A stretch of 64,000 nt of DNA from Eukaryota sp. TZLM1-RC. Its lineage: Eukaryota > Protista > Metamonada: BaSk clade. The notes under the pieces were generated by a model that made no database searches, was not told where the DNA came from, and worked only from the letters and a program-made list of their open reading frames with translations. Position 1 is the stretch's first letter; every line of letters starts with the position of its first letter. Where the stretch lies: contig JAUPSS010000008.1 in assembly GCA_040285825.1 (NCBI GenBank), positions 1,116,001 through 1,180,000 on the forward strand, in the 5' to 3' direction. Below, one piece after another: positions 1 through 64,000 of this stretch. A program made the translations under genes and the position numbers.

Positions 1-1287
1 TTAGCACATGATTCAATGGTTACTCACTTTGTGTCAAGTTTTAATGAGCTTGAAGTAACTGGTTTACCATTGTCTGAAATAGAAATACTATTCTCTTACC
101 AATCAACTTTTGCTTCAATTGAGCCTACTTTAAACGATTGTGATTCAACTAGGATTAACCTGAATAACGAGTGTCATTGTAAGCCAGGAACAGTTCTTGG
201 TTCTGTAGGAGAATGTGAACCTTGTCCATTGGGTTATTATTTGGATAATCCTTTGCTAGGACAATGTATCAATTGTCCAATAACTAAAGTGACTAAATCA
301 ATAGGTTCTTCAAATATCAGTGATTGTGTTTGTTCCAAATCTGAGTTTGGTGTCGGAGTAAATTGTCTCAAGTGCCCAAAATTTGGTACTTGTGAATATG
401 GCGAATTAACAACTGTTTCAAACGGTTATAAATTCAACCCCGAAACAGGATCAATATCATGCCCTTATAAGTATTCGTGCAGAAATAACCAATGTAGGCT
501 TAATACAAAAGGAATTGATTGTACTGAGTGTATTGAAGGAACCAGAAGATATGGCTTTGTTTGTATTGGGACTAGTGGGTTTGGTTACCTTGTTGGTTTT
601 GTTTCCAACTTGGCTCTTGTTTTTTTATTGTTTGCCAGTGAATATTATTTGAAGTTTGCGATTACTTTTTACCACAAAGTTTTCAGGCAGTTTAATATAC
701 CTTCACTTTCATTAAATGTAAGTCGTTTACTAACTCAGTATAAAGCACAGATAGTCTGCCCTTTAAGAGTTTTGATGGTTTTGTCAATATTAATTAATGG
801 TAATGTTGTATTAATCACTCTGCCATTTTCCTTAAGTGCATCATTATTTGGAAATAGATTTGGTTTTTTGGAATTAATTGCTTGCTTTGTTTTTATTCAT
901 CTCTTTTGTAGGAAAATTCTGAATCATTCATTTTCGTTTAAAGACTCTTATTACAGCCATTTTTGCTTGTTTACAGGACTTATTGGGATCTATAGTAAAT
1001 TAATTGATCTTAGATTAGACGTTGAAGTTTTCTTGTTGTTTGGAATTTGTATCTACTGCTTTTTCATGATTCCTAAAACGGAATCATATAATGATAGGTT
1101 TAGATCGTTGTCAGCATCGTGTTTTTTAGCGTTGTTTATCCATTCCCCATATACAATTCTACTAATTACTCAAACAATTGTTTTTCTTGTTTTAATATTT
1201 CATTCTGGTAAACAAAATGCTGTTGTTTCTTATATAGGTTCTTTTTATAGCAGTGTTTTAGTTGTACAACACGTGGTGCATTCATGA
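1..1287 (+). CDS. C-terminal part of a large Cys-rich (GCC2/GCC3, ephrin-receptor-like CxxCPxG repeats) multi-pass membrane protein; 5' partial
   Basis: Frame is open from base 1. Repeated CEPCPLGYY / CINCP / CLKCP motifs are followed by several hydrophobic helices. Confidence 0.65.
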   Translation, partial: LAHDSMVTHFVSSFNELEVTGLPLSEIEILFSYQSTFASIEPTLNDCDSTRINLNNECHCKPGTVLGSVGECEPCPLGYYLDNPLLGQCINCPITKVTKSIGSSNISDCVCSKSEFGVGVNCLKCPKFGTCEYGELTTVSNGYKFNPETGSISCPYKYSCRNNQCRLNTKGIDCTECIEGTRRYGFVCIGTSGFGYLVGFVSNLALVFLLFASEYYLKFAITFYHKVFRQFNIPSLSLNVSRLLTQYKAQIVCPLRVLMVLSILINGNVVLITLPFSLSASLFGNRFGFLELIACFVFIHLFCRKILNHSFSFKDSYYSHFCLFTGLIGIYSKLIDLRLDVEVFLLFGICIYCFFMIPKTESYNDRFRSLSASCFLALFIHSPYTILLITQTIVFLVLIFHSGKQNAVVSYIGSFYSSVLVVQHVVHS

Positions 1288-1591
1288 CCAAACAGCATGA
1301 TTATCAGAGTTTATTGTCAGGAGTATGGTTATTGACTGGAAGCCAATTAGATGCAAAAAGTTCTATTTAATCAATGTGTTTGCCCTGTTATGTTTCTTGC
1401 ACTTTGTTTAGTTTATAGTACTTCACTTAAACATTTAAGGCGAGACTTTTCTTTGTTATCTATTTTGTTCCATTGCAGTGATCAATGATTCATCAGTTTT
1501 TGTCCATTGACTTAGTGCACCATACACTGCAGTAAAGACACTACCTACAATGTTAAAGAGAGTGATTTAATCTGTGGTTTTCATTTGAAAT

Positions 1592-2231
1592 CAGGGGTCT
1601 AAATGGTTCCACTCTTTTTGCAAAAACCAAACCAAACCAATAGCAAGAGGATAGAACCAAAACCAAACCGTTTTGTTTTTTTAAACCTCGTTTTTTAGCC
1701 ACATTGCTCAGTTTTTTTAAGCCAAATTGCCCTATTTTCAAATAAGATCTTCTTATAAAATTGTATAATCAGTAAAAAGTACTAATGAAACAACCAACAC
1801 TGGGGACCTACCAGGTTGTGTTCTACAGCAACTCATTTAACTTTTTCTACTTGACTCTATACTTTGAACCATTTCTGTGCTTAGTTTATTCTTATGTTTT
1901 TAATAGAGGTGGGAAGTGAGTGTACCGTGACTAGTTGCTGAAGAATACAGAGTTTCTCACTATTGATGTAGATATTTTCTTGTGGTGTGGAGGTAAAATG
2001 TTCCCATACAGCAGAATTCCGGGAACATGTAGGAGAAACAACCTCGACGACTGCTTGGTTTTAAAGATGGTCAATCAAGAAGTTGCGTATTGCTAGAAAT
2101 ACAATTGTGCACTTTTTTTTCTGATTTTCAGCAAAATTAAATACAAGATTTTATTTTATCTTTGGTTTTTGGGTTTGGTTTCGGTTTGGCTGCCAAGAAA
2201 TATCAATAACGAAAAACCATTTACACCCCTA
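1592..2231. mobile_element. hAT-like non-autonomous element (MITE)
   Basis: Imperfect TIRs CAGGGGTCTAAATGGTT (1592) and TAGGGGTGTAAATGGTT (reverse, ending 2231). Clustered subterminal AAACC repeats occur in opposite orientations at the two ends. No matching 8-bp TSD. Confidence 0.6.
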
Positions 2232-2286
2232 CTGAATGGACAAGCGTGTGTGAATTATCCATTTGAATTATGCTCACGTTCCCTAT

Positions 2287-4242
2287 TCATCTCCTCAACA
2301 GAGCATCTGGGCTAATGTATCTTTCCGGCCACAATTCCGCTTTCTTCTTAATTTGAATATTTTTTGCAGCGGAAATATCTCTGTCATATACTATTTGACA
2401 CTCAGTACAAATACGCATCTGCCATGAGCCCGCTTGAATATTCTCGGCCATGCAACAACTTGACATTTTGCTTGTATTAAATTCACTGGTTGACAAGTGC
2501 TTCACGTCCTTTTGATAACACAACCATTTTCTGAAAGCCCTTGCTGATCCATATCGATTGACTTTTCGGCAATGAGAAGGGAAATTAGCAGAACCCACAG
2601 CAAGATAGAGTTTTTCAGGATGCCCAGCCAGCCTTTGAAATTTGTTGAAACTCTCTCTGAACCGTCTCTCTTTTCGTCTGCGGTTATCAAATTTAATTAT
2701 TTTCCATTTCTGGCGATTACTTTCCAAATACACTTTCCTCCTGACCAAATTCCAATGGTTCAAATATTGGTTGAAATTTTGAACGGAATATTGGTTGGGA
2801 GAGTGTTTACTGGGTGAAGGTTTTGTCATGTATCTTCTGCCAGTTGGACAAGGGATAACTCCACATTGATTATCATTTAAAAAGTAACCACATAATCTTG
2901 ATTGGCCAAGATCAACGCCGATAAGGGGGCTTTCAGGTAAAATTTCGACTGGATGTCTACATCTTCGACGGGGCATTTTTTTAGTACCCTTCAACTGTGT
3001 TTCTCTGGTTTTGTTGGCATTAGGGTCACTTTTCATTTCATTTTTTGATCTTCTTTTCTTTTTCGGTGGTTCATCCAGCTCATCTGTGTTTTCTGAGTCA
3101 TTATTTTTACCTTCAAAGGTCAAAAGCAGTTCATTACCATTAGTTTTCAATAAAATTTTGTTAAATCTATTTTTCAAACTTTTTCTGTTGATATTGAATT
3201 TTTGGTAAGGACATTGTTTGAATACTCGTTTCAGACATGTATTTTTGATAAACTTTGTTTTGGAAGATCATCCTTCAATAATTGGAAATTTTTTCACAGA
3301 GTGGAAAATTTGTGAAGGTACCTCAATAAATTTAGAACCTTTATGAGAAGCTAAAGGTATTATTCTAAATTTCTTCCAGCAATGCATATGAGAAAAGAAA
3401 GTGAGTAAGTATTGTGAAATTTTAAGATTGAAGAGAAAAAGCTCACCAATTTCCTTTGATGAAAAAGTGATTTTATCATGTGAGGACAGTAGGGAGGCAG
3501 TGGTAGGAAATCTTTGAAAGAGATTCAAGATAAACTTACATGCATTTAATAAGAAGAATCTTTCTCTTGAATTATTCAAATTGAAATTGATGAGGTATTC
3601 AAGAACAGAATCAACTACTACTTCCTCGGGTTGGGCTAGTGGTTCATCTGGCAAAAGTGAAAGAATATTATTTACAAAGACATTTGTTTTATTCAGGGCT
3701 CTACAATGAGCACGAATAAAGTTTTTTGTCCAGGATTGACAAATTTTGGGTAAACATGTCTTAACGTTGGAGGCCAATTGACGAGCCTGACAAGCAAGGT
3801 AAGGAGAAAGCCCTTTTCTATTGATAAAATTACAGTTCTGGGACTGCAGCCAATCATTGAGGAAAAGATTGAATGAATTTCTGTAAGGCACTAAAGAATT
3901 TTCCCACACAGCAACAAGAGACCTGTCTTGTGGGCATTCAGGAAGAAATCCATTGTAAAAGATATGGAGTAATTGGCGTTGGCCTTTAGATGTGGAAGGC
4001 TTAGGAAAAGAACCAGTCGTGATGATGGTCATAAACAGATACCATACATCCTGTTCCACTAAAGCTCTAGATGCCAACGGAAAATTTAGAAGAAAAGATT
4101 GAAGTAATAAAGAAGCTTCATGACAAATCTCGGTGACCACAGGAAGGTCAGTCCGAATTTGTTGCACCGCTGCAGGGGTCAGCAGCGAGTTAAGTGCACA
4201 AGACCGAGTGAATACACGTGATACAGAGGGGGTGTCTGACAT
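2287..4242 (-). pseudogene. Fanzor: Fanzor (eukaryotic TnpB-like RNA-guided RuvC nuclease) copy 1, 651 codons with one in-frame TGA at 3268-3270
   Basis: ORFs 3268..4263 and 2287..3177 are in the same frame. The TGA is TCA (Ser) in both other copies. RuvC-I GVDLG, LAVGSANF, RuvC-II E in SEFNTSK, SSCC...CTEC Zn ribbon, RuvC-III DRDISAAKNI, NLS PPKKKRR. Confidence 0.9.
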
Positions 4243-4263
4243 GTAGTGAGTAAAAGAGCTCAT

Positions 4264-4409
4264 CTATCAAATTTTACACTTGTCACCCATTTTTGACTTC
4301 TGGTTGCCTATTCTGGGAGGTTTTTAACCCTCAACTTGGTTTTGGGAGGTTTTCACACACTATTCCCACACTTTCCCCTCACTTCATAAACTAGGTTCAT
4401 AAACTAGGT
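4264..4409 (-). promoter_or_regulatory. Conserved Fanzor 5' leader/left-end region
   Basis: Shared with ~59978-60124 and ~31873-31997, and present alone at ~45245-45340. Contains AAAACCTCCCA direct repeats and a 13-bp tandem TCATAAACTAGGT at the homology boundary. Confidence 0.6.
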
Positions 4410-5187
4410 ATCCTTTGCAATAGTTTCTGGAATTTCAACACTATGTAACTCATGAAAGACGCTCTCAGCATCATCAACAGATTAGTCCACGATACTTCTT
4501 TGTCTAAAGAACGTTTCTTTGTTGGTTTTGAGGATAGCTTTGGCGGTGTATTCTTCCTACCTCTTCACGATTTTCTTGCCTTATCTGTACCATCTCACAG
4601 AATTCGCTACATATCTAAAGGAAACTCAATTCTCTGGTCTCGCACAAAATGAATCAACCTTATTGGCTCTGTTGCACCTTCTGTTTCTTTATTCTCATCT
4701 CCAACACCTGGTGTTCTCTCCCGATATTTTCCTCCTCATGCTACTGGTAGAAAGAATTTCCAGTTACCCTTCTTCTCTAACATTGTTTCTTGTAGTGTAG
4801 GTATTCATCATACATTGGCACTCTCTGCTTGTGGTAATTGCTATGGATTTGGTCTGAACAAATCTACCAATTAGGCAACAACTCAATGGAAAATAAATTC
4901 CACAGAAATGATACTATCAATAATGATTGAAGTTTGTTAACAATAATTGAGTTCTGCGAAACAGTGAAAAGATTTCTGTATGTATGTTATCATGAAGCTT
5001 CAGTTGTTTTGATGAACACACAACCATCCTTTTATGAACAGCAATTATAAATCCTCTATTAATGAGAAAAACATTAAAACAGCCAACAAAAGATTCACAT
5101 ATTTACACTGTTGTGACAGCATGTCAATGCTAAAACATTAAAATCAAATAATTAAGCCATATTTATTTCTATGCAATACAAATCCAA

Positions 5188-5482
5188 CTATCCTTGTTGT
5201 TGAGCTTTCATTGACAAGCTTCTTCCTAAAGTTAAAAAATGATCATAAGGTAACAAACCAGCAGCTATAATTTCATCACACAACAATAATTGAGAAGAAA
5301 TAACAGCAGATGAACGAATCATATTTCTTAAAACACAATAGTTGTCCCAAATTCCAAGTTCCTTTGGATCACAGGCTTCTCCAGAAAAGACATCTAAACC
5401 AACAATGCCACCCTCTTCGGCTTCTTCTTGCAAGTTGATAATAGTCTCTTCAGCATCAAGACCAGAGTTTTGAGCAAGTGTT
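5188..5482 (-). pseudogene. CCT6: 3' fragment of chaperonin CCT zeta gene, including a 33-nt intron
   Basis: TLAQNSGLDAEET...GIWDNYCVLR...LLLCDEIIAAG matches the CCT6 C-terminus. GTTTG...TTAACTTTAG intron. No 5' part of the gene. Confidence 0.8.
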
Positions 5483-5494
5483 TATCTCAATAGG

Positions 5495-5588
5495 TCAGAA
5501 ACACAAAAAAGGGATTAGGGAGGGATTAGGGAGGGAAGGGAAAAAAAAAGGGATTTGTACTAGTATTCAACCTAAAATTCAACCACAG
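5495..5588 (+). promoter_or_regulatory. G-rich conserved upstream motif (copy A, before YIF1)
   Basis: TCAGAxACACAAAAAAGGGATTAGG...GGGAAGGG...AGTATTCAACCTAAAATTYAACYACAG, also found at 39887-39963 and 58801-58892. Ends 12 nt before the ATG at 5601. Confidence 0.65.
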
Positions 5589-5600
5589 AATAATCTTATA

Positions 5601-6275
5601 ATGTTCTCTCCTCGAGTTACATCTCTCAGCAACAATGCTATCAACATAGGTTCAACATTTCTCAAGTCGTCCCCGCTGACAAGCCTTTCACCGTTTATAT
5701 CAAAACTAAAGTTTTACTATACTGTCAGTACATCTTATTGCATCAACAAAAGCAAGCTACTTATCTGGCCACTATCCTATCGCACATTTTCTCCTCGGTC
5801 AGCCAGCACTGAACGGTATCCACCCAATGAGGATGTACACGCTCCAGATTTGTACATTGGTACTGTCTCTACTCTCTTATTCTTCCTTTCTATTTGCTTC
5901 TCTTGCTTCATCAACTCTCTTACATCGTCATGTTCTATTTCCTTTTCTACAAAGGCTTGGTTACTATTTTGGTCGCTGACATTGGCTACCCTCGTTGCAC
6001 GAGGTTCTCTAACAGCTCTTTTAACTGACCACTACATCTCTATTCTTGATTCATTATCTCTTCTTTCTTATTCCCTCTTTTATACCAGTCTGTGTAGACT
6101 TTTGGACTTGGTTATGCCATCAATCAAATGGCTCGTAATTGGTTATTCTTGTGTTGTATATGCTTTTTATTTGTATAGTAGCGTTTTAGCATTAATTCCT
6201 GATAAGCAAAATAAGGTTATTCCAACAATTTTTATGGCTTTAGGAATTACTTTGATAATAATTCTATCCTTGTAA
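5601..6275 (+). CDS. YIF1: YIF1/Hrf1 family ER-Golgi trafficking membrane protein
   Basis: YYTVSTSYCINKSKLLIWP and PPNEDVHAPDLYIG match YIF1 motifs, followed by ~5 TM helices. First ATG is at 5601. Confidence 0.75.
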   Translation: MFSPRVTSLSNNAINIGSTFLKSSPLTSLSPFISKLKFYYTVSTSYCINKSKLLIWPLSYRTFSPRSASTERYPPNEDVHAPDLYIGTVSTLLFFLSICFSCFINSLTSSCSISFSTKAWLLFWSLTLATLVARGSLTALLTDHYISILDSLSLLSYSLFYTSLCRLLDLVMPSIKWLVIGYSCVVYAFYLYSSVLALIPDKQNKVIPTIFMALGITLIIILSL

Positions 6276-6339
6276 ATAAAAAGTTTCAACTCAAATATTA
6301 CAATATTCAGTATAAATATACAATAAATCTTATCTTGAC

Positions 6340-6936
6340 TTACAAATAAGGACCAAATCTTCTTGGGGGCTTTCTCTTCCGTGAACTTCTTCTGAGTGGG
6401 GCTTGTGGGTTAGCTGAATCTGCTGTGGATTTGTTTTTCTTGAGTGGAGGTTCTACTGGAGGAGCATCTTTGTTAGGTTTGGCTTTGGATTTTTTCGTTC
6501 TTGTTGGCCTCTTAGAACAGTCACTTTTGGTTTCCTTGTTTCCATCGGATACTTTTGAACTTGATATAGAATATGGAGAGGCTTCCACCACAGGTCCTGT
6601 ACTTTCTCCATGATCGGTAATATCTTCAAATTCCAAACAATCGTTGGACTGGTCATGCTCTAGTGAGTAACGTCGACTAAACTGTCGTCGTAACTGAGGA
6701 GAATCCTTTTCTATAGATTTAAGTATCGATTCTGCTTTTTTTTGAGGAGAAGGAAGATCAAGGTATTTGGTCAGATCAAAGTTTCCACGAGAATCAATGA
6801 ATGGCTGTATATCAGGCACTGTAACACCTGTATAACGACCACAGTTGGGCCAATCTGGATGTGGAGCAGGTAGGGGTAATCGTGTCAAACCAACCCACAT
6901 CTGTTGATAGGGAGATAGTGGTGTTTGTGATGCCAT
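6340..6936 (-). CDS. Hypothetical basic low-complexity protein
   Basis: 198-aa ATG-initiated ORF with a Lys/Arg-rich C-terminus (LRRSSRKRKPPRRF). No recognised domain. Confidence 0.4.
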   Translation of the reverse strand: MASQTPLSPYQQMWVGLTRLPLPAPHPDWPNCGRYTGVTVPDIQPFIDSRGNFDLTKYLDLPSPQKKAESILKSIEKDSPQLRRQFSRRYSLEHDQSNDCLEFEDITDHGESTGPVVEASPYSISSSKVSDGNKETKSDCSKRPTRTKKSKAKPNKDAPPVEPPLKKNKSTADSANPQAPLRRSSRKRKPPRRFGPYL

Positions 6937-7319
6937 TGACGAAGAAGTTCTCTATAGCGTCAACAGACTGTGTAACAGTGATACTAATGTAGAATTGAAT
7001 AGAATTAAGTGAGTTTTTTATGGATGTATAGGATGAATTGCATCAATTCAATTTCCATTTGAAGAGGAGTCGGTGTTTGAGTTGCATGATGCCTGAATTG
7101 CAACAAAGCATAATTCTTCTGTCTTCTTTTTATTACTTATGTCTTTAGTGAAGACCTGTGAATATGTCAAAGTGTTGGGTTGTTTACTCTCAGAACTCTG
7201 AAGTGTGGTAAAGATGGTAAATCAAATGTCCTTAATTACTGACCCCGGCCGATAATGCTTGTATTATAACTAATTCGCAAATGATCCATAATAAACGAAA
7301 ATATTTCCTATATTTTCTA

Positions 7320-7740
7320 TGCAATTTGGAGAGGTATATTAAGTCCGTTTATTTAGCTTCAGTGTTTTCCTCAAGATTTTCAAGAAATTCCAAAATGATC
7401 TCTCCCTAATTTGTGTTTTTGTTTGAAAAAGGTCCAATACCAACTTGTTAATTTGTATGAAAGCTTAAAATAGGACTTGGCTTGGCCAAAACGCAATTCC
7501 GCTTCTGGTTATTGTTTAAAAGAAATTCGTAATAGTTCTGCTGCAGCTTCAGTTATTCAAATTCATTCTATTTATGGACTTTTTTCAAAGGACAATCATT
7601 GGGTTTTTAACATGCGTTTTCGTTGTTTTCTATTGCCAAACAATTTGCATCATCATTTAACCTGTACATGTGGAAAACCTCTTTTGTTTAATCATCTTTT
7701 GAACTGTAAACATTTTGATACATTTAAATGCAAACATGAC
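7320..7740 (+). mobile_element. Fragment of CRE-like non-LTR retrotransposon (family B)
   Basis: WVFNMRFRCFLLPNNLHHHLTCTCGK...HLLNCKH...HD aligns to the Zn-knuckle region of ORF 16999..18750. Confidence 0.7.
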
Positions 7741-7759
7741 AGAGATGCATTTAGCATAC

Positions 7760-8742
7760 AAACAACAGAACGAGTAGTTGGAGAAGCAGTAAAGACGAGA
7801 ATAGATGAGGACTCGGGCTCGAGACCACCCTCCGCTCCTCCTCATGGAAAACCGATGGAACCAAGCTTGGAAATACCTCCCGCCTCTTCCAAGTCCAACA
7901 TAATGCCACAAAAAATTTCAGGAACGGGACCACCCCCCTCCTCTCCAAAAAACGCAAATGTTGGTCAAAGTACTGAAACTTCGACAGTTCTACGTGGATA
8001 TGAAGAACTTCAATCCCTACTAGACGAATTGGATGACGAAGAGAAAGAACTTCGCCAACAAATAATGAAGGATGCGAAGGCTCACTGCGAACCCACAAAT
8101 TACTGTTTGTTTGAGCAGGTCCCTCCTTTATGGAAGCAAATTCCAAAAATAGAAAGAAACGTTAGATTCCATGTTCTGGGCCATAAAGAAGACCCTGAGA
8201 GAGTTTATGAGATCCCTCAAAACAAAGCTATAGAGTTAATTAAGGCATTGGACAATCTGAGTAGAGACACCTATGGACGTGGCGCAGAACACCGGCCCAG
8301 GCTGACCGGTATGGATAAATGAATCCATGAGATTCTGGCTAAACCAATCAAAGACAGTCCTGATTAGGAAGCCATTCACTTGGATCAATTCGGGAGAAGG
8401 ATCAGGTTTCTAGCTATCGAACAGAGGAGCAGAACCGATACCGATGACATCCTGGAAACAAAATTGCCGGCATGGATGGATTCGTGGTTTGACACGATTA
8501 TCCATAACTATTCAAAGGTTACGGACGGCGCTCCTACCTGTTTCAGACAGTATATGGAACAGGCAGACTGCGAAAATCCAAGTAAACTGGAACCCGTCAG
8601 CGAGTTTTTCGACGCGGGCGCTCTTGATAGCATACTTACGGAAAGCTCTAGCGTCTCCACATTTAGAAGCCGTCCCAACAACTTTATTCAGCAATTGGAC
8701 ATATTGCTCGAACACGCACCAATGTTGAAAAAAATGATGTGA
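7760..8742 (+). pseudogene. Broken Pro/Ser-rich ORF, possibly the gag-like 5' region of an LTR element
   Basis: ORFs 7477..8322 and 8380..8742 are in the same frame, separated by stops. Higher GC than the flanks. No diagnostic motif. Confidence 0.3.
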
Positions 8743-8749
8743 CAAATTC

Positions 8750-11500
8750 TGAAACAAAATGTAAAAGAAAATTTATTTGAAGAAAAGAGTAAAATCAATA
8801 CACAATTCTCCACAAGTTGTTGCAAAACCAGTTAACAATCGATTCAAACACAAAACTTGCAACAATTGTGGTATTTCTTTTAGAAAAAATACAAAAGAAA
8901 AAACGGCTGATCGAAGCTTGAAATGATGCATAGTTGATAACTACCATCCTCCCATAAAAATACCTCAATAAATTCATCCGTCAAAATGCAATGAATTTGC
9001 TATCGTTTTTAAAAGATTTTTAGATCAATTATGTAAAGGAAAGTATGCTATCAATTTTCTTCGGGAATTTTTTTGTTCATTTCGTTCTCCTTTTCAACAA
9101 AATTTCGTAAATAATTTCGAAGATTTAACTAATATAGCACCGAGAAAACAGTCATCTGAGAAATTAAGTATAATTTTTGAAGACAAATGCTTTGCCAACA
9201 AATGGTCCAAGGCGTTGTCAGTTTTAAGCCATGCAGTTAAAGCACCTAACAATGAACATACAATAGATAAACTTAAAATACTTCATCCTTTGGAAGACCC
9301 TATAATGGATCAAAATTTCTACGGGACTTACTGGGAAAATTTTCCATTAATGGCAACAGAAGTATTTTCGGTGATAAACCAAGACCACGCGGTAAGTCTA
9401 CCGGACTTTCTGGTATTACTATCGATCATGTAAAAGCCGCAATTATTTCTTCAGAGGATTATCTTGGTTTATTAACCAAATTTTTCAACAAAAAATTGAC
9501 TGGTCAACTCAGATATCCAGAAGAATTAAGAAGTTCTCGTTTAACTGCACTTGTCAAAAATTCAAAAATGCATGTTCGACCAATTGCAGTCTCTGAGAGC
9601 TTACAAAATATTTTTTCTGCGTGTTGCTTGAGTAGGTTCATTGAGAAAGCAAAAAAGATTTTATTGCCCTTTCAATATGGAATTAATACCACTGATGGAG
9701 TGTCTTCAGCGATATTTGCTACTGATGTATTATTTCGTCAAAATGAATCCAATGTTTGTATGTCATTGGATTTTAGTAATGCATTCATTCAAAAGACGTT
9801 GCAGTATTCATGGTGCTTTATTGCAATATATACCGGAATTAATGCCGTATTTTCAATCAACATATAGCACATGTTCTAATTTACATTTTGGTGATAGCAT
9901 CTTGAGTTCATCAAGTGGTGTAACACAAGGGGATCCGTTAGGACCTTCTTTGTTTTGTTTGGCCATTCATCCTATTTTATTGCAAATTCAAGAGATGTTT
10001 CCTTCGCTAAAAATGATTGCATATATGAATGATGTTGTTCTTATGGGTGATTTAATTATTGTGAAACAAGCAACTGTATGTTTTAAAGAATTATTCACCA
10101 AAATTGGTCTCCAACCTAATTTACTTATATGTGTTTTGTTATCGAATTCTCCAGTTTTTACAATAGTTGATGGTATTAAAATTCAATCCAAAATATATTC
10201 AATTGATGCTATTCGTCATTTGGGTTCGTTTTTAGGAAATTATGATGAAATCACCAAAAAAATTGTTTGAAAAGTTGAACTCAATTTCCGACAAAATTGA
10301 CCGAATGATGAATTTAGATATACAAAAACACAAATTTACCATTACAAGACTGTGTTTTAGTTCCAATTTCAATCATATTTTTCGATCTACAAATCCTCTT
10401 GTCACGAGGCCTTTGGCTCAGAAATTTAATGAATTACGTGCAAAAGTTCTGTCGCGATTACTGGGATGTAAAATGTTCCAAATTCCAGATCATGCTTACC
10501 TTAGTCCACATTATGGCGGTTTAGGGTGGACGAAGGCTTCTGTTCTTACCTCGTGTGCTTTTGTTGGAGGATGCAGAAATGCAATCTTTGAGTTTTCCGA
10601 AAGATTTGCAGATTGGGATTTATTGATGACAACGCAAAGTTCCACTGATTTTGCATTAAATGAAGAAATTTCAACAATTGATGTAGAAAAATGGGGTCGA
10701 TGTTTTCCCCAATCATTCAATGGCAATATTCCAGAAAAAAATGTTTTAAATTTGAAGTACACTCTTCGAACATTACAGAAACGATTGACTGGAATGTATG
10801 AAAAAGATCTTTATAATAATATATGCAGCTCGGCTGTTTTAAATCAAGATCTTCATTCATTGTTATTGGAAAAGGGTGTTTGTGAAAACCAGTCATCAGA
10901 TTCCTCACTGTTTGTAACCATTGTACCACGAAGATTTGGATTGTGTGCCACTAATGAAGCATTTGTAACAAAAATGAGATTATATTTGAATATCCCCGTT
11001 AAGCAATTATTATCAAAAGAAAAATGTATTTGTTCGAATTCACCTCAACTCACTTTGCGCCATGCTCTTAATTGCTCTAAACTGATAACTTATCGTTCTT
11101 CATTACATGATGCTGTCAGAGACACTGTTTTTAAGCAAAAGAGAAACATAGAAAATATGATAAAGATATTGAAGAGGCTAATGTCGGTAGAAATACACAG
11201 CTTGTTTTTATTGCTTTCCCATTTTCGATAAATGGAAGATTATCAGTTGAAGCAGAAACTTATTTGAATGACTTCCAAAAAATGGTGCAAGAAAAAAATG
11301 AAAAGATTTGATATTTTTTATGGCGTTCACGGATTCAATTTGCCATTATCAATAGATTACCACGGTTTATCAATCGAATAAGAGAAGCTTTAGCTAGACA
11401 ACAAGCAGATCAAGATTTTGTTGAGGAAATCTTGGTTCAATGATAGTCGTCCCATTAGTTATGAGTTAATTAAATTAAGTGTGCAAATTCAATAAATACA
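8750..11500 (+). mobile_element. Degenerate CRE-like (RLE) non-LTR retrotransposon, family A
   Basis: RPIAVSE, LDFSNAF, GVTQGDPLGP, AYMND (YMDD) RT motifs and a CxC...H..C...HDAVRD knuckle, with frameshifts. The 3' end ...CAAATTCAATAAATA is shared with other copies. Confidence 0.85.
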
Positions 11501-11509
11501 AATTCACAA

Positions 11510-14500
11510 ACAGCCACTGTTAAAAATTGACCCAGAACTGACGAAACGAAGATTTTTCCTAGCTTGGTGCCAAACGACGGGAAACAGGTACACCATGGAA
11601 CTTTCAAGGAAACAAGCAGAGAGAGAAGAAGACATTCCATTAGGCCTGTCGACCAGGAGAACTTATTCTAGAGGAGTAATCCCATCTGGTCCAGGTTCTA
11701 AGCGACGCTCGGGAGGCGATACCAAATGAACTACCCAAAACAAATATATACCTGAAATACATGAACAGGATGGTTATAAGTTTTGCACATACTGCAATGT
11801 CACCGAAGGAAATAACCCTATCGGTCACACGGTATTTGAATGTAAAGACCCCGTTGTACCAGGAGTAAGATACCCATGGAACTGAGGTTCATGATTTGTG
11901 AGGCTGACCAGCCTGTGAGAGGTGGCAGTGTAGTTAGGGGCCAAGGTGGCCGTGGTAGACGTGTATCTTGATTTAGAGGTACAGACCGAGGTGGCCATTT
12001 TATAGGACATAAAGGCAGAGGTCGTTATAGACTTATTAATCACATAAACACACAAGAAGACACATCATCAATAACATCCGCTTCTGAGGATGAGTCAGCT
12101 AGTTCGAGCATGACTCCTCACAGTCGGATCGCCCGTTTCAGCAACAGGGTCAGAAATACAGGTAACTTCCCCAATCGGAAACAAATCAATGCAATCAATC
12201 ATAATCAATCAATTGCCGATTTCGGAAACCCGGTGAACAACTCCCCAACAGGACAAAACTAGATTTGTTAGTAAGAAAAAGATCAAAGCCTTGCTGAGAA
12301 TCCCTGGACCAAAATCAGTGAAAGAAGTTCGCTCATTGGTAGGATCCATCAATATATGAGAGATTGGCTTCCTGGTATTTCCGAATTAATAGCTCCAATT
12401 AATGAGTTAATTAAAGGAAAACCTAGAATAATAAAATGGACCAACGAGCATGATGATTATTTTAAACAAATAAAGGATTTAATAATTAATCACATGCCGC
12501 TCGAATTACCAGCTCCGGGCAAGCGCGTATTAATAAGTACTGACGCATCAGATGTAGCAGTAGGAGGTGTTATTTGGCAAGAAATTGAACCATACTCTCC
12601 TGCAGGAATCTCGCTGAATAAAAGGAAAGTGAGACCTTTGTCGTTCTATAGTAGATTATTTACAGAAACACAAAGAAAATGGGCCACTTTACAGAAAGAA
12701 TTATACGCAATACTTCTGATTTTAACTGAAAGTTGTTTAGAAAGCTACCTTTTGACTAGACATCTAACAATTTTCACTGATCACAAAAATATTGCATTCC
12801 TAGCCACAGCCCCAGAGAAAAACAGAATTGTAAAGAGATGGCTGCCGATACTATCTGAATTCGACTTTGATATAGTCCATGAACCAGATGAAGATAACCA
12901 CTGGGCAGATATGCTATCGAGGAATATTGATTTAGATCAAAACGAGGAAACTCCTTCTATATGTAGTATAAATATACCAGATACTTTACTTTCGAATTAC
13001 GAGATACCTCCAATAGACGATGATTCTGATTCGGACTTCGAAGACATCCCATCAATTTCATCCCTAAGTAGACACCAGGACTTACCTATTTTTTCTTCTT
13101 GGTTCTCTAAAATAAACTGAACAGCAAATAGCGAAAAATAACAATGAACCTCTATTTGAGAATGCAATTCTAGATGAAAATACTCAAATTTGGAAAAACA
13201 AAAAAACAAACTTTTAATTCCCAAAAGCCTCAAAAAACAGGCTTTACTATTAATACATGGATTGGTTCAATCAGGCCACCCCAGCAAAAACGACAGTCTA
13301 CATAAACTGTCCAAAAGCGACTTTTTCTGGCTCAATATGAGAAAGGACCTCATATATTATGTCAAAAGATACCCAACTTGTCAAAAAACGGCACCAGTTG
13401 AAAGGATAAAAACACCTTCCACAGGTTCCCTTTGGGCAGACCGTCCTTTTGCTAGATTAAATATCGACACAATTGGACCTCTGAATACTGATAGTGATGG
13501 TAATAAATACTTATTAGTATTTGTAGATTCTTTTACTGGATATTCAATTTTAGTCCCTGTGAAGGAACTCAATGCCTTAGAGTCCGCAGACGCTTTAATT
13601 TGGTACGTTTGCGCAATTTTAGGCATACCTATGTTAATTCATAGTGATAATGGTCCTGAGTTCGCCAATGAGACTTTTAAGATAGTGTGTAATAGATTAG
13701 CTATTGAGATGAGTAACTCAATACCCCACTACTCTGAAAGTAATGGACTTGTAGAGCGTAAACATAGAGACGCTTTACAATGCTTGAGGAAATTATTAAC
13801 AGATTTTAATGATTATGGAAATTGGTCTAATTATGTACCCATATCCCAACTATTAATAAATTCCACTAAAAGCAGAAAGACAGGTTTTACCCCATTCGAA
13901 CTAATGTTCGGATCTTTGATTAGTCCAAGATCGGACCCTGCAAACATATTAGGAAACTTATCAAAATTTGATTCCAATATTCCTTTATTAGACGATATTA
14001 AATTGAAAAATATTCGTCTGCAAGAAAAAAGGAAAAAATCAGAGCGTCATCAATCATTAAATACTCTGACTTCAGTAGACAATACTGATTCGTGTTCTAT
14101 ATATATAGTATTGGTGACTATGTCCTACGGAAAACCAAACAGAATAATAAATTATCTGGATCTTGGAACGAACCACTCTCAGTGATTGAAACTTTTTCCA
14201 AATCCACTTTATTTTTAAAGAATGTTACTACTGGCACAGAATTAAAAGCTGCCAAGAAAGATTGTAAGATCTATAACGCTGAAAATCCGCAGGATATTGA
14301 ATTGCTGAAAGCAGTCGCAGCAGGCGATGCTGAAAAACACGTTATAGAGAAAATCCTCTCAGAATATAGTTCTGACTCAGGTAGTTTCAATTGTTTGGCG
14401 GTGAGACGACTGAAGAGCCTCTCCATTCAGTAAAACATCCAGAAGATTACAAGTTGTTCATTATAGACAAGAGATCTACAAAAGTTGGTAAACGTACTTC

Positions 14501-14727
14501 TAATAGAAAGGTCCTTCCAACGAGTCTAGCGCCCCTAAACGACCTAGGCGTAGCAGTAGAAATAGGAATTAGTTTAGTATATTAGTTATTATTATTAGTT
14601 GTATATTCGTTAGAAAGCCGATTGATTTAGAAAAGGGGAGAAGCAGTGTTGGCGCCCTCAGGCTTTTATAATATGAATATAAAAATAAATCACCTTTATC
14701 TAACCCTTCTTTCCAACCTACGTAACA
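11510..14727 (+). mobile_element. Internally deleted Ty3/gypsy LTR retrotransposon (family C): gag fragment, RNase H, integrase, chromo-like tail, PPT and probable 3' LTR (~14647-14727)
   Basis: TDASDVAVGG/FTDHKN RNase H; HSDNGPEF integrase; CTYC..GH....C gag knuckle; PPT AGAAAAGGGGAGAAGCAG then TGTTGG. Near-identical to parts of 50800-53576. Confidence 0.85.
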
Positions 14728-14734
14728 GCCAAGT

Positions 14735-15135
14735 ACATAATAATGTCATATCGACTAGATTCCTTTTTAGAACCATTGTTATCTAAAGAAACTCTTGAAG
14801 ACCCCAATTTTGACAGTATTTGTTATAATAGAGCTTCTATGGGACTGACAAGAGGTGGTTCTTGAGGTAAGGCTGCTTTGGCATTCCTTGAAGATCTCAT
14901 CGTAGTTACAAAGGGAAGCATCGAAAGAATTTTTAATCGTGTACATTGGTAAAATGGCTTTGTGTTTTCAATTTGTATAGGAATGGTGAAATTAGCTTTT
15001 GATTCACTTTCTCCTTTTGGTAACTTTTCTGAATCCTTAGTAATTGACAGATTCGATGTGGGAGAGGCAGGTATTGAGGATGTAGAGCTTAGTTTGTGTA
15101 TTTCATGATTTTTATTCGTTGTCTGATAAATAGAT
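14735..15135 (+). mobile_element. 3' remnant of CRE-like element family B
   Basis: DNA similarity to 41100-41175 and 42145-42710. Confidence 0.6.
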
Positions 15136-15737
15136 ATTTTTCTTAAAAGAATTCGATTAAAAGAAATAGTTTGGAATCTATCTTTATCATATGAAGTGAG
15201 AAGTAGATAGGGATCCATGTTTTACCATTATTTTCAATAGAAAATAATGAATATATTTGATTTCATATAAGAATAGCGCTAAAGCTAATGCAACACGTCA
15301 TTGAAAAAGTCAATCCTTCTGACCGATCACCGAGAACAAGAAGGTTAAGTCACGAGCAAGCTATTGACTTAGTTTTTGTTCACAAAAATTCGTTTGTTTC
15401 ATGAAATGAAAGATAAATCCTTCTGCCCTAAATTCATGGTAGATGGGGAACAAGAGTTACAGTATTGATTTTTTGATGTCTTTCTAGATGTTGGTCTATT
15501 TCTCTCGAATTGTGTTTCAGTTTGAATAAAACTTGTTTAAGCATAGTTTATTTTAGCGATTACTGTGAAACAATAAAAATATCGTGACAAGTATGAGGTG
15601 ACAGACTTCATTTTTTCCAACCCAGTTTTATCTCATGACAGACAACGATTCCTACCTTCCTCTATCTGACCCTACTGCAATCCCTAACTATCCTAAGTTT
15701 GTTACTCTCATGATGTGACCTTAGAAAAAAAAATTGG

Positions 15738-16376
15738 ATGTTGCCCGTTGTTGGCGGAGGTGGCGTGTTAGCCGTTGCTGTTATCGTTGTCGTGGCCTTC
15801 ACTCTGCGCAGTGGACTGCACAAATAGTTTACAGCTCAAAATGTTGGAGAAACCATCATCGATCATGAAGAATACTTTGCAATTGACACGAAAAACGTTA
15901 AAGCGTACTACGAATCTGTGCAGGATGGCGTTACTGGACGTTTGTGGTATATTGATCGCATGCGCTCCTTTTATTTCCACAACGATACCATGGGCACCGA
16001 ATGTGATCGTCTCAAGAATGATTTCCTAGCTGCCATTTTCTCTGTTGGAATCCAAATTATGCTCCCTCCTGATGATGCCATAAAGACAGAAAAAATGAAG
16101 GTAGGTGACGTAGAGTGCACAAACTATCATGGTACTAAAATCGTCGTCCATGACAACTATGAGCATCATCAAGAAATGAACTGGCGTGTTAAAAACAAGT
16201 TTGTTCATAAGCTTGCTGAAGTTGGTGATGATGATGACTCATACATCAAGAACCACAAGAAGGTTTCTTACAAGTACAAGAACTTTTATCCTAACACAGT
16301 TTGTAAGACTTATGTTGATGATGAGAGCCTAGCTGAAAGCTTCCACATGCGCAAAGCCCTTGCACTCTTGAGGTAG
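15738..16376 (+). pseudogene. Paralogue of 25373..26053 (N-terminally anchored protein) with one premature TAG
   Basis: ATG 15738 is in frame with ORF 15918..16376. A TAG sits where the paralogue has CAG. Confidence 0.7.
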
Positions 16377-16489
16377 TAGTTGTTGTTCTGTTGATATTTT
16401 TTGTAAATTGTTTGTGTTGTTTTGACACACATCTATCAGTAACTCAACAAAAAGTCTTTGATTCATTTCAGTAATCATTATTTGATGTT

Positions 16490-16958
16490 GATGATTGTAG
16501 GATACATGGATGATATCTCAATTATTGGTCCTTTAAATGTTTTAAATGAATTGCTTCTGAAGCCTCACTGTTTTACAGAGAAGAATTAAATAATCTTTTA
16601 ATGAAATTGGGTTCTGAACTTGACACAATTTCGTCATTTGAAACTGAGAAACATATTAAGTTTTTTATCTTAAAAATTTGCTACTCCGGTCAAATTACTC
16701 ATATATTAAGAACAACATCGTCTAATTTTTCAAGTGAGTTTTGCCGCTCATTTAACTATTTGAGAACAAATTTTTTTGTGTCTTCGATTTATGTCAATCC
16801 TGAACTAATTCGAAGTCATGTATTTTCATCATCTAATGTTGGTGGAATTAATTTCACTAAATCGTCTATTCTTTGTCAAGCTGCTTTTCTTGGTGGAGGT
16901 AAAAATTTTGTTTTTAAATTTTGCAACCGTTTTCCCAATGATGTTAATTTATTGAATT
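16490..16958 (+). mobile_element. CRE-like family B RT fragment
   Basis: GYMDDISIIG and ETEKHIKFFILKICYSG are similar to ORF 16999..18750. Confidence 0.75.
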
Positions 16959-16959
16959 C

Positions 16960-19027
16960 TTTTTTTTTTGTTTTTTAAAATTTAATTTTATTCTAAACCT
17001 ATAAATCAACATCTAAAAAATCCATCTCTCCCAAAACAAACACACTAGATGCAACTCTCTCATAGTGAGATCCAAGAGAAAGCAAAGCATCAGAAACCAT
17101 CTTCAACATCCCCTTAAAAATAGAAAACACAATTCTATTTTGCCAAAACAATCTGTTGAAATTTCTGCCAGTTCTTCTCTTTACAATCATTTCAAAATCA
17201 TCCAAAAAACGTAAAGCAGTTGGTGCAAGTGAACCAAAAAGGGAAAATACAAATGGATACAAATTATATTTTGCATGCTGTAGACTGGCCAATTTGGACA
17301 AAGGTTCATTGTATTTTTTGAATTTAAAATTTTCAGCATTTGAAAGAGGATTATGAATTTCTGAATTAACAAGCCTTTCATTTGAGGCATTACAAGGATC
17401 AACAGACATTACATCCAATAAAATGAAGCTTCCATTTAATCCAGGTAATATGACATCACCTCTATTATTCTTATGAAAATCATTTTCAGCATCAAACAGA
17501 TTTGACAACAGAGGTTCCAAGAAGGATTCAATTCTATGAGATTTACACATACAATATAACTGGTCTCTTACAGCATCATGAACCTTGCTTCTAAAAGTAA
17601 TTAAATGTTTACAATTTAACAAATGAGTAGTTGTAATTTCTCGAGAACATTTACAAATTAAATTATGAGGTAAATTATCAGGCCAGATAAAGGAACGAAA
17701 TCTCATATTCAGAGTCCAAGCAGAATCGGATAAGAGAGTACCATAAACTTGTGGAATTGTTGTTACTAAGGCAGAAGAAGTACTGTCACACATATCATGT
17801 AAAAGATTTGCAAAAGCGGGATTCTTTTTCTTGGCCAAGCCAAGTCTAACATCAAAATCCAAGCTTTCTAAAATCTTTGACAATTTTTGTTGAAGCTTTT
17901 TACAGCAAAACTGTAAATTAAATAGAGATCGGTTTGGAATTTCTTGAATTGATTGAGGAAAACATTTGGTCCAAATTTGTGGCGGTAATTTTTCAAGTTC
18001 ACAAGATAACTTATACAAATAGGGACTACAATTGGGGACTAACAGATGAGAATCATCAGGAAATCTACGAGAAAATTCATAAATAAAATTTTTGCCACCA
18101 CCCAAGAATGCTGATTGACACAAAATTGAAGATTTAGTAAAACCAATACCACCCAAATTTGCTGAAGAAAATAAATGGCTTTTCAACATTCCTGGTTCTA
18201 CATCCAATAAATCAGCAAAAAATTCTGTTCTCCATGAATTAAAAGAACGACAAAAATCTAATGCTATGGAAGGAGCACAAGATCTCAAAATGTGGGTTAT
18301 TCTCCCAGTGTAGCAAATTTTAAGCATGAAAAATTTAATATGCTTTTCTATATCTAAAGAAGAAATTGAATCAAGTTCAATTTTCATTTTTTCCAAAATA
18401 ACTTGCAATTCATTCTGAATTTGAGGCACATTTCCTAACCAACAACCAAGGAACTTAAAAGCATCACTACTATAATTGGTAAAAGGGACAATAGAATCGT
18501 TTATCACGAGGTCTTGAGCAGAAGAGCCAATCAGAAGGCATTTGCTGGCATTAAGATGAAGCCCAATATTTTCATATGAATCGGCAATTTCTTGAGCAAC
18601 CAATTCTAGTAAATCAAATGAACCAATCAAGGATATATCATCCATATAAGCAACTATTTTTATAGAAGGGTATTTTTGCTTAATGATATTTAAAGTTTTG
18701 TGAATAGCTAAACAAAACAATAATGGGCCTAAAGGATCTCCCTGCTTCACTCCAGAAGATGATTTGAGACCAAATGAATTAAAAATTAAATCTGATTCTT
18801 TCCCATAAAAATGGTAGAAAAAACTCGATAGCTCAGGAAAATCAGATTTAATAACTTCAAAAATTGCTTCTCGCTTTACAGAATTAAAAGCATTTTTAAA
18901 GTCGAGATTAAAAATAAAATTATTTATCTCTGCATTAAAAAAGGTATCAGAGGCAATAGCAGCAACAGAAGCACCATCAATTGTTCTGATTCCAAATTGA
19001 TGAGGATTTAAAAATGTAGAAGCTTTA
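16960..19027 (-). mobile_element. 5'-truncated but uninterrupted CRE-like RLE non-LTR retrotransposon (family B): RT + Zn knuckle + restriction-like endonuclease
   Basis: Frame is open from ~19027 (PHQFGI, LDFKNAFNSV, GVKQGDPLGPLLF, AYMDD) to the stop at 16999. CKC..H..C..HDAVRD; RGD...D...K..KY RLE; A-rich tail at ~16960-16990. Confidence 0.9.
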
Positions 19028-19044
19028 TTTATTGAATTCAGATC

Positions 19045-22000
19045 CAGTGATCGGACACCACTGTTGGCTTTAGTGCACGTTGGTTTTCCATAAACGAATA
19101 AAAACAGATGTTTATAGAACAGAGGTAGAAAATCAAATATAAACTAAACAATAACAAATTTAAACTAGTGATGACGTGATACATCACGTCATACTTTCCG
19201 AAATTGGCAAGAAGAGTTTAGCCTGGCTAACACTGCCTCTTCTTCCTTCTTCCGCGTTTCTTCGGAGCAGGAGGATCGAGCAATTTCACATAGCGAGAGT
19301 AAGCGGAAGTGTTCTTTACCGAGGAAACCGGTTGTTTGGTAGCGGTTCCGTCAGACCACAGGATAGTGGCGATTTCCTGGGAAATGTCTAAAATAGCGTC
19401 TAAAAAAGTTTCGCCGGAGTCGGCAGCTACATACGCATCTAGAACGGATTGGGGTAACGAGGAATAACAGGGCTTGATCAAATGAGTGGAGGTCTTGAGT
19501 TTCGAGCGGGTCACGGGATTAAACACAAGGACAGAACTGGAGGATAATATTTCTTCAATGATGTAAGGACCCACGTAGTGGCCATGGAGTTTGTCTGGCT
19601 TCTCGCGCAGGACAAAAACTCGATCGTTAACTTGGGGAGAGTATCTGGGAGGAGCTGGCGTAGACGTGTTCTTGGAAGTGGAGATTACGGAGGCCCAAGA
19701 ACGAGTTAGCTGGTCAGTCAGAGAGGCAGTATGAAGAATATATTCTGGAATATCTGGTTCATGAAGTACGGAAGACAGACGATCTAGGATGGTATGAGGG
19801 AGCAAACGTGGAGAGGTCTCGGTACCAAATATTAGCTGATAGGGGGAGTGGTTCAGAGAGGAGCGATGTTGGGAGTTGATTAGCATCTGGCAGATTGGGA
19901 CGTAGTGAGACCAATTGTCGTAATCAGAAAAGTCGAGCAATAACTTCCGGAGAGCCTGAAGAAAGGTTCGGTGTTTCCGTTCGACCAATTCATTAGACTG
20001 ATGAAAATGAGAGATAGAGAGGGTGTGCTCGAGATTCAGGTAGGAACACATTAAGGTAAAGATCTGGTTAGAGAATTCAGGGCCATTGTCTGAATGAATT
20101 GACTTAGGCGCACCGAATATGGAAAACACATGAGTAAAAAGGGCATCAATTACGGTTTGGGCCTTAACATCGCGGGAGGGAACTAGAATACTGAACTTAG
20201 AGAAAGCATCCACAAAATGGATGATGTACTTGAAACCAGCTACGCCGGGGGCAAGAGGACCTATGCTATTACAATGCAAGTACTCGAAGGGTCGGTTGGT
20301 GGAGTTGAGGGATCCAGTAGATGGAATGAATGGGGAAATCACGGAAGCTGTTTTCTGACAGGGAATGCAGTTCTTGATATAGGTAGTTAGATCAGATTTC
20401 ATGGACGGTCAATAATAGTCAGAAGATTTTAGCCTTTTCCAGCAGTCATCAAGAGGAGCGTAGCCAGCTTCTGTTGCTCCGTGAATGAGCAAGAGGATCT
20501 CGGGACGCAGGACCGGCGGTACTAGAATCTTATGATCAGAAGTTAGCTTCAGGCCAGACTGGGGGTCGATCTTGCATGAGGCAAAGAGGGGGGTCGTTGT
20601 CAGAGAGTTTCTGCTGGGCCTTGAATAATTTATTCAGCACGGCTTGGGCCGGGCAACTTTTTGGAGCGGGCGGAAGGTGGTCTGAGCTAGCAGAGGAATC
20701 ATCGGGAATGGCAGCAGTAATGGCTGATACGGTATGTTCGTCGCTGTCAGAAGAGATGTCAATCATTGCTGAATCAGAACCGAATCTTTGATCATGTTCA
20801 TCATCTTCAGACATGAATTGGGAACGGAGGAAACGGGGATGATCAAATACTTCTGGGTGGAGTTCAAAGATCTCTCTGCGGGTAGGCAAGTGGAACTGGG
20901 AACTAGGAAGGTAGTAAGTGGGGAGATAGTCTGAGCAGCGGTTGATGTCTATGAAGGCCTAACGACCATCTCTATAGCTAATGATTTCGAGAACTTTATC
21001 TCGAATAATGAAGTTGAGACAGGAGCGGTATTGAGTAGGGCTGTCAAACAGCAGGGAACGGATGTCCTCGAAGTGAGAGCAAACCTGAGAAGTTTCTAGT
21101 ATGAATTGGGGTTCATCTTCGGTTCCAAGGACTGAGTAATAGTCCAGCGGCAAATAGTGGTAGTGAATTCCTCTATCACGAGGGTCTATTCGATGGCTAT
21201 AAACCATCTCCAGGCATGGAATGGCTATGGGACAGGGAGTGACCTCGTCATCGTCGTAATGGTAGACGGAGTGGATCTCAGGTTTAATTAGGCAAAGGAG
21301 AATGAAGGAAGTGATGTCTCGAGATGAGAGCAAGGTGTAGTCGGCGTAAAAGGGGTCAGGGAGAGGTTGGTGAACGGTTAAAGCGGGGCATTTAGGAGTA
21401 GGTCTCAGGTCAGAGTATGTCAGGGCGGTAGGAAGTAAGCAGAAGTCGTATAGCTGTTCACCGAAAGGGATGCCAGTATGTGGGTCGGGGGTCCAAGGGA
21501 AATGGTCACATTTGGGGGAGTTGGGGCATTCTTTGGGGCTGCAAGGAGGAGGGGTTGAATCGTGAAAGCAGCAACTGCTTCGATTAGCGAGTTTCCAGAG
21601 GTTGGGGAAATACGACGGTGGTGAATCATTATTCAAGTACGATTGATTGATTAGGAGGTGGTATCGGTGGGTGAGGTGACGGTTTCTTTCCCAGCTAAAA
21701 GAGGCTATGTGAGTAGGGAGGGGAATCAAATGGAAAATATGCGCGTGGTCAATTAGAGTTCCTAAGGTGACATTAGGATGAATGTAGTTGAGGATAATGG
21801 GGTGAGCGTTCAGGAGCATAACCTCGGGGAGGTAGTCTAATCGGGGCTTCTTGGGGTGCTGGAAGTATATACGGGAGTTTCAGTTGGCCTGTTGGACCAA
21901 ATCATTAACCTTGATGTTTCTAGCATATAGGCCAAGGGGTTCAGCATCGGTAGGAATGGACGCGGGTAGGGGGTCGAAAGCAGCTTTGCCAAAGTCTCTT

Positions 22001-24380
22001 GGAGCAGTAGTGTTGACAAACAGGAGTGGTAGATCAGTTGAGAGGACGAAGAAGCGGGCGGAAGAGGGAGAGAGTAGTTCGTGAGGTTCGGGATTCAGAT
22101 TATATTGAATGAAGTGTTTGCGGAAGTTGAGGTAGGCAGTCACGGAATGCTCAGGACGGAGGGCGGAAGGATGATGGGTTCTACGAGCGGTATCAAAGTC
22201 AATGTCGTACCAATGAGGGGAAGAGTGCGTCAGATCGTCGAGGTTCAGGTAATCCCACAGAGGAGATCTGGCCGATCCTAGATGAGTCATCATGCAGCAC
22301 AGGGCGGGCGAAGGATTGTCAAAAACACTTCAGGTCTTCTTCTCTTCTTTTTCCTTCTTCTTTGAAGCTGTTTCGACATAGTTAGCCCTAGATAAGTAGT
22401 CAGCCCAGTAGTTCTTAGTTCCTTCAATGTGAACACAGTCGAAGGAGAAGGACTGAAAGACGGGGATCCATCGGAGAACAACTCGATTGTTGTCGGGGCA
22501 AGAGAACAAATAGGCAAGGTTCTTGTGATCGCAGAAAATGGTTAGATGCTTAGTCAGAAGATATGACGATAGATTGGGTTGGTTCAACGTCATAACAATA
22601 GCGAAAAGCTTTTTCTGGAGGGTGGACCATCGCTGTTGTGAAGGAGTCAGAATACGTGAGTAGAAAGACACGGGCATTACCTTGCGTTTTGAAAGGCAGG
22701 TTCCTGGGGGGGGGAAGGTTCTAACTTTTTCCAGACAATACCAGCGATAGCTTTGTCGGATGCATCGGTGGACACAAGAATTGTGTCATCTGGGTCAGGT
22801 AAGGCGAGAGGAAGGCCATTAATCACCATTTATTTGATGTTGTTAAAGCATTGGAGTTCTTGAGGTCCTAACTTGATGCGACAGAGATATAGGATGAAAT
22901 TGCTTCTTCAGCGGTTGGGGCAGACAGATTGAGTTTCAGAGATTGGAGCTTGTGATAAGCTTCAGCTGAGTCTTCAAAACGGCAAAAGGATAACAAATGG
23001 GAAAGAACGGCTTCGGGGTCGTTGGGGTCGATTCCTTCGAAGATCTCGAAGGTTTCCAACACTTCGGGGGCAATACTACATAACACATACGGCAGCATAG
23101 CTTGATGAAGCTGATTTTCAGAAACAAGGCGGCGCTTTTCAAAAGTAGCAACATTAGTCGTGTCAGAGGAGTCAGAAGGCGGGTCTTGACTATCTTCAAA
23201 ATCCATCTCGGAGGGAAGTTTGAAGTTTCGAGGGTTTAAGGTCGAACTAGGTTTTCTTGTTCTAGTGGAGACAGGGGTAGATTCGGAGGTGTCTTCAGTA
23301 CTCAATTCGGAATTCTCGGTGAGAGAAAGTCTGGATTTCAAGGCAGCAACTTCTTGAGTGAGAGCCCGGATGGTTTCTCGGTCAGAATCACAGGAGGAGG
23401 ACTCGGTTGCTTTCGAGCCGAAGGGAGACTGTGAGTGAGTAGAAGACGGATATCTTCTTGTCATGTCTGACGAGACATGATTGGAGGACATACGGGATGC
23501 GTACACCTTAAGCGCTTCCACATACTGGGAGATGGCTACTCGACCAGTGTGTTGTAAATACGGAGCGACTTGAGGGTACCTGGCTACGGAGGTGGATTCT
23601 CTTGAGTCCACAGTAATTACTGTTGGCTTTAGTGCACGTTGGTTTTCCATAAACGAATAAAAACAGATGTTTATAGAATAGAGGTAGAAAATCAAATATA
23701 AACTAAACAATAACAAATTTAAACTAGTGATGACGTGATACATCACGTCATACTTTCCGAAATTGGCAAGAAGTGTTTAGCCTGGCTAACACCACCACGT
23801 GGTCCAATTTTACCACCATGTGGACCACGTGGTGCCACCATGGTGGTTTTCTTGGTGGTCAATTTCATTTCATTATTCCTTTCTCCTTTTTTTGTTCCAA
23901 ACACCATGGCCTGGTAGCAAACACCCTGTATTTGAATACATTTCCCCTAATAATGCTTATGATGAAGTGGACTATTCGAGAGGACTCCTACATGCCATAT
24001 GTGACTTTTATTCATATGGATGAATGCTGAAATAGTAAAAATGATGGAAGAGATGGAATAAATTGCAGATGCAGTAGTTGCAGAGGCTGTCAACGAGCAG
24101 GACCAAGCAGCAGATTATTCACTGCATGAGGAACTCCTACCGATCCTTGTTATGTCGGAGGACATTGAGGAGGAATGATATGATCTCAAATGCGTTTTTC
24201 TTTCGGTAGTTGAGTTATGGGTTTAGTATTTGTTAGTGGAAATAAACATGTTTTATTCATAATGATTTGACAATGTCAGAAGGTAACTGCATTTTATGGG
24301 CTAAAAAATACACCACCATGTGGACCACGCGGTGGTACATGGTGGTTGGTGCCACTGCGTGGTCAGAATTCCGAACACTG
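19045..24380. mobile_element. hAT-like MITE (~600 bp) interrupted by an LTR element
   Basis: TIR CAGTG(A/T)TCGGA at 19045 and 24370-24380. 8-bp TSD TTCAGATC (19037-19044, 24381-24388). Subterminal CCACCATGTGGACCACG repeats. Confidence 0.85.
19062..23791 (-). mobile_element. Ty3/gypsy LTR retrotransposon lacking PR/RT: gag-like, RNase H, large insert, integrase with chromo-like tail
   Basis: 171-bp near-identical LTRs 19062-19232 and 23621-23791 (TG...CA). 4-bp TSD CCAC. PPT. TDASD RNase H; HSDNGPEF integrase. Confidence 0.92.
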
Positions 24381-24880
24381 TTCAGATCATTTTCATACAT
24401 TCCAGTCAATCGTTTCGGTAATGTTCGAAGAGTGTAGTTAAATTTCAAAAATTCTTTTCTTGATTATTGCCATTGAGTGATTGGTGATTGGGGAAAGCAT
24501 CGACTCCTATTTCCTACATCAATTTTTCAAATTTCTTCATCTAATGCAAAAACAGTGGAACTTTGCGTTGTCATTAATAAATCTTCCCAATCGGCAAATC
24601 TTTCAGAACACTCAAAAATTTTATTTCTACATCCACCAATAAAAGCTAACAAAGTAAGAATAGAAGCCTTCGTCCAACCTAAACCGCCAAAATGTGGACT
24701 TGGATAGGCATGATCTGGAATTTGGAACATCTTACATCCCAGTAATTGTGACAAGACTTTTGCACGCAATCCATCAAGCCTCTGGGCCAAAGGCCTAGTG
24801 ATAAGAGGACTTGGAGATTGAAATATATGATTAAAGTTGGAATTAAAATATGGTCTTATAATGGTAAATTTGATATATTT
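24381..24880 (-). mobile_element. CRE-like family A fragment
   Basis: LGCKMFQIPDHAY...GGLGWTKAS matches ORF 10242..11231. Confidence 0.8.
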
Positions 24881-25372
24881 CTGTATACTATGTCCCTCTT
24901 TTCGGCAGTTGGAACATTTGTGAGAACCTTTATTCTTTCTTGAACAATCTCTATTTTCTACAAGATTTTCAGAAATTTCTTGATCAGACAATTTTTATTC
25001 AAAATTGAAGAGGAAAGAGGGTGGGGAGGAAAAGTGAATTTGGTTTGGAATTAAATCAGAAACTATAAAAGGCTTTTTCGACATTCTGTTATACATTTTG
25101 GACATGTTATATTACATTTGTTGTAAACAACTCAAGGTAATTCCATGGTTATTGAAGTAAAAAATGTCAAATCGATACTGTAACGAGTATCGAGATATCG
25201 ATGATAACTGACTTTTTCAAGAAATCAGCATCGATCGATTATCGCTTAGTATCAATCGACGATGATCGAATCAACGATTCAATATTGGCATTCCCTGCTT
25301 GTGTCAACCTTTGTTGAATTTTTGAGTTGCCAAAACATCAAATTGTTTTACAGAATTTCAAAATAACAAAAA

Positions 25373-26053
25373 CTACTTCAACAGCGCAAGGGCTTTGCGC
25401 ATGTGGAAGCTTTCAGCTACACTCTCATCATCAACATAAGTCTTACAAACTGTGTTAGGATAAAAGTTCTTGTACTTGTAAGAAACCTTCTTGTGGTTCT
25501 TGATGTATAAGCCATCGTCATCACCAACTTCAACAAGCTTATGAACAAACTTGTCTTTAATACACCACTCCATTTCTTGATGGTACTCATGGTTGTCGTA
25601 GACAGCGATTTTAGTACCACGGTAGTTTGTGCACTGAACCTCGCCTACCTTCATTTTTTCCATTTTTTCTGCATCATCAGGAGGGAGCATGGTCTGGATT
25701 GCAGTAGAGAAGATTGCAGAAAGGAACTGATTCTTGAAACGAACACATTCAGTACCCGTAGTATCATTGTGGAAATAAAAGTAATCGGTGTTACCAATGT
25801 ACCAGATGCGTCCAGTAACATCATCCTCTAAAGTTTCAACATACGCTTTAATGTTTTTGGTGTCAAATGCCATGTATTGTTCATCATCATTGAAAAATCC
25901 CCCTTCAGAACTTTGAACTGTAAACTGTTTGTGCAGTCCACTGCGTAGAGTGAAGGCCAAGACAGCGATAACAGCAATGGCTAGTAAGCTACCTCCAGTG
26001 ATGGTGACCACCATCAAATTGCTTTTCCTGAAATGAGAATAGATGAATAGCAA
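25373..26053 (-). CDS. N-terminally anchored/secreted protein, possibly ependymin-related/LolA-like fold
   Basis: Intact ORF (ATG at 26014) with an N-terminal hydrophobic helix, beta-rich body with spaced Cys and YKNF near the C-terminus. Conserved with the 15738 paralogue. The fold is an inference. Confidence 0.6.
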   Translation of the reverse strand: MLFIYSHFRKSNLMVVTITGGSLLAIAVIAVLAFTLRSGLHKQFTVQSSEGGFFNDDEQYMAFDTKNIKAYVETLEDDVTGRIWYIGNTDYFYFHNDTTGTECVRFKNQFLSAIFSTAIQTMLPPDDAEKMEKMKVGEVQCTNYRGTKIAVYDNHEYHQEMEWCIKDKFVHKLVEVGDDDGLYIKNHKKVSYKYKNFYPNTVCKTYVDDESVAESFHMRKALALLK

Positions 26054-26339
26054 ACTTGGGGTAGTTGGGGGTCGCAGTAGGATCAGATAGAGGAAGGTAG
26101 GAGTCGTTGTCTGTCATTGAGATAAACAGTTAGAAAAATTGAATTATCAATAAATTTTCTTTGGTAAAACAAACTCATAAATCATTGTTGCACCAAATTC
26201 AATGAACCAAGATTTCCTCTAGAAATACCTGATCTGCTTGCTATCTCGCCATTGCTTCTCTTATTCTATAAAGGAACCGAGGTAATCTATTAATTATGGC
26301 AAAATGAATTCGCAACCGCCACAAAGGACATCAAATCTC

Positions 26340-26800
26340 TTCATTGTTTTTCTTGAACCAATTTTTGGATTCTACTAATAGTCATCCGTTTATGGAAAAT
26401 GGAAAAGCAATAAACACAAGTGGTCTGTTTCTATCAGTATTAGCTTTTTTTGAAATAAATGTATTTATTAGAAAACTTATACATCAGTATTAGCTTCTTC
26501 AATAAGTTTGTCACATTTTCTGAGTTTCTCACTTGCTATATATTCCAGAGCTTTTTAGGATTATGGTTCCTTCTTTGAACCAAAATGCCATTTGCAACAT
26601 TGGAGGAGAGAAAATCAACAATAATTTTAGAGTTATCAGTATAATCGCAGTAAAGATCACCTCTATCATCAGAACCAAACTTGTTTAATGGTGGGGTTTC
26701 TCTGAGCAAAGGCTCCTTAATACATAAGATTCTTGCATTTCTTGCCGTATCAAAACAGTGTGCCTGAAAGCATCATGTAATGAAGGCCGATAAGTTATGT
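26340..26800 (-). mobile_element. Old RLE-domain remnant of a CRE-like element
   Basis: Reverse strand reads ...LHDA...KEPLLRET...FGSDDRGDLYCDY, like ORF 41179..42087. Confidence 0.65.
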
Positions 26801-27487
26801 CTCTGTGACACTTATTTTTGTTTGATAAATTTAAGCTATTTTAAATTACAATATTACTACTAATTCATGTCTTCCGTTAAAGACTCCGTCCATTCGTTGA
26901 TACGAGAGCAGTCCTCATTGATTTCTTCCAAAAATATCTTCGCCTTCAATCCAATATAATTCGTCGATATCTAGTACATTGAGTCGGTCATCAAACTCTT
27001 CTTTATAAATGTGCCAAAGACTTACCTCAAAACATAGAAGTAGAATGAACTTCAAATAAAATTCATGAATAATCTTGTTCATTTAGGTTGTTTCTTGACT
27101 TTGTGTCTAATAAACTATCACTTGTTGAGTTATTAAATGATTCCTTTAATGTGGACCTATTGAAAGTCTTTCAACTAGAATGGATTTTACTGATGGCAAT
27201 TGTGTTGATCTCATAGTATTTTACTTAGATTATCCTGATAAAGATAATCAAGGGTCTCCATTCATTATTTTTGCTCGCTTCTGTCTAAAAGTTACGATCC
27301 TATAAATGGTGAACAAACTTCTGGAATATTGGAATATAGCATAATCTACATAGAAACTGTATTGATTAACTGTATTGATGCGCTTTTTAGAGCACTTGCA
27401 GCGATGGTCAAATGTTGAATTGAGAATGGATTATTGACAAGATCCATAATCATTCTTCATGCTGCAGATTCAAAAAACTTTAAAAAA

Positions 27488-27770
27488 CCCATTTTCGATA
27501 AGCGGAAGACTATCAGTCGAAGCAGGAACTTCTTTGAATGACTTCCAAAAAATGGTTCAAGAAAAAACAATGAAAAGAATTAATCTTTTTATGGCGCTAT
27601 CGGATTCAATTTGCCAATATTAATAGATTACCTCGGTTTTTCAATCGAATTTAAGAAGCTTTAGCTAGTCAGCAAGCAGATCAAGATTTTGTAGAGGAAA
27701 TCTTGGTTCAATGATTTTCGTCCCATTAGTTATGAATTAATTTTATTATGTGTGCATGTTCAATATATAT
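27488..27770 (+). mobile_element. 3' end of CRE-like family A element
   Basis: Matches 11217-11500 and 41860-42143. Confidence 0.75.
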
Positions 27771-28970
27771 CTATATATTAAAAATTTGCAAACACTTACA
27801 AATGACTTTCAGCTTCAAAAGACCAAGTTCAAGATGGAAACATCAAGAAATGATATTTAGTGGTAATCAGTAAATTGAGTTTTTGAAACTACACACTAAT
27901 CGCAATTGCAAATATTCATGCAGATCAGAGTCTGAAGGAAGAACTCAGACGAAGTAAGTGACAAAGAGAATTGGGAAATTGTAATAAGATTTTGTTTTTA
28001 ATCGGATTAGTTTGACGAAAAGCAGGAAACAAATTTATACGGAAGAAATGTTCTAAAATAATTGTGATCAATGTCACTCAATTACGTAAAAAACGATCTT
28101 ACTCTTCGCTGCAAATGAAAATAATCAGCAACAAAATTGAAATCTCACCATGAATGTTTGATACCGTTTAAAGTGATCAGGACATTGGCAGTTGACGATA
28201 ATTGACATGTGCCCAGTCTTGGACAATCCAAATTTACATTTCAATGAATACAAAGAATGTTGTGAACAAAATGCTACAACTCGACCTTTCTTTATCAGAA
28301 AAGGATATATTTTGTGATTTGAAGCAAAAATGTGATACTTTGTCAAGTCCATGAAATTGCTGGTATTGGTGGAAGACTTTTGAAACATCAAAACAGAGGT
28401 TCATTGATAGAATTTCGCGACTTAAATTGCGAAATTAGCTTTTAGTGAAGAGAATATATAGTCATTAAGAAAATTGAACAAATCCAAGAGCGTAGTTGTT
28501 TATTATGTTTTCCCACAAAGAAAACCCACAACCTCTTGGACATATTCAGATGATGAAATGTACATATTGTTAAAAATTTAATGAAACGAAAACCTAATTT
28601 AAGTCATGAAGCTCAAGCAAACAAAGCAAAACATAGTTTTGATTGTCATATTCCTACACTCATAATAGGCACCAGTGTTCACCTCGAAAGAAGATAATTA
28701 ATTCCAACTTCGGCTTGACGTTGTTATTTACAAACAGCAGCTTATCGATGAAATTATTAAGAACAAAGGAATACATAATCAAAAGTTATCGTAGCAGTTG
28801 ACCCTGAACAGTAGCAAGCTGTATAAAATCATATTCGTTAAGTTTCAAGGAAAACATCAAGAAGAATTTATCTAAAAAAGGCACATCAAGAAGTATCAGA
28901 ACAGATCATCTAAATTGAAAATCGATAGGATTGTAAGCATAAACAAACCGAATAGGACTGGTTTGAAAGA

Positions 28971-31900
28971 GGTAGAGTTTTTCAGGATGTCGAACCAGCC
29001 TTTGAAATTTGTTGACTCTCTCGGAACCGTCTCTCTTTTCGTCTGCGGTTATCAAACTCAATTATTTTCCATTTCTGGCGATTACTTTCCCAGTACACTT
29101 TCCTCCTGACCAAATTGCAATGGTTCAAATATTGGTTGAAAGAGTGTTTACTGGGTGAAGGTTTTGTCATATATATTCTGACAGATGGACCAGGGATAAC
29201 TCCACATTGATTATCATTTAAGAAGTAACTGTTGTTGTTGAACTCAAATTGAATTAGTAGGTTTCTTTGTATTTCGACTGATGACGTGATACTCATTTAT
29301 GAATCAGTTTTATTGATAAACGCAGATTTCTCTCCCCTTAGTGTGTTCATCTACCTAACGGCATCAATAATTATTGGCCCTTCTTATTTCAGATCACTGT
29401 TCCTTCTGTCAACCTCCCGTCTCTTTCTTCCATGAAAGTTGAAAGTGTTCTCTTGTTCCTACAAGAGTGGAAGATCTATTCCTCTGTGACTTCTAAGAAA
29501 GAGCTTGTTCCAGCAAGACTCTTGGTCGATTCTTTTCTGTTAGAGTCCCTATCTCTCCAGAAATCCGACGTCTCTTCCAGTGACGATGTTCTTCTTAGAC
29601 ATCTACAATCTGTCGTATCGTTCGCCACGTACGAAGATTTTAGTCTGGCTATGTCAGAACTGAAGCTTGATGTCCGTATTGGTGACGTCCGAGAACGTAT
29701 GTCCTGTTACCTGCGACGTTTCCTCCAGGTAAAGAGTAGGGCTTCTGGACTGAAGTTACCAGACACAGCTTTTCTGAATCGATTTGCCAGAGGAATTCTT
29801 CCCATAGGTCTTCAACGTTCTCTACTAGCGAGAATTCGAGATGATGTATTCCCAGATCTTAACTCTCTTGTCGAAACCGCTACTGATGAGCTGTTGGACT
29901 GCTCTAGGGTTGCTTCATGGACTCGTGGTTTCAACACCTCAGTGAATGATGTGGAACGTACGGCTGGCACTAAAACGACGTCCTCTTGGCGCTCTCAGGA
30001 TTTAAAAAAATCAATCGTGCTTCAAGTGCCACAAGCCTGGACACATCTCCGGCGATTGTCCAACTAAAATCAAACATGAGGTAAATTATTTGTGTCACAC
30101 AAACGATGCACCAAAGAGTTTAAAAAACACCATATCTTCCCTCTATTGAGCCAGTACTGTATTTGTCCTCAGAAAAGTGGGAAAAAGCAGTGTTGTTGTT
30201 GAACTCAAATTGAATTAGTAGGTTTCTTTGTATTTCGACTGATGACGTGATACTCATTTATGAATCAATTTAATTGATAAACGCAGATTTCTCCCTCCTT
30301 CGTGTGTTCATCTGCCTAACGGCATCATAACCACATAAACTAGATTGGCACAGATCAACGCCGATAAGGGGCTTTTCAGGTAAAATTTCGACTGGATGTT
30401 TACGTCTTCGACGGGGCATTTTTTAAGTGCCCTTTAACTGTATTTCTCTGGTTTTTTGGACCTCAGGGTCACTTTTCATTTCTTTGTTTAATCTTCGTTT
30501 CTTTTTCGGTGGTTCATCCAGCTCATCTGTGTTTTCTGAGTCATTATTTTTATTTTGTGTTTTTACTTTGAAATGTTCATTAAATAAGTTCATTACCATC
30601 AATTTTCAATAAAATCTTTTTAAATCCACTTTTCAATCTTTTTCAGTTGATATTAAATTTTTGGTAAGGTTATTGTTAGAGTATTTGTTTTAGACATGTA
30701 TTTTTGATGAACTTTGTTTTGTAAGATGATCCTTCAATAAGTGGAAATTTTTTCAATGAGTGAAAGACATGTGAAGGAACCTCAACAATTTTAAAACCTT
30801 TATGAGAAGCTAAAGGTATCATTCTAAATTTCCTCCAGCAATGTATATGAGAAAAATGGTGAGTAAGTCTTGTGAAATTTTAAGATTAAAGAGAAAAAGC
30901 TCACCAATTTCCTTTGATGAAAAGGTGATTTTATCATTTGACGACAGTAGAGGAGCAGTGTTAGGAGATCTTTGACACAGATTCAAAATAAAATTACATG
31001 CATTTTATGAAAAGATTCTTACTCTTAAATTATTAAGATGGAAATTGATGTAGGGTTCGAAAAAGAATCAACAATTACTTCTTTGGGCTGCTCACCTTCT
31101 GTCATTACACTAGCTTCTAGAGGTGCTAAGGGTTCATCTGGTATAAGAGAGAAAAGATAATTGGCAAAGACATTCGTTTTATCCAGAGCTCTACAATGAG
31201 CACGAGTGAAGTTTTTTGTCCGGGATTGACAAATTTTAGGTAAACCTGTATTAACAATAACGTTATTGTTGGTTTCCACTGCAGTGACCAAAGGAAAAGC
31301 TTTATCAAATTACAAATACTAAACTTAAACTATCGCCACGTCATCACACGTAATTTGATGTTATCCAACATCTAACAACATCAGATGCTGATTGACGAGC
31401 CAGACAAGCAAGGTAAGGAGAAGTCCTTTTCTGTTAATAAAATTGCATCTCTGTGACTGCAGCCAATCATTGAGGAAAATATTGAATATATTTCTACAGT
31501 AAATTAGAAAATTTTCCAATGTAGAAACAAGAGACATGTCCTGTAGACATTCTGGAAAAAATCCAAAAGATATGTAGTAATTGGCATTGTTGTTTGGAAA
31601 TGGATAAGGTTTGGAGCAAAACCAGTGGTGATGACTGTCAAATAAACATACCATACATCTTGTTCCACCAAAGCTGTAGATGCCAACGGAAAATTCAGAA
31701 GAAAAGATTGAAGCAATAAAGAAGCTTCATGACAAATCTCAGTGACCAAAGGAAGGTCGGCCCGAATTTGTTTCTCTGCTGCAGGGGTCAGCAGCGAGTT
31801 AAGTGCACAAGACCGAGTGAATACATGTGACACAGAAGGATGTCTGACATGTAGTGGAAATAAACAGCTCATCTATCAAATTTTACACTTGTCGCCCCAT

Positions 31901-31997
31901 TCTCGACTTCTGATTGCCTGTTGTGGGAGGTTTTTAACCCTTAACTTGGTTTTGGGAGGTTTTCACTATTCCCCCACTTTTTTTTCATAAAATAGGT
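28971..31997 (-). pseudogene. Fanzor: Fanzor copy 2: diverged, frameshifted, 3'-truncated (lacks RuvC-II/III), interrupted by the gag-only LTR element
   Basis: Collinear DNA similarity with 2603-4409 (VFTRSCALNSLLTPAA, YFLNDNQCGVIP, NRQKWKII). Confidence 0.85.
29230..30327 (+). mobile_element. Gag-only miniature LTR retrotransposon (TRIM/TR-GAG-like), older copy
   Basis: 137-bp LTRs 29230-29366 and 30191-30327 with several mismatches. TSD TAAC. PPT. gag ORF 29432..30067 is frameshifted before the CCHC knuckle. Confidence 0.9.
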
Positions 31998-32637
31998 TTG
32001 AATTTCCTTCATCTACCTTCTTTTCCAAGCTCTACGACTCTTTTTAAGTGTTTTTTACTCAACTTTGATTCATTTTTACCTTTTACCTGCAGTTGGTTTT
32101 CTTGAAACAATTGTTGGACTTGTCCTAAACCCCACCACTCTCTTCCTGTATGTCCATTCCTCTCCATCGTCAGCTCCTTCACAATCCATCTTTTTCTCCT
32201 TTCAAAGGTTTCAATGGTTAATGATCATAATATTTGGGCACTGTTTCAACTTTTCTGAACTTCTTGGTTTGAAGCTCAAGTTTTCATTATGATTATGATG
32301 AATTATGATCGGGAGTTCTTCGTTGAGTTTCTTTTGTGTACCCGATGGTTCTATTTGTACCTCATGTCAACAAACAAAACAGCTAATGTAGATATCATGT
32401 TGTTCTGCTCATTTACGTGTACATTTTTAGTACTCAAAAAATGAATAAACATTTTATTCTATCCAAAAAATCTGATACAAACTCCTCGAACGGACATCTA
32501 TAAGGTCATGCTTCATAGTGGATATGATGACTGTCTTTACACTTAAGCAAGTCGGATGAGACCATTTTATCAAAGTAGGCCGAATCGTTGACTAATCTTC
32601 GTAGAAGAAATGTTGCAGCTAGCGAGATATAATTAAG

Positions 32638-35600
32638 TGTTGGTGGTCTTGGCTCGTTAGTGTCAGACATACAGAGTAAATGTAATGAAATTTATCACGA
32701 AAAGGAATTGTATTCTTTCTTCTTATACTATTAGGCGGATACTAAATAAACTTAACTATTAGCTATAAATACTATTCAAGACTAACACTGCCTTTTTCTC
32801 TTTCGAGGGAGGAGCCCTGGAAGCTCTAGTCACAGGAGGTGAGGTACTAATATTGGAACGCTTCTTGTGAGGAGCGGGTTTAGTACGGTTACATGCTTTC
32901 GAAGTCTTGAGGAAGTCTTTATACGTGGCCGTATTTTGGACTGTAGAAATGTGTTCAGTGGTGATTTGTTTTCCCGGCCATTGCACTTGGCAAAAGTCAC
33001 CGTCTTGACTGAGCACCTTTTCTATGATGTGTACTTCGACATCACCTGCAGCAACCCATGAGTGGAACTCATCGTTGGCAGGAAGGCTGGAGTGCCAGGG
33101 TGCTAGATGTTTGACGCTAGCTTGGACGATCGTACCGGTGCAGAGGTACTTAATATTCACAGACGAATCAAATAGAATTTCGGTTATTAGGAAGGGTCGT
33201 AAATAATCTCCATGAAGCTTAGCGGAAGAGCCAGAAGCCTTCAATACCTATTGACTAACTTCAAAAGGGTTTGGAGTCGTCTATCTTGTCAGCTTGAAAG
33301 CTTTGGAAGCTTGATGGTGTGCTGCCTTTTCCTGTTTTTCTTTCAACCTTCGAAATTTAGATTCAATTTCTTGAATAAAGGATGACTCAGACGTCGAGCT
33401 TCCAATGATTTCCAGAATTTTACCAGGGTCTGATCTAGGAGACACATCTGAGCCAAAGATCACTTGGTATGGAGTGTGGTTTGTTGTTGAACTCTTGGAA
33501 GAGTTGATTAATAATTGCACATAAGGCAAATATTCAGACCACACGTCGTAGGCGTTGAAGTCTACGAGCAATTTTCGTAGGTTTTGCAGAATGTCTCTGT
33601 GTTGGCGCTCTACCAAGCCGTTGGACTGAGAAACTTGGGAATTGACTTTGACACCTCTATGCCCGAAAATTTGCTTAGTTCGTCAAAGACAGCCTTGGAA
33701 AATTCGGGTCCATTATCGCTGTGAATTTGACATGACATACCAAAGATGGCACAGACTTTCCAGATTAATGCATATGCAGTAAGATTGGCATTTTTCAAAG
33801 GCACGATGATCGTAAATCTAGAGAAGCTGTCAATAAATACTAGGATGTATTGGTAGCCTTCTTGATCTGCTGGAGGTGGACCAATAACGTCGGCGTTGAC
33901 GCGAGCAAAAGCTCTGTCAGCCCTCAATGAACCGGTTGGGGGGAACATGCACTTCGGGAACTGGCTTTGTTTTTTTGACAGGAGGGGTATTCTTATGACG
34001 TAATTATTCATGTCAATGAGCATGTTTGGCCACCGATAATCACTCCTTCTGAGCTTGTTTAGACTTTCAGCTTTGCTTGGATGGCCTCCTTACAGAAGTC
34101 TGTGCAACAAGTTAAAGGTGTCCTTAATGAGTGATTTGGGAATCACGATCTTGTTGTTGTGAGTCATATATAAATCAAGATGATTATTGAGCACACATTT
34201 GTTAAAAGAGGGGTCTTTGGAAGCTATAGCAAGCTTCTTTTCGGTCCTTATCCTACAGAGCCATGGCTCGAAAATAGGGAGGTCGTTGGAACATCGTTCT
34301 TTGATGACCATGATACGTTCAAAGTTGTTTAAGTCTTCGATGTAGTATTTTTCATTTTCTGTTCCTTCAATTTTATCAATGTAAAATATTGGATGAAAAT
34401 TTGAAGACATTTGATGGGACAAATGATTGATCTCTTGATGGTCTATAGAACTATTATAGGAACTATTCGAGACAACATATCACCCCAGAAGTCATCTATT
34501 CCCTTGGTGTGCACCAAATCAAAGCATAATTCAGAGAATATGGGTAGCCATCTGGTTACAATTCTGTTCTTCTCAGGAGCCGTGAACATGTAGGTAAGGT
34601 TTTGATGGTCTGTGATAATGACCAGTTTCCTTCCTTTTAGGTAGTTTTCAAAACCACTTTGAGTCAACATGAGCAGGATGGTATAGAGTTTCTTTTTTGT
34701 TTGTCGGCCAGTTCTTTTGCGAGTTGGTTAACAAGCGGCTGAAGAAGGTGATGAGCCTACATTTCCTGTTGATCAGAGGAGTACCAGGGTCGATTTGTTC
34801 GATTTGTTCCCATATTACACCGCCTACAGCAATGTCAGATGCGTCGCAACTTATTAGAATTTGATTTTCCAGAGGAGTTAAGTTGAGCGGCATGCCTTCG
34901 CTATCAGTTGCTTGATCTTTTGAAGAAGCCCGTCGTGCGTGTCGGTCTATTGCAGGCGTTGCGCACGGGGTTTGGGTTAAACGTTGGCGTTGTTCCCGTC
35001 CTTTTTAGTCAATCTGATGATAGGAGCGATGAGCTCAGATACCTGAGGAAGCTATTCTCTAATGAAGTTGACTGATCCTACGAGGCTGCGGACGTCTGTG
35101 ATTGTCTTTGCTCTAGGTAGATTCAACAAAGATTCAACACGAGTGGGATCGATAGTCCGTTGTTTGTTTTAGAAAACACTGCCCAGTATCTTGATGGGGT
35201 GTCTGGAAGACAGGAAATGGCACTTTGGAAGTCCCAAGGAAACTCTTTTGCATCTGGCTTGATCAAGGACGCGTCGAAGGCGTTCGATGAATTCGTCAAA
35301 GGTTGAATCAATGATTATGATGTCATCTATGTAAGTGAAGACACCGTCTCCAGAGAAGATGTCAGCCATGACGTTTTGGAAAACGGCTGGAACATTCTTG
35401 AGGCCAAAAGCAGCTCATTTGAACATGATGCTTTTGCCAGGAATGCTCACGGCTGTTTTCTGCCAGTGCTTCTCAGCAATCTTGAGTTGCCAAAAGGCTT
35501 TGGGGAGGTCAAAGGTGCCAATGTAATTCGCTTGGGAAAGAAATAACAGCACATCGGAGATCGTTGGAAGGTTGGGCTCAACAGGAATGGTGTTGGCGTT

Positions 35601-38600
35601 GACTCCGTCCTTGCCACTATAATCACCAGTAAGACGGGGCTTACGGTGATCTGGGTAGACCAGTAGACAGACAGGGGAGCTGAACTCATGGTTCGATGGA
35701 ACAGCGAATCCTGAGTCTACGAGTTCGTCAAAAATTTGGTTAGCGACCTCTAGCTTGGCTGGATTCAGGGTCCTAGAGGGTCTTCTAACTCTGACGTCTT
35801 CATTAAAGAAGTTGATTTCCATGGGAGGGCAATCAATACCTTTAGCATGAGGCTTGAGGATAAATACGTCTTCGAACTCTTTCAACGTTTGAAGTAGAGA
35901 CTTCTTGAAATGGTCGTTGTCGAGGTTGATGGTACAACCAAATGAGTTGTTGTGTTCCAACCAACGTGTGGAAACTTGACGACTTGTGAAGCTTGCGATA
36001 TTCGATGATCGAATTCGGCTTCAGGTAATAGTAATGTGCGACAGGCGTCGTCCATTCTAATATAAATGCCCTTGTTGTTCATCAGCCCAAGGTGACTCAA
36101 CAAGTCAGCACCAATGAGAATGGTCTCATGCCCAGGAACGATGCTGAACTTGTGTTTCACGTGTATAATCTGGGTAACACTGCCTAGTCTAATGCTAAGG
36201 GTTTCAAAAACAGTACCAAGAGACTGTGAGGTAGTTCCATCAGCAAGCTTGTAGGATATGGTTTCGTTGGAACGTGCCATGTTACAATTACTGATGACGT
36301 CTTCTGTGACTACTGAGCATGTTGCACCAAAGTCGATGATGCCTTTAACTTCGACATTGTTGATCAAAAAGTTTAATTGAAGGCAGTTGTGATTCATAAA
36401 TTGTACTATAAAAATTGTATCAGAATCATGTCCAGTTAAGTCGGCTTGTTCTGAGAAGAAGTTAGCCTGACTGTTGGGTATCTTGGTAGGTTCCAAGTTG
36501 GCGAGTGGATTGATTAGGGAATCTTTCCATGCTGAGCTTTCTGTGTGTGGTTGTGTTGTTGTTGTAGGGGGTATGGTTTCTAAAGTACATAAATAGTGAC
36601 GTGAACGTTTATTATAGGATGAAGAGCCTCTGCCTCTGCCGCGAGTACCTCTTCTGCTACGGAAACCAGAACCTCTAGAACCTCTGCCTCGAGGTTGTTG
36701 TTGAGCTTGCTCTCTCCACTTCTTGCTTCTTTGGCAGTCTTTGCTAGGGCAACTTTCAGTCGGATGACCCTTTTGTTTACAGAAGTTGCATTGGACATCA
36801 GCGGCCTGGGAAGACGATTGTGGTAGACTTCCTCCTCTCTTACTTTGTTGAGGGCGTTTACCTGGGCTAGAACATCGTGGTCTGGGAATGTCAAATGGGG
36901 AAGGAACGACCGTAGGAGGTCTGCGAGAGGCCTGCTGATCAGTAATTTGGTTCTGATAGGTAAAAATTGACATGGTTCAGCTGTTCCATGAACGATCTGG
37001 CGTTACAAAAATTCTCGTATTCAATATAGAGAACACTGAAGAATTTGCCGAGGGTATGTCCATCGTATGAGTAATCAAGAGGAGAGGACCAGATTCCGAG
37101 GAGTCTGTCTCTGATAGGAACAATCCCAATGCTTTCTAGGACATGAGTAGCAACTGCCCAGTCTGGAAGTCTGTCCGCTGGGGAAGAGGAGCTTATGGAG
37201 AATGTTCTCAATTGTTGAGAGATGCTCCTAAACTCTTGAATGGCAGTGGAGCGAGTCAGAACTCTGCCGATGTTCACCATAAAACCAATCCACCTATTAC
37301 CGTAATCTCTTTCAGTCCAGTCCATGTTTGTTGAGGGGAGGGCTCGATTTGCCTCATCCAGTCTGCTGAATTGGGTTCTTCTCAAAATTTGAGTCAAGAT
37401 GATGCGTTCGTCTCTAGGTGTGGGAACCGTAGAAAATGAGATAACCAGGTGGTAACCTTGGTATTTTAAGGCATTTAACACCTCCGGGGTGACACATTCA
37501 GCGAAACCTCTGGGGGTTGATCCTCATTGCTTGACGGAACAAGTCCCATTCATGAACTGGTTTTCCAGTAATATTGCCAAAATACTCATCGGTCGATGGT
37601 TGAGAACCTTCTCTAGCATGTTCAAGTTCTTCACGAAGTCTGGCAACTTCATTAGCTAGAGCTATCTGAGCTGGATCCTCAACATTGCCTCTGATTTCTC
37701 TTAAAACTCAATCGGTACGACTCCAGAGAATGAATTTGTTGACAAACTTAAGAAGTTTATCAGCAGCTCATCAGTTTATCATCACTTCGCAGTGATGACC
37801 TCGTCGTCGGCTTGATCCATGGCAGATTGATTAGAAGTATTCATAGAAGGAATTTCATCAGTTTCCATAGGAGGTTGTGATGATTCAATGGGTTCTGTGG
37901 AAGTCTCCATAGGTTGGTTAACGTAAGATGCAGCTTCTCTTTGGTGAGGTTCAGGAGAAGGTTCAGTTTCTTCAATCTGGGCTAAAACCTGATGTGAATA
38001 GATCGCTGGTCGAACCAAGCGTGTCTTTTCAATGCAACTTTTTACCATAACCCATTTTAACATCCTGGATTCTATGCATCTAGGGAAGACAGTGACGAGC
38101 TGGAGAGCTCCTTGAAGATTTCCAGATCTTGTGTGGTCAGGACCATAGTATGATGCAATGTAATCTGGACGTCCACCATACAGAAAGAGTTTTTCTCCGT
38201 ACGTGGTTTCAGTGAACCACCACCTTGTTCTATAATCTCTATCGATAAGGATATCGAGAAATGCATTGTACCCAGGGCTGAACCTACGGTAGGGACAAGG
38301 GTTATAGACGTTTATGAAGAGGATATCTTCGTCTCCAGCAAAGCGTCTGAACACTCCCTCTCGTGTTGTTTTCATGAACCGTACTCCGGGTCTAGGGTCA
38401 TGAGTAGGTTCAGGGTCATTTATAGATGATTCTGGAGTGATCCTTTCATCGGCGAGATATGGACCAATTCTGGGAGTGATCCATAATCCTAAGTCGTTCT
38501 TGACTTTAGGACCGCAGAAAGGAGGAATCATCTCCGTGGAAGGGATGGCTTCTGGGTCCTCCGAAATGACCTGTGGATCCCTATATCGTGCGTAAAGATT

Positions 38601-39785
38601 GCGCTGACGGAAAGCACCATGGTGTACACTAGAACTAGCGTGGGAGCTAGATTGGAGGGGTGTGAGTTGAGCAGGTGTAAAGAATGTTCCTCTTCTAGCT
38701 TGAATCATCCTATCAAGTCATTCCCTGTGTCTCCAGTTGCGTTCCTCTTGAAGATGACGCTCTAAATATTGTTTAGAGACCTCACCAGTGACTCTGTCAA
38801 ATTCAGATGAAGGTGCAGCGGGAGAAACCTGAGGTTAAGTTTCAGAGCAGAATTCCTTGGAAGGTTCCTCATAATCAACGAGGTCTGAAAAGATTTGCTC
38901 GTACCTTTTCTTTGCTCTTCAGAAAGATACGCAGGAAGGTTCGAAGCACTAACAGTGGAATCATTAGCCTGGGGAGGGGAAAGCAGGTTGTTAACTCCAC
39001 GTACTGCTGTTGAAGTGAGAATAGATCCTGAAACTGGGACAACAGGATTTTGACTTGAACTTCTTACAGTTGGAACTGAAGGAAGTTGGTGAGAGGGTGA
39101 AACCTCAGATTCAGAGTAAGGAGATGAAGTTGGAACTTCAGAGTCCTTTTGAGAAGAAGAAGGTTGAACTCCAGTCCCTTCTTTAATAGCATGGAGAGGT
39201 TGAACTGACTCTATGCTTTGGATAGAAGATGAAGGTGGTACTTCAAAGCTTCTAAAATTGTGGGGAGAAGGTGGGACTTCAGATTCCCTAAATGAAGAAG
39301 GGTGAGTAGCTTCGGAATCCTCAACATCCTCATCGTCATGGGAGACTAACGAGGGACTTCTTACTTCCGAAGGAACAGAATCCTTGGGAGGGTTATCTCC
39401 TCTCGAAGAAGCAGAATCCTTGGGAGAGATGTCTCCTTCCTTCCATAGGAGCGGAATCCTCTGGAGAAGAGTTATCTTCCTTTGGGGTAGAACCCTCGGG
39501 AGGAGAGTTTTCAGGAAGCGCAGGAGCTTCTACTGAAGGAGGGAGCACGGGAGCTTGGTTTGCGGCTAGATGAGAAGAAGAGGGACCAGTCTCTTTTTCT
39601 GGGATCCGGCGTTGAGCCGTTGACGACTCAATACGTATTGATGGTCTTGGCTGGTTAGTGTCAGACATATAGGGTAAATGTAAAGAAATTTATTATGAAG
39701 AGGAATTGTATTCTTTCTTCTTATACTATTAGGCGGATACTAAATGAACTAAACTATTAGCTATAAATACTATTCAAGACTAACA
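32638..39785 (-). mobile_element. Near full-length degenerate Ty3/gypsy (chromovirus-like) LTR retrotransposon
   Basis: ~150-bp LTRs 32638-32787 and 39636-39785. gag CNFC..GH....C; protease IIDFGATCS; RT DLPKAFWQ/YIDD; RNase H CDASD; integrase HSDNGPEF; chromo-like tail. No matching TSD. Confidence 0.9.
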
Positions 39786-39886
39786 GTGTGACACAAAGTG
39801 GTACAAATTGAAAAATGTTAGCAAAAGTAGATACTTCTAATAGTTAATGGAATGAGAGCAGCATCTAATTGAGACATCTGATTGAA

Positions 39887-39963
39887 TCAGATACACAAAA
39901 AAGGGATTAGGTCGGGAAGGGAAAAGAAAAGGGATTAGTATTCAACCTAAAATTTAACTACAG
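39887..39963 (+). promoter_or_regulatory. G-rich conserved upstream motif (copy B, before CSN6)
   Basis: Same motif as 5495-5588. Ends 39 nt before the ATG at 40003. Confidence 0.65.
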
Positions 39964-40002
39964 TAATAAAGGTCTTTTTGTACAAAAAAGAGTTAAGTTG
40001 AC

Positions 40003-40920
40003 ATGAGCATTGTAGCACCACTTGCGGTGCTTAACATCACTGACCATCTTACCAGAAATGCTGCATCTTCACTACCATCCTCTTTGCCTCATAGAGCCCG
40101 AGGTTTTCTTCTTGGCAAGTTTGAAGGAAATATTGTTTCAATAGTCACTGCATTTCCTTCATTGACAGTTCAAACTGATGATGGCTCTGTGATATTTGAT
40201 CCCGAATTCGCCCAAGCTCGATTCGATCAATACACTGCAGTGTTTAAAACTCTTTACATTGTTGGGACATATACTTTTGGATATGATCTTCTTGATCTGG
40301 AGGAGGAGTCAATTAAATGCAGAAACATATTAAACACTCTATCTCAAAACAATGCTGATATTCTACCAAACCAAGCAACCCTTTTGACAATTAGTACAAC
40401 CACTGATCGAAGCAGAAAGGGGTCCTCCCTTATCAATCTGTATGATGTTTCTGTCAGTCCTCCAACAGAACTTACACTATCAATACATTCATCAGAACCT
40501 GAAAGAGTCTGTCTGGAGAATCTACATAAAGGAACTGATGAATCCTTCAAGTCCTCATTGGAGAGCTTTGAAAAGAGAATCAGTCCACTTTCTGATTCTG
40601 TAAATATTTTACAAGATCAACTAACAACATTAGCGGACTATTTAACCAAGGTCAGCAAAGGAGAAGCACCTTACAACTCGGATCTTTTGAAATTAATCAA
40701 TGCAATTTACTCTTCCCTTCCACAAACTTCTGAAGGGCTTGTTTTCAGTGACAATAGCAATGGATTAGATGTGCTTTCCACGTCAACTGCTTTCTTAATG
40801 ACAGCTGCGAACAAAGCTTTAGACATTACCAAATCAATAGATGTTTTACCAAGGATGAGGGAAAGTGAAGGACATTTAAGTAGAATGAGGGATGTTTATA
40901 GGGGTGAATTTCGGTTGTAA
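40003..40920 (+). CDS. CSN6: COP9 signalosome subunit 6 (MPN- domain)
   Basis: PLAVLNITDHLTR, GFLLGKFEG, QYTAVFKTLYIVGTY and EPERVCLE follow the CSN6 pattern. Confidence 0.75.
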   Translation: MSIVAPLAVLNITDHLTRNAASSLPSSLPHRARGFLLGKFEGNIVSIVTAFPSLTVQTDDGSVIFDPEFAQARFDQYTAVFKTLYIVGTYTFGYDLLDLEEESIKCRNILNTLSQNNADILPNQATLLTISTTTDRSRKGSSLINLYDVSVSPPTELTLSIHSSEPERVCLENLHKGTDESFKSSLESFEKRISPLSDSVNILQDQLTTLADYLTKVSKGEAPYNSDLLKLINAIYSSLPQTSEGLVFSDNSNGLDVLSTSTAFLMTAANKALDITKSIDVLPRMRESEGHLSRMRDVYRGEFRL

Positions 40921-41094
40921 CTTAGTACAAAATACAATATTTTTGATACATGTTCAGTTCTTGATATAAAAACTATAGAGAAACTCCGAATTAACCATAT
41001 GCTGCTAAGTTTTGACATTGAGTTCCATGGAAATGACCTGAAATAAATATCCAGCGATTGATATCAATATCACTATATCAAGATAGTAAGACAA

Positions 41095-42715
41095 GAACAT
41101 TTATGTAATGTGCAAATCATATCGAGTAGATTCCTTTTTAGAGCCGTTGTTATCAAAATTAATTCTTGATGACCCCCTTTGAAGTACACTCTTCGAACAT
41201 TACAGAAAAGATTGACTGGAATGTATGAAAAAGATCTTTATAATAATATATGCAGCTCGGCTGTTTTAAATCAAGATCTTCACTCATTGTTGTTGGAAAA
41301 GGGTGTTTGTGAAAACAAGTCGTCAGATTCTTCACTTTTTGTAACCATTGTACCACGAAGATTTGGATTGTGTGCCACTAATGAAGCATTTGTAACAAAA
41401 ATGAGATTATATTTGAACATCCCCATTAATCAATTATTATCAAAAGAAAAATGTATTTGTTCGAATTCACCTCAACTCACTTTGCGCCATGCTCTGAATT
41501 GCTCTAAATTGATAACTTATCGTTCTTCATTACATGATGCTGTTAGAGACACTGTTTTCAATATGGCACAAACTGCACGGATATCGTGTATCAAAGAGCC
41601 CTTGCTGAAGGAAACACTTTCTCTGAATAATTTTGGTTCTGATGATAGAGGAGATGTATACTGTGGTTGGATTGATAATTCTGAAGCTATTGTTGACTTT
41701 GTCTCATGTAATGTTGCAAATGATACTTTGGTTCACAGAAGAAAACTTAATCCGGTGGCTGCTCTGGATTTCAAAGAAAAAGAGAAACATAGAAAATATG
41801 ATAAAAATATTGAAGAGGCAAATGTCGATAGAAATACACAGCTGGTTTTTATTGCTTTCCCATTTTCGATAAATGGAAGATTATCAGTTGAAGCAGAAAC
41901 TTTTTTGGATGACTTCCAAAAAATGGTGCATGAAAAAACAATGAAAAGATTTGATATTATTTTATGGCGTTCACGGATTCAATTTGCCATTATTAATAGA
42001 TTACCTCGGTTTTTCAATCGAATTAGAGAAGCTTTAGCTAGACAGCAAGCAAATCAAGATTTTGTAGAGGAAATCTTGGTTCAATGATAGTCGTCCCATT
42101 AGTATTGAGTTAATTTAATTAAGTGTGCAAATTCAATAAATATTTGATGATTCCAATATTGATAGTACGCGTTACAACAGAGCTTCTATGGGTCTGACAA
42201 GAGGTGATCTAGTTGTTCCCGGTTTAAATGGTAGTTTTACTATTTTAGACGCCATGTCTATTGACCCTTGTAATTCTTCTAACGAACATCTCATTAACTC
42301 GGATGTAAATGATCCTCTTCTTGCAGGCGAAAAATATACAATTGCTAAATATGCGAAACCCATTTCCTCGGTTAATGAAAATTCTCATGCCCGATATAAT
42401 TTATGTCCCTTTGTGTTTTCTTTGCTTGGATCTCTAGGTAAGGCTGTTATGGCTTTCATTGAGGATTTTGATTTAGTTGTAAAGGAAAGAATTGGAAGAA
42501 TCTTCAATCGTGTTTACTGGCAAAACAGGATTGTATTTTCTATTTTTAAGGGAATTGTAAAACTACTTTCTGATTCACTCTTTTTTTTTGGGAAATTTTC
42601 TGAATCTTTACCAATTAATTGTTTTGATGTAGGGGAGGCAGGTTTTGAGGATGTGGAGTTTTAATTGTGTATTTTATGTTTTCATATTTGTTGATGAATA
42701 AAATTAAAATAAAAG
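41095..42715 (+). mobile_element. CRE-like family B 3' portion with a 5'-truncated family A copy (~41178-42143) nested in it
   Basis: Family B sequence (FLEPLLS... then ...RGDLVVPG) is split by ORF 41179..42087. Imperfect duplication TTGATGA..CC at both junctions. Confidence 0.8.
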
Positions 42716-43590
42716 GAAAAAAAAGAACATCAGTTTGATCACAATTCTATTTTATAGTTTTTTGTTTTACTAAAGGTCAACGGCAATTTCAACACAAAAA
42801 AAGCACTTTAATACTAATGGATGATTATGGAAAAAACGGTTTTCAAAACTTGAAACATCATAGACCTACTCAAGGAATTGGAAGGATTCGATTTCCGAAG
42901 AGAAATGGATTTGAAGTTTTGATGATTAATGATGTTTCAATTCAGCAAAATGTTTTGTTTGATCTGAAAAGATTGATACGTTTTCGAAAGTAACCAATTC
43001 CAGATTCTATAAGGGAGAAAAGAATCCGGTTACTAAATGTCATGGTTTATTAGCCTGTGATACTGTTGTGGTAAACTCAGTAACAACGGCTCAACAAAGC
43101 TTCTCAATAGAAATAGTCTGGCATGCCTTAATCAGTTTGCAATTGGTGAAGCCAGAATGAATGGTAATGAAAAGTTTCATTATTTGAGTTGTAGATAGTT
43201 TTTGTAATTTTTCCGTATGGAAATTGATCGTGTACTTATAGGACTTTCCCGATTGATATGATCAATGTTTCAATGAAAAATGAGGTTCGTGGAGCTTAAC
43301 AAAACGTCACTGGAAATTGTCATTCCTTTTTTTATGAAATTATGTCGGTAATCATTTTTCAAAACAAAATTAAGTTAAAATTAGTCAAAATATCTCTTTT
43401 GACCAGAAAAGCACTTGAAGCATTGTCGACCAAACTATCTAATCATCTTAAAACAATCAAGTGTTTGTCAGGTAAATCAAATGATCAACTGGAATCCCAT
43501 TTTCTTCAGAATCCCACTATCCACACATAAGTCTCCACAAAAAAAAGTAAAACTACACATGTTTATTAGGCAAAATGTAACAAAAAAGGG

Positions 43591-44172
43591 TCAACAACAG
43601 GTTCTGGAATGGGAAGATTTCTCTGGCTCTATATCAGCCATGTTGTCTTCTGATGACAGAAACTTCTCAATTGTTAACTCTTCTATATGTTTGAACAAAT
43701 TGTTTACATTTAAACCAGTTTTTGCTGAGGTTTTGAACAGCTTCTTGATGTTGTTGTCAGTCATGAAGGAATTGACATAAGATTCAGATACAATCCATGC
43801 TCGTTTACCTATCAGATCCATTTTAGTAGCTACAAGAATGATTGTACATCCTGTAGCAATTTCTTTGACCTCCCTTACCCACGATTCAGCTGTACCAAAA
43901 GTATTCTGATCTGGATCAAAGCACACCAGAGCAAGATCTGCATTTCGCACATATTGTGTGGTAATTGACCGAAATTGTTCCATACCCGCTGTATCCCATA
44001 TGTTTAAGGTGATGCCCCCTGGAACTAAGTCATGAGATATATTGTGTGCCAAGAACGCAACACCGATTGTGTTACTTTTCTCAATGAACTGGTTGTTGAT
44101 GAAGCGATGCAGCAAGCATGTCTTTCCCACTCCACAAGCACCCAAGATACAGAGCTTGATATCTTTGGGCAT
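43591..44172 (-). CDS. Rab family small GTPase
   Basis: GACGVGKT, TIGVAF, WDTAGME, ATKMD, TSAK, C-terminal CC. Confidence 0.92.
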   Translation of the reverse strand: MPKDIKLCILGACGVGKTCLLHRFINNQFIEKSNTIGVAFLAHNISHDLVPGGITLNIWDTAGMEQFRSITTQYVRNADLALVCFDPDQNTFGTAESWVREVKEIATGCTIILVATKMDLIGKRAWIVSESYVNSFMTDNNIKKLFKTSAKTGLNVNNLFKHIEELTIEKFLSSEDNMADIEPEKSSHSRTCC

Positions 44173-45244
44173 TAAAAGAAGGTATGATATCTGGTGATAA
44201 GAGTTTCAATCGATAACAGTCAAATTGATCACTTTCACCAGCATTTGAAATTTGAGCTACAAGGTACTACTTGGTGTTCTATTGAATCATGCTTCAAACC
44301 ACCACTTCTTTTTAATTATATATATCACCATTTAATAAACTGAATTTTAAACTCTATAACTTTGAACGGTGATTTATTGATTGCTATCTTCAATAAAGTC
44401 ACCAAGTATCGTTCGTGCCTCATTTCAGGAGTGCTCTATTGAAGGATATTCTAATCCACAATACATTCAGTAATAAAGGCAAAAAGAACTTTTAAATGCA
44501 TACATAAGATTGATCGTTAGAGCGTTAACCGGCTATGAAGGGTATTTGATCTACCAAACACTGTTTAGCTTTAAATCTCTAAAAACTATTAGTTCCTATC
44601 TTCTCGACTATGATAAATTCAGAATTTATGATTCTTCAAACCACTCCTTATTGCACTTTTGGTTTTAAACAGAATTGTTCAACATTTCAAAATAAAAAAA
44701 TAAAAAATACAATATATATTTTTAACTTTGCAATTATTCAATGTTTATCCAAAAGGAATAAGTAATACAGAATTGTTGTTTTTCAGAATTTCCAATAATG
44801 GTTGTGTTGAACAGTGACTTTATGAGCTGAATAGTTTCAAACAGAAAAAGAAAATCTAGAAAGTGTAATCAAAATTTTCAGAACCAAATAGCTGAATTTA
44901 CCAGCTACAAATCATTGACACTTCTGAACATTTGACAGTGTGTTATAGTTCAACAGAGATGAAATCACTGGCCAAAAGTATCCAATTTTAAGAGCATATA
45001 GGTAAGTTAACAGAACTCGGTGCCAACTTTAATTCATTCATGTTGTGAATGTTAAAGTAATGGCAACTGGTGAATCAAGTTTATTGAATAGTAATCCTGA
45101 TTCATTTTGGTTTAGGTTTAGTAGCAGAATAGAAGTCATATTTTAATCTGTTTTGAGTGACTTAAATTCGAGTGTATTTTCTGACAATACTAGAAAAACA
45201 ATTTAGTGTGAGTGCTGAAAAACTTTAATACAAATTAATAAATT

Positions 45245-45340
45245 ATCTATCAAATTCCAAAATTTGTCAACCCATTGTCGACTTCTGGTTGCCTATTCTG
45301 GCAGGTTTTTAACCCTCAACTGGGTTTTGAAGGTTTTCCC
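45245..45340 (-). repeat. Orphan copy of the Fanzor 5' leader
   Basis: ATCTATCAAATT...GACTTCTGGTTGCCTATTCTGG..GGTTTTTAACCCTCAACT.GGTTTTG matches 4262-4352. No Fanzor ORF follows. Confidence 0.75.
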
Positions 45341-46558
45341 TTCTCCCTCACCTTTCAATAACCTCATGAATTGTGCTGTAAAAGGTAGTAATTTCCACAC
45401 TTATAATTTTCATTTTTGAAGCACTATTTCACCTACTATCGCTATCACTCACCTAATTGAATCACTTGTGTTTGGATTAGAGTATTCTCAGGTGGTTGGC
45501 GTCCATATGGGTATTATTAAGAATCTACTTCTTTCTTCGGCCTTCGGGGTTCTAATAGATTTTAACCATTATTTTGGTTTTCTGTTTCATTCAATCTCCT
45601 TTTTCCTTTTTCTTTAGCTCATCTATCTTTAAACTCACAACAACAAACTCGGTCCATATTTTTTTGAAGTCCATCACAACAAATGATTTTCCTCTTTACT
45701 TTTGCACGATCTGACAGTTTGAAAGCACCGTTTCGTATGGTATACATCATCCGCTTTTTCATATGAGCATTGTTTCATGTGAATTTGGGGAGACCATTAC
45801 AAGGGCAAAAATATCTCAATTTTGGTTATTACCTTATTTTATTTTTTGTACAAGTTCTGCCTATGGATATTTCATCATTTAGCCACACTGATATTTGTCC
45901 AATTTCTTCTCAATTTTATTATTCGGGTATTTATGTTCTTTGTTTGTATTATAGCGCTATTCAATACACATCTTGTCGTGTTGCTCTTTCTCTATTTGGA
46001 AGACTTGCTGACCGCGCCTTGTCAATGTTGTTTGATTTTGAAAGTATTGTAGAGAACCATAAATCAAATTTTGGAGGAAACTTATTAGCAAAATTGTGGT
46101 ACATTTGTCATTTTAAAATCCATTCTTGTTGAGCTCTCACAAAGTGTCTTATCGATAATTTGCAATGTGGAGTTGAAATTTTTGCCCTCATGTTAAGCTG
46201 AATTAATTTCAGAATTCTAATTTACAGAGTATTTATTGTGTTTTTGGTTTTATAGTTGTGATCCTGCCGTTAATGGACGTTAATCATATTTATTATTATT
46301 AATTCTTTATTGTTAATTTTTAGAGCTGAATGACAGCTAAAAATAAGAGAACAAGACTGTTGGAATCCAGATCTTATCCAATTTAGCAATAAAAATGGGA
46401 GTAAGATTCTTATTGCATGTATTTCAAATTATATTCAACTTCTTTGGTTCCGGAGCTATTCGAAATATTTATCGCTGATTGAACAATTAATACAGTACAT
46501 TTTTATTTTTTTTGTGTTTCAAAGGATGGTGTAAATCAACGAGGAGCAGGATGCACTA

Positions 46559-48277
46559 ATGTCTTATCTCTATTTCAATTTTGGAGAATCAAGTCAAAAA
46601 AATCAACTATCAACCATCCTCATGCTTGCTGCATTTGATTTTGCTTCGTTTGTGTTTCCCTACGGTGCCCTTGCTTTATTGGTTTTTGCATGTACATATT
46701 TCTTCTTTAAAACAAAGCGTGTTCTCTCTCCTCTTTCTCTCAAATCATATGTGCGCTATACGGCGGTGCTGTTTAGCTTTTCCTTCACTGTTTTTCTCAT
46801 TATCTTTCTTTCTTTATCTGTACATTTCTTTTTTGTCTTTGTATTATCCAGTTTTCCACTGGTTCTACATTTCCTTTTCACATCTTATTTACCCTTCAGA
46901 AACAGACCGCTTCTTTCAGATACATCTATACCACTTGTACCTCTCAATGTAAATGACTCTCCCTCATCTCCACTGTTTTCGGATTCTAGTTCATCCAAAC
47001 AACTCAAAGCCGTCAAAACTAAGCTGTTGCTCTATATTATCATCTATCTCTTGTTGATCGCGATTTTCTCTGGCTCATGCTTTACATCCTCTCCGCATGC
47101 TTCTCTCTCTACTTACCTTACCCGATACATTTCCTCCTTTGGTGCTTGTTCCTCTTCACTTTGTTCTTTCTACTCCCTCGTCACCCCAGATCCTTCTTCG
47201 TCTCTTGAACTGAGAGCAGTTGGTAATCCAAGGTTTAGTAGTGAAACTGAGATTACTGCAGTTTTGGTCGATAGTGGTCAAGTGAAAGTGGAGCACTTGA
47301 ATGTAGTTGTTGACCGTCTGTCAGCAATCGGAAACTACTGGGTGGCAATCATAAAAGTCGATAATTTACTACCTCAATCCATTTATCACTTCACCATCAC
47401 CACCAGAGATGACGTTTACAACATCTCTTTGTCCACGTTGCCTGCGGTTGGCGATATTCAAGTGTTAAATGGTGCCGGGTTTGGGGATTATTCCCAGTCA
47501 TTTTCATTTCTGAGTTCGTTAATTTCTGGTAAATTCTTCAATCAAGGGTCACAATTATCGACTAATTTTGACCTCTTTTTGATTGGTGGGGGATACGTTT
47601 CTGATTATGGAGTTTTTCATTGTGCGTTTTGTTATTTAAATTTCTTTAGCCATTATCAAACTAGTTTAGGAAGAAATTCCTCTCGGGGTCTCAAATTGCT
47701 TCCCATTTTACCTTTAATTTCACACACTGAAACATTTAAATTAGATTATAATTCCAATTCAGCTACTTTATTCGATTTCTATTTTAATTCTACATTATCT
47801 TCTTCTACTGCTTATCAATTACCCAATAACTTGAAGTTATTAGCCCTGGACTCGGGACATCTTGTTCCCCCAAGTGATCAAAATAGTTTTATTGATGACG
47901 AATTATCAAAGTCTAAAGTGATTGCAGCGTATAACTACCCTTTGTTTTCTCTTTTTAATGAGGAATTTGTAAATAATTCGTGGCAAAAGTTTGTCAGTAA
48001 TTCTAATTTAGTCATGGGAGTCGAACATTATTCCAAAATTGCCAAGTTTTTTACTATCAACAACACCACTTTTATTGGAGAAGGGGTAATTAATGGTAAA
48101 AGTACAATGAAAGATGTTGATCTTCCTGAAGCTAATTTTTGGACGTCTCCTATACCACATGCTCAATGCTTAATCATCAAACAGAATTCAATTTATTTAG
48201 AAACTTGGCGGTTTGTTAATTTCGTGTTCTCAGTAGGTGCTAGGTTAGATTATTTCACAGAGGTATTCTTTGATTAA
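46559..48277 (+). CDS. Membrane-anchored purple-acid-phosphatase-like protein, probably catalytically inactive
   Basis: N-terminal TM helices, an FN3-like segment (LLPQSIYHF), and a metallophosphoesterase-like layout (LFLIGGG, LLALDSGH, YNYPLF) without the metal ligands. Confidence 0.55.
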   Translation: MSYLYFNFGESSQKNQLSTILMLAAFDFASFVFPYGALALLVFACTYFFFKTKRVLSPLSLKSYVRYTAVLFSFSFTVFLIIFLSLSVHFFFVFVLSSFPLVLHFLFTSYLPFRNRPLLSDTSIPLVPLNVNDSPSSPLFSDSSSSKQLKAVKTKLLLYIIIYLLLIAIFSGSCFTSSPHASLSTYLTRYISSFGACSSSLCSFYSLVTPDPSSSLELRAVGNPRFSSETEITAVLVDSGQVKVEHLNVVVDRLSAIGNYWVAIIKVDNLLPQSIYHFTITTRDDVYNISLSTLPAVGDIQVLNGAGFGDYSQSFSFLSSLISGKFFNQGSQLSTNFDLFLIGGGYVSDYGVFHCAFCYLNFFSHYQTSLGRNSSRGLKLLPILPLISHTETFKLDYNSNSATLFDFYFNSTLSSSTAYQLPNNLKLLALDSGHLVPPSDQNSFIDDELSKSKVIAAYNYPLFSLFNEEFVNNSWQKFVSNSNLVMGVEHYSKIAKFFTINNTTFIGEGVINGKSTMKDVDLPEANFWTSPIPHAQCLIIKQNSIYLETWRFVNFVFSVGARLDYFTEVFFD

Positions 48278-48559
48278 ATTAGAATTTAAAGGGGAATTTA
48301 TTCCAAAGTATGAAGAAAGTGTAGAATGTGGAGTTTTTTTACTTTGTGCTATTCTTATCAGTCGTTTTTTCTTTAATTTTAGTTGAGAAAGTTTTATCTT
48401 TGTTCATAAACTCACAATTTAATTTTCAACTTTAAACTCTGAACTTGCACTATTCAACTGCTGTAATGTGGGAAGGTTTTAATAAAAATTTATATAATCA
48501 ATTGATTAAAATGGTTTGATTCCACGTAGTCAGGCGGCTTTTTCAAATTTACCAATTTC

Positions 48560-50120
48560 AACAATAGTTGAAGGAATTGAAATTCAAGTCTAAGTTTTAT
48601 TCATCTGATGCTATATGTCAGCTAGGTTCGTTTTTAGGCAATAATGTTGGAATTACCAAAGAATTGTTTGAGAAATTGAACGTAATTTCCGAAAAAATGA
48701 CCGAATGATGAAATTAGATATACAGAAACATATCTAGTTTACCATTATAAGACTATGATTTAGTTCTAAGTTTAATCATATATTTCGATCTACAAATCCT
48801 CTTATCACTAGGCCTTTGGCCCAGAAGTTTAATGAATTACGTGCAAAAGTTTTGTCACAATTACTGGGATGTAAAATGTTCCAAATTCCAGATCATGCTT
48901 ATCTTAGTCCACATTATGGCGGTTTAGGGTGGACGAAGGCTTCTATTCTTACTTCATGTGCTTTTATTGGTGGATCCAGAAATGCAATCTTTGAGTTTTC
49001 CGAAAGATTTGCCGATTGGGAAGACTTATTAATGACAACACAAAGTTCTACTATTTTTGCATTAAATGAAGAAATTTCAAAAATTTATGTAGAATAATGG
49101 AGTCTATGCTTTCCCCAATCATTCAATGGCAATATTCCGGAAAAAATTTTTTTAAATTTAAAATACACTCTTCGAACATTACAGAAACGATTGACTGGAA
49201 TGTATGAAAATGATCTTTCTAATAATATACGCAGCTCAGCTGTTTTAAATCAAGATCTTCACTCATTGTTATTGGAAAAGGGTGTTTGTGAACACCAGTC
49301 ATCAGATTCCTCACTGTTTGTAACCATTGTACCACGAAGATTTGGTCTGTGTGCTACTAATGCAGCGTTTGTAACAAAAATGAGATTATGTTTGAATATC
49401 CCCATTAATCAATTATTATCAAAAGAAAAATGTATTTGTTCGAATTCATCTCAGCTCACTTTGCGACATGCTATGAAATGTTCGAAATTGATAACTTATC
49501 GTTCTTCATTACATGATGCTGTTAGAGACACTGTTTTTCATATGACACGAACTGCAAGAATCTCGTGTGTCAAAGAGCCCCTGCTGAAGGAAACACTTTC
49601 TCTGAATAATTTTGGTTCTGATGATAGAGGTGATGTATACTGTGATTGGATTGATAATTCTGAAGCTATTGTTGACTTTGTCTCATGTAATGTTGCAAAT
49701 GATACTTTGGTTCACAGAAGAAAACTTAATCCTGTGACTGCTCTTGATTTTAAAGAAAAAGAGAAACATAGAAAATATGATAAAGATATTGAAGATGCTG
49801 ATGCAAATACACAGCTGGTTTTTATTGCTTTCCCATTTTCGATAAATGGAAGATTATCAGATGAAGCAGAAACTTTTTTGAATGACTTCCAAAAAATGGT
49901 GCAAGAAAAAACACTGAAAAGATTTGATATTTTTTTATGGCGTTCACGGATTCATTTTGCCAATATTAATAGATTACCTCGGTTTTTCAATCGAATAAGA
50001 GAAGCTTTAGCTAGACAGCAAGCAGATCAAGATTTTGTAGAGGAAATTTTGGTTCAATGATAGTCGTCCCATTAGTTATGAGTTAATTTAATTAAGTGTG
50101 CAAATTCAATAAATACAAAT
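48560..50120 (+). mobile_element. 5'-truncated CRE-like family A element
   Basis: ORFs 48816..49097 and 49191..50060 are near-identical to other family A copies, with the same 3' end. Confidence 0.85.
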
Positions 50121-50124
50121 TTTG

Positions 50125-53100
50125 TGAATCTGCAACAAGGAAAAAGAAGCTTAGATTCATGGTAACGGGCGACCAATCAACGGAACTCCTCCAGAGACCA
50201 AAAACTTCCGGTAATTGCCCCCATTATATCAGAGAAAGAGCAATCGGTACAAGTCTGTTCAATTGATGTACTCCCTGACCACATTCCAACAGTCGATGTG
50301 ACAAAACGGGTAGACATACCCAGCAGGGTGGTTCAGGAACCATCAACTTCCTCCCAACCCATGCTTAGCAGTGCATCAGAAGACGAAGTAGAGTTGAACG
50401 GGCCTGGGTTAAACTAAACACCTCCCCCTCAACCCTCTAGAAGAATTCCTTCTGAGGAGCCTCTCCGTTTGGAAGATCTCCAATCTTCAAGGAATATTTT
50501 GGACATGAGTATCGCGAGTAGACTCTCGGTCTAGGTCAACAGAATACAAAGCTCCTTACCTATCCGAGAAGGATCCACTCAAAAAATGTCTCTCATCTCC
50601 CTCCTACTCAAGTTTCAAACATGGGACAAAGCCGGGCGTAAAATAGCCAATACAAGCTTCGAAGCTCCAGGACAATCTGACTGGTCTCGTGCTATGTTGA
50701 TAGCAAACCAAATATTTGGTGAAGGAAAAATTCAGATTACTCCTGAGCTCATCTCATCTTTCCCGACTCATATCAGACAAGAAATTGTTAGGAACATGAA
50801 ACAGCCACTTTTAAAAATTGACCCAGAACTGACGAAAGGAAGACTTTTCCTAGCTTGGTGCCAAATGACGGGAAACAGGTACACCATGGAACTTTTAAGG
50901 AAACAAGCAGAGAGAGAAGAAGACATTCCATTAGGCCTGTCGACCATGAGGACTTATTCTAGAGGAGTAATCCCATCTGGTCCAGGTTCTAAACGTCGCT
51001 CGGGAGGCGAGACCAAAGGAACTACCCAAACCAAATATATACCGGAAATACATGAACGGGATGGTTATAAGTTTTGCACATACTGCAATGTCACCAAAGG
51101 AAATAACCCTATCGGTCACACGGTATTTGAATGTAAAGACCCCCGTTGTACCAGGAGTAAGATACCCATGGAACTGAGGTTCATGATTTGTGAGGCTGAT
51201 CAGCCTGTGAGAGGTGGAAGTGTAGTTAGGGGCCAAGGTGGCCGTGGTAGACCTGTATCTAGATTTAGAGGTACGGACCGAGGTGGCCATTTTAGAGGAC
51301 ATAAAGGCAGAGGTCGTTATAGACTTATTAATCACATAAACACTCAAGAGAACACATCATCAATAACATCCGCTTCTGAGGACGAGTCAGCTAGTTCGAG
51401 CATGTCCCCTCACAGTCGGATCGCCCGTTTCATCAACAGGATCAGAAACACAGGAAATTTTCCCAATCGGAAACAAACCAACGCAATCAATCATGATCAA
51501 TCAATTGCCGATTTCGGAAACCCAGTTAACAACTCCCCAACAGCTCAACAATTCTTACTAAATTTTCTACAATTCCACAAACCCAGCTCTGATATCAATA
51601 GTATTTTTGGTATAAATTCTACAATTAGTAAGAACCACATCAGATCCCAGCGTTCTCCATTTCTAAGATTGGAGATATTAATAAATAATATAAAAATGAT
51701 TGCAATTATTGATTCGGCAGCGTTTTGTTCGGTTATAACAGAAGATTTGGCTAACAAATGCAACATGTCAATTAATAGAGATGATACAATTGAGTTCTTA
51801 CCAGCCAATAACGTATCAAGTAAATCGCTAGGGACTGCAAATGGTATTCTGTAGTTCGACGTAGGAAGCATTGCCCACCAGGTACATTACAGACATACCC
51901 TTCCATTAATCCCGGGTTCGAACAAACTATTAATAGGGACAGACATGTTAAAAACACTTGGGCTTCAGACGGATGATGGTCTTTTCAATAGATTAGACAA
52001 AGAACCCGCACTTTGTTAAATGCAGAATCTGAATTCGACTCAAGAATCGCTCAACATTCGATTGGGACCTTAGATAACCAATCATCGAGTCCTTCCAATT
52101 TTGAGGAGCAATTAACTAGATCTGGTTGTGAGATAAAATTAGATGATGATAATAATAAATTAAAATTAACGAGTCTACTAGGAAGTTTCAGCGATGTTTT
52201 TAGTGATACTCCGAACAGAAAAGGAATCGATTGTAATCCTCTAACAATCCCCTTTAGAGATGAGAATGCTATGGTACATAAGCCTGCTAGAACGTTCAAT
52301 CCCAGCAAAATGGAAATAGCAAACAAAATATTTGACAAACTGATCGAAATGGGCTATGCAGTTGAATCTAATTATATATTCAGCTCTCCTATTGTCTTAG
52401 TTATATATCCTGACGGCAAGAAACCCAGGTTAACTGGAGACTTTAGTGGTAAAGATGGAGTTAATGCCCACACGATTTCAGTAGAGCCTAATCTACCTAG
52501 GATTAGAGATATTTTAGAATTTTTGAGTAGAGCAGATTATTTTGCCACGCTTGATCTACCAAAAGCTTTCTGGCAGATGAATGTAGCTGAGAAGGACATC
52601 GAAAAAACATCAATCTCAATCCCTGGAAGGTCAATTATGTTCAAAAGAGCCTGTTTCGGATTAAAGAACATTCCCGCAGTCTTTCAAAACGTAATGATGG
52701 AAATTTTCCAAATTGATGGCGTTTTTATATATATTAACGATATCATAATAGTTGGAACGACTTTCAAAGAATTCTATAAGAGATTACAAAGAGTCCTCCA
52801 ATGCGCCAGAAATAGACGTGTAAATATAGGCTTACGTAACATCCAAACACCCTATTGCTATTTTAGGAAGCACCTTCCAGGACAAAACTACATTTGTTAG
52901 TAAGAAAAAGATCGAAGCCTTGATGAGAAACCCTAGACCAAAATCAGTGAAAAAAGTTCGCTCATTGGTAGGATCCATCAATTATATTAGAGATTGGCTT
53001 CCAGGTATTTCCGAATTAATAGCTGTTAATTAATGAGTTAATTAAAGGAAAACCTGGAATAATTAAATGGACCAACGAGCATGATAATTATTTCAAACAA

Positions 53101-53577
53101 ATAAAAGATTTAATAATTAATCACATGCCCCTTGAATTACCAGCTCGGGGCAAGCGTGTATTAATAAGTACTGACGCATCAGATGTAGCAGTAGGAGGTG
53201 TTATTTAGCAGGAAATTGAACCATACTCTCCTGCAGGAATCCCGCTAAATAAAAGGAAAGTGAAACCTTTGTCGTTCTATAGTAGATTACTTACAGAAAC
53301 ACAAAGAAAATGGTCCACTTTACAGAAAGAATTATACGCAATACTTCTGATTTTAACTGAAAGTTGTTGAGAAAGCTACCTTTTGACTAGACATCTAACA
53401 ATTTTCACTGATCACAAAAATATTGCATTCCTAACTACAGCCCCAGAGAAAAACAGAATTGTAAAGAGATGGCTGCCGATACTATCTGAATTCGACTTTG
53501 ATATAGTCCATGAACTAAGTGAAGATAACCACTGGGCAGATATGCTATCGAGGAACATTGATTTAGATCAAAACGAG
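50125..53577 (+). mobile_element. Ty3/gypsy family C fragment: gag, protease, RT, RNase H (degenerate)
   Basis: CTYC..GH....C, IIDSAAFCS, LDLPKAFWQ, YIND, TDASD, FTDHKN. Stops and frameshifts. Confidence 0.88.
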
Positions 53578-53618
53578 ATTTATTTTTATTTTTATTTTGT
53601 AGTGTTTTTTGTTTTTTG

Positions 53619-53868
53619 AGAAACTTTTGAGACCGATCTACAAATACCTCAGTAGCATTTGGTAGATCCACTTAGATACATCAAGTCGCGAGGCTTTGTT
53701 CTGTGAAAGCAGTAGGTCTATTTAAGTGAGGTAGCCCATTGATGAAGATCATGATTGTCTTTGTCAAATGATGCTACATGTCTCTTACAGCCTGTGAGTA
53801 GACATTGAGAAAGTTGAAAACAGGAGTGAATTTCACAGGGGAATGTATGATAAGTGAAATTCACAGTA
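53619..53868 (+). ncRNA. Stand-alone candidate omegaRNA scaffold (ORF-less copy)
   Basis: Near-identical to 63222-63477. Multiple hairpins and a GCCTGTG/ACAGG pseudoknot. Confidence 0.6.
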
Positions 53869-53927
53869 AATTAATGCTATTATTTGTGTGATACCAACTT
53901 TTGTACTAATCCTTTTATCTCGCACTT

Positions 53928-56240
53928 ATGCCCCTACCCTTCTTAAGGTCAGAAGAAGTGGTTCCTATTCGTCTTTGGATACATCGTGATGCGTCTCATA
54001 CCACCTTTCGACTTTTAGGACAATATCAGTGTATTCAATTCCGTGACCTTGGATTCAACACTTCTCTTCTACAACGTCAATACGTCAATGAAGTTAAGCT
54101 GTGTGATGACCTACAACGCAGGCTTCTCTTTGTCAAAAACCAGTTATCAGAGAACAATGTAACCTTGCCCTCTGAACCTCCTTCACCATCCATATCAATA
54201 CCTCTCCATCTTATTGACCAAGAACTTCTTGATTTTGAATCTCGTCTTGCTCAACTCCTGGAACACGACTCTGCCCTTCATGACCAACTCTCCTTGTATA
54301 AAGACCATCACCTTGTTGTCTCCTCAATAGGACACCTTTTACAATCTCAGCATAGTTCTGCCTCAATTGAGCTCTCCACTGTCCTTGACACTGCCCGTGA
54401 ACCTCTCCTCTCCTCTCCTTCTCTGTCTGGGTTTGCTTCCACCACCTTCTCTTCATTGGGTCTCCTAGCTGGGGTTTTTGCCACTAATAAAACCAGAGAT
54501 ATTCTTAAATCTTTATGGAGAGCCACTAGAGGCAATCATTATTTAAAACTTGTCACTCTTGCTGAGAATAAAACTTGTTTTGTTGGGTTTTATTCTGGTG
54601 AAGTTGTGCGTTTGAAGATGACAAAGATTTTGGAGGCGTTTGGTGTGGAAATTTTTCATTTGCCGCACTCGGATGACGTGCGAAGGGATCAGATGAATGA
54701 CCTAAAGATCAAAATTCAAGACTTGGAAAGAATTCTTCACCAGTCAAGTGTTCATAAAGGAATGATCCTCAATGAGGCGAGTTCTAAAGTTTGTGTCTGG
54801 AGCTACGTAATTAACAGAGAAAAAGCCATCTACCACGCCCTCAACCTCGCAAACTACGACACTTCTACTGACTTTGTTGTTGCGGAAGGCTGGGCCGTGA
54901 AGACTTCCCTCGCTACAATCACTAATGTTCTTAGCGAAGGTAGTTCATGTTCAGGAATTTCAGTTCCAGCATCATTTATAGAAGAACTTGACTCAATTAA
55001 TGAAAACCCTCCAACCGTTTTTAATACTGGGAAAGTATTTGACATTTTCCAAGCTATCACTAATTCTTATGGTCTACCTAAATATGGAGAGGTTAACCCC
55101 GCTCTCTTCTCGCTTGTTACATTTCCTTTTCTTTTTGCGATGATGTTTGGTGATGTTGGCCACGGAATATTACTTTGTTTAATAGCTCTTTGGTTTGTTC
55201 ATAAAGAAAAGGTAAACGAAAAGAAGCAACTAGGTGATATTGCTCAATACTTACACTCTGGAAGATACATTTTGCTCTTCATGGGTGTACTGAGTATTTT
55301 CACTGGTTTTATTTACAATGATTTCTTTTCCTTATCAATGCATTTATTTAAGTCTGGCTATGACTGCAGTTCTGGTCGTTGCATTCAAACAGGCGTTTAT
55401 GCTTTCGGTTTTGATTATCATTGGAAGGAAGCCAGTAATGAATTGTTATTTTATAATTCTTTTAAGATGAAATTTTCAATTGTTTTAGGAGTGTTGCAAA
55501 TGGTTCTCGGCTTGTTTCTTTCTCTTCTCAACCATTTGCATTTCAAAAACACTATTAATGTTATTGGAAGGTTCGTTCCGGAATTTCTAATGCTTACCTC
55601 TATATTTGGTTATCTAGTCTTTACAATGTACCTCAAATGGTTCTCGACCTGGGATAACACCTTCCACACCCCTTCCTTAGTCCATGTCTTGATAAACATG
55701 TTTTTGTCTCCAAAAGAATTAACCCCAGATGAATACCAGTTATTCAGAGGACAATTACGTGTTCAACAATTGCTATTAGGCTTATTCATAGCGTCTATAT
55801 TCTGGTTATTGCTAGCTAAACCTCTTTTTTACCTAAAGAAAAGCAGTAAAACTTATCTTTCTGTCTCTGATTCTGAAACTCCTGACCCTGTTTCCATTGC
55901 TGATGTTGTTGTTGGTCAGGTTATCCACACAATTGAATTTGTTCTTGGTTGTATTAGTAACACTGCCAGTTATCTCCGTATTTGGGCTCTTTCTCTGTCT
56001 CATGCTGCATTGTCTGCAGTGTTTTTCGATATGTTGCTAGTTAAAAGTATTCAAAGTGGTAACGTTATAGTTGTTTGTCTTGGCTTTGCAACTTGGACTG
56101 CAGCCACTCTTGGAGTTTTGGTTATCATGGAAGCTCTTTCTGCATTTCTACATGCACTAAGACTGCATTGGGTAGAGTTTCAGAATAAGTTTTTTGATGG
56201 TACAGGAACACCATTTAAGCCATTTTCAACCAATCTGTAA
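53928..56240 (+). CDS. VPH1: V-type proton ATPase V0 subunit a
   Basis: FLRSEE, QFRDL, EGW, YGEVNP, FAMMFGDVGHG, NTASYLRIWALSLSH (essential Arg), LHALRLHWVEF. Confidence 0.97.
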   Translation: MPLPFLRSEEVVPIRLWIHRDASHTTFRLLGQYQCIQFRDLGFNTSLLQRQYVNEVKLCDDLQRRLLFVKNQLSENNVTLPSEPPSPSISIPLHLIDQELLDFESRLAQLLEHDSALHDQLSLYKDHHLVVSSIGHLLQSQHSSASIELSTVLDTAREPLLSSPSLSGFASTTFSSLGLLAGVFATNKTRDILKSLWRATRGNHYLKLVTLAENKTCFVGFYSGEVVRLKMTKILEAFGVEIFHLPHSDDVRRDQMNDLKIKIQDLERILHQSSVHKGMILNEASSKVCVWSYVINREKAIYHALNLANYDTSTDFVVAEGWAVKTSLATITNVLSEGSSCSGISVPASFIEELDSINENPPTVFNTGKVFDIFQAITNSYGLPKYGEVNPALFSLVTFPFLFAMMFGDVGHGILLCLIALWFVHKEKVNEKKQLGDIAQYLHSGRYILLFMGVLSIFTGFIYNDFFSLSMHLFKSGYDCSSGRCIQTGVYAFGFDYHWKEASNELLFYNSFKMKFSIVLGVLQMVLGLFLSLLNHLHFKNTINVIGRFVPEFLMLTSIFGYLVFTMYLKWFSTWDNTFHTPSLVHVLINMFLSPKELTPDEYQLFRGQLRVQQLLLGLFIASIFWLLLAKPLFYLKKSSKTYLSVSDSETPDPVSIADVVVGQVIHTIEFVLGCISNTASYLRIWALSLSHAALSAVFFDMLLVKSIQSGNVIVVCLGFATWTAATLGVLVIMEALSAFLHALRLHWVEFQNKFFDGTGTPFKPFSTNL

Positions 56241-56512
56241 ATAATAATGTACTCATTTTCTGTTTTAGTTTTTGTATAGTATTTGGTGACTAAATTGATT
56301 AATCTCTTGCTTTTTATTACAAACCACATTAAACAAGAAGTTTTTTCAATTTTCCACTTGTCTACTGTTGTTTTGGACTTCATTATGATTAAAAAAGAAT
56401 TTATCTAATCAATGTTACTCTTGATATTTGATCAGAACCGCTACTCGAGAAAGAACTAAAAGAGAACAAAAAATGGATAAGGTGTTGAAAAACACTTAGA
56501 CTTGGCACAAAT

Positions 56513-56950
56513 CTATTCAGCTTCACCAGCAGAGGAAAATTTGGTAACAGCCTTGGTACCTTCAGAGACAGCATGCTTGGAGAGTTCACCAGGTAACAAT
56601 AATCTTACAGCAGTCTGAATCTCACGAGAAGAAAGAGTATTTCTCTTGTTGACACGAGCAAGACGGGAAGCTTCAGTGGCGATACGTTCAAAAATGTCAT
56701 TAACAAAAGAGTTCATGATACCCATAGCCTTGGTGGAGATACCAGTATCGGGATGGACTTGACGTAGAACACGGTAAATGTAAGTAGCCCATGTCTCCTT
56801 ACGGGCCTTCTTGCGCTTGGGGGCAGCAGGGACAGCACCTCCTTCGGCAACAGCCTTGCTTACAGCCTTAGCAGGGGCCTTTGACGGGGCTTTGGAGGGA
56901 ACTCCCTTGATGGATTTGGTAGACTTAACAGACTTTTTTCCGGGTTCAAT
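56513..56950 (-). CDS. H2B: Histone H2B (no in-frame ATG at the N-terminus; possibly a pseudogene)
   Basis: [35 protein letters not shown]...[20 protein letters not shown]. Confidence 0.85.
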
Positions 56951-57018
56951 GTTTTGCCACAAATGACAATCTTGCAACAATCACAATCTTCAGATTGTCG
57001 TGTTGAAGTTGATCTCTC

Positions 57019-57393
57019 ATGGCTGAAGAAACTGGTGCTCGTACTCTTTCCTTCAAAGCTGGACTTTAACTCCCTGTAGGTCGTTACCTCCGTGAAGGTT
57101 GTTATGCTGAACGTATTGCTACTGGTGCTCCCGTCTATATGGCTGCTGTCCTTGAATACCTCACCGCTGAGGTTCTTGAATTAACTGGCAACGCTGCCAG
57201 AGATAACAAGAAGACCCGCATCGTCCCCAGACACATTCTCTTGGCTATCCGTAATGATGAAGAACTCAGCAAGCTCTTGTACCACATTATGATTCCCTCT
57301 GGTGGTGTATTTCCTCATATTCATTCTGATCTGCTTCCCAAGGGGTCCAAGGCACGAGTGGAAGCCGAAGAACAGGCTTCCCAAGAAATCTAG
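57019..57393 (+). pseudogene. H2A: Histone H2A pseudogene
   Basis: ATG 57019, KAGL*LPVGR (TAA at conserved Gln), short deletion after VGR, then [14 protein letters not shown]...IRNDEEL. Confidence 0.85.
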
Positions 57394-57504
57394 CCTGATT
57401 GATATTAAAGGTGTTTTTCAATACCTTTGGGGTAATAAAATTTATTCTATTTTGATCTTACCTAGCAGATCCTTCTGGCAAGAAAATCTGTACTTTTATG
57501 CACA

Positions 57505-57828
57505 CTAAACCCAGTAGTTTGATTCATCTCTCACATTAATTCTTCCACAACAACAAATGTACAGCAACGCCATAACCAGCAGCTCAACAATGACATTGAT
57601 TATCCAAACAATCCACCAATAAACTAGATAAATAATTATTAACAGTACTTTTAATAAGAACCACAATGTCACTGGTACAAGTAGTAGTATCTTCTTCCAC
57701 CAACTTGTGTCAGGCATATCCCAATTGAAGTTTAACCAAAAAGGGAACAGTGGTTTCGCCTGAAAAATGGTAGGACCAGAACGAACAGGATCGATACATA
57801 GTATCAGCGGAATGATATAGAACATCAA
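57505..57828 (-). CDS. Small hydrophobic membrane protein
   Basis: 107-aa ORF with long hydrophobic stretches and a CCC cluster. Confidence 0.45.
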   Translation of the reverse strand: MMFYIIPLILCIDPVRSGPTIFQAKPLFPFWLNFNWDMPDTSWWKKILLLVPVTLWFLLKVLLIIIYLVYWWIVWIINVIVELLVMALLYICCCGRINVRDESNYWV

Positions 57829-57939
57829 AAAGGAAACAAAGTGTTACCAACCCAAAGATCTCCGTTTAAACCCCTTTACAATTTCCAAGGTTTTCCAAAC
57901 AATAAACTTAGATTTACTTAATTAACTTTATTATCTACC

Positions 57940-58782
57940 CTAATCCCTCTTCTTTGCAGTCCAATGCTTCACAATACCACTATCCCCACTTCGATTCACC
58001 ACCTCTACATAGTCAGAGCTATCAACACTTGATTCTATCTTTGGCCACAGTTCATCTAAAATGACTAAATCTGCTTTACAAAGACTATTCGCCAAGAGCT
58101 TTTTAATTTGCATAGTTGAAATACTGTGATTTGTAAAAAAGAGATAATTGACAATAATATTGACAAATGTTCTCTTATTTCGATTGTGAACTTCCAATTC
58201 CTTTACCCAATTGAAACCAATTAATATTGAACAAAAAATCCAAAATCCAAAGAAAAAAGGGGTGTAAAATGAAGAATTCTTGATTAGATTGATTAGATTT
58301 CGGTCTACAATCAACACTTCAACAAATGATTTGATTGAGTCAGTAATGGAAGTGAGATACGCTGCATTATCAAGCAAAAACTGGCTGGTCTCGGAGCTTG
58401 TGTTCCATTGATTGTAAAGTAGACAAAAGGAAAATGACACCAGACAAAACAAAACTAACGAAAAGCAGAATATAAGAAAAGGAAAACTTCTGTGTTGAAG
58501 AGAAGCAACGAATATTGGACACGGATCGGGTTCTGCGATTCTAGTTTCACAAGAGAGGTCTTCTTCGTCAGATTCAGAAATTTCAAGGGGTAGAGTTTGT
58601 TTTAAGGAAGATCCTTGAAGGTATACCGATGTTTCATGTTTATCAATTGTCTCGGCAGAAAGTGGGACTTGACTAAGTGTGGGTTCTGTAGGAGAATGGT
58701 TGATATCAGGAGAGTTGTGTGCAGAATCCCGGGCCATACTGCGGGTAACCCTCCGGGGAGTTTTTGGTGCTTTGGAATACAT
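57940..58782 (-). CDS. Two-TM protein with probable Man1/Src1 C-terminal-like domain (inner nuclear membrane)
   Basis: Basic S/T-P N-terminus, two TM helices, C-terminal LWPKIESSV...V...G..KHW pattern. Preceded by the conserved upstream motif. Confidence 0.5.
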   Translation of the reverse strand: MYSKAPKTPRRVTRSMARDSAHNSPDINHSPTEPTLSQVPLSAETIDKHETSVYLQGSSLKQTLPLEISESDEEDLSCETRIAEPDPCPIFVASLQHRSFPFLIFCFSLVLFCLVSFSFCLLYNQWNTSSETSQFLLDNAAYLTSITDSIKSFVEVLIVDRNLINLIKNSSFYTPFFFGFWIFCSILIGFNWVKELEVHNRNKRTFVNIIVNYLFFTNHSISTMQIKKLLANSLCKADLVILDELWPKIESSVDSSDYVEVVNRSGDSGIVKHWTAKKRD

Positions 58783-58800
58783 TTGAATGTGAAAGTATTA

Positions 58801-58892
58801 CTGTGGTTGAATTTTAGGTTGAATACCAGTACAAATCCCTTTATTTCCCTTCCCTCCCTAATCCCTCCCTAATCCCTTTTTTGTGTTTCTGA
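58801..58892 (-). promoter_or_regulatory. G-rich conserved upstream motif (copy C)
   Basis: Same motif as 5495-5588. Ends 18 nt before the ATG at 58782. Confidence 0.65.
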
Positions 58893-58904
58893 CCTATTGA
58901 GATA

Positions 58905-59200
58905 AACACTTGCTCAAAACTCTGGTCTTGATGCTGAAGAGACTATTATCAACTTGCAAGAAGAAGCCGAAGAGGGTGGCATTGTTGGTTTAGATGTCTT
59001 TTCTGGAGAAGCCTGTGATCCAAAGGAACTTGGAATTTGGGACAACTATTGTGATTTAAGAAATATGATTCGTTCATCTGCTGTGATTTCTTCTCAATTA
59101 TTGTTGTGTGATGAAATTATAGCTGCTGGTTTGTTACCTTATGATCATTCTGTTAACTTTAGGAAGAAGCTTGTCAATGAAAGCTCAACAACAAGGATAG
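58905..59200 (+). pseudogene. CCT6: CCT6 3' fragment with 34-nt intron
   Basis: As 5188-5482. Splicing restores ...IIAAGRSLSMKAQQQG*. Confidence 0.8.
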
Positions 59201-60146
59201 TTGGATTTGTATTGCATAGAAATAAATATGGCTTAATTATTTGATTTTAATGTTTTAGCATTGACATGCTGTCACAACAGTGTAAATATGTGAATCTTTT
59301 GTTGGCTGTTTTAATGTTTTTCTCATTAATAGAGGATTTATAATTGCTGTTCATAAAAGGATGGTTGTGTGTTCATCAAAACAACTGAAGCTTCATGATA
59401 ACATACATACAGAAATCTTTTCACTGTTTCGCAGAACTCAATTATTGTTAACAAACTTCAATCATTATTGATAGTATCATTTCTGTGGAATTTATTTTCC
59501 ATTGAGTTGTTGCCTAATTGGTAGATTTGTTCAGACCAAATCCATAGCAATTACCACAAGCAGAGAGTGCCAATGTATGATGAATACCTACACTACAAGA
59601 AACAATGTTAGAGAAGAAGGGTAACTGGAAATTCTTTCTACCAGTAGCATGAGGAGGAAAATATCGGGAGAGAACACCAGGTGTTGGAGATGAGAATAAA
59701 GAAACAGAAGGTGCAACAGAGCCAATAAGGTTGATTCATTTTGTGCGAGACCAGAGAATTGAGTTTCCTTTAGATATGTAGCGAATTCTGTGAGATGGTA
59801 CAGATAAGGCAAGAAAATCGTGAAGAGGTAGGAAGAATACACCGCCAAAGCTATCCTCAAAACCAACAAAGAAACGTTCTTTAGACAAAGAAGTATCGTG
59901 GACTAATCTGTTGATGATGCTGAGAGCGTCTTTCATGAGTTACATAGTGTTGAAATTCCAGAAACTATTGCAAAGGATACCTAGTTTATGAACCTAGTTT
60001 ATGAAGTGAGGGGAAAGTGTGGGAATAGTGTGTGAAAACCTCCCAAAACCAAGTTGAGGGTTAAAAACCTCCCAGAATAGGCAACCAGAAGTCGAAAATG
60101 GGTGACAAGTGTAAAATTTGATAGATGAGCTCTTTATTCTCACTAC

Positions 60147-63100
60147 ATGTCAGACACCCACTCTGTGTCACGTGTATTCACTCGGTCTTGTGCACTTAAC
60201 TCGCTGCTGACCCCTGCAGCGGTGCAACAAATTCGGACTGACCTTCCTGTGGTCACCGAGATTTGTCATGAAGCTTCTTTATTACTTCAATCTTTTCTTC
60301 TAAATTTTCCGTTGGCATCTAGAGCTTTAGTGGAACAGGATGTATGGTATCTGTTTATGACCATCATCACCACTGGTTATTTTCCTAAGCCTTCCACATC
60401 TAAAGGCCAATGCCAATTACTCCATATCTTTTACAATGGATTTCTTCCTGAATGCCCACAAGACAGGTCTCTTGTTGCTGTGTGGGAAAATTCTTTAGTG
60501 CCTTACAGAAATTCATTCAATCTTTTCCTCAATGATTGGCTGCGGTCCCAGAACTGTAATTTTATCAATAGAAAAGGGCTTTCTCCTTACCTTGCTTGTC
60601 GGGCTCGTCAATTGGCCTCCAACGTTAAGACATGTTTACCCAAAATTTGTCAATCCTGGACAAAAAACTTTATTCGTGTTCATTGTAGAGCCCTGAATAA
60701 AACAAATGTCTTTGCAAATAATATTCTTTCACTTTTGCCAGATGAACCACTAGCCCAACCCGAGGAAGTAGTAGTTGATTCTGTTCTTGAATACTGTTGT
60801 TGTTGAACTCATATTGAATTAGTAGGTTTCTTTGTATTTCGACTGATGACGTGATACTCATTTATGAATCAGTTTTATTAATAAACTTAGATTTCTTTCT
60901 CCATCGTGTGTTCATCTGCCTAACGGCATCAATAATTATTATCCTTTCTTATTTCAGATGACGTTCCCTCTGTCAACCTCCCGTCTCTTTCTTCCATGAA
61001 AGTTGAAAGTGTTCTCTTGTTCCTACAAGAGTGTAAGATCTATTCTTCTGTGACTTCTAAGAAAGAGCTTGTTCCAGCAAGACTCTTGGTCGATTCTTTT
61101 CTGTTAGAGTCCCTATCGCTCCAGAAATCCGACGTCTCTTCCAGTGACGATGTTCTTCTTAGACATCTACAATCTGTCGTATCGTTCGCCACGTACGAAG
61201 ATTTTAGTCTGGCTATGTCAGAACTGAAGCTTAATGTCCGTATTGGTGACGTCCGAGAACGTATGTCCTGTTACCTGCGACGTTTCCTCCAGGTAAAGAG
61301 TAGAGCTTCCGGACTGAAGTTACCAGACACAGCTTTTCTGAACCGATTTGCCAGAGGAATTCTTCCCGTAGGCCTTCAACGTTCTCTACTAGCGAGAATT
61401 CGAGATGATGTATTCCCAGATCTTCACTCTCTTATCGAAACCACTACTGATGAGCTGTTGGACTGCTCTAGGGTTGCTTCATGGACTCGTGGTTTCAAAA
61501 CCTCAGTGAATGATGTGGAACGTACGGCTGGCACTAAAACGAGGTCCTCTTGGCGCTCTCAGGATTTAAAAAATCAATCGTGCTTCAAGTGCCACAAGCC
61601 TGGATACATCTCCCGCGATTGTCCAACTAAAATCAAACATGAGGTAAATTATGTGTGTCACACAAACGATGCACCAAAGAGTTTAACAAACCCCATATCT
61701 TCCCTCTATTGAGCCAGTACTGTATTTGTCCTCAGAAAAGTGGGAAAAAGTAGTGTTGTTGTTGAACTCATATTGAATTAGTAGGTTTCTTTGTATTTCG
61801 ACTGATGACGTGATACTCATTTATGAATCAGTTTTATTAATAAACTTAGATTTCTTTCTCCATCGTGTGTTCATCTGCCTAACGGCATCAATACCTCATC
61901 AATTTCAATTTGAATAATTCAAGAGAAGGATTCTTCTTATTAAATGCATGTAAGTTTATCTTGAATCTCTTTCAAAGATTTCCTACCACTGCCTCCCTAC
62001 TGTCCTCACATGATAAAATCACTTTTTCATCAAAGGAAATTAGTGAGCTTTTTCTCTTCAATCTTAAAATTTCACAATACTTACTCACTTTCTTTTCTCA
62101 TATGCATTGCTGGAAGAAATTTAGAATAATACCTTTAGCTTCTCATAAAGGTTCTAAATTTATTGAGGTACCTTCACAAATTTTCCACTCTGTGAAAAAA
62201 TTTCCAATTATTGAAGGATCATCTTCCAAAACAAAGTTTATCAAAAATACATGTCTGAAACGAGTATTCAAACAATGTCCTTACCAAAAATTTAATATCA
62301 ACAGAAAAAGTTTGAAAAATAGATTTAACAAAATTTTATTGAAAACTAATGGTAATGAACTGCTTTTGACCTTTGAAGGTAAAAAAAATGACTCAGAAAA
62401 CACAGATGAGCTGGATGAACCACCGAAAAAGAAAAGAAGATCAAAAAATGAAATGAAAAGTGACCCTAATGCCAACAAAACCAGAGAAACACAGTTGAAG
62501 GGTACTAAAAAAATGCCCCGTCGAAGACGTAGACATCCAGTCGAAATTTTACCTGAAAGCCCCCTTATCGGCGTTGATCTTGGCCAATCAAGATTATGTG
62601 GTTACTTTTTAAATGATAATCAATGTGGAGTTATCCCTTGTCCAACTGGCAGAAGATACATGACAAAACCTTCACCCAGTAAACACTCTCCCAACCAATA
62701 TTCCGTTCAAAATTTCAACCAATATTTGAACCATTGGAATTTGGTCAGGAGGAAAGTGTATTTGGAAAGTAATCGCCAGAAATGGAAAATAATTAAATTT
62801 GATAACCGCAGACGAAAAGAGAGACGGTTCAGAGAGAGTTTCAACAAATTTCAAAGGTTGCCTGGACATCCTGAAAAACTCTACCTTGCTGTGGGTTCTG
62901 CTAATTTCCCTTCTCATTGCCGAAAAGTCAATCGATATGGATCAGCAAGGGCTTTCAGAAAATGGTTGTGTTATCAAAAGGACGTGAAGCACTTGTCAAC
63001 CAGTGAATTTAATACAAGCAAAATGTCAAGTTGTTGCATGGCCGAGAATATTCAAGCAGGCTCATGGCAGATGCGTATTTGTACTGAGTGTCAAATAGTA

Positions 63101-63202
63101 TATGACAGAGATATTTCCGCTGCAAAAAATATTCAAATTAAGAAAAAAGCGGAATTGTGGCCGGAACGATACATTTGCCCAGATGCTCTGCTGAGGAGAT
63201 GA
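60147..63202 (+). pseudogene. Fanzor: Fanzor copy 3, open throughout except for the LTR insertion at 60795-61890
   Basis: 60147-60794 plus 61895-63202 gives 1956 nt in one frame (651 aa). All RuvC and Zn-ribbon motifs are present. Confidence 0.92.
60795..61890 (+). mobile_element. Gag-only miniature LTR retrotransposon, very young copy
   Basis: 137-bp LTRs 60795-60931 and 61754-61890 look identical. TSD ATAC. PPT. gag ORF 60996..61712 with CFKCHKPGYISRDC knuckle. Confidence 0.93.
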
Positions 63203-63221
63203 ATAGGGAACGTGAGCATAC

Positions 63222-63477
63222 AGAAACTAAAACTTTTGAGACCGATCTACAAATGCCTTAGTAGCATTTGGTAGATCCACTTAGATACATCAAGTCGCGA
63301 GGCTTTGTTCTGTGAAAGCAGTAGGTGTATTTAAGTGAGGTAGCCCATTGATGAAGATCATGATTGTCTTTGTCAAATGATGCTACATGTCTCTTACAGC
63401 CTGTGAGTAGACATTGAGAAAGTTGAAAACAGGAGTGAATTTCACAGGGGAATGCATGATAAGTGAAATTCACAGTA
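63222..63477 (+). ncRNA. Candidate omegaRNA scaffold directly downstream of Fanzor copy 3
   Basis: Starts ~20 nt after the stop. At least five hairpins with G-U pairs on the + strand, a GCGA tetraloop, a CCTGT/ACAGG pseudoknot and a terminal GTGAATTTCAC/GTGAAATTCAC stem. Repeated at 53619. Confidence 0.65.
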
Positions 63478-64000
63478 TAACAACACTTTTTTCCGAAATC
63501 TGAAAGGTTCTGCTAGGGAACATAACTTATGGTTGTAATAATGACTACAGAGTACAGAAGCAATGGCTTTGTATGTGAACAGCATTGAAAAGAAAGTTCT
63601 ACTTCAGTTGTAAAGCGTAAATATATTATCATTGTGTTTTAAATAATAGTTTATGGCTATTTTGTGGCAAAAAATTTATTATTTTGGTTGCTAAAAACGA
63701 AAAATATCTGATATTGGTTAAAAAAAGGCAAGACCTCAACCCTTACATAATCCAGCACTTAACCCACTTAGCTAAAACCATCTTTTGTGATCAAAACGAG
63801 CTCATTGTGGATTAAAAGCTGAAAATCTGCTTCATCACCACTGATAAACAAAAAAGTTGTAAATTCACTTGGTTAGATCAAAGAATTATCAGTAAAAATT
63901 CAACGTGTGACTACTGAAGGGAACTAGTAGGGAGTAATCTAAAACTCGAGAGGAAAGTCACATTGCTGTAGGGAAGAAGAAACAGAGGGTGGTGAAGTGG

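Follow-up and report, generated by a model that had tools for sequence, protein, structure and literature searches.

Does the folded RNA predicted directly behind a Fanzor gene in a metamonad genome serve as the guide scaffold of the encoded nuclease, or does the conserved DNA at this transposon end have another function? Guide RNAs of Fanzor and TnpB derive from the transposon right end. The stretch of DNA analyzed here, referred to as the window, is 64,000 nucleotides long and comes from Skoliomonas litria TZLM1-RC, a free-living anaerobic soda-lake metamonad (PMC11603281). An original prediction had placed a candidate omegaRNA scaffold plus guide behind the third of the Fanzor copies in the window. 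Our analysis leads to a similar reading, namely that the conserved structured block of ~245 nt at 63233-63475(+) is probably the omegaRNA scaffold of a Fanzor1-like RNA-guided nuclease, to judge from its sequence and that of its relatives. Its carrier is a non-autonomous transposon with terminal inverted repeats (TIRs) and a 2-bp (TA) target-site duplication, located at 58801-63475(+).

The element of copy 3 begins directly after a TA dinucleotide (58799-58800), which sits just before the motif CTGTGG, with the left TIR CTGTGGTTGAATTT (58801-58814(+)), whose start motif is common to five S. litria copies. The Fanzor gene inside it is split into two parts. The first part (60147-60794(+), residues 1-216) starts with MSDTHSVSR, as does the intact 651-aa paralogue P0041, and is 98-99% identical to copy 1 and to the copy at locus L009. 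The second part (61895-63202(+), residues 217-651) contains the RuvC-I aspartate, the relocated RuvC-II glutamate, the zinc-ribbon TNB domain, and the RuvC-III aspartate. The two are separated by a 1.1-kb LTR element (60795-61890(+)) with the target-site duplication ATAC, a pair of ~140-bp LTRs (60792-60934 and 61751-61893) of the form TG...CA, and a gag-like ORF with a CCHC knuckle. Copy 1 and the copies at L004, L009, and L012 are continuous from 60794 to 61890, and without the insert the Fanzor parts of copy 3 sum to exactly 651 codons, equal to the intact paralogue.

The two further Fanzor copies in the window are both in minus orientation. Copy 1 (2269-5592), at 99% identity, is broken in frame; copy 2 (28970-31998), at ~84% identity, is 3'-truncated and contains the 1.1-kb LTR element as well, at another position. 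This non-autonomous element is thus found in two Fanzor copies at different positions (60795-61890 and 29228-30339). None of the window copies has an intact Fanzor ORF. The 90%-identity cluster of the protein comprises at least 82 S. litria members, marking the Fanzor element as a multi-copy transposable element.

No transposase ORF was found between the element ends (58801-63475), which enclose only the Fanzor gene and a TCP-1 fragment, and no DDE transposase was found in the element or in the other loci read. The fragment, a C-terminal piece of a TCP-1/CCT chaperonin (Pfam PF00118, E = 7e-9) at 58954-59241, upstream of the Fanzor ORF, was apparently captured from a host gene. The DNA spanning it is common to copies 1 and 3 and to L004 and L009, and L012 aligns around it only up to 58978 and from 59082.

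The ORF that immediately precedes the RNA block (61910-63202(+)) contains a Cas12f1-like TNB domain (Pfam PF07282) and represents the C-terminal part of the 651-aa protein. In an alignment of relatives, the RuvC triad D444/E587/D622 is invariant. The canonical RuvC-II position is occupied by a glycine (G550), with the glutamate E587 located 37 residues downstream within the motif SEFNTSK; a rearranged site with a relocated RuvC-II glutamate has been described for Fanzors (PMC10530073). A basic KKKRR stretch, a candidate nuclear localization signal, is also visible in the protein.

A protein profile built from ten relatives has SpuFz1 (8GKH) as its best match (E = 2.5e-11), ahead of Cas12m, TranC, and ISDra2 TnpB, whose structures 8EXA and 8H1J are weak profile matches. 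The profile was needed to reach SpuFz1 because a single-sequence search matches only the TNB domain: phmmer of P0041 against the PDB gave just a weak TNB match, to Cas12m. Identity to SpuFz1 is ~12%, and SpuFz1 was found only by profile or by fold. In the fold comparison with Foldseek, SpuFz, PpFz, and GtFz structures occupy ranks 1-7 (E = 2.5e-9 to 6e-7, SpuFz1 best), with low TM-scores of 0.3-0.37 obtained from an AlphaFold model with a pLDDT of 67.7; Cas12f, Fanzor2, and TnpB follow at lower ranks. By profile and by modeled fold, the protein is Fanzor1-like and very divergent.

The family is narrow, with 32 matches at E <= 0.001 among 1.84 billion representatives. The sources of 16 matches all lie in three Skoliomonas genomes, except for three environmental proteins (the P0077 and P0078 clusters). 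Further Fanzor-like families, ~24-29% identical, are present in Skoliomonas, represented by P0071, P0073 (TZLM3-RCL), and P0075 (GEM-RC). Several of these are multi-copy and full-length, as exemplified by eight 592-aa members that cluster with P0071. The genome paper makes no mention of Fanzor or TnpB, and no link between Fanzor and Metamonada was found in the literature searched.

Directly downstream of the stop codon, the 30 nt before position 63233 (63203-63232(+)) form a non-conserved spacer that cannot be aligned between S. litria and the sister species Skoliomonas sp. GEM-RC. The RNA block that follows has an RNAalifold consensus of 76 pairs, arranged in nine helices and six hairpin arms on the plus strand, and every stem of the original prediction was located at its position when checked on the sequence. 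Helix H1 (63238-42/63389-93) closes a three-branch junction formed by H2-3, H4 (with H5 and H6), and H7. H2-3 (63244-56/63264-77) is the stem GATCTAC-AAATGC/GCATTT-G-GTAGATC at 63244-63277. H4 pairs CACTTAGATACATC (63278-63291) with GGTGTATTTAAGTG (63324-63337) and encloses both H5 (63292-96/63301-05), which reads AAGTC-GCGA-GGCTT (63292-63305) with a GCGA loop, and the further hairpin H6 (63310-13/63318-21), which reads CTGT-GAAA-GCAG (63310-63321) with a GAAA loop in S. litria. H7 corresponds to the GTAGC...GCTAC stem at 63340-63386. On the 3' side of H1 are H8 (63400-04/63429-33) and the terminal hairpin H9, in which GTGAATTTCAC (63435-63445) pairs with GTGAAATTCAC (63463-63473).

H8 had originally been proposed as a pseudoknot. 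The pairing itself, between CCTGT (63400-63404) and ACAGG (63429-63433), is present, but both of its arms lie between H1 and H9, outside every other helix, and H8 is therefore a nested hairpin; the pseudoknot reading is ruled out. The loop of H8 measures 24 nt in S. litria vs 6 nt in GEM-RC, a deletion of ~20 nt across which the stem has been kept.

The fold is strongly asymmetric between the two strands. The sense strand of 63222-63500(+) has a minimum free energy of -84.7 kcal/mol (z = -5.08), a value that none of 200 dinucleotide shuffles equaled (-61.3 +/- 4.6), as compared with -67.3 kcal/mol (z = -3.09) for the antisense strand. The consensus of seven copies folds at -72.2 forward vs -50.7 for the reverse complement, and the GEM-RC copy alone at -84.8 vs -55.8. 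G-U pairs make up 56 of the 528 paired cells. The placement of the RNA on the Fanzor sense strand, for which G-U pairs had been the original argument, is borne out by these G-U counts and by the difference in consensus energy.

Comparison of S. litria with GEM-RC identifies the RNA block as the most conserved part of the element between the two species, with 79% identity, as opposed to 62.5% in the Fanzor ORF and 43% in the upstream non-coding DNA. On an alignment of nine copies, 95.8% of paired cells can pair, a fraction that falls to 36-43% with the partners slid, and the observed covariation score was reached by none of 500 shuffles. Between the two species consensuses, 58 pairs are unchanged; among the 17 changed pairs, 15 are still paired, by 5 double changes and 10 one-sided changes, all via G-U, and 2 are broken. 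Substitutions affect 15% of paired columns vs 36% of unpaired columns, and the indels of 9, 18, 20, and 4 nt all fall in loops. H6 is capped by a GNRA loop in each species, GAAA in S. litria and GUAA in GEM-RC. H8 and most of H9 are invariant. Because only two lineages are available, each compensatory change counts as a single event. A scan of metagenomes for a third lineage gave no hits with the right-end DNA pattern, and one with the protein alignment yielded 339 pattern hits, of which none was confirmed. The fold, the loops, the covariation, and the strand asymmetry together point to selection on an RNA transcribed from the Fanzor sense strand.

Selection of this kind acts at the level of RNA and would also fit a block with no guiding role. 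It could alternatively be a structured 3' untranslated region or non-coding RNA that serves the Fanzor gene by affecting mRNA or protein stability or by controlling expression. The length of the block, far above that of known Fz1 scaffolds (PMC11423790), and its absence from the relatives in Skoliomonas sp. TZLM3-RCL (see below) would also fit such a role. However, the block ends exactly at the transposon boundary, with a terminal hairpin adjoining variable flank as in the layout of an omegaRNA, and the protein retains an intact catalytic triad. Hence we regard a purely non-guiding RNA as unlikely and the guide scaffold as the preferred reading.

The block travels with the Fanzor in nearly all copies examined. 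It lies 3' of the Fanzor ORF and in the same orientation in 7 of 8 S. litria copies (window copy 3 and the copies at L001, L004, L005, L006, L009, and L012, those outside the window having been collected through their annotated proteins). A homologous block occupies the same position in both GEM-RC copies (L002 and L008), whose proteins are 58-59% identical, giving nine ORF-linked blocks from two species in the same register. The exception is window copy 1, whose homology to copy 3 ends at 63221 and which therefore has no RNA block. Conversely, a second copy of the block at 53624-53866(+), 98% identical to 63230-63477, stands in the window without a Fanzor ORF.

Seen in isolation, these two cases would suit a repeat or non-coding RNA gene of independent origin that happens to adjoin the Fanzor ORF. 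This reading was rejected once five further genomic copies showed ORF and block joined, and we consider it extremely improbable given the constant register across both species. Joined to the ORF-less copy is a gypsy-type retroelement, shortened relative to its twin at 12946, so that this copy of the block is a remnant. Rfam, moreover, gave no match over the window at the gathering score and none within 63100-63560 even at E <= 10; the block is thus not a known housekeeping RNA, the identity that would have spoken against the original prediction, nor a member of a known RNA family.

Around the first positions of the RNA block (63221-63239), three rearrangements that arose independently lie close together: the loss of homology in copy 1 at 63221, the start of the ORF-less copy at 63230, after a T-rich run, and a T-rich insertion of 58 nt at 63239 in L006. 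Past the ORF-less copy, an intronless 770-aa ORF (53928-56240) begins after 60 nt; judged by eye, it is a candidate V-ATPase subunit a.

An 84-position covariance model (R1) of the 3' part of the block and an nhmmer profile of the whole block recovered only the ten known copies. In the TZLM3-RCL loci, neither search found a homologue of the block (best candidate L011 4535-4590, E = 0.19). The likeness between TZLM3-RCL copies ends ~40 nt past the stop codon, so that any guide scaffold in these relatives must overlap the ORF. A search of phage DNA with ORF and RNA as the query gave no match.

The position at which the block ends is fixed by the transposon itself. Every complete copy has the right end GAAATTCACAG, followed by 2 bp and then by unrelated DNA. 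The 2 bp are TA, except in L012, where both flanks read TT; this shows that they stem from duplication of the target site and do not belong to the element. The right TIR GTGAAATTCACAG (63463-63475(+)) doubles as the 3' arm of H9, and complete copies diverge past its end; L009, which has an intact ORF, is missing the last three bases of the right end. Left ends were located in five S. litria copies (window positions 58801, 5588(-), and 39963(-), and loci L009 and L012). The S. litria left end reads TA followed by CTGTGGTTGAATTT; among the five copies, the start motif is CTGTGG in three copies, CTGTAG at window position 39963, and CAGTGG in L009. In GEM-RC, TA is followed by CTGTGAATTTC, which matches the inverted right end GAAATTCACAG exactly.

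The scaffold had been predicted to stop at the CACAG motif (63475), and this position coincides with the transposon end, exactly where homology between copies stops. The sequence beyond CACAG and TA differs in each copy. The first two bases of the guide originally proposed, TA, prove to be the target-site duplication, so that the predicted guide segment (63476-63495(+)) would comprise the duplicated TA (63476-77) and then copy-specific flank. By analogy with known systems, a TIR end with variable flank after the block is what one would expect where an omegaRNA scaffold takes its guide from the flanking DNA. The bases preceding the element are TAT+TA in three and TTA+TT in two of the five S. 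litria left flanks, and TGA+TA in the single GEM-RC copy; in a genome of 62% A+T, no target-adjacent motif could be fixed from these six left flanks.

Since the last 13 nt of the block are a terminal inverted repeat, and H9 pairs this repeat with an internal copy of itself, the conserved region might instead function as DNA, its right-end subterminal sequences or hairpins being recognised by a transposase. The same termini are found on other nearby elements (L004 5223 onward; L009 7324), as would suit this explanation. A role in DNA recognition, however, leaves much of the conservation pattern unaccounted for: at the left end only ~11-14 bp are conserved, against an upstream identity of 43%; G-U pairs are preserved through substitutions on one strand only; and GNRA loops and compensatory changes occur up to 240 nt away from the end. 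We therefore judge a DNA-level function to be very unlikely, below even the non-guiding RNA considered above, and continue with the omegaRNA scaffold as the preferred reading.

These nearby termini are of the same kind as those of the Fanzor element. At L004:5221-5245, TA comes after the right end and precedes CTGTGTATTCAAATC, which resembles a left end, and at L009:7290-7340 a lone terminus ending in GTGAAATTCACAG and followed by TA lies ~2 kb downstream. Several non-autonomous elements may thus be moved by one transposase family.

The scaffold reading as originally put forward is supported by the presence of the block behind the ORF in nine copies, by its top conservation, by the maintenance of its helices through substitutions, and by the coincidence of its end with the transposon boundary. 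If it is correct, a transcript in the Fanzor sense orientation would span the 3' untranslated region, cross the right end, and reach into the flank; following RNA processing, the ~245-nt folded part would bind the Fanzor protein, and the ~15-20 nt after CACAG, beginning with the duplicated TA, would serve as the guide. The complex would then be expected to cut the same flank where it lacks the element, at an empty or excised site, beside a short AT-rich motif, and repair from the filled copy would retain or spread the element. Because the ORF of copy 3 is split by the LTR insert, its RNA could work only with protein from an intact copy, for example the one at L009. The conserved 245-nt block may exceed the mature RNA in length, with part of it lying outside, as published Fz1 omegaRNAs measure 75-150 nt (PMC11423790).

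In Skoliomonas sp. TZLM3-RCL, an XPG/FEN1-type nuclease precedes, or is fused to, the related Fanzor (L003:1923-5980; L010:3001-6331; L011:1185-4149). P0031 contains XPG_N and XPG_I domains, and over its last 63 residues it matches the N terminus of the S. litria Fanzor at 44% identity; P0033 (1323 aa) unites XPG_N, XPG_I, and TNB in one protein. A second TZLM3-RCL family, 42% diverged, has the same XPG-Fanzor gene order. No work combining "Fanzor" and "XPG" was found in the literature searched. We tentatively consider, while holding it to be rather doubtful, that skoliomonad Fanzors constitute a separate Fanzor1-like lineage with a larger, multi-domain guide scaffold and an ancestral link or fusion to an XPG/FEN1-type flap nuclease, as represented by P0033. 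The larger scaffold of such a lineage may comprise the three-branch junction with GNRA loops and the two guide-proximal hairpins, beyond any characterized Fz1. Were both traits functional, some members would combine RNA-guided targeting with a second nuclease activity, and others would couple it to an enlarged RNA.

To our knowledge, Fanzors are the only eukaryotic RNA-guided DNA nucleases, and a defined guide RNA is available for only a handful of them. The Skoliomonas locus very probably represents a previously undescribed, otherwise conventional, family of RNA-guided nuclease transposons, and adds a new and very divergent Fanzor1-like family from the deep-branching Metamonada. It does not alter current understanding of the architecture of such systems. 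With the intact 651-aa protein P0041, a right end defined to the base, and a scaffold structure supported by cross-species covariation, the system lends itself readily to direct tests and to reprogramming. Both the long scaffold and the XPG fusion in a sister species could inform the trade-offs between protein and RNA modules in the TnpB/Fanzor/Cas12 lineage.

The closest comparison is with Fanzor1 omegaRNAs. Known Fanzors have a conserved, folded non-coding region between the end of the ORF and the right end (PMC10530073, PMC10432273). As with SpuFz1, GtFz1, and PpFz1 (PMC10432273, PMC11423790), the Skoliomonas locus has a predicted folded RNA, in sense orientation, at the 3' end of a transposon-borne eukaryotic gene of Fanzor1 type, a scaffold that stops at the right end with the guide predicted in the flank, and a protein with the same fold and a relocated RuvC-II glutamate. 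The Fz1 omegaRNAs measured so far, however, are 75-150 nt long, with SL1 separated from the guide by one to three stem-loops (PMC11423790), whereas the block here is ~245 nt, lies wholly downstream of the stop codon, and is more branched, with six hairpin arms, nine helices, and a three-branch junction. The host, a metamonad, also differs.

In its extent, the block resembles the fRNA of the mimivirus Fanzor2 ApmFz2, for which the ~200 nt between the end of the ORF and the right inverted repeat are conserved non-coding sequence that is predicted to fold stably (PMC10530073). ApmFz2, however, is a Fanzor2 in an IS607-like element with a TnpA serine recombinase, whereas the Skoliomonas protein is Fanzor1-like and is carried by an element with TIRs and a TA duplication but no transposase. 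The omegaRNA of ISDra2 TnpB (IS200/IS605) likewise originates from the right end, has its guide at the 3' side, and acts with a RuvC/TNB partner; it is prokaryotic, overlaps the end of the ORF, and contains a pseudoknot; the Skoliomonas helix originally compared with it is a nested hairpin. The transposon itself, with its short TIRs and 2-bp TA target-site duplication, is similar to Tc1/mariner-type elements, and Fanzor1c has been reported with Mariner/Tc1 (PMC10530073). Tc1/mariner elements encode a DDE/D transposase characteristic of the family; because the Skoliomonas element has no transposase ORF, we describe it as a non-autonomous TIR transposon and do not file it as a member of Tc1/mariner.
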